A stretch of 64,000 bases of DNA. Source: Mobula hypostoma. Lineage: Eukaryota. The stretch's first letter is position 1, and each line of letters opens with the position of its first letter. The position numbers and the translations under genes were made by a program. Below are positions 1 to 64,000 of the stretch, one piece after another. The notes beneath the pieces were generated by a model. It saw only the letters and a program-made list of their open reading frames with translations. It ran no database searches and was not told the DNA's origin. The DNA is taken from the NCBI RefSeq assembly GCF_963921235.1, contig NC_086097.1, positions 24,058,001 to 24,122,000 on the forward strand. Reading direction: 5' to 3'.

Positions 1-2054
1 GCAATCTGTTCACACAGACTATATTACATAGTCCGTTGAGGTAGATCAAGGTAAAACAATAACAACGCAGAACGAAGTGTAAAAGCAACAGAAAATGTGC
101 AGTGAAGGTAAACAATAAAGAGCAAGAACATAATGAGGTTGATCATGAGGTCAATAGTCCGTCTTATTGTGCATTCAGAGGTTCATCTAGGGGTCTGATA
201 ACAGTGAGGAAGAGGCTGCCCTTGAGCATGGTCGTACACGTTTCCTGTTTTTGTATCTTCTGCATGGTGGGAGAGGAGAGAAAAGAGGATGTCCAGTGTG
301 GGTGGAGCCTTTGATTAGCTGGTTGCCTTAGTGCGGCAGCAGGAAGTGTATGAATGTGAGGCTGGTTTCTCTGATGTGCTGAGCTGTGTTGAGAACGAGA
401 CCAGAAGCCAGGAGAGGGACTCATACTTTCATCGATGAGCCCTTCTCCATGACTGTATTTGTCCTCAGGACTGCATCTCCCTGTACAAACCACTATGATC
501 TGTAACTTGGAGCTACACAGGACATGGATGAACGAATATTCCATCAGTTTTTTGACAGGTTTCACTGCACGTGCCACGAGAGATTGCACCAGAGGGGTTC
601 CAAACTCATCAGAGGCACAGATGTAGCATATTTGAGACACATCCTGTCTTGATTCCAACCTTACTGAACAGAAGCTTTAAAAAAATACACTGACAAATGA
701 GATTTTTTTCATGCACTGGTAACACTGTTGTTCTGATGCAGAAATTACCACAATGAGTAGTCTCCACCTTCATTCCGTGATGTTGACAGAAAGGATGAAA
801 AATGATAGCTGATCATCTATTTAGGCAGTTACTTCCTCAAAATAGGTGAAGCAAATTAGAAAGCTCATGGTATTTAGCATATTTAATCTTGCATGGGATT
901 CATTTTAACTGATTTTAATGCAAATTAGACTCTCTGTTAGAAACTTCAGTGGTCTCCACGTTCAGTCAACGTCTTGTCAGATGTATTTTGGCAGTAGGTT
1001 AAATGTTATTAGCTGAATGAAATCATGTGCATTTATCAAGCGGTGCGTGCGTGGGGCCTGTTGATTCTTCTCGCGTCCATCCCTCTTCCTGAGTAGTGAG
1101 TTGTTTTATCCAGCTGTGTACTGTCATGATGGCCATAACACATCGGAATGCAATCAACAGGGTCAAGAAAAGGCCATTCAGCCTTTGTGCATGTTCTAGC
1201 CTTCGAAAGACAGTGGGTGATTTTCATCCTCAAATCCACTGTACACAAACTCCTTGATATCAAAGGATCCATCCACTCCTCTTTCCAATGTACTCAGCCG
1301 CTGAGTCTCCACAGCTTGTCAGCATAAAGGATTCCAAAAGTTTCCAATCTTCTGAATAAAAACAAAAAATCACCTCAGTCCAAAACGACTGGCATGTTAC
1401 CCTGTCATAGCACAGAGTGCGAGCTTGGAGTTCAGGACCCTGTCGTCGGCTAGCCTGAGAATCACTACGGAGGACTGAAGGCTGAAGATTAACCGGAAGT
1501 TCAGAAGTTGAAGCCTAATGGCCAAAGTATGGAGACTGAAGACTGGAGGGCTAATGTTGGCGGATTGCGTGTGGATGAGTGGGAGGGAGAAAAGGCGCAT
1601 GTTATGTTGTTGCTTATTTTTTGCTTGTTGTGTTCTGCTTATTGTAACTTGTGTTGTTTTGCCGAGCATTGTGGGCATGCTATGTTAGTGCCAGAATGTG
1701 TGGCAACACTTGCTGGCTGCCCCAGCACATCCTTAGGTATGTTGGTTGATCTGAATCTGACACTGTGATCCTCTCAACTCTACAAGCAGGAGAGCAACCT
1801 CTTGACATATGCCCCATCAGGTCATTTAAGAATTTAATATTTCCTCTTCCCTTGCCTGGTAGACTGAAACATTTCTTATTGGACTATTCTCCTATTTCAG
1901 AAATTAATCTAACCCTGATACTGTAGTCCTCTCAGTCAGGCTGGCTTGATGTTTATCTCATCAAGCCCTCAATAATTTTATGTTTCCTTGTCTTCCAAAC
2001 TTAAAGGAATGTTTGCCTGCTATACTCAACCTTTTCTTCTTGTACTATTCTCCT

Positions 2055-2515
2055 AGGAACTCAGCAGGACAAGCGGCATCTATGGAGGGCAATGAACAGT
2101 CAACATGTCTGTCTAAGAGAGGAGAGGGCAGTGCTCTATGAGAGGAAGGGAAGGAGGAGAGCCAGAGGGAGGTGATGAGCAGATCATGATGGTAGAGGAA
2201 GAAAAGAGAAAGAATGAGAGTGAGCAGAATGGGGAATGGAAAAAGAGAGTGGAGGGGGAGCTGAAGTGGATGGGAATGATTACTGTAAGTTCGAGAAATC
2301 TATGCTCATGCCATCAGGTTGGAGGCTACCCAGACGGAATATGAAATGTTGCTCTTCCAACCTGAGTTGGAGTAGTAATTGATGGCAGCAGAGGAGGCCA
2401 AGGACAAATACATCAACATGGGATGGGAAGCCGAATTGAAATGGGTGGCCACTGGGAGATCCTGCCTGTTGTGGCAGACGGGGCGAAGGTGCTCGATGAG
2501 AGAGCATCTGCACTC
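2055..2515 (-). mobile_element. Penelope-like (Neptune-type) element 3' fragment
   Basis: Minus-strand translation ends FIFRLGSLQPDGMSIDFSNLQ (GIY-YIG C-terminal LxPxGxN-like motif); same family as 22795-23700 and 34670-35480. Confidence 0.7.
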
Positions 2516-3169
2516 TGTTGTGTCTGGTGAGCAGAAAGGGTGAAAGGAGAATGGGGCTTATCAACTGGAAAACAAAACATAAGTCTGTTTTCTGGTGAGA
2601 ATGGCTCATCAGTTCTCACTGAGTTCAGTCTGTTTGTTGGCTGGAGGGAAACAACTCAAAGGACCCAAATATTAATTTGTAAATAGTACCTGCGACATCT
2701 TGCTGAATCGCATGGAGAACACGTGATATTCTGAACTGAGAAACGAATGCTTAGCAGTAGTAAGCTCCACTGGGCTCAGCTGAATGCAGACAAACAATTT
2801 ATTTTTTCTGATCTCTCCAGGCTTTTGAGACACTTGGTTGATTAATCATTGTGTTGTAACAGCAGCAGCCAGAGCGATGACACAGTAATAGAGAATCTTA
2901 TTCTCCACTCCACTTTCAATGGAAGTTTCCATTCTTCCTTTTAGTGTGAAATCAAATTTAGTGTCAAGTACTCCTTTTCACCATTAACAGTCTGTGCCCG
3001 GCGATATTGTTTCTGTGCCGTCAGGACGAACTAGCTTTTGGTGTTTATGTGACAATCATTTGCCTTTGCCATCAATCCTTTCCGTTTTATCTGCTGCCAC
3101 CTTGTACACTGGTGTCCTTCAGAACATCATGCAAATCACTGTTCCTTATCCTGCAGTAATGATGATTAA

Positions 3170-3365
3170 CAAGCAGTCAATGTGCATCTATAGTGGGAAT
3201 AAACAGTCAATGCTTTGGGCTCAATGAGTCCTGATTAGGTCTCTCAGACCAAAACATCAACTGTTTATTCCCCTCCATAGGTGCTGCCTGATCGGCTGAG
3301 TTAGTCCAGCATTTTGTGTATGTTTGTTAAGATTTCCAGCATCTTCAGAATGCCTGGTGTTTATG
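3170..3365. mobile_element. Degenerate Penelope-derived fold-back short element
   Basis: Inverted arms (gcatctatagtgggaataaacagtcaatg / catcaactgtttattcccctccataggtgc) around a decayed hammerhead-like centre gtcctgatt...ccaaaacatcaactg. Confidence 0.6.
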
Positions 3366-4811
3366 AGTTTAGGTACGTGGCAATGCAGACTGTGTGCATG
3401 GCTGGGAGGAATGAAGGCTTGTTTTGCTGCTGGTGTTTTGTTACCGTTCTCTTGTTGGTGTTCTTGTTGCTGATGCTGTTCTGCTGAGCATTGTGGGTAT
3501 GCTGTGTTGGTGCCGAAATGTGTGGCAACAATCCTTACGGGCTGCCTCGGGCACAGGCTCAGGTGCATTGGCTGTAAGCACAAAGGAAGCATTTCACAGT
3601 CTGTTTCGATGTGCATGTGATAAATAGATGAATCTGATCTGGTACAAAAGCTTGAAAGCACATACCACCAAGCTCAAAGTCAGCTTCTATCCCACTATTG
3701 TAAGACTATTGAATGATACCCTTATACGCAAAAGACAAACTCTTATTGCCCCAGTCTACCTCATTGTGGGCCTTGCACTTTATTTGTCTACCTGCTCTGC
3801 ATGTTCCCTGTAACTGTAGCTCTCCATTCAATTTTTTGTTCCTTTCATTACCACCTCAATGTGTTTGTATGTGGAATGATCTGCCAGTGCGGCACAGAAG
3901 CCAAACTTTTCACCATATCTCAGTACATCTGACTAAAATGCAGTGGATCAGTTACTAAATACCGAGTTAGCGGAGGTGGTCAAAGGAGAATGTACAGAGC
4001 AAAGGGAACACCTCTGACAGTATGAGGCCAAATAAGTCATATGGCCAACAAGTTAGGCTTGAGAAACAATAACTCACCGGGTGTCTGGACACGCTGCAGC
4101 CTTCCAGGCTTTAATACTATATTTTTGTTCTTTATTCCTGTCTGTCTCTGTTGGATACGTGGGTTATGACTAAAGAAAAAAATGGCTGGAGTCACTGAGC
4201 ACTTTAGCATAAGGGTGTTTATTAGGTGCTTCAAAACTCAAACTTATGAAAATTAGCAAAAATAGTGAGAAGAAAACTGCCAATATTTATAAAAAGATAT
4301 CTACCAGAAAACAGAAAATAGCTCCAAACTTATGTTCCTGTCCAGTGTGAACTCCTGGTGGTCACAATCTCTCTCTGCCTCTCATTCAGAGAGTGATAAG
4401 CCCTGTTTATTAGGCACCGGTATAAACCATCTTCAGTTACTCACAAAGTTAGCTTTAGACTGCACATGAATCAGATTGTGATGCACCCCACAATGTAACC
4501 ACAATCATTTTACAAAATAAACAGAAGTATCTGCCTTAAATGCCATATACAAACAACATATATCTGTATCTACAACCCTCCGCAGCCTCGAGCAATCCTG
4601 TGCACTGGGGCCTCTGTATCTGTATCTGTATCTACAACCCCATCTGTATTTACATCCCCATTACTGAACAAATGGCACATTCTGCTGTGTATGGCGGGAA
4701 AGGCACCATAAAACTAACCCGAGCGAATCAGCTCGGTTTAGGACCCGTTATGAGAATATACCGGGGAAGACACTGAAGTGTGTACACTCTACACAACGAC
4801 AGCAGAATGAC

Positions 4812-4815
<4 letters not shown>

Positions 4816-4863
<48 letters not shown>

Positions 4864-4868
4864 TGTGT
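4816..4868. repeat. (GT)n microsatellite
   Basis: Directly visible. Confidence 0.97.
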
Positions 4869-5703
4869 GAGGAGAGCATTTACCGAGTGCTCTGCATCAC
4901 CGTCTGTCTCAGAACTGGCCGATTCTCTCAGTTACCTATCTCTGAACTTACTGCATATACGTGGCACCGCACAGTATGGACCCTTCTGCCCACAATGTTA
5001 TACCAATCTTTTAACCAGCTCCAAGGTCATTCTAACCCTTCCCTCCCACAGAGCCCTCTTCTTTTTTTTTAACCCATATGCCTATCTAAGAGTCTCTTAA
5101 ATGTCCCTAATATATCTGCCTCGACCACCCATCACTCTGTGTAAAAAAACCTGCCTCTAACTCCCCCCCCATACTTTCCTCCAATCAGCTTAATATTATG
5201 CCCCCTCCTATCAGCTGTATCACCCCGTCCTTGGCTCAGCTTTTCTCTCTCTGTTCATGCTGAAAGTTTCTATCGTTTTCTGTTTGCATTTTTGGATTTC
5301 TAGCATCTTCGGTACTTTTTTGCTTTACACGCGCTGACTTCCCATGTCAACGTGATGCAAATGACCACTAACACAGGACAAGTGGATCATGTGGTGAGGA
5401 AGACATCCAGGATGACGTAAAATTCCAATTTGCAAGCACTAGGACCATCCAAAGCTTTCACAGCCTTGGCAATTCAAGTGTTTGTCTAGATGCTTCTTAA
5501 ATGCTGTGTTTCTGACCCCATCAGCTTCTCAGAGAATGAGTCCTGGATTTCGACGATTTGAGGGATGAAAATTATTTTCTTCAGAGCCCCTGTAAGCCTA
5601 AAATCTCTCGCCGCTTACCCTAATGTCCTCTAGTTTTAGATGCCATGGCTACAGGGAAAATTCTCCAACTATCTATGCTACCTAAGCTTTTCACAACATT
5701 TTA

Positions 5704-8018
5704 GAACATAGAACATAAAATAGTACAGCACAGTACAGGCCCTTCAGCCCACAATGTTGTGCCGACCCTCAAACCCTGCCTCCCATATAAGCCCCCACCT
5801 TAAATTCCTCCATATACCTGTCTAATAGTCTCTTAAACTTCACTAGTGTATCTGCCTCCACCACTGACTCAGGCAGTGCATTCCACGCACCAACCACTCT
5901 CTGAGTAAAAAAACCTTCCTCTAATATCCCCCTTGAACTTCCCACCCCTTACCTTAAAGCCATGTCCTCTTGTATTGAGCAGTGGTGCCCTGGGGAAGAG
6001 GCGCTGGCTATCCACTCTATCTATTCCTCTTATTATCTTGTACACCTCTATCATGTCTCCTCTCATCCTCCTTCTCTCCAAAGAGTAAAGCCCGAGCTCC
6101 CTTAATCTCTGATCATAATGCATACTTTCTAAACCAGGCAGCATCCTGGTAAATCTCCTTTGTACCCTGTCCAATGCTTCCACATCCTTCCTATAGTGAG
6201 ATGACCAGAACTGGACACAGTACTCCAAGTGTGGCCTAACCAGAGTTTTATAGAGCTGCATCATTACATCGCGACTCTTAAACTCTATCCCTTGACTTAT
6301 GAAAGCTAACACCCCATAAGCTTTCTTAACTACCCTATCCACCTGTGAGGCAACTTTCAGGGATCTGTGGACATGTACCCTGAGATCCCTCTGCTCCTCC
6401 ACACTACCAAGTATCCTGCCATTTACTTTGTACTCTGCCTTGGAGTTTGGCCTTCCAAAGTGAACCACCTCACACTTCTCCGGGTTGAACTCCATCTGCC
6501 ACTTCTCAGCCCACTTCTGCATCCTATCAATGTCTCTCTGCAATCTTCAACAATCCTCTACACTATCTACAACACCACCAACCTTTGTGTCATCTGCAAA
6601 CTTGCCAACCCATCCTTCTACCCCCACATCCAGGTCGTTAATAAAAATCACAAAAAGTAGAGGTCCCAGAACAGATCCTTGTGGGACACCACTAGTCACA
6701 ATCCTCCAATCTGAATGTACTCCCTCCACCACCACCCTCTGCCTTCTGCAGGCAAGCCATTTCTGAATCCACCTGGCCAAACTTCCCTGGATCCCATGCC
6801 TTCTAAATTTCTGAATAAGCCTACCGTGTGGAACCTTGTCAAATGCCTTACTAAAATCCATATAGATCACATCCACTGCACTACCCTCATCTATATGCCT
6901 GGTCACCTCCCCAAAGAACTCTATCAGGCTTGTTAGACACGATCTGCCCTTCACAAAGCCATGCTGACTGTCCCTGATCAGACCATGATTCTCTAAATGC
7001 CTATAGATCCTATCTCTAAGAATCTTTTCCAACAGCTCTCCCACCACAGGCGTAAGGCTCACTGGTCTATAATTACCCGGACTATCCCTACTACCTTTTT
7101 TGAACAAGGGAACAACATTCGCCTCCCTCCAATCCTCCGGTACCATTCCCGTGGACAACGAGGACATAAAGATCCTAGCCAGAGGCTCAGCAATCTCTTC
7201 TCTCGCCTCGTGGAGCAGCCTGGGGAATATTCCGTCAGGCCCCGGGGACTTATCTGTCCTAATGTATTTTAACAACTCCAACACCTCCTCTCCCTTAATA
7301 TCAGCATGCTCCAGAACATCAACCTCACTCATATTGTCCTCACCATCATCAAGTTTCCTCTCATTGGTGAATACTGAATTGAAGTATTCATTGAGGACCT
7401 CGCTCACTTCCACAGCCTCCAGGCACATCTTCCCACCTTTATCTCTAATCGGTCCTACCTTCACTCCTGTCATCCTTTTTATCTTCACATAATTGAAGAA
7501 TGCCTTGGGGTTTTCCTTTACCTCACTCGCCAAGGCCTTCTCATGCCCCCTTCTTGCTCTTCTCAGCCCCTTCTTAAGCTCCTTTCTTGCTTCCCTATAT
7601 TCCTCAATAGACCCATCTGATCCTTGCTTCCTAAACCTCATGTATGCTGCCTTCTTCCTCCTGACTAGATTTTCCACCTCACTTGTCACCCATGGTTCCT
7701 TCACCCTACCATTCTTTATCTTCCTCACCGGGACAAATTTATCCCTTACATCCCGCAAGAGATCTCTAAACATCGACCACATGTCCATAGTACATTTCCC
7801 TGCAAAAACATCATCCCAATTCACACCCGCAAATTCTAGCCTTATAGCCTCGTAATTTGCCTTTCCCCAATTAAAAATTTTCCTGTGCTCTTTGATTCTA
7901 TCCTTTTCCATGATAATTATAAAGGCCAGGGAGCGGTGGTCACTGTCCCCCAGATGCTCACCCACTGAGAGATCTGTGACCTGACCCAGTTCATTACCTA
8001 GTACTAGATCTAGTATGG
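5704..8018 (-). mobile_element. CR1-clade LINE, 5'-truncated and young; ORF2 (APE C-terminus + reverse transcriptase) with one nonsense codon
   Basis: ORFs 6547-7965 and 5869-6543 are in the same frame, separated by a single TGA. Motifs [56 protein letters not shown]. (CTATGTT)n-type 3' tail at ~5704-5720. Possible TSD CATTTTA at 5697-5703 / 8019-8025. Confidence 0.95.
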
Positions 8019-8597
8019 CATTTTATTTAATTTATTTTCTGATATAATATGGTAAAGGACTTTCCAGCCCAATGAGCCGATGACACCCGATTACAACCAG
8101 GAGACCATTTCAGCTACTAAACCTTTGGAATGTGGGAGGAAGACGGAGCACACAGAAGAAACCCATGTGTTCACAGGGAGAAGATACCAACTCCTTACAG
8201 ACCCCAGCTGCCAGCACTGTAACAGCATTACATGAACCACAGTTCTACCATGCCTCCCCTATTGTATAGTTCCATCAAGTCAACCACCCCCTACCCCGCA
8301 ACCTTCACCATTCCGAAGTAAACAAACCTAACCTATCCAGTCTCCATCTCAGGCAATACCCAGAAGAATCTCCTCTGTGCTCTTGCCCAAGTACCTTCTC
8401 CCTATAGTGTAGCAAGCACTACACTAGTGGGGTAATTAAGGGTTATGGGGGAAAGGCAGGTAGGTGGAGATGAGTCCATGGCCAGATCAGCCATGATCTT
8501 ATTGAATGGTGAAGCAGGTTTGATGGGTCAGATGGCTACTCCTGCTCCTATTTCTTATGTTCTTCTGCACATAATTCTCCAGCTATGGCCTGACATT

Positions 8598-9822
8598 CGC
8601 TCAGTGTCCACTTTATTAAGTACACTGTTCACCTGTTTGTTGATGAAAATATCTAATCAGCCAATCATGTGGCAGCAACTCAATGTATGAAAGCATGCAG
8701 GCATGGGCAAGAGGTTCAATTGTTGTTGAGACCAAACTACAGAATGGGGAAGAAATGTGGTCAAAGTGACTTTGACTGTGGAATGACTGTTGGTGCCAGA
8801 CTGAGTGATTTGATCATCTCAAAATCTGCTGATCTCCGGGGATTTTCACTCTCAGCAGTCTTTAGAGTTTACAGAGAAAAGTGTGAAAAACAAAAAAAAA
8901 TATATAACTTCTAGTGAGTGGCAGTTCTGTAGGCAAAAATTCTGGAGTTCTGGAGGCAGGAGGAGAAGATGGCGGCACGACGCAGCGCGCGCAGCTCTCC
9001 GGTGAAATGATATCGTATTTGTTAAATAGGGTACCGTGCATAATTCTGATTTGATGGAGACAGATGTGAGAAGGCACAGAGGGACATCTGGAAACTTCTG
9101 AAATGCCCAGTTCACTGCTGCTATTGCTGTGCGATCGAGAATCTCTGGAGGGAAGGCCCCAAAATCCCCAGCTTTGCCTGCTGCTGGCGACCGAGGCTGA
9201 GGTCGAACCGTTCGGCAGAGATGGCGCTCGGTACTCGGTGTCGGAGGGCTGATCGGAGCTCGAAGTTTTCGGACGACTCAGAGTCGGACTGTGGTCGGGC
9301 ATGGCAGGGAGAGTTTTTCTTCCTTCTCCCGTCTGCGTGAGATGTGGGACTTTCAAGAGACTTTGAACTTTTTTACTGTGCCATGGCCTGTTCTTCATCA
9401 AGTTATGGTATTGTTGCACTGTTGTAACTATATGTTATAATTGTGTGGTTTTTGTTAGTTTTTCAGTCCTGTGCTTCTGTGATATCACACAGGAGGAATA
9501 TTGTATCATTTCTTAATGCATGCATTACTAAATGACAATAAAATGGGACTGTGTGTCCTCATAATCTAATAATCTAATAATAAAAATACCATATTAATAA
9601 GCGAGTTCAGTGGAGAATGATCAGACCGATTCAAGCTGACCGAAGGGCGACAGTAACTCAACCAAACATGCGTTACAACAATGGTGTGCAGAAGACAATC
9701 CCTGAATGCATAACACATCAGACCTTGAAGTGGATGGGCGGCAACAGCCGAAGATCACAAAGATACAGTCAGTGACCACTTTATGAGAGACAGGAGGTAC
9801 CTAATGAAGTGGCCACTGAGTG
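8598..9822 (+). mobile_element. Tc1/mariner internally deleted element, interrupted by a nested insertion
   Basis: TIRs cgctcagtgtccactttattaagtac / gtacctaatgaagtggccactgagtg; remnant transposase HTH N-terminus MGKKCGQSDFDCGMTVGARLSDLIISKSADLRGFSLSAVFRVYRE. Confidence 0.85.
8941..9581 (+). mobile_element. Non-autonomous non-LTR (SINE-like) element nested in the Tc1
   Basis: CpG-rich 5' end with AAGATGGCGG; 3' end aatgacaataaa...(TAATC)-type tail resembling the Rex1 3' end at 18456-18500; flanked by AAAAAT direct repeats (8935-8940 / 9582-9587). Confidence 0.7.
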
Positions 9823-10849
9823 CACAGTGAGGGAGTATCTGCTAAGAATGCACAGATTCAGCAGTGAAGGGAAGATAAAAGACAAAACTGAGTGGGCCAC
9901 AAGTGACAAAAATTAGTCTGAAATATCCCAGCTGAACTGAACATAGAGAAAAAGCGGCGAGGGATACAAGAATCTGCTTTCTAACAAGAAGACTTTTAAT
10001 AATGAAGATAATGAAGATGATGATTATTAGTAAAATATCACATTATTTACTGCCTTTTGTGGAAAGAAATTAGAGCCCTAATGGGTCTTTAAAATTGCCA
10101 TAAAGGGGGAGAAATGAAAAAGACATTGTGCTTGGAGGAACATAAATAACCTTGGCTATCGATGGAAGTGTCTCTGCTTGCAGGGGGAATTAAACTGCAT
10201 TCTGGACAGCCAATTGCCTGTGCATCAACTCTGGTTGACAGCTAATTTTCTACTTAATAACCCATTGGGTTAAAAAGTTCAAAGCTCATCAGAATACAGG
10301 TGGCCCACTGATAACACAGCACAGAGTCGAGCACATGTTTAAAAAGTATATATTATATATACACCGCGAGGCTTAATAACTGGGGCCCTGTTTGGAATTA
10401 ATCAACATGCTTTAACCTTCTGGGTGCTGAATTGATTTTAAATTTCATTTTGGTTTTCTTTTTTAAATTGAGTCTGCTGAGAATGGCTGTCAGCTTGGGA
10501 GGTCTGGTAGGAATGAATCGGTTTTTCACTTCCCCTTCAATTACATTATCCCAACAACGACTTGTTCTTTCGTCACTGTATCTCTTCTCTGCGAGGGACG
10601 GGCTGGAGATTTGATGTATTTGTCACTCTTTTTTGCAAGGGAGTGGGTTGGGGACTTGGCGGGGGGGGGTTGCGAGTTTTGTTTCCTTTTCTTTTTCATG
10701 TCGGGAGTTAGTGATGGCTTTTCTTTTCAACAACCCTGATGGTTTTTCCATATTTCATGGCTATCTGGAGTAGACCAATATCAGAGTTGTATTGTATATG
10801 CATACTTTGGCAATAAAACGAACCTTTGAACGACTTGTATCTTGAAGAC

Positions 10850-11090
10850 ACGGTGCCATAGCGGTTAGCGCAATCTCTTTACATCACCAGCAATCATCAA
10901 TCAGCGTTCGGTTCTGTCCATAAGGAATACGTTTGTTCTGCCCATTGCTTTGGGACTTCTCTCCAAGTGCTTCAATTTCCTCCCCCATTCCAAAGACCTA
11001 TGAGTCAGTGGATTAGTTGGTCACATAGGTGTAATTGTGCGTGCAAGCTCACTGGCCCAGAAGGGTCTGCTACTGTGCTGTATCTCTAAA
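10850..11090 (+). mobile_element. V-SINE (HE1-like) copy. Other copies at about 8090-8250(-), 12085-12220(-), 15820-16090(-), 23920-24120(+), 29575-29770(+), 34135-34550(+), 48190-48340(-), 48505-48780(+), 50380-50560(-), 52130-52275(-), 56090-56240(-), 57500-57600(+)
   Basis: tRNA-like head followed by the V-domain-like motif gggtttcctccgggtgctccggtttcctcccacattccaaagac, recurring across the window. Confidence 0.7.
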
Positions 11091-12249
11091 CAAAAAAGAT
11101 ATACAATTACATCTCACCCAAATTCACCAAAACAAGATCATCAGCAAACTATCATGATGTGTCTGGGAGCTTTCTGTGCACATACTGTCTGTTGCATTTC
11201 CTACTTTACAAAACAGATCACTAAAATGTTCTAAATTGCCTTGAATCATTCTGAATTGTGAACGTTACCATACAAATGCAAATCTGTTCTTTCTGATGAA
11301 ACTCAAAGTGAAATTTCAAGTACACCAAGAGAGATTGTTAAAAAGCTGCCTATGTTGTTTTGCCTCAGGATCATCTCCATGTGTCTCTTCTTCTGTTGAC
11401 TACATTGACTAAACAATGCTCAGTACAGGAATTGCTTCAGCTGTTTTCTCCTTGTCATGAGAGGAATCCTCTGTCCGTTCAGTTACATACAGAGCCCTGA
11501 TCATCTCAGTCCCATCTGTCTGATTAGATCATTGACTGGCCTGACGTACACTGTCCATTAACCACCTCCCCCACTTCCTAATGTGAGCTGACAGACCGAT
11601 TATGCTGAATACCTCTGGGTGTTTCATTATTGTCTCATCCTGTTCTTTTCAAGATGACTGCCTCTTGTCATCGAACTGTTTTGTCCTGTTAGAAACCATC
11701 TTCATTTCTTCACCCTCTAGGTTGATATCAGATACTGTTTTCAGACTAGACATGGGAGCTCTCATATGAGCAGTGTGGAGACCCAGTCATCTCAATAATG
11801 GTTTTTCCCAAGCCAACTATCGTCTGTTGTATGCTGGTCTGTGACTTTGTTCCCCCACTCCTTCCCTCAAGTCTTTCTTCACTCTTGCTGGGGTATGACT
11901 CGACCTCCAACTATCGGCACTCAAGGACTTCAGATTAGCTTTATCTGTCACAGGTACATCAAAACATGCAGTGAAGCGCGTCGTTTGTGTCGAATCAAAT
12001 CAGCGAGGATTGTGCTGGGGGCAGCCCACAAGTCTCACCACAATTCCGGTGCCCTCACAGTATGCCCACAGCTCACTAACTAATCCTTTGGAATGTGGGA
12101 GGAGAAAGGAGCACCCAGAGGAAACCCACATGGTCAAGGGGAGGATGTGCAAACTCCTTATACACAGTGGCATGAAATGAACCACTGTCTTATGCTGGCA
12201 CTATAAAACATTGCGCTAACTGCAGGCTTCCTGTTGCTTTTGCCTCATG

Positions 12250-12892
12250 ACACTGGGATCTTTAGAAGCTTTATGGAGGATCATACAATATAATCCTGAA
12301 CAGCATCCCCACCACAATAAAGCAATACCAGCTCCTACTGTCATTTGGATGCATAGCTCACGTCTCCCCAAACAGATCCTTCACTCCCGGTTTAGTAAAG
12401 ATCAGGAGCCTCTGGTGGGCAAAGGAAACAATTCAAAGATAACATCGAAATCATCCTGAAGAAATTCAGCATTACATCTGAAAACTGGAAAGACATTCTA
12501 CTCAATAGATCCTGGAGGACATCTTAAGTTGTGAAGAGAGACAATTGGATGAAAACATTAACTCGGGTCCTTCCTCCACATTTCATTCCCAATGATTTCC
12601 ATCACTTTCCATTCCTGTTCTTGGACGGTCTTTCCTATATTACTGTATGGAGCTGAATTATAGACCAGCAACAGTAGGCACCTGAAAGCCTTGGAAAAAT
12701 ACCACCAAAGATCGTTACAAAAGATTTTGAGGATCAGCTGGAAGGACAGATGCACTCACACCGAAGGAGGCCACGATCTCCACCACGATAAAGCAACATT
12801 AACTCTACTGGATAGTTGGTGTCATCTGGATACCTAATTTACGTCTCCCCAGGTGAAGGATATTCAGTGAGCCCCTGATGGGCAAAGGAAAT
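12250..12892 (+). mobile_element. Two degenerate RTE-clade LINE 3' fragments
   Basis: Translations RLPKQILHSRF...GGQRKQFKDN and PILLYGAEL..RHLKALEKYHQRSLQKILRISWKDR are typical of the RTE ORF C-terminal region. Confidence 0.7.
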
Positions 12893-13232
12893 GTCTCTGT
12901 GTGAAGAAGTTTTTCCTCATCTCGGTCCTAAAAGGCTTCCCCTTTATCCTCAAACTGTGACCCCTCGTTCTGGACTTCCCCAACATCGGGAACAATCTTC
13001 CTACGTCTAGCCTGTCCAATCCCTTTAGAATTTTATACATTTCAATAAGATCCCCCCTCAATCTTCTAAATTCCAGAGAGTATAAGCCTAGCCAATCCAG
13101 TCTTTCATCATATGAAAGTCCTGCCATCCCAGGAATCAATCTGGTGAACCTTCTTTGTACTCTCCCTATGGCAAGAATGTTTTTCCTCAGATTAGGGGAC
13201 CAAAACAGCACACAATACTCTAGGTGTGGTCA
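12893..13232 (-). mobile_element. CR1 LINE internal fragment
   Basis: ORF 12864-13211: RVQRRFTRLIPGMAGLSYDERL..LGLYSLEFRRLRGDLIE. Confidence 0.9.
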
Positions 13233-16200
13233 ACAAACAATCTGCCCAGCCCAAAAACTGCTCAGCTCTTGTTATGTCAATGTGAAAGTAAAATTTATTA
13301 ACCAAGCAACTCCATGTTACTAAATACTTCCTTAAGATTCATTTTCTTTCAGGCATTTACAGGAAAATAAAGCAGATCAGTAGAACTTGTGAAAAACTAT
13401 ACATAAACAAAGACTGACAATCAATCAACATGCAAAAAAAGACAAATCGTAAAAATAGAAATTAATAATTGTGAGAACACGAGTTCTCAGTGTGCTCTAT
13501 GACTCTGTCCAGGCGCAGGTCAATGAGACTAGTCGGAGATACAGTTCAGCACAGACGGGATGAGCTGACGAGCCTGCTTTTGTGCTGCAGGGCTTTATAA
13601 TTCTGTGACTCAGTGAGTTGTAAAGAGTCCTTGAAAGTGATTCTGTAGGTTGTAGAATCAGTTCAGAGTTGTGGTGAGTGAAGTTATCCACACCAGTTCA
13701 GGAGCCTCCTGTTAGAAGGGTAATAACAGTTCCTGATCTTGGTGGTGTGGGACACAGGGCTCCTGTATCTCCTGCCTAATGATAGTAGCGAGAAGAGAGC
13801 ATAGCCTGGATGGTGGGGGTACTCAATGATGGATGCTGCTTTCTTCTGGGAGCGCTCCTTGTCAATGTGCTGATTTTCTTGTTAGTGTTTGCTTCAGGGC
13901 TCCTCCTATTCACAACGGTACTTTATTCTCTGGAACAAAGTACTCTCTATTCTATAGACAGGGTGAGTACTTGCAGGGTCTTTGCCCCGAAGTCGGGTGA
14001 AGCTAGAATTGCAGGTCAGAGGATTAGGGTGGAAAGGGAACCTGGGGGGAAGCTTCTTCACTCAGAGTGGTGCGAATGTGGAACAGGCAGCAGTGCTAAA
14101 TTATGGTTCAATTGTAACAATGAAGGGAAGTTGGGATGGGAGGACTTTGGAGGTCTGTGATCCAGGTGCAGGTGGATGGGACTAGGCAGAATATCAGGTC
14201 AGCATAGATTAGATGGCCCAAAGGGCCTGTTTCTGTGCTCAAGTACTCTGTAACTATAACTGTCTATGAATACTGTTTCTCTGCTGTAGTACTCTATGAC
14301 CATGAGTGACACTGTTGTTTGCAGTGTCTACAGGTTGCGGGGTAAGCTGCAATCTTCCCAAGTATTCATTTTGAATAATTAAGTGAGCTTAGACTGAATT
14401 CAGTGGAATCCAATATGAAACATATCCTACACTCATGGCAGTCCAATAAGGAATAAGGAGGAACTACTCAGGATGACGGCAGGGAGAAAGTTGCTTTTGG
14501 AGGAAGCTCTTGTTTTTGCAGGAGCAACCCCTCTCTCCCCTGATGGATAGAGAGAGCCAAAGTATTGGGTTATGGACTGTCGTTTTGATGAGCTCTGGAT
14601 CAATGTGGAGAGAGAGCCTGTCAGAGATATCAAAGTGTTGGGATATGGACTATAGTTTTGATCAGCTCTTCGGGGAGCTTCCACTGTGGCTTGCATGGTG
14701 GAAGGGTAGGGGTGGGGGGGGGCTGGTGTTTCTGCTGGCGGGAGTGGTTGGGGGGTGGTAAGCTTTTGCTGTTGTTTGTGTGAAGGAGGGGTGGCTTGTG
14801 GGCCTTCAAGGTGTCTATCAGTCATTCTATGGGGTTCTTGTTTCATGAATGTCTGTGAAGAATATGAATTTTGGGTTGCGTACTGTATAGATTCTCTGAT
14901 ATCAAAATGAACCTTTGAACGTTTGATGCAGATCTTACTAACCAGGCTAGGATTTACCATGAAGTGAGTGGCTTTCTTAGAGTCCACCACATTTGTGGGT
15001 CTGAAGTCATATATGCAACAGGTCAATAACGTTTCCTGCCCCAAAGGATGTAAATGAAGCAGATGATGACAACCTGGTAGTTGTGTGGTCAGGACACTAA
15101 TTTTTCAATCTCAGAGTTTATTAAATTAACTGAACATAAGTGCTCCATCTGCTATGAGTGGTTTTGAATTCATATCTCGGGCTCATTCCAAATATTCTGA
15201 GTACCTTAACTGTTTGTTCAACCTCACTTTGAAGATTAAGCAGAGACCTAAGAGAGGTGCAATAGAAATCCAATAATCCAGCTGTTCAGAAAAGCAGATG
15301 GTTTTGGCATTTTGCCCACTCAGAGTGTGAGTGAGGTGGCAGCCGGTGCAGGAGCTAAACAATGGGCTGAGTGTGCATTCCCAGACAGAATCAGGGACAT
15401 ACATTGCTTTATAGCCAGAGCCTAGGTCTAGAGTGCTTCTATTTCACGTACCAAGCTGAAGCACATTGTGTTCTTTCCTACTCTATATAGAACATAGAAT
15501 CCAGAACAGTACAAGCTATTCGGCCCACCATGTTGTGTCAACTTTTTAACCTAACCTCAGATCAATTTAACCCTTCCTCCCTACATAGCCCTCCATTTTT
15601 GTTTCATCCACATGCCAAGCTAAGAGTTTCTTAAATACTCTTAATGTATCTGCCTCTATCACAACCCCTAGTATTAGCCATTTTTGTCTGGGAAAAAGTC
15701 TCTGGCTATCCACTTGATCTATACCTCTTGTCATCTTATATACCACAGTCAAGTCTCCTCCCATCCTCCTTCACTCCAACGAGAAAATCCCCAGCTCACT
15801 CGGCCTACCTATTTATTTATCTATTGAGATACAGAGTGGAACAGGCCATTCTGGCCCTTCGAGCCACGACGCCCAACAACCCCCAATTTAACCCTCGCCT
15901 AATTACGGGACAATCCATAATGACCAATTTACCTACTGACTGGTACGTCTTTGGACTGTGGGAGGAAACTGGAGCACCTAGAGGAAACAGACACAGTCAC
16001 ATGGAGAACGTACAGTCTCCTTATAGGCAGTGGCAGGAATTGAACCGGGGTTGCCTGTACTATGCAAGCCATTACGTTAACCACGCCACTTCATAAGACA
16101 TGTCCTCTATTGCAGGCTGCAGCCTGGTAAATCTCCTTTGCTCCCTGTCTAAAGCTTCCACATCCTTCGTTTAAAAGGCACCCAGAACTTTTAAATCATT

Positions 16201-16689
16201 GAAAATGTTCTTGTAGTATTATATTTTATTATATTATATTATATTTCTTGTCCTGTCATATCTGGAGTAGCTATTGACCTTGGAAGGAGGGAACCAGACT
16301 TTGAGCTATACCTAGGCATTCTTTCTTCCAGGACATTGACTTTGGAACAAGCCTAACATGTTACAAAAAATTAAAGGCTGTTGGGGTATTAATACGACCA
16401 ACTTCCAATGGTCTGGAAAATCTGCTGGTTCAGTGCCACCAATGTCTCAAAGATTACTGTTTTACTGTGTTCAGATCAGCGACAGACACCAGATGCTGTT
16501 GTTGCCGGGATGCCTGGATCATGTAAATTATGCAATCAACGTATTTTACTGTATGTTTTAATGCCTTGATGTACATATGACAAGTAAAGCTATTCTTTAA
16601 GTCTTTCAAATAGCTTTAAATAAGAGATAACAGGGAGAAGACTCGAGTCATGCAGTATGGAAAAAGGCCGTTTGGCCCAAATCATCGAT

Positions 16690-17410
16690 GCTATCTGTGT
16701 TACCCGGCCAGTTGGTCCGTAATGCCCATATTTGGCCCATCATTCGGGGGATGGGCAATAAATACTAACCTTGTCAGCAAAGCCCACATCCATTGAATGA
16801 GTTAAGAAAGGTTATATGGAGTATGTAGCCTGTGAAGTCAAAGGGTTTGTTCCTCTTCTGTTTCTGGCATTGGTCAGACCATACTTGCAGTGTTGCAAGA
16901 AGTTTCGGGCAAGCACTGGAGAGAGTCCAGAGGATGCTCATGAGAATGATCCTGGGAATGAAAGAGTTAACATACAAGGAATGTTTGATGGCTCTGCAGC
17001 TTTACTCGCTTTTTGAAGAATGAGGGAGAACCTTATTGAAACCTATTGAATATTGAAAGGCCTAGATAGAGTAGACAAGGCGAGGGTGTTTCCTATAGCG
17101 GAGGAGTTGAGGACCAGAGGGCACAGGCTCAGAATACAATGATGTCCATTTAGAACAGAGATGAGGAGGAATTTCTTTAGCCAGGGGGTGATGAATCTGT
17201 AGAATTCATGGCAACAGATGGTTGTGGAGGCAAATTTATTGGGTATATTTAAAATGAATGTTGAAAGGTTCTTAATTAGTCAGGGCATCAAAGAATATGG
17301 GAAGAAGAATGAAAAATGGGTTGAGAGAGAAAATACATCAATTTATGATGAGCAAACTCAATGGAGTGCATGGCCTAATTCTGCTTCAATGCCTTATGGT
17401 GTTATGGTTT
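16690..17410 (+). mobile_element. Degenerate CR1 3' fragment. Similar fragments at about 15485-15810(-), 24125-24635(+), 26020-26405(+), 26620-27075(+), 28250-28600(-), 30540-31170, 35875-36370(+), 39410-39870(-), 40530-40850(+), 44145-44360(-), 44915-45360(-), 46200-46860(+), 47605-48090(-), 50640-50785(-), 55575-55890(-), 56510-57010(+)
   Basis: Recurring CR1 C-terminal motifs (RGDLIE, LKGLDRVDVERMFP, RTRGHSL, RRNFFxQRVVNLWN) and the conserved 3' UTR hairpin gggccgaatggcct with tandem tail. Confidence 0.85.
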
Positions 17411-18455
17411 TAAGTACTACACACCCAATGAACCTAATACCTCATCTGAACTAAAGGTTGCTGATGAGTATCGAGGGAACCTCTCAGTTCTTGTTTTGTT
17501 TGGATTATTATTGTCTCATGTACTGAGATATTATTGGAAGTTTTTGTTTTACATGCTATCTAGACAGATTTTTCCATACACGTGTACATATAGGTAGTAA
17601 AAAGAAAACTGAATATAGTGTTAAAGTTTACAGAGAAAGTGCAGAGCAGGTAGACAAATGAAGTGCAAGGGCTAGATCTGGAAGGCTTAATTTCTTAACA
17701 TATGCATAAATTCCTCCATGAACGTGATTGATGGTAAATTAGCTGTCAAATCCCGCATTGTATTTTGGTTTCAATCGCAAGTGCTAAATCATTGAGAGGG
17801 AAACAGTATCTGCTGATCAGTAAAAGGATCAAGTCAGTTACTATCTCTTTGGTTTGAGAAAATTGATTTGAATCATCCGTTGGGAAACAGTCAATAAAAA
17901 ATATTTCAAAGTTGAAAAGTGCACAACAATTACTTTAATTCTCTCGAATTAGGTGTTTTTATGTTTTCAAGGATTTTCTTGTGGTTAATTTTTGACTGGG
18001 CTTGAGCAAAGGCCATCCATTGCATTCATTTAGCTTAGTGTCAGAACCTCTATTATTGTCTCGGTGCACATTCTTTGCTTTCTTCTCATAGTAATGCCGT
18101 TGATGCCTCAGAAGTCAATACTTTACATTGGAACAAAACCCTCAAATGGATGAGAAGATTGGATGAGATATAAAATTGACTGCTAATTCACACTAGACCA
18201 AATGTGAATACAGCCCCGGCAAAACGAACCCCCCACCCTGCCTCACCCATGCTTCCCTACTCCCCGAGAAATCTGGAGAGGATTTCATGTTTTGGAGATG
18301 CAGACTAGCCTCCTCTTTATTGTCGCCAGGAGCATTTCCTGCTGCCAAAGGAAAATGGCTAAAGTAACCAAGGACCACGCTCAACCCAGTCATGTTCTTT
18401 TTAAAACAAAGGAATTAACTGCAGACTTCAGGAAGGAAAAGGCGGGGGAATACAT

Positions 18456-20610
18456 ATTAGATTAGATTAGATTAGATTCAACTTTATTGTCATTGTGCCG
18501 AGTACAGATACAAAGCCAATGAAATGCATTTAGCACCTGACCAGAAATGCAAAGAATAGTGTTATTTACAAAATAACTGCGAATAAAAAAAGTGCTACAG
18601 CACATAAATATAAAAGTACTGAGACAGTACAATATGGGTGCAATACTGTTCAGCGCTGTGATGAGGGGTTCAGCAGTGTCACAGCCTCAGGTGCCTGCTG
18701 GTGTGGGAGCGGAGGCTCCTGTAGTGCCTACCGGATGGGAGGAGAGGAGAAAGTCCATGGCTAGGGTGAGATGCATCCCTGATAATGCTTTTCGCCGTGC
18801 CCAGGCAGTGTTTATGGTAGATATTCTCAATGGTTGGCAATTGGGTGCTGATAATCCACTGGGCGGTTTTCACCACACGCTGGAGTGCTTTGCGGTCTGA
18901 TACGGGGCAATTGCCATACCACACTGAGATGCAGTTGGTGAGTATGCTCTCAATGGTACAGCGGTAAAAGTCTGTCAGTATCCTGAGACAGAGATGAGCT
19001 TTCTTCATGCTCCGCAGGAAATAAAGGCGCTGTTGTGCCTTTTTGATCAGGATGGAGGAGTTCAGGGACCAGGTGGGATCTTCGGAAATGTGGACACCAA
19101 GGAATTTGAAGCTTGATACACTCTCCACTACAGTTCTATTGATGTAGATTGGGACGTGAGTTTGACTCCTGGCGTGCCTGAAGTCCACAATGATCTCCTT
19201 GGTCTTCTGGGTGTTAAGGGCCAAATTGTTGTCAGCACACTACGCAGCCAGGTGCTGGACCTCATCCCTGTAGGCCGTCTCATCATCCCCTCTGATCAGA
19301 CCAACCACCGTGGTGTCATCTGCGAATTTGATTATGGAGTTAGAACCATGTACAGGATCGCAATCATAGGCGAAAAGGGAGTACAGAAGAGGGCTCAGCA
19401 CACAGCCTTGAGGCATGCCGGTGTTCAGGGTGAGAGTGGAGGAGGAGAGGTTGTCTAACTTAACAGATTGGGGTCTGTTAGTCCAAGGTCCAATTGCAGA
19501 GGGATGAGCTGATACCAAGCTGGCGAAGTTTGGTGATCAGCTTGGAGGGGATCACAGTATTGAATGCTGAACTAAAGTCAATGAACAGCATTCTGACGTA
19601 AGAGTTGGGGCTGTCTAGGTGGGCCAGGGCAGAGTGAAGTGCCAAGGAGATGGCATCCTCTGTTGACCTGTTGGTGCAATAGGCAAATTGATGGGGGTCC
19701 AGGGTAGAGGGCAGACAAGATTTCAAATGTGATAGAACCAGTTTCTCAAAGCACTTTGCAATGATGGGGGTGAGTGCAGCTGGGCGGAAGTCATTCAGGC
19801 CCGTGGCAGTGGAATGCTTCGGCACTGGCACGATGGTGGCAATCTTGAAGCCTGTGGGGACAACTGCCTGGGCCAGGGACAGATTAAAAATATCCGTGAA
19901 GACCCTGGCCAACTTCCCTGCACAGAGTCTGAGCACACGGCCAGATATTCTAACCAGACCAGCTGCCTTCCGTACATTCACCCTGCTCAGGGTGGCGCAA
20001 ACATCGGAGGTGGAAAGTGAGAGAAGCAGTTCACCAGGTGGGAGATCCGCTTTGAGGGTGACCTCCTTGTTCTCTTGGTCAAAGTGAGCGTAGAAGTAAT
20101 TGAACTCATCAGGGAGGGAAGCAGAGCTGGAAGGGGGCACAGTACTAGGTGGTTTGAAGTCTGTAATGACCTGTATGCCATGCCACATGCGCTGGGGGTC
20201 CGAGGAGTTGAAATGCTCCTCGATTCTCTGTTTGTATATGTGTTTAGCCTGAGAGATTCCCCTCCTTAGGTTGGCCCTGGCTGAGCTGTAAGCCTCCCGG
20301 TCTCCAGACCTGAAGGCTGAATCTCTGGCTTTGAGCAGGAGGTGAACTTCTCTGTTCATCCATGGTTTCTGATTGGGGAAAACTTTTATTTGTTTTTGTG
20401 ATGTCACTCTATCTACACACTTGTTGATGTGCTCAAGGACAGAGTTGGTATATAAATCAATGTTAATCTGAGAGTCTGTGGTGGCATGGGCAGCAAGCGT
20501 GTTCCAGTCTGTGTGCTGGAATTGGTGCTGAAGAGCAGAGTCAGCCCCCTCCAGCCAGATCTTCATAGTCTTCATTGTGGGTTTCACACGTTTAATGACC
20601 GGACTATACT
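18456..20610 (-). mobile_element. Rex1/Babar-clade LINE, 5'-truncated, frameshifted RT
   Basis: ORF pieces 19478-20587, 19240-19518 and 18679-19224 with LDPHQFAY, RSTEDAI, MLFIDFSSAFNT, PQGCVLSPLLYSL, IIKFADDTTVVGLI, KKAQQRLYFLR; (TCTAA)n 3' tail at 18456-18478. Confidence 0.93.
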
Positions 20611-22000
20611 TCGGTCCTCTTTGAGGGGGTCAGCACTGGAAAAAGTGGTTAGCTACAAATTCCTGTTTGTCAACATCTCAGAACATTGATCCTGGTAGAT
20701 GCCCAACATATTGATCCAATCACAAAGGAGGCATGCCAATGGCTATTCTTCTTTAGGATCTGAGGAGATTTAGTATGTCACCAAAGACTCTAGCAAATTT
20801 CTAAAGATGTACGGTGGAGCGAATTCTGATCAATTGCATTACCACCTGGTGTGGAGGCTCCAATGCAGAGAATCTGAAAAAGCTGTAGAGGTTCCAGGCT
20901 CAGCCAGCTCTATCACGAGCACTAGCCTCCCAATCACCATGGACATCTTCAAAAGACAGTGCCTCAAGAAGGCAGCATCCGTCACTGGGGACCCTCACCA
21001 TCCAGGACATGCCTTCTTCTCACCTGCCTTCAGGGAGCAGGTACAAGAACCTGAAGACACACATTCAATATTTCAGGTTTCAGGTTTAGGGTTAATATCA
21101 CCGGCACATGTCATGAAATTTCTTAACTTAGTGGGAGTAGTAGGGTGTAACACATGATAATACAGGAAAAAATAGGCAAACCAATTACAGGAAGTATATA
21201 TGTATATATATGTATATTAAATAGTTAAATTTAAAATAGTGCAAGAATAGAAATAATAAAAGCAAGGAACAGCTTTTTCCCCTTTGCCATCACATTTCTG
21301 AACAGTTCATGAAACCATGAGCACCACCTCTCTAGTTTCTCTCTTTTTCCTTTTTAAATCTTTTTATTGAATAAGTATACAAAAAGGTAAGCCATATAGG
21401 CACTAATACACTGTTAGAATATAATAAAATTACAGAAGATATTAATACAGAAAAAAAAAGTGATACAAACAATGTAATTTAAACATAACATACTAAGGTA
21501 ACATAATAGTATACTAATTTTTATATATATATATATATCAATAGAGAAAAGGAAAAAAAAACCCAAAAGAAAACCCACCGTGCAACTAACTAAAAGCAAA
21601 GCAAAGCAATGGGCTAACTTGGAACCAAGTAGAGTTAAAGAACTTAAAATCACGTCCTCAAACCCAACCTCCATTAAAAACAGTAAAAAAAACAAGAAGG
21701 GTATATAAATGTGGAGCAAAAAAGAGAAGAAAAAAAAATTACATTAAATGAAAATATTGAATAAAAGATCTCCAGGTCTGTTCAAATTTAAGTGAGGAAT
21801 CATAAAGATTGCTTCTAATTTTCTCCAAATTCAAGCATAATATCGTTTGAGAAAACCAATCTCTCTTTTTGTACTACTTGTTTATTTTTGATGTATTTTT
21901 GTTTTAACCTAGGGTAATTTTATGCACTACGCTGTACTGCTGCTGCAAAACAAATTTTCTTGACATATGTCCGTGATAAAAAAAACAATCTGTTTCTCAT
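20611..22000 (+). mobile_element. Older Rex1-like 3' fragment (its 5' part is at ~18400-18455), split by several insertions
   Basis: KTKELxxDFRK at 18400-18440 continues after 20610 with the SYKFLxVNISE region and later LPITMDIFKRQCLKKAAS..DPHHPGH. Confidence 0.7.
21349..21859 (-). mobile_element. L1-clade LINE 3' fragment with 11-bp TSD
   Basis: Minus-strand translation WFSQTILCLNLEKIRSNLYDSSLKFEQTWRSFIQYF (fish-type L1 ORF2 end); AATAAA and A-rich tail; TSD TCTCTCTTTTT at 21338-21348 / 21860-21870. Confidence 0.75.
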
Positions 22001-22104
22001 TCTGCATACCTGTACATTTTAAAAATCTGGAATAGGCACGATGAGACCCAACAATGATGCAAGAAGTATGCATTGCGTGAAAACTATTGCATCTTATTGA
22101 TGTG

Positions 22105-22696
22105 TGTAAGTCTCAGGTTCGGCCCCCGTGCATGTGTCGAGGGGAAGACAGCCTCTGGCCCAACCAAACTGAGAGATCTCGTTTGTGTGGATGCTGTGCG
22201 ATGTGTTGCCCGGTTACAAATCCGAATCGCAAAATATCAGACGGTACACCGTATGCAATTAAACGATTGAACTTTATAAATCTTAATCTGACTATAGGGT
22301 TAGTGAAGAAAATCAAAAATAAGAAGGGCCCATTTTAATGAAACAGTCTAATGTGCACGTTGGAGCTCACGGATTCGTCCATTCATTCCTCATTGACCTC
22401 CTCCGAGTGTCGCTGACCCTCAGACCGTCACTCCAAGTCCACTCCGTCCTGCGGTCAACCAACTCTTCCCATTCACGTCTTCTTTATCCATCTCTCACCG
22501 ACAAAAGACCACAAAATCACTACTCCCAACTCCACAAGAAAGAACAACAGCCTCTCATTAGATAGCACACATTCCAAAGCCTCCGATATCCCTAGTCAAA
22601 ACCCAAACATTGCTACTACAGAGAAACCACTACCTTAGCAGTGAAACATTACAGAGAGGCCATTACATTAGTAGTGAAACATTACAGTGCGTTATA
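22105..22696. mobile_element. Probable solo LTR
   Basis: Begins TGTAA, ends TTATA (TTACA with one change), 4-bp flanking repeat TGTG on both sides, CpG-rich relative to the flanks, short internal tandem repeats near one end. Confidence 0.5.
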
Positions 22697-22794
22697 TGTG
22701 TATTGAAGTAAGCTATCTCTGACAGCACCCTTCAATACATTATAGGATTTGCTTCTTGTTTTACTGGGAATTAAAAGCTGAAGAAAATTGTTTA

Positions 22795-23700
22795 TAAACA
22801 CAAGAGATTCTGCAAATGTTTGAAATCCGGACCAACACACACAAAGTGCTGGAGGAACTCAGCAGGTCAGGCCGACATCTATGGAAATGAATTAACAGCC
22901 AACGAAAGCCGTGACAGTTCTTCAGGTCTGGAAAGGAAGGAGGAAGATGCCAGAATAAAAAGATAGGAGGAGGGGGAAAGAGGACGAGCTAGAAGATGAT
23001 AAGTCAAGTCAGGTAGGTGGGAAAGGTAAAGGGCTGGAGAAGAAGGAATCTGATAGGAAAGGAGAGTGAACTTTGGGAGAATGGGGGTGGGGGGCAGTGA
23101 TCGGCAGCTGAGGAGGAGAGATAAGAGACCAGAGTGGGAATAGAAGAAGAGGGAAGGGGAAGGAAAAATTACCGGAAGGAGAAATCGATGTTCATCCCAT
23201 CAAGTTGGAGGCTACCTGGACAAAATATGAGGTGTGCTTCTCCATCCTGAGAGTGGTCTCATCGTGGCAGAAGAGGAGGCCATGGACCGACATGTCGGAA
23301 TGGGAATGGAAATAGAAATTAAAACTTTTGGCCACAGGGAAATTTTGCTTTCAGTAGATGGAGTGGAGGTACTCAACAAAGTGAACCCTCCCACCCCCCC
23401 CAATTTACGGCAGGTCTCACCAATATAGAGGAGGCCACATTGGGAGCACGGAATACCACAGAAGACCCCGAAAGATTCTCAGATGAAGTGTAGCCTCATC
23501 TGAAAGGACTGTTTGGGGTCCTAACTGGAGGTAAGGGAGGAGGTGAACGAGCAGCTGTAGCATCTCTGTCACGTGCAGGGGCATGCGCCAGGGGGGAGAT
23601 TAGTGGGGAGAGGTGAATGGACAAGGGAATCACATTGGGAGTAATCCTTGTGGATTTGGGGAGCGAGGGAGGTAGGCATGTGCTTGGTGGTAGGATCTCA
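22795..23700 (-). mobile_element. Penelope-like (Neptune-type) element 3' portion with GIY-YIG endonuclease remnant
   Basis: Minus-strand 23468-23401 translates GVFCGIPCSQCGLLYIGETCRKL; followed by a pyrimidine-rich 3' region and the pLTR-like end. Confidence 0.8.
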
Positions 23701-25814
23701 TTGAAGATGGCAGAAGTTGCAGGAAATGATGTGTTGGGAGTGGAGACTCATGGGGTGGTAGGTTTGCTTAGTAATGCCCCAAGTTCTGTTGCTAAGGGCA
23801 GGGATGATTGTTGTGTAAATCAGTGACATTGTCACACGTGGGAATGGTACTGAAGGAAACGACAACCACTCAGAGAAGAATTTCGTCCTGAAGTACCCAG
23901 TCTAAGTGGAAATGTGCCAGTGTAGTGGTTAGCACAACTTTTACAGCGGTTCAATTCCCACTGCTGTTTGTAGGGAGTGTGTATATGGGTCCCTACAGGT
24001 GCTTTGGTTTCCTCCCACATTCCAAAGAGATACAGCTTGGGGTTAGTTAGTGAACTGTGGGCATTCTATATTGATTCCAGAAGCATGGCAACACTGTAGG
24101 CGCACCCCGGCACATCCTCGGGCTGTTTTTTTCTGGGAATGAAGGGGTTAACATATAATTCCGGGAATGAAAGGGTTAACATGTGAGGAGCGATTGGCAG
24201 CTTTGGGTGTGTACTCACCGGAATTTAGAAGAATGCATGGGGATCTCATTGAAACCTACTGAATGTTGAAAGGACTAGGGTGGATAGGGTGGATGTGGAG
24301 AGAATGTTTCCTGTGGTGGGAGTATCCAGACCTAGAGGACACAGCCTGAAAACTGAGGGGGTGTCCCTTTGGAACAGAGGTAAGGAGGAATATTTTCAGC
24401 CAGAGCATAGTAAATCTGTGGAATGTTCTGCCATAAACTGCGGTGGAGACCCAGTCTTTGCGTATATTTAAGGTGGAATTTGAACGTTTCCTGATCGATC
24501 AGGGCATCAAAGGATATAGCAAGAATGCAGGTGTATGGGGTTGAGTGGGATCTGGAATCAGCCATGATGGAATGGCGAAGCAGACTTGATGGGCTGAATG
24601 GCCTAATTCTGCTCCTGTGTCTTAGGGTCTTATGGTTAGTTGTTGATGCAAATAACACAGTTCACTGTATGTTTCGATGTTTTGATGTACATATGATAAA
24701 TAAAGCTTAGCTAATATATTTATCTATATAAATTTCCAGGCTTTCACTCGAAATGTGTTGCTTTAAAACCCCAGTACATCCTCGGACTGTGTCGGTCATT
24801 GACGCAAACAACACATTTTATTGTATATTGTTTTGATGTACATGTGAACATAAAGGGTGCTCTGGTTTCCTCCCCCATTTCAAAGGCTTACAGGTTAGTA
24901 AGCTGTGTGCTTGCTACGCTGGTGCTGAAAGCACTTGTGGGCTACCCCAGCATACCTTCAACACAAGCGATGCTTTTCACTGTACATTTTGATGTTTCAA
25001 TCTCCACGTGACAAATAAAGCTAACCTAATCTATCACCAGAAATGGGTCACTTTCAAGTCTGCGAGACAGCCCTCATGCATAATTTGCACATCATAAACA
25101 GACACTGCACGCCCCAGTCTCTCAGCATCTGTGTGCCTTCGCTATCGTTCAGCAGGCGTAAGAACATTGGCCATTGTTGTATTCGCCTCTACTGTCTCAG
25201 CTCTGTTAGCCTCACCTTCACTAAGTTGGCAGCTGATGATCTGAAGTGGGATCTGGGAAGACAACAGGTGTGGGTTCACATGGATCTCCATGGAAACAAT
25301 GGGGAAGTGTGTATAAATCGCACAAATTTATCAAAGACACCAAAGCTTTGAATAAATGATAAGTTATTTTGCAAGATCTGAAATACCTCAGGCAAAAGGA
25401 TGTCATGCACCACATCCCCCTCCAGATTCAGTCACATCTCATCATTATAAATTCCAATAAAACCTGATGTTCAACTGGACTTGTCAAGAATGCTTCATAT
25501 CATCAGCCCCTCGCTCTTAAATCATAATGAATTGTACAACAAAATAATGACTTATTAAAGTGTATTGGGTTTCAAAACTTGTGCTAATTAGAGTTGACTG
25601 TATACTTGTTTTGATTTTTGAAAGCTATTACGGTGTCATATTAATTATGGAAAGTGCATCATGATGAGGTCCCATTTGGAGCAGAGTTTATTTGATGAAG
25701 AAAATCACATCCTCTCTCCATGTTCTTTATGAAGTAGGTAAGTAAAAGGGAAATGAAATGTGCATGTTCAGCAGACAATGTCTGACGACAGAAGCACAGC
25801 CAACGTACGGTCGT

Positions 25815-25970
25815 ATGATGGCTTCACCGAGGATCGTCGCCTTGTCGGGGTAGAAAGGCTTGTGAGTTCCTGAGCTCCTGAGAAGATGCCACCTGGAGCT
25901 TAGCTCTGGGTAGGGTCACCCATGCCATTAAGGTTAAGGGGGTGATTCCAGACAAACAGCGATCCAAAAA
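25815..25970 (+). mobile_element. RTE (Expander/Rex3-like) 5'-end fragment; homologous copy on the minus strand at ~37740-37950
   Basis: cgccttgtcggggtagaaaggcttgtgag...gggtagggtcacccatg...ccagacaaa resembles RTE 5' UTRs; the two copies align by eye. Confidence 0.55.
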
Positions 25971-27139
25971 AAAATGTAAAATTAGTTTTGAAACGCTGAA
26001 GAGCCAAAGTCATATAGCCATAGAATGAGACTTTTGTCTTTGGAGTGAAGGACAAAGAAAGGTGACTTGATAGAGGTGAGAGGCATGAGTAGAGTGGACT
26101 GTCAGAGACTTTTCCCCAGGATGGAAATGGCTAATGCAAGGGCAGGGCATAATCTTAAGGTGATTGTAGGAAAGTACAGTACGTTTTTTTACACGGGGAC
26201 CTGTAATTGTGTGGAACAACCTACCAGGGATGGTGGTAGAGGTAGATACAAGGGGGGCACTAAAACACTCTGAGATAGCCACATTGATGATAGAAAAATG
26301 GAGATCTATGTAGGAGGGAAGAGTTAACTTGACCTTAGAGCGGGTTAAAAGTCGGCACCACATCATGACCCTTAGGGTCTGTACTGTGGCATAATGTTCT
26401 ATGTTACAAAGGAGTGGGTGAGCAAACCTGTCAGAGCTTCCTTGTCTGACATTAACTTGGCCATGGAGCTTTCAATTGGTCACAATAGCATCTATCAGCC
26501 GCACACACTCGTAAACACAAGATATTCAACAGATGCTGACAACCTTGATAAATACACTCTGCTTGACATCTTAGAACATGCCCTTCAGCCCACCAAATAT
26601 ATGCCAACCAATAACGGACTATAATCAGGAGGTTCATGAAAATGGTTCCAGGATTGAAATGCTTGTCAACTGAGAAATGTTTGATGGCTCTGGGCATCTG
26701 CTCACTGCAATTCAGAAGAATGAGGAGTGACTTTATTGAATGTTGAAAGGCCTCGATAGAGTGGATGTGGAGAGGATGTTTCCTATAGTGGGAGAGTCTA
26801 AGCACAGAGGACACAACCTCAGAATAGAAGGGCATCCGTTTCCAACGGAGATGAGGAGGAATTTCTTCGGCCGGAGAGTGGTGAATCTATGGAATTTGTT
26901 GCCACAGGTGGCTGTGAAGTCATCAAGGCAGAGCTTGAGAGTTTCTTGATTGGTCAGGACATGAAGGGATACGGGGAGAAGGCAGGAGATTGGGGCTGAG
27001 AGGGAAAATGTATCAGCCATGATGAAATTGTAGAGCGGACTTGATGGGTCAAATGGCCTAGTTCTATTCCTATATATTGCAGTTTAATAATCCCATTTTC
27101 CAACTGTTGGTCTGTAGCCTTTTATGTCCTGATAATTGA

Positions 27140-27830
27140 ATTTAATTGGCTTTATTACTTACATCCTTCATATACATGAGGAGTAAAAATCTTTACATTA
27201 AGTCTCCATTTAAATGTGCAATGTGCAACTTATACTAATTTATGATAAATAGTATGTACAACAGGATAGTCACTATAACATAGAAATACAGTTGTGTCAG
27301 CATGAGTTAATCAGTCTGAAAGCCTGGTGGAAGAAGCTGTCCCAGAGCCTGTTGGTCCTGGCTTTTATGCTGCAGTACCGCTTCCCAGATGTTGGCAGCT
27401 GGAACAGTTTGTAGTTGAGGTGACTCAGATCCCCAATGACTTTTCGGACCCTTTTTACACACCTGTCTCTGTAAATGTCCTGAATCATGGGAAGTTCACA
27501 ACTACAGATGTGCTGAGCTGTCTGTACCACTCTCTGCAGAGTCCTCTGATTGAGGGAAGTACAGTTCCATACCAGACAGTGATGCAGCCAGTCAGGATGC
27601 TCTCAGTTGTGCCCCTATAGAAAGTTCTTAGGATTTAGGGGGCCCACACCAAACTTCTTCAACCATCTGAGGTGAAAGAGGCGCTGTTGTGCCTTTTTCA
27701 CCACACAGCCAGTCTGTACAGACCACGTGAGATCCTTGGTGATGTTTATGCCGAGGAACTTAGGGCTGTTCACCCTCTCAACCCCAGATCCATTGATGTT
27801 AATAGGGGCTAGTCTGTCTCCATTCCTCCT
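27140..27830 (-). mobile_element. Rex1-like LINE 3' fragment
   Basis: ORF 27297-27530: LPMIQDIYRDRCVKR..SHLNYKLFQLPTSGKRYCSIKARTNRLWDSFFHQA. Confidence 0.85.
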
Positions 27831-29172
27831 ATTTAAGTGAATTGTAATGTTGGGGGAGCCTCTATCTCAGGTAGTGTGTTCCAGATTGTGATCACCCACT
27901 GGGTGAAAACAGTTGTTCCTCCGACTCCCCCAAGCCTCTTTGTTGAACCTATCCCCCCTGCGCTTGAACACCTCTATAACAGGGAAAACTTTTCTTGCAT
28001 CTCATCAATTCAGTGAAATGTGGCTCTCAAGGTATGTCCCATTGTCTCCACGTTCCAGGGTCTGTTGTGATCATTTACTGATGCAGGGTGGTGTTGAAAA
28101 AAGTGTGCCCAGGTTGGTACACATCTGCTTTGCAGCTGTTCAGTATAAAGCCCTTTCTCTTAGAGTTCAGATGGAGATAAAGAATACTTAAAATGCAGAT
28201 AAAATATCCAAACATGTACAACAGGTCTGGCAGCAGCTGTGGAGCAAGAATCATAGAATGTTAAAGTATAGTACAGACCCTTCAGCCCACAATGTAGTGC
28301 TGAGCCTTTAACTACTCCAAGATCAATCTAACCATTCCCTCCCAAAGAGCCCTCCATTTTTTTTCATCCATGTACCTTTCTAAGAGTTCCTTCAATGTCC
28401 CTAATATACCTACCACCACACCTGGCAGCATGACCCTTGCATCGAACACTCACTGTGTGAAAAACCCTACCTCTGACATCCCCCTTATACTTTACTCCAA
28501 CCACCTTAAAATTATGCCCCCTCGCATTTGATGTTGCTACCCTGTGGAAAAAGTCTCTAGCTGTCCACTCAGTCTTTTACCTTTGTCAAATCACCTTTCA
28601 ATGTAATGATCCTGCATCATTTCTGGGTGTGTGTGTGTGTGTCTATCTGTCTCTGTCAGTAAGTGTCAAGGTGCTGACAGGCATCTATGCACATTCCCAC
28701 TTCTGCGTACTTTACGTTAAGTGCTTAAGAGCAAACTGTCTCCTCATCATCTCTGCTCTGTATTCAGCTGGTGCACCACTGAGGTCAAATTCCCTGTTTA
28801 GCCAAAGGCCAAATGAAATGCTCTGATTGACACTGAAGCATGCTTATTTTTTATGAACTACAAGGAAAGGCTGAGATACAAGATCCCTGGCTTGTGTGTA
28901 AAGAAATAGCGCTGATTTAACATTGTAATTGACAACCCGTTCCTGTGTGAGGTGGGGGAGGTGAGGCACAGATTGACCCTAAGTTTATTAAAGTTATGTA
29001 TCTATTGATTATTCATTGCAATAATGTTCACCTTTAATCATTGCCTATTAAAGTACCACTATACCACAGAAAGGGAGCAGACCCTATCACATCATCCCCT
29101 TTCTCCCTATTGAGGAGCTCTGTTTATATGACATCAGAATCAGGTTTATTATCATTGACAAATGTCTTGAAA

Positions 29173-29479
29173 GTTGGCCCGTGGCCAAGTGGTTAAGGCG
29201 TCGGCCTAGTGACTTGAAGGTCACTAGTTCGAGCCTCAGCTGAGGCAGCGTGTTGTGTCCTTGAGCAAGGCACTTAACATCACATTGGTCTGCGACAACA
29301 CCGGTGCCAAGCTGTATCGGCCCTAATACCCTTCCCTTGGACAACATCGGTGGCGTAGAGAGGGGAGACTTGCAGCATGGGCAACTGCCGGTCTTCCGTA
29401 CAACCTTGCCCAGGCCTGTGTCTTGGAAACCTTCCAAGGCTCAAATCCATGGTCTCACGAGACTAACAGATGCCTATAT
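29173..29479 (+). mobile_element. tRNA-derived SINE with CORE-like domain and 11-bp TSD
   Basis: A-box TGGCCAAGTGG, B-box-like AGTTCGAGCC, then gtgtccttgagcaaggcacttaac; TSD ATGTCTTGAAA at 29162-29172 / 29480-29490. Confidence 0.8.
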
Positions 29480-32149
29480 ATGTCTTGAAAATTGTTGTTT
29501 TGCAGCAGTAGTACAGTGCAATACATCAAAAATTATTACAACTAATAAAAATAAATGTAAAACAATAAAAAGGGGTTTATACATTCTGCTCGTGACCACG
29601 TGGGTTTCCTCTGGCTACTCTGGTTTTCTCCCATAAACCAAAGATGTACCTGTTGGTAGGTTAATTGGTCATGGTAACTTGTCCCGTGATTAGGCTAGGA
29701 TAAAATCGGGGGATTGCTGGGTGGCAAGGCTCGAAAGACCAGAAGGGCCGATTCCACGATGTATTTCAATAGATAAATAAACAGATAGATAGACAGATAG
29801 TGCAAAAAAGTGAGTTAGTGTTTATGTGTTCATTGTCTATTCAGAAATCTGATGACAGAGGGGAAGAAGCTATTCCTAAAACATTGAATGTGGGTCTTCA
29901 GGCTCTTGCACCTCCTCCCTGATGCTGGTAGTAAGCAGCGGCCATGTCCTGGATGATGTGGCTCTTTAATAACAGATACTAACCATCCCCACAAAAGTCA
30001 GTAATAATCTGTGAATAACCAATGGTTGACATTGACCATTTTAAACCAATGTTGAAAATCACTTAGCATTGCAGAAGAAAATATTTAGGTATGCATCATC
30101 CATTTTAATTGGCTTCGCTGTAAAAGCAAGGGATTGGCATGCAAGGAGAGGGGAAGAATCAAAGACTGACTTTTAATTAAAAGTGCCACTTGATAGAATG
30201 GTAATTACAAGTAACAAGAGTGAAACTATTGATAAGATAAGAATAAAAGAGTTGTACCAGTCTTGAGGAAAGAAAGACCTTTAATTAAGGAAACTCAACT
30301 TCTTGAACAGAGAAAGTCAATTAAATTCTCCTTATTTGGGGTTCTGTGCTAACACTTCTATATTGTGCATCATTATGTGGACAGCCCTGTTGAATGTGTG
30401 AAGGAAATGTGTGTAAAACCCAGTCTTTTTATTGGATACTTAGATTCATATTAACCTCAGAACTCTAACACCTCTGATTACCCAACCATTGTTAAATCGA
30501 GTTGAACGTCATTTCTCTTGCGCCTATGCAATTGTTCACAGGATTTGGAAGTGACATGAGGTTTAGAGAAAGATGGAAGAGGTTAGGAAATTATTCCCTG
30601 GAGCGTGGGAGAATGAGGGTTGATTTGATATAGGGTCTACAAAATTATGAGGGATATAGAAAAGGTAAATGCAAGTAGGCTTTTACCACTGAGACCTAGC
30701 AGTCATAGACTAAGGGTTAAAAAAAAGGTGAAATGTTTAAGGGGAACCTGAAGGGGAACTTCTTCATTCAGAGTGTGGTGAGAGTGTAAAATGAGCCAGC
30801 ATAACATAGAACATAGAAATCTACAGCATATTACAGGCCATTCAGCCTACAACTCCGTGCCAACCATGTAACCTACTCTAGAAACTGTCTAGAATTACCC
30901 TACCGCATAGCCCTCTATTTTTCTAAGCTCCTTGTACCTATCTAAGATTGTCTTAAAAGACCCTATTCCACCACGTCACTGACAGTGCATTCCATGCACC
31001 CACCACTCTCTGTGAAAAACTTACCTCTGACATCCCCGCTGTACCTACTACCAAGCACTTTAAAACTATGCCCTCCTGTGTTAGCCATTTCAACCCTGGG
31101 AAAAAGCCTCTGACTATCCACACAATCAATGCCTCTCATCATCTTATACACCTCTATCAGGTCACCTCTCAGAAGTGCTGGATGGGGGCTTAATTGCAAC
31201 ATGTAAAAGTATGGTGGTTGTCCATCATGTCTGACGATGACAGGAAAGTAGTGCAGAAGAATCTTTGAAGTGGAAAAGCCATTACACTGGGGCAGTTCCA
31301 CTCTCCTGACCTCAGAAGCCCAAGTCCAGTGGTATGTGCAGGTGTCACAGACTGGGGTGTTTCCTGGCTCTGGTGGATCACCATGCTCTCTGCCCTCCAC
31401 GTTGAACCTCACTGTGGATCTCATCTGCCCAGTTTGCCGAAGCTGACTTTTCATGCTGGAACAGGCATGTCCCTATTTCTCCGGGGTATAAGGCTGCCGG
31501 CTACCCTCACTTGTTTTTTAGCCCACCTGTTCTCAGGGTGTACTGGGGTGTGGTCACTGTCGCATGCAAGCAGGTACTGGGATGGGAGGTGTATGAAGGG
31601 CTATGGTCCAGGCACGGGTTGATGGAACTTGGCAAAATAACAGTTCAACATGAACCAGATGGGCCAAAGGACCTGACTCAGTGCTGTACTGCTCTATGAC
31701 TCTACTGCCAAGACAGGGTTCATTGTCCATCCCTCCCGGGCTGAGGCAACCATATTGGTGACACAGATGGACCAGATTGAGTGCAAGCAGCAGACTTTCT
31801 TCCCTGAAACACACAAATGGATCAGATAATGTTTCATGGACCAAAGATCTCCCCTTACAGTGTGGAAGGAAGATATAAGTTATTTTCCCTGTTATGTTGG
31901 CTCTCTTGCTGCCTTTTGCAGGATGAATTATCTCCATGTGAGAAGCGTTAGCCCTCAACCTATCTCTTCTTGCCTCATACACCGCACTCTCCCTCCTCCC
32001 TTGGCTGCCCAGTCCACAGTAAGAATGAGGGTTTTGGTTGCAGGTCAACAACTTTCCCTGTTCACAAACTGTTCCGATTGTCTGTTCCCCTTCAGTCATG
32101 TAAAGTAATGCAAAATATCCATCCTAAATGCCCACATGGGCCAAAGTTC

Positions 32150-33850
32150 AAAGTAAATTTTATTATCAAAGCACATTTATGTCACCATATATAACCCTGA
32201 GATTCATTTTCTTGTGGGCATACTCAACAAATCTGCAGAATTGTAACTATAACAGAATCAAAGAAAGACAGCCCAACTAGGGTGTTCAACCAGAGCACAG
32301 AAGACAACAAACTGCGCAAATGAAAATATAAATAAATAGAATCAGAATCAGAAGCGGGTTTATTACCACCAGCATGTGACGTAAAATTTGTTAACTTAGA
32401 AGCAGCAGTTCAATGCAATACATAATATAGAAGGAAAAATAAATAAATAAATTACAGTATATGTATATTGAATAGATTAAAAATTGTGCAAAAAAACCCA
32501 GAAATAATATGTATTAAAAAAAGTGAGGTTGTGTCCAAAGATTCAATGTCCATTTAGGAATCAGATGGCAGAGGGGAAGAAGCTGTTCCTGAATTGCTGA
32601 GTGTGTGCCTTTAGGCTTCTGTACCTCCTACCTGATGGTAACAGTGAGGAAAGGGCATGCCCTGGGTGCTGGAGGTCCTTAATAACGGACGCTGCCTTTC
32701 TGAGGCACCGCTCCTTGAAGATCTCCTGGGTATTTTGTAGACAAGTACTATCGGGGTCTCTCTTCCTGCCATTACAGACATTTACACCACACGCTGCATC
32801 CATAAAACTAACAGCATTGTGAAGGACCCCACGCATCCCTAATACAAACTCTTTTCCCTACTACCATCTGGCAAAAGATACCAAAGCATTCGGGCTCTCA
32901 CGACCAGACTGTGTAACGGTTTCTTCCCCCAAGCCATTAGACTCCTCAATTCCAAGAGTCTAGTCTGACACCAACCTACACACAAACACACACACTCAAC
33001 TGAACATCACTCCACTCCCTTTGCAATTTTTGCTCATGTCTTTCTCAATTCCTGCTAAAACATTGTTTACATTGTTTACATTTACATAATTTATTATATT
33101 GTAATTCGTCTTTTACTGTGCCTATTGTCTTGTTTATTAATTATTGTACTGTTTTGTGCACTTTATGTAGTCCCGTGTAGGCCCAAAGTCTAATATAGTT
33201 TTGTGTTGTTTCATGTAGTCTAGTGTAGTTTTGTGTTGCTTCATGTAGTCTAGTGTAGTTTTGTGTTGTTTCATGTAGCACCATGGTCCAGGAGGATCGT
33301 TGTTTCGTTTTTACTGTGTACTGTACCAGCAGTTGTGGTCGAAATGGTAATAAAAGTGACTTTACTTGACTTGAAGATGGAGCCGACTAAATTTATAACC
33401 CTCTGCAGCTCCTTTCATTACTGTGCAGTAGCGCCCCCCCCCCAGCCCCCCGCCATACCAGACATTGATGCAGCCAGTCAGAATGCTCTCCATGGTATAT
33501 CTATTGAAGTTTTTGAGTGTATTTGTTAGCATACCAAATCTCTTCAAACTCCTAATGAAGTGTAGCTGCTGTCTTGCCTTCTTTATAACTGCATCGATAC
33601 ATTGGGGCCAGGTTAGATCCTTAGAGATCTTGACACCCAGGAACATGAAACTGCTCACTCTCTCCACTTCTGATCCCTCTATGAAGATTGGTATGTGTTC
33701 CTTCATCTTACCCTTCTGGAAGTTCACAATCAGTTCTTTTGTCTTACTCACATTGAGTGCCAGGTTGTTGCTGCGAATTGTTGTAATTAATACTCAGAAC
33801 ATGAGATGAAGAGTCCTTGAAAGTGAGTCCATAGGTTGTGGGAACAGTTC
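32150..33850. mobile_element. Nested Rex1-like fragments: minus-strand copy ~32335-33775 interrupted by a plus-strand copy ~32750-33373
   Basis: ORFs 32561-32836 and 33362-33751 carry Rex C-terminal motifs; (GACTT)n tail at ~33357-33373; (ATCAGA)n tail at ~32338; three 30-bp tandem repeats at ~33190-33280. Confidence 0.8.
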
Positions 33851-34669
33851 AACGATGGGGAAAATGAAGAATGACCTGATAGACCATGAGACCTCATGTG
33901 AAGGATGGCCAGGTAGTTTATCTACCTTATAGTCAGTGACCGGAGATCAGTTCTGGGACCCATGCTCTTTATGAGTTTTAGAAATGACTTAGATGAAGCA
34001 AGGGTGGGTTAGTAAGTCTGCAGATGACACTAAAGGTTAGATTGACGTGAGAACAGGTTAAAAGGTCAACACAGTATTGTGGTGCTGTAATGCTCAATGT
34101 TTCATGTTCTTATTAGTCTTAAGAAAATTAAGGACAGCACAGTACGTAGCTAGTAGAGCCACTGCCTCACAATGCCAGAGGGCCAGGGTTCAGTCCTCAG
34201 CTCTAGTTCTGGCTGTGTGGAGTTTGCAGTGTTCTCCTTGTGACCGTCTCGGTTTCCTCCTGGTGCTCCGGTTCCTTCCCACATCCCAAAGATGTGGATG
34301 TTGGTAGAGTAATTGGTCACTTGTCTGCGAAGAACAAGACTTTCAGGTTGTATTTTGTATACATTCTCTGATATTAAATTGAGTATCGTAAATTGCCTCC
34401 TGTGTGTAAGTTAGTGGGAGAACTTGGAGGCAGTAAACAGGAATGCAAGAACACCTTAATAAAATGGTATTAATGAAGGATTAGTATAAATAAATTATGG
34501 CACTGATCCAATGGGCCAAAGGGCCTTTTCTCTGTGCTACATCCTTCTATTACTCAAACACACTATGAGGTCAAATTAAATGTCCAAATTCAACTCTCCC
34601 TCATGGCCTTTGCTTGACATCACCATTCTTAAGGTGCAGGCCTTTTGCCTACTTGGTAATCTTGACAAC

Positions 34670-35480
34670 ACATCTTTCTGCCCTCCTTCCTGGCACGTAT
34701 ACCTGCAAGTGTGACAAGTGCTACACCTACTCCTTCACTACCCCCGCCCCCAACACCACCACTCAGGGCCTCGAACAGTCCTTCTAGGTGAGGCAACATT
34801 TCACTTGTGAGTCTGTCAGGGTCATCTACTACCTTCGGTGTTCCCCATGCAGCCCTTCTACATTTGTGAGATCCAACATAGATTGGGAGACTGCCTCGTC
34901 GAGCACCTTTGCTCAATCCACCACAAATGGCAGGATACCCTGGTAGCCACCCATTTCACTTGACTTCCCATTTCCATTCTGATATGTCTGTCCAGGACCT
35001 CCTCTACTTTCACGATGAGGCCACATTCGGACCTGGGGAGTAACAGCTCATATTGCTTCCGGGTCGCCTCCAACCTGGTGGCATGAACATCGAGTCTCTA
35101 ACTTCCAGTAATGTATCACCCCTCCTGCTTCTCTTCTTTTCCCATTCCCCGTGCTGTTTTCCCTCTAGCCCCTCCTCTTCTCCTCACCTATCCATTACTT
35201 CCATCAGGTGACCCTCCTCCTTCCCTTTTATTTTCATCCACTCTCCTCTCCTCTTGGATTCCTTCATTTTTAGCCCTTTACCTCTTCCACCTATCACCAC
35301 CCAGCTTCTCACTTCATCCTCCCCTCTCCCACCCACCACCTCTCCTCTCACCTGGTTTCATTTTTAGCTCGTTCTCTCCAGTCCTGACGAGAGGTCTTGG
35401 CCCAAAGCATCAACTGCTTACTCCCCTCCATAGATGCTGCCTGACTTGCTGAGCTCCACCAGCTTTTTGTGTGTGTTGTA
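34670..35480 (+). mobile_element. Penelope-like (Neptune-type) element 3' portion with GIY-YIG remnant and decayed hammerhead
   Basis: PGTYTCKCDKCYT..VRQHFTCESVRVIYYLRCSPC..HRLGDCLVEH; QPGGMNIE; ends cagtcctgacga-gaggtcttggccc-aaagcatcaactg. Confidence 0.8.
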
Positions 35481-38400
35481 CATCTTTCATGAGTTTATCA
35501 AGCAATCTTTATGAAGACCGTGCAATGTATACTTGGCAGGGTCCCCAGTGCAGGTACAGTAGAGTTGTTAGGAATATATCCTGCCACTAACAAAGATTGA
35601 TTGGCGCTGCAAGATGGTAAATTTGGCTCATAATTCACTTCACTTTTTGTGCATCTGATTATATGTATTAATAAACATATGATTAATAAATTGGCAACAC
35701 TTGATTTTTAACACTTAGTATCTGGTTGATTTGAAGAGCAAGTTATAACCACACTTTGAATTCTGGCCTGTCTTGTGGTGGCACATTCATTGTTGTGGAT
35801 ACGCATCAGTGTGAGCCTTGCGGATGAATTATATGGTAACCTCACCAGACCCAGCTAAGCGGGTGAAATGTCCACAGGGAGTCCAGATGTTCATGAGAAT
35901 GATCCTGAAAATGAAAGGGTTAATGTATGAAGAGCATTTTATGGCTCTGAGTCTGTACTCGCTCGATTTGAGAAGAATGAGGGGGGATCTCATTGAAACC
36001 TATGGGATATTGAAAGGCCTAGATAGAGTGGATGTGGAGAGGATTTTTCCTATTCTGGATGAATCTAAGATCAGAAGGCACAGCCTCAAAATAAAGGAAT
36101 GTCCATTTAGAACAGAGATGAGGAAGAATTTCTTTAACTAGTGGAGGGTTAGTCTGCGGAATTCATTGCTACAGATGGCTGTGGATGCCAAGGCATTAGG
36201 TATATTTAAAGCAGAGGTTGATATGTTGTTGATTAGTCAGGGCATCAACGCTTATGAGGGGAAGGCAGAAAATTGGGATTGAGAGGGATAATAAACCAGC
36301 CATGATTGAATGGCAGACCAGACTCAACTAACCAACTGGCCTAATTCTGCTCCTATGTCTTATGGTCTAAGATGGTGCCATCTGTACATTTAACTTCACA
36401 ATAACTGTATTTAATGTCTGCTACAGCTTTGAGCAGAGTGCCCTTATCTCTGAGTCAGACAATTGTGGGTGTCACCGCAGGGAACTGGCCACTCCACTGC
36501 AGTACTGGTTGGTTGTGAATTGGAGGTGCTGGCCAGAAGAGCACAGAAGTTATCTTGGGTGTCTTATAAGACAATAAGACCAGGGATGGTGCTCTGTGGT
36601 GAAAAGGAGACAACATTTCCTGTTCACAAAACGATTTCCTTTTATGTGTTCCCCACCTAATGCCAACCTCAACATCTACACAAAGCATGTGGTTTAACAG
36701 TCTAGATGAAATCAGGTGTATTGAAAACTCCAAATGCCTCATTCACCCATAGCCTGTGTTGTACAGGCCTTGTAAGGACCAGGCCTTGTGCCTACCTGGT
36801 TGCCTTGACAACAAATCTTTCATGCATTTATCATGCTTGCAGGGAACATTTTTTTTGTCATTCTCAACCCACTCATTTCACTGTGTGCTAACTTCCTCCG
36901 TATGTTCAAAAAACCCGCAGCCCTGTACGCATCAAGAGGATCCCCAGCTGGTCAATGGGTTTAATATTTAGGTATTTTGTTCTCATTGGAAGAGATTGAG
37001 GGAGAAGCATTGGCTTAGAATATAGAAGAAGTGGAGATAATGTCACATGTATATCGAAACATACGGTGAAATGTGTTGTCTTGCGGCAACGACTGACAAA
37101 ACAACGAGACGTGCTGCAGGCAGCCCATAAGTATCGCCACGCTTCCAGCACCAACATAGCATTCCCACAAGTTACTGACCCTAACTCGTACTTCTTTGGA
37201 ACGTGAGGAGACACTGAAGGAAATGCTCCTCATACGTTGACCCTTTCATTCCCAGTTTCGTTCTCAGTACCCACTCCAATGCCCCTACATCCTTTCTTGG
37301 GTAAGGGGCCCCAAAGTGCTCACAATTGCTTCCAACTAAAAGGCAAGTGAGCCACAGCTAGGAGGGAAGAAGGGTGTCATTCCTGGCCTGATTGCAAAAT
37401 TTAAGCTGCTGAAGAAACTCGATGGAACTCGGCGGAACCAAAGCAATGGTCAATGTCTAGGGTCAACACACTGCCCCAGGAATATCGTGTGATCACTTGA
37501 GCTGATTATGATGTTCTCCTAAGAGGCTGTCTATTGGTGAGTCCTCAGGTAGCTGTAGAGGCTGATCCAGGTTCCACATAATCTGGGACGTTAAGGTAGA
37601 TTCCCTTCATGGAGAACGCTGCTGCATGACTTAGTTTAATGTGGGTGGCTGATGTGGCTATCACACCACCCCTGACAAATCAGGGTCAGGCTCCAGTGGC
37701 ATGGAATGCAAGACAACTGGGGACCCTTCACTGCATTTGTGATGTGTCATCATCTTCCGCCAGCTCCACTGTTGAGGTCTTAGTTAAATGCTCTTTGTCT
37801 GGAACAAAGTCCAAAGTAAGTCACCCTTGACTTTACCACCATGGATGACTATACCAGGAGCTAAATATCAGATAGCTAATCTCCAGATGGCATCACTCTC
37901 AGGATCTCACAAGCCTCTCCACTACTGCAAGGTGCTGATCCTTGGAGACAGGGGCTCCCAACCCTTTTTATACCATGGACTCCCACCATTATTTGAGTGA
38001 TCCATGGACCACAAGTTGGGAAGCTCTGCTCGGAGAGCACCAGGAATGAGAGAGGAGGTAGCCTGCGTAAAGAAGTAAGAGGGTGGGCTGAGACAGAGAC
38101 TGACAGGGTGTAATTGGAACCAGCAGCGATGGAGACATGCAGAAGGTACAGAAGCCTTAGATCCCACCAGGTTTAGAAACAACTATTACCATCAGACATC
38201 AGGCTTCTGAACCTCAAATCTGAACTGACTCCAAGGACTCAGCAGCTCATGCTCTCAGTTCTATTTGTTTATTTGTCTATTTATGTTATTATTATTTTGT
38301 ATTTGCATAGATGGTCTTTTTGTGCAAATTGATTGTCAGTCTTTGCTTGTGTGTAGTTTTTCATTGATTCTGTGGTATTTCTTTGTCTACTGTGGATGCC

Positions 38401-41281
38401 TGCAGGAAAATGGATCTCAGGGTATTATACGTACTTTGACATTAAATTTTCTTTGACTTTGGGCTTTGGGTAATGATGGGTAGATGGAACAATGTGGTGA
38501 AGGGGAAGATAAGAGTTCAGAGGCAGAAGCTGGTAGTGGAAAAAGATAAGACAAAAAATAGGCAGATGACAGTGGGTGGTGGGAGCGGGGGAAGGTAGAG
38601 GCCATGGCTGGAAGGTGATAAGTGAAACCACATTATAGAGGGATGATGAGACAATTGAAGGGATTGGGGAGAATGCAGTTAGATAGGAGGGTGGGTGATG
38701 GGCAGATGGAACCAGGTGAAGAAGAGTAAACATATCTAGCTGGCGGGGAGGGTGGTCTGCTGGTGGTTAGCGATGTGTTGCTAACTCCTACACTTAGTAG
38801 GAACTGAGGGTTGCTGTTTTTTAACTCAGAGATAAGCCTAAGGTAGAATGACGCACTCCACCAGTCTGGACTGAATTTCAATGTTTTCAAAGCCATAGAT
38901 TAGAGGAGATAAAGAGCAACTAGTATTAACATCCTCTCCATTATAGATGAGCTGTGCGTCAGTTTGTGTTCAAACAGGCAGCCACTGACTTCCCATGAAT
39001 TCGAGGGGTTCTTTGAAGTTCACATTAAACGGGATCTCAGATACCCTCTACATTAACTTCACTATCACAGCACCAAATTTTGCAGTGTTATATTGTATGA
39101 AGTTCATTGTTGTTGGCTTGCCAGGAGGCATATATCTCATTAAACTTTAAAACTATCTGCTCATATATAAATGGAAAGACCTCCAGATTACAAAGTTAGG
39201 GAATATGAAAAATTGTGACAATCTATGGCATGGAAAATAATTTTGTGCAAAATTGCAGTGATTGGAGTCAGTAGACAGACACTCTGCATTAAAAAGAAGA
39301 ACATCCTATTTCTCTGAGAAGTTCTCATGGTTTTCTAAGAGTAAAATTGTTCTGTGGAGTCAGGTGCGTTGTGGGTTGGTGTTTGCTTTGCAAAAGTCAG
39401 TGGGATTCATAGAACATTACAACATAGTACAGGCCATTCAGCCCACAATTTTATACTGACCTTTTAATGTACTCTAACCTTTCCCTCCTACATGGCCTTC
39501 TATTTTTCTGTCATCATGTACCCATCTAAGTTTCTTAAATGCTCCTAATGTATCTGTCTGCACCACCACCCTGACAGGGTTTCTGATTCTATCACTCTCG
39601 ATGTAAAAAACACCTCTGTAATTTCCGCTAATCTCCTTAAAATTATGCCCCCTCATATTAGCTATATCCACTCCAGGTAAAAGTCTCTGGCTATCCACTC
39701 CATCTACTGGATGTCTCTTATCATCTTGCAAACTTCTACTAAGTCACCTCTCATTGTCCTTTGCTACAAAGAGAAAAGTTCTAGCTCGCTCAACCAATCC
39801 TCATAAAACATGCTCTCTAATCGAGGCAACATTCTGGTAAATCACCTCTGCTCCCTTTCTAAAGCTTGCATGAGTACATACTTCAAATCAAAGCAAAGGA
39901 CCGACCAATATCCCACCGATGTTGCTGTGCCTCACAACCCTGGCCCCATTCTCCTCCCGGAATTTCATCAGAGCACCATTGACAGCTGTACCTCAAGCGA
40001 CCAAGACCAAAACCTCTCCTTCTTGCTCATATGAAAATTAATTGGACGAGTGTTTTAGCCTTGAGTAGCACACTGATAAATGATCCAGTCAATATGTCTC
40101 GTTAAAACGTTCCAAACAAATGCAAGTTGTTGTTGTTAAATGGACCATGTGGGTTTTAGCAGGACCTGTTGTTATGGTAATAAAGTGGTAGTTAATTAGC
40201 CTTCGATCTATGCATGCAACACCCTTAATGGAATGTCTTGATGAAATATGGAATCAGATTTCCTTAGTTTTCACAGTTATATCTTGGACCTAGATCACTC
40301 CAGAGCGCCGCCTCTCCTGGAAGAGTAGTACAGGCACAATAGACAAAATGGCTATCCTTTCAGGGTCAAGTCAATGTTTAAGAAAAGTTTGGATAGGTTC
40401 ACATGTCCATGGGAGTCGACAGTTTAAATGGTTCGGCAAGGACAGGATGGGTCGAAGGGCCTGTTTCTTTTCTATGACTCTAATACTCTATGAGAAGTGT
40501 GATTCGGGATAGCAGCTTTCTCTCCATGATGATGTGCGTGGACTTTTTCCCTGGGCAGAAATGGCTATTATGAGGGGGCATAATTTTAAGGTGGGTGAAG
40601 GAAAGTACAGAGGTAGGTTTTTTTTAAACACAGAGTGGCGGGGGTGCATGGAATGCGCTGCCAGGGATGGTGGTTGAGGCAAGATATATTTGGGGCATTA
40701 AGAAACTGTTAGATAGGCACGTGGATGACAGGAAGATGGAGGGCTGTGTAGGAAGGAAGAGTTAGATTGATTTTAGAGTAGGTTAAAAGGCCGGCACAAC
40801 ATTACAGGCAGAAGGGCCTGTATCATGCTGTAACACTCTGCATTCTTTGTTCATAATTTATTTTTATGAGTGGCAGTAGAGGAGGAGGATTTGATGAGTA
40901 AAGTTCCGTTAGAGCTGAAATCTGTAGACAGAAGAACACCATGATCTTTGAAAGACTGCTCCTGTTATTCTCATTTTCCTGTGCACATATTCCTTCACCA
41001 GTATGTGTTTCATTCGCATTTGGAAAGATCCTACTGGATCTACTTCCCCAACCACTATTGGATGCTGTTTTCAGTAGAACTTTGACATCGTGGTTAAATT
41101 ACTAGACTGGACATTCAGAATGGTATGCTCAGTTCAAAATCCATTCACCATAACTGGGGAATTAAGGTTCATGTGATGAAATGTCTAACTTGTAAAATAT
41201 AAAAAGCCATTAGTGTACTAATGACTATTGATTGGTGTTAAAGATGGTGGGGAAGGTTATGCTTGCGATGGAGCTGGCTAA

Positions 41282-43349
41282 GGCTACGTCCATACTAGAC
41301 CGGATAAATCCGTAACCGAAGCTTTTTCTCTTCGTTTTGACCCTCTGTCCACACTGAAACGGCATTTTCCTCCCCTGAAAACTGAGCTTTTCTAAAATGC
41401 TTTCCAGAGTGTGTAAATCTGAAAACGCCAGTTGGGCGGTGTAGTGTGTACGGGGTAACCAGAGGTTTTAAAAACGCTGTCATGACGTGCCGGAACAGAT
41501 GGTGACGGCAGCACGGTATTTCATTGTTTTCTTGAACACAGCCTCCAACACCACAACAGCAATATCTGACAATAGATGTGTAATAGCCTAATGTAACATT
41601 GTTTGGAAATACAAGATAACACTGATGCAGACATGTTTTATACATTTAACAAGGTGCAGACTACTATTTAAATGGGGAGAGAATTCAAAGTTCTGAGATG
41701 CAACAGGACTTGGGAGTCCTCGTACAGGATACCCTTAAGGTTAACCTCCAGGTTGAGTCGGTGGTGAAGAAGGCGAATGCAATGTTGACATACATTTCGA
41801 GAGGAATAGAGTATAGGAGCAGGGATGTGATGTTGAGGCTCTATAAGGCGCTGGTGAGACCTCACTTGGAGTACTGTGGGCAGTTTTAGTCTCCTTATTT
41901 AAGAAAAGATATACTGACATTGGAGAGGGTACAGAGGAGATTCACTAGAATGATTCCGGGAATGAGAGGGTTAACATATGAGGAACGTTTGTCCACTCTT
42001 GGACTGTATTCCTTGGAGTTTAGAAGAATGAGGGGGGACCTCATAGAAACATTTCGAATGTTGAAAGGCATGGACAGAGTGGATGTGGCAAAGTTGTTTC
42101 CCATGATGGGGGAGTCTAGTACGAGAGGGCATGACTTAAGGATTGAAGGGCACCCATTCAGAACAGAGATGCGAAGAAATCTTTTTAGACAGAGGGTGGT
42201 GAATCTATGGAATGTGTTGCCACGGGCAGCAGTGGAGGCCGAGTCATTGGGTGTATTTAAGGCAGAGATTGATAGGTATCTGAGTAGCCAGGGCATCGAA
42301 GGTTATGGCGAGAAGGCGGGGGAGTGGGTCTAAATGGGAGAATGGATCAACTCATGATAAAATGGCGGAGCAGACTCAATGGGCCGAATGGCCGACTTCT
42401 GCTCTTTTGTCTTATCGTCTTATTGTCTTTAGTAATGTATTGCTTGTGCAAACATTCAATAGATGCAATTGTCACTACTTCAAAAATGTCATTTTTAAGT
42501 AGTAGCTTATGTTTGGCATAGACGTGAAAATGTTAAGGCCAAAAAAGGAAAATTGTAAGTTTCACTGTTACTCAGGCAAAAATAAAATCACTTTTGCCCA
42601 GTAACTCATTTTATTACACATGTTAAATATAGCAAAATAATACAGAAAGACTTGGCAAAAGTAAAGGCAATCAAATGAGGTGCAGTAACAGCAAATTTCA
42701 CTTTTGCACAGTAACAAGCCTTATTGCATTTAGTTGTAGCAGTCGTCACTTTAATCAGTGAAGAGACTATGGCTGTAGGAAATGTTTCCAGGGCGACCCC
42801 TTTGTGGAAGTGGGGAAGATGTTGGTGGGGCCACCCGGGGGTCCGTGTGTCCATATGTGTAGCTATTGTAGTGGCTGTGAGGCTGGTATTGTGGCAGTGT
42901 AAAGTACCGGGCAGGGTGGGGAGGGGGGGAAGCCATCATATTCCTCATCGTTGCAAATCCCTCTGCAACAGAGTTAGTCAGTTTTTCAATGTTTATCGTC
43001 AGCCGGGTCATACTGTCCGTGAACTGCCTGTCCGTTGCCTCCATACGCTCCAGTATTTGTTTTTTTAGTTTTAAGCCGTCCTGTATGAGAGCCAACAGCT
43101 GTCCGTCGTTTGGCAATTTCCTTTTAAGTTTTTCTAGTCTGTAACTGGACAAACATGCACCAAGTATACCGTTTCCTCGTCGCTTGTTTTCTGTCGATGT
43201 GTCCTGCGCATGCCCAGTAGGTGGAGATTCGCCCAAATACCCGTTTTAATGTGGACGGAGGTATTTTCAAAAATACCTGGTGTGGACGTCTATTGTTCTT
43301 ATGCGAAACTGGCATTTTCAAAATTATCCAGTCTAATGTGGACGTAGCC
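41282..43349 (-). mobile_element. PIF/Harbinger DNA transposon (deletion derivative) with nested CR1
   Basis: TIRs ggctacgtccatactagaccggataa / ttatccagtctaatgtggacgtagcc; 3-bp TAA TSD on both sides (41279-41281, 43350-43352); ORF 42751-43236 is a coiled-coil/Pro-rich segment compatible with the Harbinger Myb-like protein C-terminus. Confidence 0.85.
41656..42427 (+). mobile_element. CR1 3' fragment inserted in the Harbinger element
   Basis: ORFs 41698-41889 and 41920-42333 have CR1 C-terminal motifs; tcttat-type tandem tail. Confidence 0.92.
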
Positions 43350-43632
43350 TAAGTATACAGGCCATTGCAGCCTCCCGTAATCCTGTGCATTCAAAGTTCA
43401 AAATTCAAAGTAAATTTATTATCATAATACACATATGTCACTAAATACAACCCTAAGATTCATGTTGTTGCAGGCATTCACAGTCAATACAATGGGACAC
43501 ATGAAACACAACAAACCACCAACATGCAAAAGACAGCAAATAGTTCAAATGCAATAAATAAATAAATACACACACACACACACACACAAAACATGAGTTG
43601 TAGAGTCCTTGAAAGTGAGTTCATAGGTTGTG

Positions 43633-43719
43633 TACAACACACACAAAATGCTGGAGGAACTCAGAAAGCCAGGCAGCATCCATGGAAAAAAAGTACAGTC
43701 GACGTTTCGGGCCGAAACC
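43633..43719 (-). mobile_element. Penelope-derived short insertion with ~14-bp TSD, inside a Rex-like fragment (~43390-44130)
   Basis: TSD gt(t/c)cataggttgtg at 43619-43632 / 43720-43733; minus strand starts within the hammerhead (cggcccGAAACGTCgactg). Confidence 0.75.
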
Positions 43720-45412
43720 GTCCATAGGTTGTGGAATTAGTCTAGCGTTGGGGTGAGTAAAGTTATCCACGCTGGTCCAGAACCCTCAAGGTGAAGGGTA
43801 ATAATTCCTGAAATTGGTGACGTGGGACCCCAAGCTCCTGTACCTCCTTCCTGCTGGCAGCAACGAGAAGAGAGGGTGGCCTGGATGGCGGAGGTCCTTG
43901 ATGAAGGTTGCTGCTTTCCTGCGACAGTGCTCCTTGTAGATGTACTCAATGGCGGGGAGGGCTATCCCTGTGATGGACTGGGCTGTATCGACACATACTG
44001 TAGCTCAGCGTTGGAGCCTCCATACCCAGGCTGTGATGCAACCAGTCAGAATGCTCTCTGCTGTATATTTATAGAAATATGCTAGAGTCCTTGGTGACAC
44101 ACGAAATTCCTTTAAACTCCTAACTAAGTAAAATACTAACTAACTAGGCCTTTACAGCTGACTGTGGCAATGAATTCCACAGATTCACCACCCTCCGGCT
44201 AAAGAAATTCCTCCTCAACTCTGTTCTAAAGGAAAGGCCTTGTATTCTGAGGCTGTGCCCTCTGGTCCTAGAATCCCCTACTATAGGAAACATCCTCTCC
44301 ACATTCACGCTATCTAAGACTTTCAATATTCAATAGGTTTCAATGAGATTCCCGCCATTTTTCTATTGTCCCCTGCCACCTCCCACCCCCTCCATTGTCC
44401 TTACTGACTCTGGTTTAATACTGCTTGGCAGAAATATCTCACCATTCGTCTGTGTGACGTTCTTTTGGCCTGTTCTATTATTAGCAACGCTTAATAAGAT
44501 GATCTTGGCTTATGCAGACTGTCACTATTTCATTAGGTATCTGATACTTCATACTTGGGTAAGCAATACAATGTGTTTTGAGACTGCTTTCAGATAGTGA
44601 AGGAATTCACACCAGTTTATCTGTGCTCCCTCCTCCCCGCCAACTGACACCATCAGTGCTTCTGGTCAGGATTTTTGACGAGCCTATTCTGTGAGTTTTG
44701 ACTGAAAGCTGCTGAAAATGCAGCATCCTCAATAGACCAATGTGTCTGACATACAAATTCTTCCCAGCAGGGGTCACTGGTTAGCAGCTGGGAAGTTGGG
44801 GGGTGGAGGCATGCCAGCTAATTTTATAGCCCCATTCCAATCTTAAAGGGACAAAGGTTTAATGTTCAGTCTTTCTCAATCTTAATCAAAATAAGCTTAA
44901 TTAATCAGTCAGTGTAGCTTTTAACCCACTCTAAAATCAATCTAACCCTTCCCTCCTCCATAGCCCTCTATTTTTCTGTCATCTGTGTGCCTATCTAAGA
45001 GTTTCTTAAATGCCCTTTATATATCTGCCTCTACCCGCTCCTGCCGGCACGTTCCATGCATCCACCACTCTCTGTGTATAAACTGATGATGTCAGATGCC
45101 TCTGACATCTTTGGTAACAATGTGAATTAAAGGAGAGAGACACTCACTTTCTTCAACATAGGACATTACAGCACAGCTCACGATGTTGTGCCAACCTTTT
45201 CTCCTGCTCTGAGATCAATCTAACTCTTCCCTCTTACATGGCCCTCATTTTTTCTATCATCCACACGCTTATCTAAGAGTTTCTTAAATGTTCCAAATGT
45301 ACCTGCGTCTACCACCACCCCTAGCAGGATGTTTTCACACACTCACTCTCTGTGTAAAAAACTCTTTCTCTAGAGCTCCGAGGTACCCTGGAAGGTGACA
45401 GCAGACACACGC

Positions 45413-45748
45413 GCTCTCTCTCTCTCTCTCCCACTCTCTCTCTCTTTCTCTCTCTCCTTCTCTCCCTCCTCTCTCTCCCTCTCACTCTTCCTCTGTCTCT
45501 CTCTCTTTGTCTCTTTGTCACTTTCTCTCTTTCTCTCCCTCTCACTCTTTCTGTCTCTCTTCTTCACTCTCTCTCTTTCTCTACATCTCACTCTTTCTCT
45601 GTTTCTCTCTTGTTCGCACTCTCTCTCTCTTTGTCACTCACTCTCTCTCTCTCACTGTCTCTCTTCTCTCTCTCCCTTTCTTTCTTTGTCACTCTTTCTC
45701 TGTCTCTCTTTCGCTCTCTCTCTCTCTCTATCCCTCTCTCTCTCTCCA
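45413..45748. repeat. Imperfect (CT)n pyrimidine tract
   Basis: Directly visible. Confidence 0.95.
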
Positions 45749-47036
45749 CTGCAGTGATAAAGACAGGTGGCATGCTCAAGTCATTAGTTTTAAATTACGT
45801 ATTACACTTAATAAGATCTGATTACCATATGTTAATTTGGGAGTCCTGTTAATGAGCCCACCAATATGAAAGGCTTTAGAACTCGCAGATAATTACATAG
45901 TACACCATTTAATGGGGTTGGATTTCTAACATTAGATCAAAAGAAACCACAAACAATCAACTAAATACATAAACATAGACATAAGATAGTCACAAAGGCA
46001 ACCAGGAGTGAAAGGAACGTCTTTTATCAGTGGCGGTGAAGTGGAACTTGCAACATCACGCAGTAGTTGCGGCAAATATCGCAGGGACATATAAAATAAG
46101 TTAGATGCAACATAATGAAGGTATAATCTAGAAATAAAAATGTCTCATATGATACCTCTCCCATTGTCAGGACAGATATTCAGTATTCATGGCGGATATG
46201 TATTTGAAGGTGATTGCAGAAAAGTAGAGGGGAGTGTCAGGGTAGTTTGGTTACATAGAGAGTGGTGGGTGTGACGGTAACGCACCATTAAGCCGGATGC
46301 CAACCGCCGTAAAACAAGATACAGACAGAGAGTGGTGGGTGCATGGAACATGCTGGCTGGGGGTGGGGGTGGGGGTTGTTAGTGACAGATATATTAGAAT
46401 CATGTTAGATAGGCACATGGATAAAAGGAAAATGGAGTTCTATGTGGGCGGGAAGAGTTAGATTGATCTCGGAGTAGGTTAAAAAGTTGGCACATCATTG
46501 TGAGCTCAAGGCCTTGCACTGTAATGTTCCATGTCAGAAGTAGTGTTTGTACACACAGAGAGTGGTCGCTACATGGAATGCCCTGCTGGGGTGGTGGTAG
46601 AGGCAGATATATTAGGAACATTTAAAAGGCTCTGAGATAGGCACATGAATGATAGAGAAATTGGGGACTACGTGGGAGGGAAGAGTTAGATTGGTCTTAA
46701 ACTAGGTTGTAAGGTTGGCATCACATCATGGGCCAAAGGAACTGTACTGTGCTATATATTCTATGTTCTAAAGGCATCAAGGAATATAGAAACGGGAAAA
46801 TAATTTACAGATAAACTATGATCTAATTGAATGGTAGAACAGGCTCAAAGGACTGAATGGTCTTCCCTCTCTTTTGGTTACATGTGCATCTACTACCATG
46901 CTGGCTGAGGGAAGACATATCCCAGCATGCCATTTTCCGGCTCCTGTGGCTAAAGTGGTGCCTTTGCCAAGTTGCAGCTCAGTTTAAGTTTCAAGTACAT
47001 CCTTTACCAAATGAAAGGAGTAATAAAGGCGAAGCT

Positions 47037-47263
47037 AACAACAGGAATTCTGCAGATGCTGGAAATTCAAGCAACATACATCAAAGTTGCTGGTGAACGC
47101 AGCAGGCCAAGCAGCATCTATAGGAAGAGGCGCAGTCGACGTTTCAGGCCGAGACCCTTCGGTCAGTCCTACCGAAGGGTCTCGGCCTGAAACGTCGACT
47201 GCGCCTCTTCCTATAGATGCTGCTTGGCCTGCTGCGTTCACCAGCAACTTTGATGTATGTTGC
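47037..47263. mobile_element. Penelope-derived fold-back element: perfect 93-bp inverted repeat, 14-bp TSD
   Basis: Arms 47071-47163 and 47171-47263 are exact reverse complements with a 7-nt loop CAGTCCT; TSD ATAAAGGCGAAGCT at 47023-47036 / 47264-47277. Confidence 0.92.
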
Positions 47264-48806
47264 ATAAAGGCGAAGCTGCTGTGCCTGCTTCTGTGAGTCA
47301 GCGCCTTTGGGAGAGGAGGTGGATGATCATTTTGTGCAAGTGAAAAGAAGCACTGATGTGTGCCAGCTCAGATGTATCTGAGACTAATTTCTCACAGCAG
47401 CCTGAAAGGGGGCTGGGGGGTGGGAGTGGGCGTAGGTTGCCAGAAGCAGCACACCAAATGCACCCAGCTGCTTCCAACAGAAGTTTGGCAGCTTATCCCA
47501 ACTTGCCTATCCCCCCTTCACTCCCACCCTGTCCTCACCTACCACAGCCAACTCTTCATGGTTGCAACGGATAATTCATGGCACAGGAGGAGGCTATTTA
47601 TAAGACCATAAGACATAGGAGGAGAATTAGGCCATTCAACCCATCGAGTATGTTCCACCACTCCATGATGGCTGATTTATTATCCTCTCAACACCATTCT
47701 CTTGTCTTCTCCCTATAAACTTTGATGCCTTACCAATCGAGAACCTATCGACCTCTGCTTTGAATATAAAGAATACAGATTAGCTTTATTTGTCATATGT
47801 ACATTGAGACACACAATAAAATGTGTCATTTGCATCAAATCAATAGACAATAGACAATAGGTGCAGGAGTAGGCCATTCGGCCCTTCGAGCCAGCACCGC
47901 TATTCACTGTGATCATGGCTGATCATCCACTATCAGTATCCAGTTCCTGCCTTATCCCCATAACCTTTGATTCCACTATCTTTAAGAGCTCTATCCATCT
48001 CTTTCTTGAAGGCATCCAGAGACTTGGCCTCCACAGCCTTCTGGGGCAGAGCATTCCATATATCCACCACTCTCTGGGTGAAAAAGTTTTTCACAAATCA
48101 GCATTGTGTCAACAAATAACACAGCCCACAAATGTCGCCATGTTTCCAGCACCAACGCAGCGTGCCCACAACTCACTAACTCTAACAATACATCTTTGGA
48201 ATGTGGGAGGAAACCAGATCACCAAGAGGAAACCCACACAGTCACGGGGAGAATGTTCAAACTCGTTACAGACCGCAGTGGGAATAAAGCCCCAATCTTT
48301 TGGCTTGTATTGGACCACTACACCACCATGCTGCCCCAGTGACTCAGTCTCCGCAGCTGTCTGTGGCAAAGAATTCCACAGATTCACCGCTCTCTTCAGC
48401 TCTGTTTTAAAGAGTCGTTCTTCTATACTGAAGCTATGCTTGTATTCTGAGGCAGAATATCCAGCCCATCACTTTCATGCTGGTCAAACAAAAAGAGCCA
48501 GCCCACGGAAGCGTAGCACAATGCTTTACAGCACAAGTGATCCAGGTTCAATTCCCGCTGCTGCCCGTAAGGAGTTTGTACATTCTCCCCATGACTTCGG
48601 GGGTTTCCTCTAGGTGCTCTGGTTTCGTCCCACAAGCCAAAGACTTACCGGTTAGTAGCTTAGTTGATCATTGCAAATTGTCCTGTGATTAGGCTGGGAT
48701 TAAATCGAGCGTTGCTGGGCGGTGTAGCTAGTTGGGCCAGAAGGGCCTGTTCCGTGCTGTATCTCAGTAAATAAATAAATCCTGCAGCACTCAGACCAGA
48801 GTCATG

Positions 48807-48843
48807 CAGGTCACAGGTCACAGGTCACAGGTCACAGGTCACA
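48807..48843 (+). repeat. (CAGGTCA)5 tandem repeat, i.e. a DR1 array of nuclear-receptor half-sites
   Basis: Five exact CAGGTCA units. Confidence 0.9.
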
Positions 48844-48989
48844 TCCGAGAGCTGATAAGGGCTTCTACTCCCACTGCTCCTTCAGTTAGTGAGTTCCAGA
48901 CTCCTACCACCATCTGCATGGTAACAGTTTTCACTTCCCTTAAAGTACATCCCACATTTCCCTGTATGTTTTGATGTAAATCTGAAAAT

Positions 48990-49320
48990 CTTTGGCTCTT
49001 TGGAGTTTGCAGATGGTGTCCATTTCAAAGTAACATTTCTTTGGCCCTTAGGGGTTCAGAGATGGTGTCTATTATTGAAATAGACACCATCTACGAACCC
49101 CTCAGAGGCAAAGAAATGCAAACCAATAAAATTCAAAGGTCAACTGAAGAAGTAGCAAAGTGAACAGGGGCTTTATAAATGTGAGCATCCAGAGAGAATC
49201 ACCAAAAACTGAGCACTGAGGATATCACCTCGACTGGTGATGAAACGTCTGAAGGCTAGTTGCCAAGCTCGGCGAGTACTGCAATTACCTCAACCTGAGC
49301 TACCAATATTCACTACCATC
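48990..49320 (+). mobile_element. Penelope-like element 3' end (second family) preceded by inverted partial copies
   Basis: attgaaatagacaccatctacgaacccctcaga = IEIDTIYEPLR (PLE endonuclease C-terminus-like); reverse-complement copies at 48990-49028 and 49034-49073; hammerhead motif downstream. Confidence 0.65.
49213..49252 (+). ncRNA. Minimal type I hammerhead ribozyme motif
   Basis: gca-CTGAGGA-t-ATCACC-tcgact-GGTGAT-GAAAC-GTC-tga: intact CUGANGA and GAAA boxes, perfect 6-bp stem II, loopless palindromic stem III (ACGT), GUC cleavage triplet; stem I is weak (2 bp). Confidence 0.65.
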
Positions 49321-52300
49321 CTAAATAATCTTTCATCTTTAATCTCTCTGATCCATCCACTGGTTGGGTTTTAAATTTCTGCATCTTGGGTTTGATCTTT
49401 CAGTAAAAGGAAATAGATCCTTCCTATTTACCCAAAGATCAAGAATCAACTTAATGCACCTTTGTGTATATTTACATGTATTAGGAAGTTACTGTGGCAT
49501 GTTGGTCTGACATGCAACAGAAAGCAACAACATTCAACAATTACAAAGAATAAAAAGTTAATATAAAAATGAAGGTTAAAGTACAGATATGGAATAAAAT
49601 GTGCAAAAATACATAAAGACCAGTACCTATTTACAATGTAAACGGCATTACAAAAAGTGGCTTAAAGTGTTTACAGTACAATGAATGACTGATCTAATAA
49701 ATCTAATAGATGTTGGGGAGGGGGAGGGGAAGGCTAGCTAAAATGATTCATCACATTAACTGCCTAGGGGAAGAAACTTTTTAAAATGGCATGGTTTTTG
49801 TTTTAATAGCCCTATAGCATTTTCCAGAAGGGAGCTTTTGGAAAAGGCAGTTTACGGGGTGGGCAGTGTCCACAATGATTTTTCCTGCCTGCTTCTTTGT
49901 CCTGGACACGGACAAGTCCTGCAGTGAAGGTAGACTGTAGCCAATGACCTTTTCTGCTGACCTGTAGGTTCGCTGTGGTTTTGTTATATTGTGAGAGGAT
50001 GCTGTACCACACCAGAGAGTAATGGCAGTACTCTAGGAGCACCAAAAACATATGCACCTTAATCAGGTCTTCTCTTAGCCTCTTATGTTCCAAATGAATC
50101 AATCCTAGCTCATTAATGTGGGAGGGTAGAGTTAGATTGATCTTGAAGCAAGTTGAAAGGTCAGCACAACATTGTGGGCTGAATGGCCTGAACTCTTCTA
50201 TGTTCTATGTTAATCTTTTCACCGAAATGTCTGGGGAATAGAGATTAATTTAAATAGGTTTCTAGGCATTATCTAATTAGTATTTATTGTTATATTATTT
50301 GTTTTTCTTTGTATTTGCAGAGTTTGCCTTCTTTTGCACATCGGTCTTTTATCAGTCTTTGGATTTTTTGTTAGTAATACCGCATGGTAACAGGCCCTTC
50401 TGGCCAAATGAGCCCATGTGACTGATTAACCTCCTAACCCGTATGTCTTTGGGATGTGGGAAGAAACTGGAACACCTGAAGGAAACCTTCAAAGTCACAG
50501 GGAAATCTACAAACTCCTTACAGGCAGTGGTGGGAAATGAACCCCCGCACTGTAAAGTGCTACCATTTTCATTGATTCTATTGTGTTGTACTGTGAATGC
50601 CCACAAGGAAGTGTATCTCAGGGTAGTACATGGTGGCATATATAGAAACATAGAAACATAGAAAATAGGTGCAGGAGTAGGCCATTCGGCCCTTCGAGCC
50701 TGCACCGCCATTTATTATGATCATGGCTGATCATCCAACTCAGAACCCAGCCTTCCCTCCATACCCCCTGACCCCTGTAGCCACAATATGTGCTTTGATA
50801 ATTAATTTATGTTGAATTTTAATATCCTGCTCCCAGCAGGTTACAAAGTGAGGGAGAACAATGAACAGGAGGCAACGTTGTCGAAGTCTTTCCCTTTTCA
50901 ACTTTATCATTGATCAACACAGTCAAGGGGGCCACTTGGTTGTCTAGTCTGTGGTGACCCTTTCTGGGGGCAATCTGATTGATCCCACTATCTTATGATT
51001 CTGAAAATTAGTAAGGTATTTCAAAATAAACTTCTTATCGAAGTACATATATGCCACCATATACTAGACGGAGATTCATTTTTGCAGGCTTTCACAGTAG
51101 AACAAAGAAACACAATCGAATCGATGACAAACTACACATGAAGATGGACAAACAACCAGCGTGGAAAAAAGTGACAAACTGTGCAAAGGCAAAAAGAAAA
51201 TCCAAAGCATGATAATAAATAAATAATATCGTGAATGCAACTTGTGGAGTCCATGAAAGTGAGTCCATGGATTGTGGAATGAATTCAGTGCTGGGGTGAA
51301 TCAAGTTCCCCATGCTGATTCAGAAGCCTGAGAGTTGACGGGTAATAACTGTTCCTGAACCTGGTGGTATGAGACTCCTGTACTTCCTTCCCGACGGCAG
51401 TAGTGAAAAGAAAGCGTGGCCTGGATGATGGGGTGGGGGTGGATGGAAGTATTTATCCGTTTCATTTCTGAGGGCTGCTAATGACACTGCTTCTAGTATC
51501 TGTTCAGCCGCCTCGCCGAGCTAAGCCACTCTATCGCAATTTCTTCACGTACCCGCGTGATCAGTTTAAACAAATTTTAGTTGGTTGAGTAGGGGATGAA
51601 AATAAGGGAGTTTGAGCCAGTCATTTAGTAAAAAAAAACACACTCACTTACCTAATTTGAGTGAGAAAACTCAGAAGTTGTATTTTGGAAGAACAATAAT
51701 GGAAGCCTGGCTGAAGCAAGAGTATGTCAGGGGTTAAGTCTTCACCGCCGGGTTCAGGAACATCTATTACTCTGAAACCATCAAGCTCCTGAACCAGCGT
51801 GGATAACTTCACTCACCACTACTCTGAACTGATTCCACAACCTACAGATTCCCTTTCAACGACTCTTTACAACTCAAGTTCTCAGTATTATTTTTATTCG
51901 CATAGTTTGTCATCTCTTTCACATTGGTTGTTTGGCAGTCATTGTCTGTTTATGTATAGTTTTTTTTCCATAAAATTCAATTGCATATTCTTTTTCTCCT
52001 GTAAATAGCTGCAAGAAAATGTATCCCAGGGTATTATATTGCAACATACACATACTTCGATAGAAATTTTCTTTGAGCTTTCAACTTTTTCATCAACTCC
52101 CCTTTAATCTTGTGCCAACTGCCCGTTAAAGGGGCAGATTATCACAGCCAATTAACGTCTTTGGGACGTGGGAGGAAATTGGAGCGTCGGGTGGATACCC
52201 AAACAGTCGCGGGGGAGAACATGCAAACTCCACACAGTAGGATTGAACCCCGAACCGGAGCTAGAGGCAGCAGTAATAATTCCCGCTGTATCCAAAACAG

Positions 52301-53683
52301 CCCGAGGGAAATGTAACAGGAAAAATAGACGGTGTTCACTGCACACTTCTCACAGTGGCTGCGTCTGAGATGTGTCTAATTTGTCGAGAAAAGCCAGATA
52401 AAGATTAATTGCCTGTTTGATTAGTAAAGAGACTGTAATAATTTCCAGTGTTTTGTTAGCAACTTCTTATCAAGTGGAATCAGAGAATGAAAGATAATTT
52501 AGGCCATTGCATTCATTCAGAATTTTCTTACAGGGTCTGCCCTGGAATCTACATTTCCTTTTTGTATTCTTCGTTTTAAGTTTTTTTTTCTCTCTGTCAG
52601 GCCGTAACAATGCTTAAAAAGGACAGCCCAGTGGATTCTGGACTCATCTGTCTTAAGGACTGTTCCACATCCGTTTTATTTTAAATGTTTTTTGATCTAG
52701 TTTCACACTGGTCCGGTATAATTCCATGCTCTTACCAGCCAGGCCAGCCTGAGGCTGTTTCACCTCGGAAAGCCGTGTATTATTCTGAAGCAAACAAACA
52801 CACGCGCGTCAGTGAAGAAATCGGGAAGGAGATCTCCCCATCCATCCATCTCCCCCGCTCCGTCACTGGGGTCAGTCAGTCATAAAACACCTGCTGCTTT
52901 CTGGACGATATCAGCTACTAGTGCAGTCTAGGGATTGACCGTAACTCTTTGCAGGTCTGGCTGTATGAACTGATCGCAGCCAACCGGCAATAACATGATC
53001 TCGGTTCTTTCTGTGCAGTTAGACCTTTGCTTTATGCCAACTAGGAAACACTGTTTAATGTTCCTTTTACACAAAGCACCCTGAAGACAGGCGGGATTAA
53101 TGCCCAGTGTTCAGGAAGTCACAGACTCCTACAGCACGGAAACAGTCCTTTAGCCCACTGAGCCTGCGCTAATCATCAAGATTCCACTTACACTAATTCT
53201 GCTTTATTCTCTCCATATTCCCGTCATCTCCCCTGCGACTCTACCACTCAACGACACCCTCGGGGCGATTTACAGCGGCCAATTAACCCACTACACACAG
53301 AATTCGTTGCTGATTTTGTGCCTCTTTTTACTTCTCAGTTAATAGATGTTTAATCTAATCTTGGCATCAGCCTCAGTCCAGCGGAATCGCGCTCTGAGTC
53401 ACGTGGGTTCGGCAAATAGTTCTGGCTGCCGATTCAGAGCGGCACTGAGGAGAGGTTCGGCTTCGAAGCTAACTGAGGACTCTGCAAGTTTATAGAGGGT
53501 CACTCAGGGGAAATGGAGGTTCTGATTTAGTAAAAGGGTTGGGAGATGGACTGAGATGTAGAACAGCATTCACAGGAGTGAGTTACAGGCTGGTAAACGC
53601 TGAAAGATTCATTTAATCGTGAATCTGTGTAGACTGTCTTCTTATTTTCCAGCTCTTATTCTGGCTTCTTCCCCCTTCCTTTC

Positions 53684-53721
53684 CAGTCCTGAGGAAGGGT
53701 CTCGGCCCAAAACGTTGACTG
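53684..53721 (+). ncRNA. Decayed minimal hammerhead ribozyme in a Penelope 3'-end fragment (~53645-53825)
   Basis: CAGTC-CTGAGGA-a-GGG-tctcgg-CCC-aAAAC-GTT-GACTG: 5-bp stem I and stem II intact, G12>A. Confidence 0.6.
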
Positions 53722-56700
53722 TTTGTGCCCTTCGTGGATGCTGCCCGAACTGCTGAGTTCCTCCAGCGTTTTGTGTGTGTGTGTGTTTCCGGATTTTCCG
53801 GCATCTTCAGAATCTCTTGTGTTTAGATTTGCGGTGTTCATTTATGGTCATATATCTTGTGCCTTTAAATGCAATGACATTTGCAGTGCCTCCCCCATCC
53901 CTCCCAGGTTCAAGTGCTCTTTTCTCCGAGGTTATTTGGACAGCAGTGGGAATGATGGACGAGCACTCAAAAATCAAAGTTCAAAATAAATTCATTATGG
54001 AAGTACTATTACGTGATCACATACGACCCCGAGATTCATTTTCTTGCAGGCCTCCTAACCTCTGTCACTATTTCCACTCACCCCTCAAAGTCAATGTCAA
54101 AATCAAAGTAAATTTATTATATAAACACGTATATATCGTTAAATACCACTTTAAATTCATTTTCTCCCAGGCAGTTACAGCAGCAGAGTTTATGAAAAAC
54201 TATACATCAACAAAGATGGACAAAATGAGCAAAAGAAGGCAAATTGTAAAGTAATAATAATCAATGATACTGAGAACGTGAGCCGTGGACTCTTTGAAAG
54301 TGAGTCTGTAGATTGTAGAGGTCAGTTCAGTGTTGAGGTGGGTGATGTTGTCCATGCCGGTTCAGTAGATTGATGGTTGAAAGGTAGTAACTGTTCGTGA
54401 ACCTGGTGGTGTGAGACCTCGGACCTCCTGCCCAATGTTAATAGTGAGAACAGGGCATCCTTGATGATGGACACCACTTTCTTTCGGCAATATTCCTTGT
54501 AGATGTGCTCAGTGATGTGGTGGACTGGGCTGTTTGCACCACGTTCTGAAGCCATTTTCGGACATTTGTGTTTCCACCCGACACTAGATTAACACTAACA
54601 CTAGCAGTAAAACCAGAGAAGCAACGGACCAGCTTCAGCTATAATATCATCCCCAGGCTAACAGCCAGCCCACTCTTCCCATGAAGGCACATGCATAAGG
54701 TACAGTCAGACAAGAGTGTTAGCCTGTAAAACCACAAAATGGTCAGGCAGCCTCTTGACCTTATGATATTCTTGTTTGCGGGAATAAATTGAGAGGGATA
54801 ATGAAATGAATGGGGACAAACTGTAGGTTGTCACTGTAGAGTAAAAGGGGGTCTTTGGGGATTCTCCCGTTAATCTCGAACTGCAGCGTACCAAAAGGAA
54901 GAGGGATAGAAGGCTGATAATAAAGGGAGCACTCCTGCCTCATGCTGAATTCACTGATCACAGGCCGCTTAAACGTTGCTCTGGGTGATGCATTATGCAG
55001 TAACTACCTGCCACTGAGCCTCTTGTGTACACTGAGCATTCCCTCTCCTGCTGAGGGCGTGAGAGTTCGTGAGAGATTCTGGCTCCTGTGCCCTCTTCAA
55101 CCCGCAGACCAGATCCAAACTCGAGTTTAACTCAAAAATACGGGAGGAACTCAACAGGTTAGGCAGTATCCGAGGAGTGAAGTGTTTGAACAACATTCTG
55201 GGTCTGTCCACAAATGAGTTCCTCCATCATTTTGCTTTTTTTTTGTTCCAGGTTCCAGTATCGACAGTCTCTTATGTCTCCGAAATCCAACCAAGTAATG
55301 AGTAGCAAATGTGATTTCCCTTTTCACTATTTATCTTATTTTGCAAATTGGTGGATTGTCAGTGTCTGCCTATGTATAGTTTTTGTTTATAAATGTTATG
55401 GAATATATTTATTTTCCTGAAAATTCCAACAAGAAAATGAATCTCAAGGTAGTATATGGTGACATATACAAACGTACATGCTTTGCTTTGACCTTGAGTT
55501 TACATTTTCAGTCTTTAATTTTTTTAATCTTCTTCTGATCAATCAATGCATTGTCCCACAACCAAAGCCAAAGAGCCTTACAGCAGAGAAACAGACCCAT
55601 GGCCCAATCATCCATGCCAAGTGAGATGTCCTTTTAAGCTCTCCCATTTGCCTGCATTTGGCCCATATTCATCTAACCCTTTCCTATTCTTGTACCTCTC
55701 CAATTGACTTTTAAATGCTGTTGATGTACCTGCCTCAACCACTTCCTCAGGCAGATCATTCCATTCTACTCAACACTGAGTGAAAATGTTGTCCCTCAAG
55801 TTCTTATTAAATCTCTCCCCTCCCACTATAAATCTATGTCCTTGAGTTCTAGCTCCCCAACCCTGGGTAGAAGACAATGAATGCTGACCCCAGCAATAGC
55901 AATTGAGATTAAATAAAGGTTAGTGATAAGCTTTTATTTGTCACATACACATCAAAACATACAGTGAATGTGTCACTTACCTCAATGACCAACACAGTCC
56001 CAGGATGCACTGGGGGCAGCTCGCAAGTGTTGCCACAAGTCCCTTGTCAACATAGCATGTCCACAACTTGCTAACACTAACTTATACATCTTCAGAATGT
56101 GGGAGGAAACCGGAGCACCCAGTGGAAACCCACATGGTCATGAGGAAAATGCACCAGTACCTTACAGACAGTGGCAGGAATTGAACCCAGGTCACTGGCG
56201 CTGTAACAGTGTTATGTTAACCACCACATTACCATGCCAAAAGTATAACTTGCCTTGCAAGAATATTGCCCGTCAGTGGAAGTACTGTCAAGTGAATTAC
56301 ATTGTAGGAACGCAGCAAGCAATTTGCATACAAAGGCTTCCACAAATGGTGGTGCGATAACAATGAAGCAGATCTCTGTATTTGTAATGCTGGCAGAGGG
56401 AGAAGCAAAGACACTGAGGAAGACTCACCTGACCTTCTTCAAACTGGTGCCTTGGGATCTATTTTAGTTCTCTGAGAGAGCAGATGGTTTCAACATCCAT
56501 GCTTGAATTAGAGAGGAATGGTTGAGCGAGCTCAGCCTTTTCTGGAATGAAGGAGGATGAGAGGTGACTTGATAGAGGTGTTGAAGATAAGAGACATAGA
56601 TCGTGTGGAGAGCCAGAGACTTTTTCCCAGGTCAGAAATAGTTAATACGAAAGGACATAATAAGAGACAATGATAGAGTAGACAATGAGGTATGGTGAGA

Positions 56701-58701
56701 CAAAGCAACCGTACAAACCAGGAGTGGGAAAATGGAGGTGACTACAGGAACCAAGAGCTGTGAGGTAATGTTGCTGCTCTGTAAAACTCTGGTTAGATCA
56801 CAACTGGAGTATTATGTTCAATTCTGGTTGCCTCATTATAGGAAGGGTGTGGAAGTTTTAGAGAGGGTGCAGAGGATGCCTGTATTACATAGTATGAGGA
56901 TAGGCTGAGCGAGTGAGGCCCTTTTTCTTTGGAGTGAAGGAGGATTTGATAGAGATGTAGAAGATGATAGGAGGCATTGATAGAGTGGATAGCCAAAGAC
57001 TATCTGATAAGTATTGCCTAGGATGACAATATATATATAAAACTGTTGATGTTTTAGGACAGCACCCTTCTTTGGGACTCATGAATGATTTCAGGCTGAA
57101 ACATTTGCTCTATTCCTCTCCATTGATGCTGCCTGACCTGATGAGTTACTCCAGCATTTTGTGAGTCTTACTCTGGATTTCCAGCACCTGCAGAATCTCT
57201 TGTGTTTATACTTTTAAGGCAAGTGGAGGGGGAGATATCATGGGTGATACACAGTGAGTGATAAGTTCCTGGTGGGAAGAGGCTCATACATTAGGGACAT
57301 TGAAAAAGATGGAGGGTTATGGGCAATGTAGGAGTGAGGGGTTAGAATGATAGTGAAGGAGGAACAGTATATATAACCCATATGGTACTGGAGCAAGCCT
57401 ATCAGGGGATTCTCTGAGGACCTCCCCCCCCCTCCCCCCACCCTACTGGGTAACCGTAGACCAGGAGCGTGGGGTTGTAGTACAGCCAGAACTTGAGAAA
57501 GATGTGCAAGTCCTCCCCATGAGCGAGTGCAGTTCCACCGGCTGCTCCGGTTTCCTCCCATATTCCGAAGAAGCACGAGTTCATGGTTAGTGATGTTGGC
57601 ACCGGAAGCGTGGCGACACTTACGGGCTGCCCCCAGTAAGTGTGTCGGTCGTTGAGGCAGAGCGATGTATTCCGCCGATCGTTTTCATACGCATGCGAGA
57701 AATAAAGCTACTCTCTCAGTACCAGCACTGGATCCAGATGGCCTGAGACAGAACTGTACACCTGGAGAGAGGAGCCTGGGTGGGATTGGATGTTAGAAGA
57801 CCAGGGAAAGGTGGTGTTTGGTTGTGGCACAGTTATCTCTGTTCCGTAACACATCCTCCCACTGGTGAATGGCATCAGATAGGAGTCCTCCTCTGAAGGC
57901 GCCAGAATATCTTGTTCACATGAATCCCGAAGTGTTTCGCATCTAGTTCATTAAAAATAAAGCGATGCATTTTTTAAATAAGAAGTTCCTGGGTGACGAG
58001 CTTATTTAAAACCCGTATATTAACGTCGAATTCCACACTCAAGGCAGTGTCTTGCTGCGGTGGAAGAGCGCCATGGCATAGTGTGCAAGGTGGAGGTCCC
58101 CCCACACCGGCTTCCGGAGCTGATTCCCTCCGCAGACCCCGGGAAAGGGAGTGGGTGTGTGTGCTGGGGTGGGGAAGGGTTGAAGTGATGGAGGGAGGAG
58201 TTGTGGATGAAGGGATTGGGGGTGTGGTGTGGGTGCAGGTGCACGGGGTTCATTGCAAGAAGGAAGTCCCCGTCAGAAGCCGCTAGCATCCGCTCCACCT
58301 TCTCCTTCACCGACCCCCGCTGGATTTAGGGTTGGGATTGGTGGGCAGCTATTCAATCTTATCACTCCGTCGTTTGTTCTGCCCATTTCCAATTACACCG
58401 CCCCGCCGTTCGGAGTGGAAACATTGGCAAAGTCTTTTTTTCTCTGTCAAATTAAAACAAAAGGCTCAATTTCTCTCTTTCAACGCTGCTGCTGTTCGCT
58501 CTTCACACAATGCCTGTGTGCGCCGATCTGCTCCGCCGTACCAGAGCGTTCACAGGGTTAATCATCTTCCGTCTGAGATGCTGGGAACGATGCTCGAAGG
58601 AGAGAGCGTCTAAATAGTTCTGCACTGCATCAGTCAGAAGATTGCTACTGGAGGGAGCAGCAAAGATCTTGAGAGCTGCCAGTTTTTTTTAGATTCCCAA
58701 C

Positions 58702-58703
<2 letters not shown>

Positions 58704-58741
<38 letters not shown>

Positions 58742-58768
58742 AGTGAAAGGGAGGGGGGAGAGAGAGAG

Positions 58769-58800
<32 letters not shown>

Positions 58801-58903
58801 AGGAGAGAGGGGGAGAGAGAGAGAGAGGGGGAGAGAGAGGGGGAGACAGAGAGAGAGAGAGACAGAGAGACAGAGAGGAGAGAGAGGGGGAGACAGGGGG
58901 GGG

Positions 58904-58970
<67 letters not shown>
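58704..58970. repeat. Compound microsatellite: (GT)n followed by a long purine-rich (GA)n/(GATA)n tract
   Basis: Directly visible. Confidence 0.97.
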
Positions 58971-58972
<2 letters not shown>

Positions 58973-59259
58973 TGCTGTCACCTTCCAGGGTACCTTGGAG
59001 CTCTAGAGAAAGAGGAAGATTGCCCAAGTCTCCACCTCTTCCCCATCCGCCGCGCGATGAGCAATAACGAGACTTGCCGGCTGGCATGACCATTAGCGGA
59101 TACAATCTGGGTCTGGACGAAGCAGCCACGGCGGAAACCTGAGATCGAGCAGGAGGACCTGGTCAAGCTCTGGTGGTCTGGCCGAATCCGTTGGGGGGGT
59201 GGGGGCGGGAGGGGGAGAGAGAGACAGAGTCAGGGCGTGGGGAGCTGCCGGCGACGATC

Positions 59260-59348
59260 ATGGGCTCCACACCACCATGAACCTTCCCTCTCGCCTCGGA
59301 CTCGCGCTGTGTGCCTCCGGACTGACAGAGCGCCGACCATGCACCTGA
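59260..59348 (+). promoter_or_regulatory. Two upstream ORFs in the nrxn3-beta leader
   Basis: uORF1 59260-59280 (MGSTPP*). uORF2 59277-59348 (MNLPSRLGLALCASGLTERRPCT*), context accaccATGa, out of frame and overlapping the main ATG. Confidence 0.55.
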
Positions 59349-59561
59349 GGATTTTACTGAGTTTCTGGAGCAAGCAATCTGCCTCCCGCTGCTGTGGCCA
59401 AGCGCCCTGGATCTGGTCCCTGACCCTGGGCAGTATCGTCAGCGGCGTATGGAGTTCATCTGGCACTTCGACGCACCATGAGCACCTCTTCCAAGGAAAC
59501 AAGCATCCCTCCGTGCCCATCTCCATCTACCGCTCCCCTGCCTCCCTGCGGGGTGGTCACG
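59339..59561 (+). CDS. nrxn3: Neurexin-3 beta-specific first coding exon (signal peptide + His-rich beta N-terminus); partial CDS, continues beyond the window
   Basis: Translates MHLRILLSFWSKQSASRCCGQAPWIWSLTLGSIVSGVWSSSGTSTHHEHLFQGNKHPSVPISIYRSPASLRGGH. This matches the beta-neurexin signature SVPI(S/A)IYRSPxSLRGGH. The MHLRI start, IVSxVWSSS and HEH motifs are NRXN3-beta-like rather than NRXN1/2. Kozak context gccgaccATG. 74 codons + G are followed by the phase-1 donor ACG|GTGCGT, as expected for splicing to the shared LNS6 exon. Confidence 0.93.
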
Positions 59562-61129
59562 GTGCGTCTCTCTCTCTCTATTCTCTCTGTAGTAATAACT
59601 ACTTAACTTGCTGCCTACCCTCCCTTCTGCATGCTAACAGTATGTGCTGCGTCTTGTTTCAGTTCTGTGTTCGTATGGAGTTTAGTACCGAGGGCATGTT
59701 GTACAGATAGTTACAGCTTTTTTTAAAGTCCTGGTACAATGTGTGTATGCAGAGGAGAGAGAGGGGTGGGGGCTAACCCTTCGCAGTCTGTGTAATAACT
59801 CCATGCAGCCACGCTGTACACTGTCGGCTAATGTTGGGGTTTTTCCCTAACATTGTTGGAGAGTCTAGGTCTGAGACCGAAGTGTTCGCTTTTAGAGACA
59901 ACACCTCCGTCCCCGACCCACCGCGTATCTCCTGTTAGCTGCAGTTTTGAGATTAGGAAGGAGAGGGTTGCCAGGGAGAAGCTGGCAGGCTGGAAAGCTC
60001 AGGGAACCCAGGCGAAGCGAGTGGAGTTCCTCCCCCACCCCGTAAACCGTAGCAGTTACGTAAATTCTTCGGCATTTCTCTCGGGGATTTTCAGCCACAT
60101 GGCAAGTGAGTCGAGATTCCCCTTTCCCTCCGGCCAAGCCGGCGCGGGGGGCCGTTCGGCCCGTTATACTCCGCGCGGGTTCTCTGAAAGAAAAATCCAT
60201 TGGATTCCGCTATCCCCGCTCATTCCACTTCGCTACTCCATCCATCGGAAAGTTGCAGTTCGGTCCGCTCTCGCCGCCCTTCAAGGCAGCGCGCTTTAGC
60301 ATCTCTGCTCTTCAATAATCTCACCTCTCCTCAGCTCGGTTCGCTAATTGCCTATAAACTGTGTCCTCTGTCTACTGACCCACTCGGCACAGTTCGTTCT
60401 ATTACCTTCTCTAACAGCTGCACGCTCTCAATTACATCCTTTGATGGGCACTCAGTGGTTTAATTGCTAGGAGGAATTCATCGAACGAAAAAGAAAATGA
60501 AATCAGATCGGGAAAGGAATAATTCGAACGACGATTTTTGTAATTGGGCGGGGGGATGCTAGGTGAGAGGAAGTCGTACATAAGAGGAAGCCACTCTTAT
60601 GTCTTGTGGGAGTTTGCATGTATGTACCCGAATTCCCTGCGAGTTTCTTCTATAAAATTCCACGGATGCTCTCCCTCATTTACTGCTTGATAGCGCGACG
60701 CCGAGAGGTAAGGGCTGGGCAGCGAAGGGCTCATTTCCCACGCCTTGGGTAAACCCGGGAGGAACACAAGAAACCGCTCGGTCCATCCTGCCTGCGGTGA
60801 TTTATCCCAAAGAACGCCGCAGATAAGCCCACTCTCCCCTCCGGCGGAATGTTCAATCCGTTCCCACCCCGTGTCAAGTTGTGATCGCCTTCACCGATGA
60901 GTAGACCTCTGGAAGGTGAATGCTTCTGAGTACATCACCTGAATGGTCTCCTAATGACGTATGAGGAAGATGTAGGACGGCGTGGAGTGGTATGGGGTAG
61001 TGGGGCCAAATGGTCTCCCTGAGCGTGGAGCGAAATGGTCTCCCTGAGCGTGGAACGGAGATGTTGAAATCTATTACAATGACAGAAAATGCTAGGAACA
61101 CTCTGCGGGGTCGGGCAGCATATTTTAAA

Positions 61130-61830
61130 GCAATGCTGAGGCATTGGTCAGGCCGCACCTGGAACATGCCGATCGGCTTTGAGCCTCTTATCTGAGGAAG
61201 GATGATTTAACATTGGAGAAGGTCCGGAGAAGCTTTACGAGAATGATCCCGGGTTAACGTACGAGGAGTGGTTAATGGCTCTGGGCCTGTACTCGTTGGA
61301 ATTTAGATGAATGAGGGAGGATCTCATTGAGACCTATCGAATATTGAAAGGCCTACATATGTTGGACGTGGAGAGCAACACACACGAAATGCTGGAGGAA
61401 CTCAGCGGGCCAGGCGGCATCTATGGAAAAGAGTACAGTCGACAGCAGGTCGGCCAGCATTTCCTATGTGTTGCTTGGATTTCCAGCATCTGCAGAATTT
61501 CTCTTGTTTGCGATTGGACGTGGAGGGATACTTCCTATAGTGGGGGAGTCTAGGACCAGAGGACACAGCCTCAGATTACAAGGACGTCCCTTTAAAGCCG
61601 AGATGAGGGATTTCTTTATCCAGAGGGTGGTGAATGTGTGGAATTCATTGCTACAGGTAGCTATGGACGCCAAGTCACTGGGTATATGTAAGACAGGGGT
61701 TGATAGGTTCTTAATTAGTAAGGGTGTCATTAAAGGTAATGGGGAGAAGCCAGGATAATACGGTTTAGAGGGATAATAAATCAGCCATGATGGAATGGCC
61801 TAGTTTTGCTCCTATGTCTTATGGTCGCTT
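61130..61830 (+). mobile_element. CR1 3' fragment interrupted by a Penelope-derived fold-back insertion (61374-61513)
   Basis: CR1 motifs on both sides; TSD TTGGACGTGGAG at 61362-61373 / 61514-61525. Confidence 0.85.
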
Positions 61831-61974
61831 AAAATGCTGAAAACACTCAACAGGTCGGGCAGGTAGCATCTGTGCGAAGAGAAACGAGTCAATACTTCAT
61901 GTTCCCGGATTCTTCGTCAGAACTGGGACAAAACTACCTTAAAGCAGTACTACAGTGGCAGAAACACACACAAA

Positions 61975-63080
61975 ATAACAAGGTAAAGTCCTATGGCGTT
62001 ACAGGAAAGATATTGGCATGGATAGCGAAATGGCTGACAGGCAGTAAGGAGTGTGTGGGAATAAAAGGGGTCTTTCCTGGCTGACTGCCAGTGACTAGTG
62101 GTGTTCCTCAGGGGGTTAGTATTGGGCGCTCTACTTTTCACATGTTTTGTCAATTATTTAGATAATGGAATTGATGTTTTTATGGCAAAGTTTGCGGATG
62201 ATAGAAGATAGGTGGAGGGGTAGGTAGTGCTGAGGAAGCAATGCGATTGCAGCAGGACTTAGACAAATTGGAAGGATGGGCAAAAAGTGGCAGATGGAAT
62301 ACAGTATTGGGAAATATATTATCTAAATGGGGAGAAGGTTCAACCATCAGAGGTGCAGATGGACTTAGGAGTCCTCGTGCAAAACTCCCAGAAAGTTAAT
62401 TTACAGGTTGAGTCTGTGATAAGGAAGGCAAATGCGATGTTGTCATTTATTTCGAGGGGAATAGAATATAACAGCAAAGAGAAAATGCTGAGCCTTTATA
62501 AGACACTAGTCAGGCCGCACTTGGAGTATTGTCAACAGTTTTGGGCCCCATATCTCAGAAAGGATGTGCTGTCATTGGAGAGAGTCCAGAGCAGGTTCAC
62601 GAGGATGATCCTGGGAATGAAGAGGTGAACATATGAGGGGCGTTTGGCAACTTTGGGCCTGTACTGACTGGAATTTAGAAGAATGTTGTGGGAGCCGGGA
62701 TCTCATTGAAACCTACCGAATGTTGAAAGGACTAGATAAGGTGGATGTGGAGAGGATGTTTCCTATGGTGGGGGCATCCAGAACTAGAGCGTACAACCTC
62801 AAAATTGAGGGGCAAACTTTTAGAACAGAGGTAAGGAGGACTTTCTTTTCCTTTTAGCCAGAGAGTAGTGAATGCGTGGAATGTTCTGCCACAGACTGCG
62901 ATGGAGGCCAAGCCGTGGGTATATTTAACGCAGAAGTTGATCGCTTCCTGATCGGTCAGGGCATCAAAAGATATGGCTAGGAGGCAGGTGTATGGGTCTG
63001 AGTGGGATCCGGGATCAGCCATGATGAAATAGCGGAGCAAACTCGATGGGATGAAGGGCCTAATTCTGCTCTTATGGTAT
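61975..63080 (+). mobile_element. CR1 LINE 3' ~1.1 kb, degenerate
   Basis: [58 protein letters not shown]. Confidence 0.9.
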
Positions 63081-63089
63081 TACGGTCTG

Positions 63090-63640
63090 AAAAGCTGGTG
63101 GAACTCAAAAATGTCGGCAGCACCTATGCTGAGGACGAGGCCCTTCATCAGAACCTGTTGAAAGAGCTCGGCCCAAATCGACTGCTTGTTCTTCTACATT
63201 GATGCTGCCTGATCTGCTGAGTTCCTCCAGCGTTTTGTGTATGTTGCTCTGGGATTCCAGTAGCTGCTGAATCTCCTGTGTGTACAATGACAGGAGACAT
63301 AAGTGAACACAGTCATAATGATCAGCTGGCCGAGCAGCATCCGTGGAGGGGAAAGAACTGTCAATGTTTCGGGTGGACACCTTGCACAATGTCAGTGGGG
63401 ATTTATCGGCGTTATTGCTACCGTTACTATGCCGACTGAATTCTCTCAGTACATGATATCGACCTGAGACATCGAATGTCCATTTCCACCCGCAGATGCT
63501 GCCAGGCTCGCTGAGTTCCTCCAATTGTTTTCTTTTTTGCTCCGGATTTCTGGATCTGCATTCCCTTGTGCCTTTGCAACGTTAACTCCGCTTCCCACTT
63601 CTAAAAATCTTGCTTGACCTGCTGACAGCGTTTTGCGTGT
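63090..63640. mobile_element. Cluster of degenerate Penelope-derived fold-back elements; similar copies at ~55130-55290 and ~57040-57210
   Basis: Head-to-head arms (gctggtggaactc...cccttcatcag / ctcggcccaaatcgactg...gagttcctccagc). Confidence 0.65.
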
Positions 63641-63666
63641 ACTTTTACGGCATGATCGTTCTGTGA

Positions 63667-63739
<73 letters not shown>
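63667..63739. repeat. (GT)n(GA)n microsatellite
   Basis: Directly visible. Confidence 0.97.
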
Positions 63740-63743
<4 letters not shown>

Positions 63744-64000
63744 GGGTTTTTGCGGGACAGACGGCATTTGTATCAGCAGCTGGAAGGGAGATGGGAGAAA
63801 CAAGAATATCTGGGGTGGGTGGGGTCTTTGATTATGCCGGCAACTTTACTGAAGCAGAGTCTGTGGAGGGTAACTGGTTTCCGTGACAGGTTGAGCTGTG
63901 TCCACAACGCTTGGCTGTTTCTTACTGTCACTTGCAGAGCAGTGACCATCCAATTAGTATGCTGCACCTATGTAAAAAAAAATGTACTTCTGATTGTGAT

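Follow-up and report, generated by a model that had tools for sequence, protein, structure and literature searches.

The insertion at 47037-47263 (227 nt) lies in a stretch of 64,000 nt of the Mobula hypostoma genome, referred to here as the window. It is flanked by two identical 14-nt direct repeats (100%), the target site duplication (TSD), which is the sole direct repeat within 46500-47800. The insert contains two arms of 93 nt, which are exact reverse complements with zero mismatches, and the 7-nt centre CAGTCCT between them. A further 34 unpaired nt are present at the left arm only (Table 1). Thus, the 227-bp insertion with its clean 14-bp TSD and the palindrome of 93+7+93 plus 34 unpaired nt, both described in the original prediction, were confirmed, and the empty sites of other species hold a single 14-mer. 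Among the 25 longest of the 33 inverted-repeat pairs of the window, this palindrome is the only long one that is near-perfect; the others reach 70-88%. Another short hairpin was observed at 49034-49118 (40-nt arms, 88% complementary, 5-nt centre). By profile search it is unrelated to the Penelope-like element (PLE) family described below.

Table 1 Features of the insertion and of related copies in the window (positions are those of the window)
Feature	Position	Strand	Basis
Left TSD copy, 14 bp	47023..47036	.	Repeat search; empty sites of X5 and X9 have one copy
PLE tail, 34 nt, left arm only	47037..47070	-	Matches 3' extension of other family copies; published tail of 30-40 nt
Left arm, element end in minus-strand sense, same as right arm	47071..47163	-	Inverted-repeat analysis
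Minus-strand hammerhead remnant: an extra C in the core box, 5' strand of stem I missing	47133..47166	-	Sequence, fold, alignment
Centre, the element's CAG-TC-CT(G) quasi-palindrome: 5' strand of stem I and start of core box; inferred arm junction	47164..47170	+	
Minimal type I hammerhead layout, core box broken, predicted non-functional	47164..47201	+	
Right arm, element end without tail, plus-strand sense	47171..47263	+	Inverted-repeat analysis, alignment
Right TSD copy	47264..47277	.	Repeat search; empty sites
Longer decayed family copy: Zn-linker and GIY-YIG remnant upstream of hammerhead and tail	22792..23814	-	
Second long decayed copy: linker/GIY-YIG remnant, end without tail	34683..35480	+	
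Second TSD-flanked head-to-head insertion: one tail-less and one tailed arm, asymmetric centre GTCGAC with 10-nt filler	61374..61510	.	
Older head-to-head copy, same octamer pivot	57040..57209	.	
Older head-to-head copy, same octamer pivot	63090..63284	.	
Older head-to-head copy: sense arm from octamer, other arm about a dozen bases short	3184..3364	.	

The insert very probably consists of two heavily 5'-truncated, hammerhead-bearing PLE ends in head-to-head orientation, i.e. an inverted PLE insertion. An inverted truncated partner, a tail of 30-40 nt on one end and a TSD were all found. The PLE origin proposed before was supported by longer copies of the window, which continue into a Zn-linker/GIY-YIG remnant. 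A profile built from nine window copies gave 23 matches, of which 21 were grouped into 14 loci and two (28219-28245 and 63578-63646) were left out as isolated fragments. The copies at 2k, 22k and 35k extend on their upstream side into degenerate coding sequence, in which a Cys linker and a GIY-YIG end are recognisable, and they align to the GIY-YIG end of the proteins P0001 and P0002 (tblastn, E 1e-12 to 1e-36). With the 22k piece as query 147 proteins were retrieved, the best three from stingray and shark. The best matches of the linker/GIY-YIG remnants are ray and shark proteins with 63% and 59% identity. Full-length relatives (40-45% identity over the linker) showed RVT_1 followed by GIY-YIG in all three scanned, with scores mostly below the Pfam cut-offs. 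The RT core is absent from the family copies of the window. A Pfam scan of five window fragments gave GIY-YIG in none and one chance match, and P0001 matches PF01541 below the cut-off. A word-index search of proteins with the linker piece of 35k gave two candidates, neither of them significant. P0001 and P0002 are PLE endonuclease remnants annotated as host genes in a stingray gene set, one as mucin-2; these labels are likely an annotation artefact.

The Cys linker, of the form CxxxxCxxC in the family copies, is present at 34683-34853 and in P0001, P0002, P0007 and P0014. According to the available text of Craig 2021 (PMC8557442), such a linker (CX2-5CxxC) between RT and endonuclease marks the Neptune/Nematis group. 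The family is predicted from the linker to belong here, and the vertebrate host suggests Neptune rather than Nematis. The summed contig depth over the arms amounts to 2-8 million compared with 13-16 on the unique flank. This sum does not translate into a number of copies; even so, the family is evidently very abundant. A single 5'-truncated copy without tail and with a clear TSD of 11-14 bp was observed at 43619-43733.

The layout of a type I hammerhead was correctly recognised on the plus strand. Stem I is formed by 47164-68 and 47197-201, GAAA lies at 47189-92 and the cleavage site follows 47196; stems I and II, a palindromic stem III and a UH site are all present when the motif is regarded in isolation. 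Stems I and II appear in the minimum free energy fold of the isolated plus-strand 46-mer, but with z = 0.39, and all four isolated 46-mers examined folded no better than shuffled sequences (z -0.18 to 0.39). The proposed copy on each strand holds in part. The minus strand has the core, but AGGA precedes its CTG, so that the 5' strand of stem I is missing and the molecule folds differently. Hence, there is no full hammerhead on each strand. Furthermore, the symmetry axis does not coincide with the hammerhead, as had been claimed, but lies at the 5' edge of the ribozyme in the quasi-palindrome CAG-TC-CTG. The alteration of the CUGANGA box on both strands of the focal copy was verified: an extra C is common to the two arms, which are otherwise identical as well, and one G is missing on the plus strand. 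The core box of the family is intact, as anticipated, with A>G at 47171 in 94.0% and C>A at 47172 in 91.9% of the X1 depth. Neither the extra C nor the missing G was listed as an indel at 3% or more in the contigs, in which some differences were uncounted.

With Rfam, no hammerhead was detected at the gathering score in the window (0 hits), nor at E<=10 in 46900-47400. The nine hits at E<=10 in the latter region are generic hairpin models (miRNA, sRNA) or noise. For a transcript that extends through stem I, a value of -86.9 kcal/mol was calculated for the hairpin of the arms and one of -8.7 kcal/mol for the ribozyme stems on the same prefix; the arm hairpin formed at all four prefixes tested. 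The ribozyme of the focal copy is therefore predicted to be dead, with a broken core box and a fold buried inside the hairpin. The product is likely a dead-end relic, as it has no ORF, its core is broken on both strands and the ribozyme fold is predicted to be buried. In the long copies (53650-53690, 35345-35385 and 22925-22960) the rest of stem I is immediately preceded by a run of pyrimidines that closes with CAG. This arrangement resembles a splice acceptor; the CAG belongs to stem I as well, and splicing there would change the ribozyme as in the Penelope of Drosophila virilis, for which the 5' end of helix I is described as the end of an intron (PMC4209133, available part). The lead is weak, the upstream region being pyrimidine-rich throughout.

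The reality and age of the insertion were investigated by comparing the window with contigs of four of the 24 sequencing runs listed: X1 from the own species, X5 and X9 from other species, and X10, guessed to be RNA. An empty site with one 14-mer, where 47022 is joined directly to 47264, was found in both runs of other species (X5 record 18 with 9 differences in 769 nt; X9 record 24). In X1, one contig crosses the left junction (46621-47060, depth 16) and another the right junction (47242-47627, depth 13.5), each with 0 differences. Empty sites and junction contigs together show that the insertion is real and younger than the split from both other species; it is recent and specific to the own lineage. 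Thus, the very young age suggested before was borne out. The focal letters at 47131 and 47203 account for about one third of the X1 depth (66-69% differ), but for 2-3% in X5 and X9 (97-98% differ), which suggests the expansion of a young subfamily in the lineage of Mobula hypostoma. Among the contig pieces listed, none crosses the entire hairpin; hence, the 7-nt centre rests on the assembly. An assembly chimera from a fold-back read would agree with this gap. It is nevertheless extremely unlikely, since both junctions occur without differences and in opposite orientations in short-read contigs, although of a run that may be the very sample from which the window assembly was built, and since the TSD is defined by the empty sites.

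Of the 14 family loci, seven are head-to-head (3k, 47k, 55k, 57k, 61k, 63.1k and 63.4k); these counts include five loci that are old and decayed at their outer ends. Three of the seven (47k, 57k, 63.1k) are symmetric at the octamer CAG-TC-CTG. At 63.4k only the sense arm begins there, and 55k joins further down. TSD pairs were found at three of ten loci tried (43k, 47k, 61k), and the two head-to-head loci with clear TSDs, 47k and 61k, each carry the tail at one outer end and lack it at the other. A crude binomial calculation for three of seven at the octamer gave P <=0.002, with a focal copy chosen for this trait and a position range set post hoc; without the focal copy (two of six) P is about 0.02 by hand. 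In the paralogous contigs the sense arm starts at 47164-47180 in 12 of the 15 joints listed (of 645), whereas the end of the other arm is scattered over 47061-47139. Such letters as are listed between the arms are few and represent pieces of the core box. Upstream of the octamer the reference used lacks natural sequence, so that joints with a sense arm starting there are favoured. One arm thus has a start hotspot at the edge of the ribozyme; the mirror axis, by contrast, is not fixed. The claim of a reproducible inversion position therefore stands for a real pivot preference, with three of seven loci symmetric, and fails for the axis as a whole, as the centres differ and one arm is scattered.

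Two side observations concern individual joints. The insertion at 61362-61527 sits inside a LINE-like fragment; one of its arms ends at the palindromic GTCGAC, which holds the hammerhead cleavage site, and the filler looks templated from element antisense. The joint from 47061 to 47173, a paralogous asymmetric inverted junction, has a depth of 937.5 in X10 (guessed RNA) and of 15.5 in own-species DNA, possibly due to a highly transcribed inverted copy elsewhere.

The head-to-head layout of PLEs as such is already known, and a pivot at stem I may be recorded in supplements; the papers named in the following are discussed from their available parts. Craig 2021 (PMC8557442) describes an inverted 5'-truncated copy beside the element and a tail of 30-40 bp, often at one end only. 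Arkhipova 2013 (PMC3846280) reports inverted pLTRs with a 31-bp tail on one of them and TSDs of 8-10 bp in Adineta; head-to-head junctions with palindromes are abundant and are read as self-priming. The focal copy resembles these insertions in its head-to-head ends, junction palindrome, one-sided tail, short TSD and 5' truncation. The layout matches the published architecture point by point, and the 34 unpaired nt correspond to the PLE tail. In contrast to the published insertions, its copies are only 93-127 nt long, without ORF or internal direct pLTR, and its TSD has 14 bp instead of the 8-10 bp in Adineta. A pivot at the 5' edge of the hammerhead is not stated in the available text of either paper.

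For PAc, a Poseidon PLE of Anolis, Frangieh 2024 (PMC11167929) showed that the protein cuts and extends both target strands. RT starts at two adjacent sites bounding the tail, the protein is a predicted dimer, and hammerhead cleavage is dispensable for insertion in vitro. In PAc, as in our family, two 3' ends bounding the tail follow the hammerhead at a distance of about 100 nt. The window family differs by the Cys linker of Neptune/Nematis, and inverted-arm formation is not explained in the available part of that paper. Cervera and De la Pena 2014 (PMC4209133) defined the minimal hammerhead and recorded it also in opposite-strand pairs 100-700 bp apart. The metazoan PLE type I hammerheads share with the focal copy the short stem I, an unpaired base before stem II, a palindromic stem III of four bases and the position in the terminal repeat. 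In the focal copy, however, the core box is broken on both strands, and its motifs overlap at stem I instead of being spaced. Being on opposite strands, they cannot form a hammerhead dimer in one RNA. Non-LTR retrozymes, reported in one chondrichthyan (bioRxiv 10.64898/2026.07.22.740005), are likewise short, non-coding, hammerhead-bearing and derived from PLE ends, but they form head-to-tail tandem repeats, in contrast to the head-to-head pair with TSD and tail. An identity with retrozymes was rejected, because the arms are head-to-head and the only direct repeat around the insertion is the TSD. Nothing specific on this PLE family in cartilaginous fish was found in the literature, and Arkhipova 2013 was the sole direct treatment of the inversion mechanism; most subscription papers, Repbase and supplements were outside the search. 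A pattern scan gave no match in viral contigs and none in metagenome contigs. A shorter pattern matched 17 metagenome loci, which were dropped as chance, as all match little beyond the pattern itself (model E >= 0.003).

We consider it probable, with moderate confidence, that the palindrome originated from two cDNAs, primed from both cut target strands and joined at CAG-TC-CTG. The endonuclease of the element would make a cut with a 14-nt stagger. Of the two 3' ends, one would prime at the outer start site, which includes the tail, whereas the inner site, without tail, would serve the other. Both cDNAs, copied from one source locus carrying the extra C, would stop near stem I, and their 3' ends CAG-GA-CTG would pair with each other. 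With such a template the original product would have been 96+2+96, and the later loss of one G would have turned it into 93+7+93, the 2-nt centre becoming a 7-nt loop. On the plus strand the centre reads CAG-TC-CT, in the same sense as the arm without tail. Fold-back of a strand primed at the tail does not fit by itself, because the centre would then read GA, and fold-back of the tail-less strand alone would leave the tail without a template. Thus, simple first-strand self-priming by itself gives no one-arm tail with the observed loop polarity. A modified version, in which one strand (antisense RNA or cDNA) ending in CAG-GA-CTG folds back and templates its own extension, with one tail trimmed at resolution, as a by-product of each PLE insertion, yields the identical final sequence. 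It corresponds to the published view of junction palindromes (PMC3846280) and to the attribution of the tail to endonuclease resolution (PMC8557442), as far as these texts were available, and 57k repeats the same loop polarity. Copying of one strand from the other is the simpler explanation of why the arms agree perfectly, even in the rare extra C. We nevertheless regard this fold-back as rather unlikely. The trimming would be an additional step that has to hit the inner start site precisely, and a stem of 3 bp closed by a 2-nt loop primes poorly. Many of the joints listed are off by tens of bases, and the centres of 3k and 61k are asymmetric. Moreover, the tail boundaries coincide with the two in vitro RT start sites (PMC11167929, available part). 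Priming from both target strands is favoured over it, because the outer ends are the two natural 3' ends at 47k and 61k, because many junctions are asymmetric and because extension of both strands was shown in vitro for a relative, although a Poseidon and not a Neptune element. Against it counts that the same 93 nt in both cDNAs require two templates or strand displacement. In L1 twin priming, two target strands prime two cDNAs, which are joined by microhomology; there, the inverted piece is a different upstream segment, whereas the arms described here cover the same sequence.

The original prediction considered a separate non-coding fold-back family moving as a unit. The clean TSD, the perfect arms and the three loci symmetric at the same spot would suit a non-autonomous palindromic element centred on the hammerhead and mobilised whole. 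The sequence is, however, continuous with the ends of coding PLE copies, and centres, arm lengths and subfamily letters vary over the seven loci. The scatter of the joints listed on one arm also disagrees, and an RNA hairpin of 93 bp would bury the ribozyme and the inner start site. Mobilisation as a whole is therefore very improbable and, no centre and ends being shared, was largely refuted within the window. Half of the loci are head-to-head, but their centres differ; the palindrome therefore likely arises anew with each insertion instead of being moved whole. A single copy, tailed or tail-less, might also have acquired its mirror arm later, by template switching in host replication or by repair at the quasi-palindrome. 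Palindromes are known hotspots of inverted duplication, according to sources available in part, and the two arms are identical. Both outer ends, however, abut the TSD and match the two natural 3' ends of the element, likewise at 61k, and half of the family loci are inverted, which makes a later origin of one arm equally improbable.

For the joining of two target-primed cDNAs, the question arises why the ends meet at stem I. Self-pairing of the octamer was calculated with -3.5 kcal/mol as DNA (3+3 bp), and 61k has its junction at GTCGAC, the next micro-palindrome. A further 12 micro-palindromes of at least three pairs are present in the same 180-nt reference. Given this number and the weak pairing, the octamer alone does not explain the hotspot. 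Candidates for the stop are stalling of the RT at structure, a discrete RNA end and a splice acceptor. Tentatively, the 5' edge of the PLE hammerhead might be a built-in stop-and-join site, at which RT on both strands would halt at stem I and the cDNA ends would pair, the ribozyme motif serving as pivot of inversions whether or not it cleaves. If this is true, junction polarity in the ray family, which is huge and still active, would offer natural data from which to read the mechanism. The origin of inverted PLE ends and one-sided tails is debated between the self-priming of 2013 and the two RT start sites of 2024. Junction polarity and tail side in young copies, tabulated genome-wide, can tell these models apart. 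The focal copy preserves a single PLE insertion event in very clean form; taken on its own, the locus is a dead, lineage-specific insertion, usable as a presence/absence marker.

Regarding the host gene, an exon at 59339-59560 on the plus strand is 97% identical to the N-terminus of stingray neurexin-3-beta and represents the beta first exon. With a full neurexin-3-alpha isoform, tblastn gave no match to an alpha exon in the window. The hairpin had been placed in neurexin pre-mRNA. For the beta transcript this is not the case, because its first exon lies 12 kb downstream of the hairpin. Based on the known layout of neurexin genes, the hairpin is presumably located in an intron of neurexin-3-alpha. 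In this transcript an intronic dsRNA of 93 bp is possible; similar pairs are common in this PLE family. None of the runs listed for the stretch was marked as RNA; X10 does not reach either of the unique flanks, and its 9 A>G differences are in line with the 9, 9 and 8 of the other runs. Furthermore, long open frames resembling reverse transcriptases of two LINE families were observed on the minus strand at 5869-8022 and 18679-20629, which may be of the CR1 and Rex1 type.
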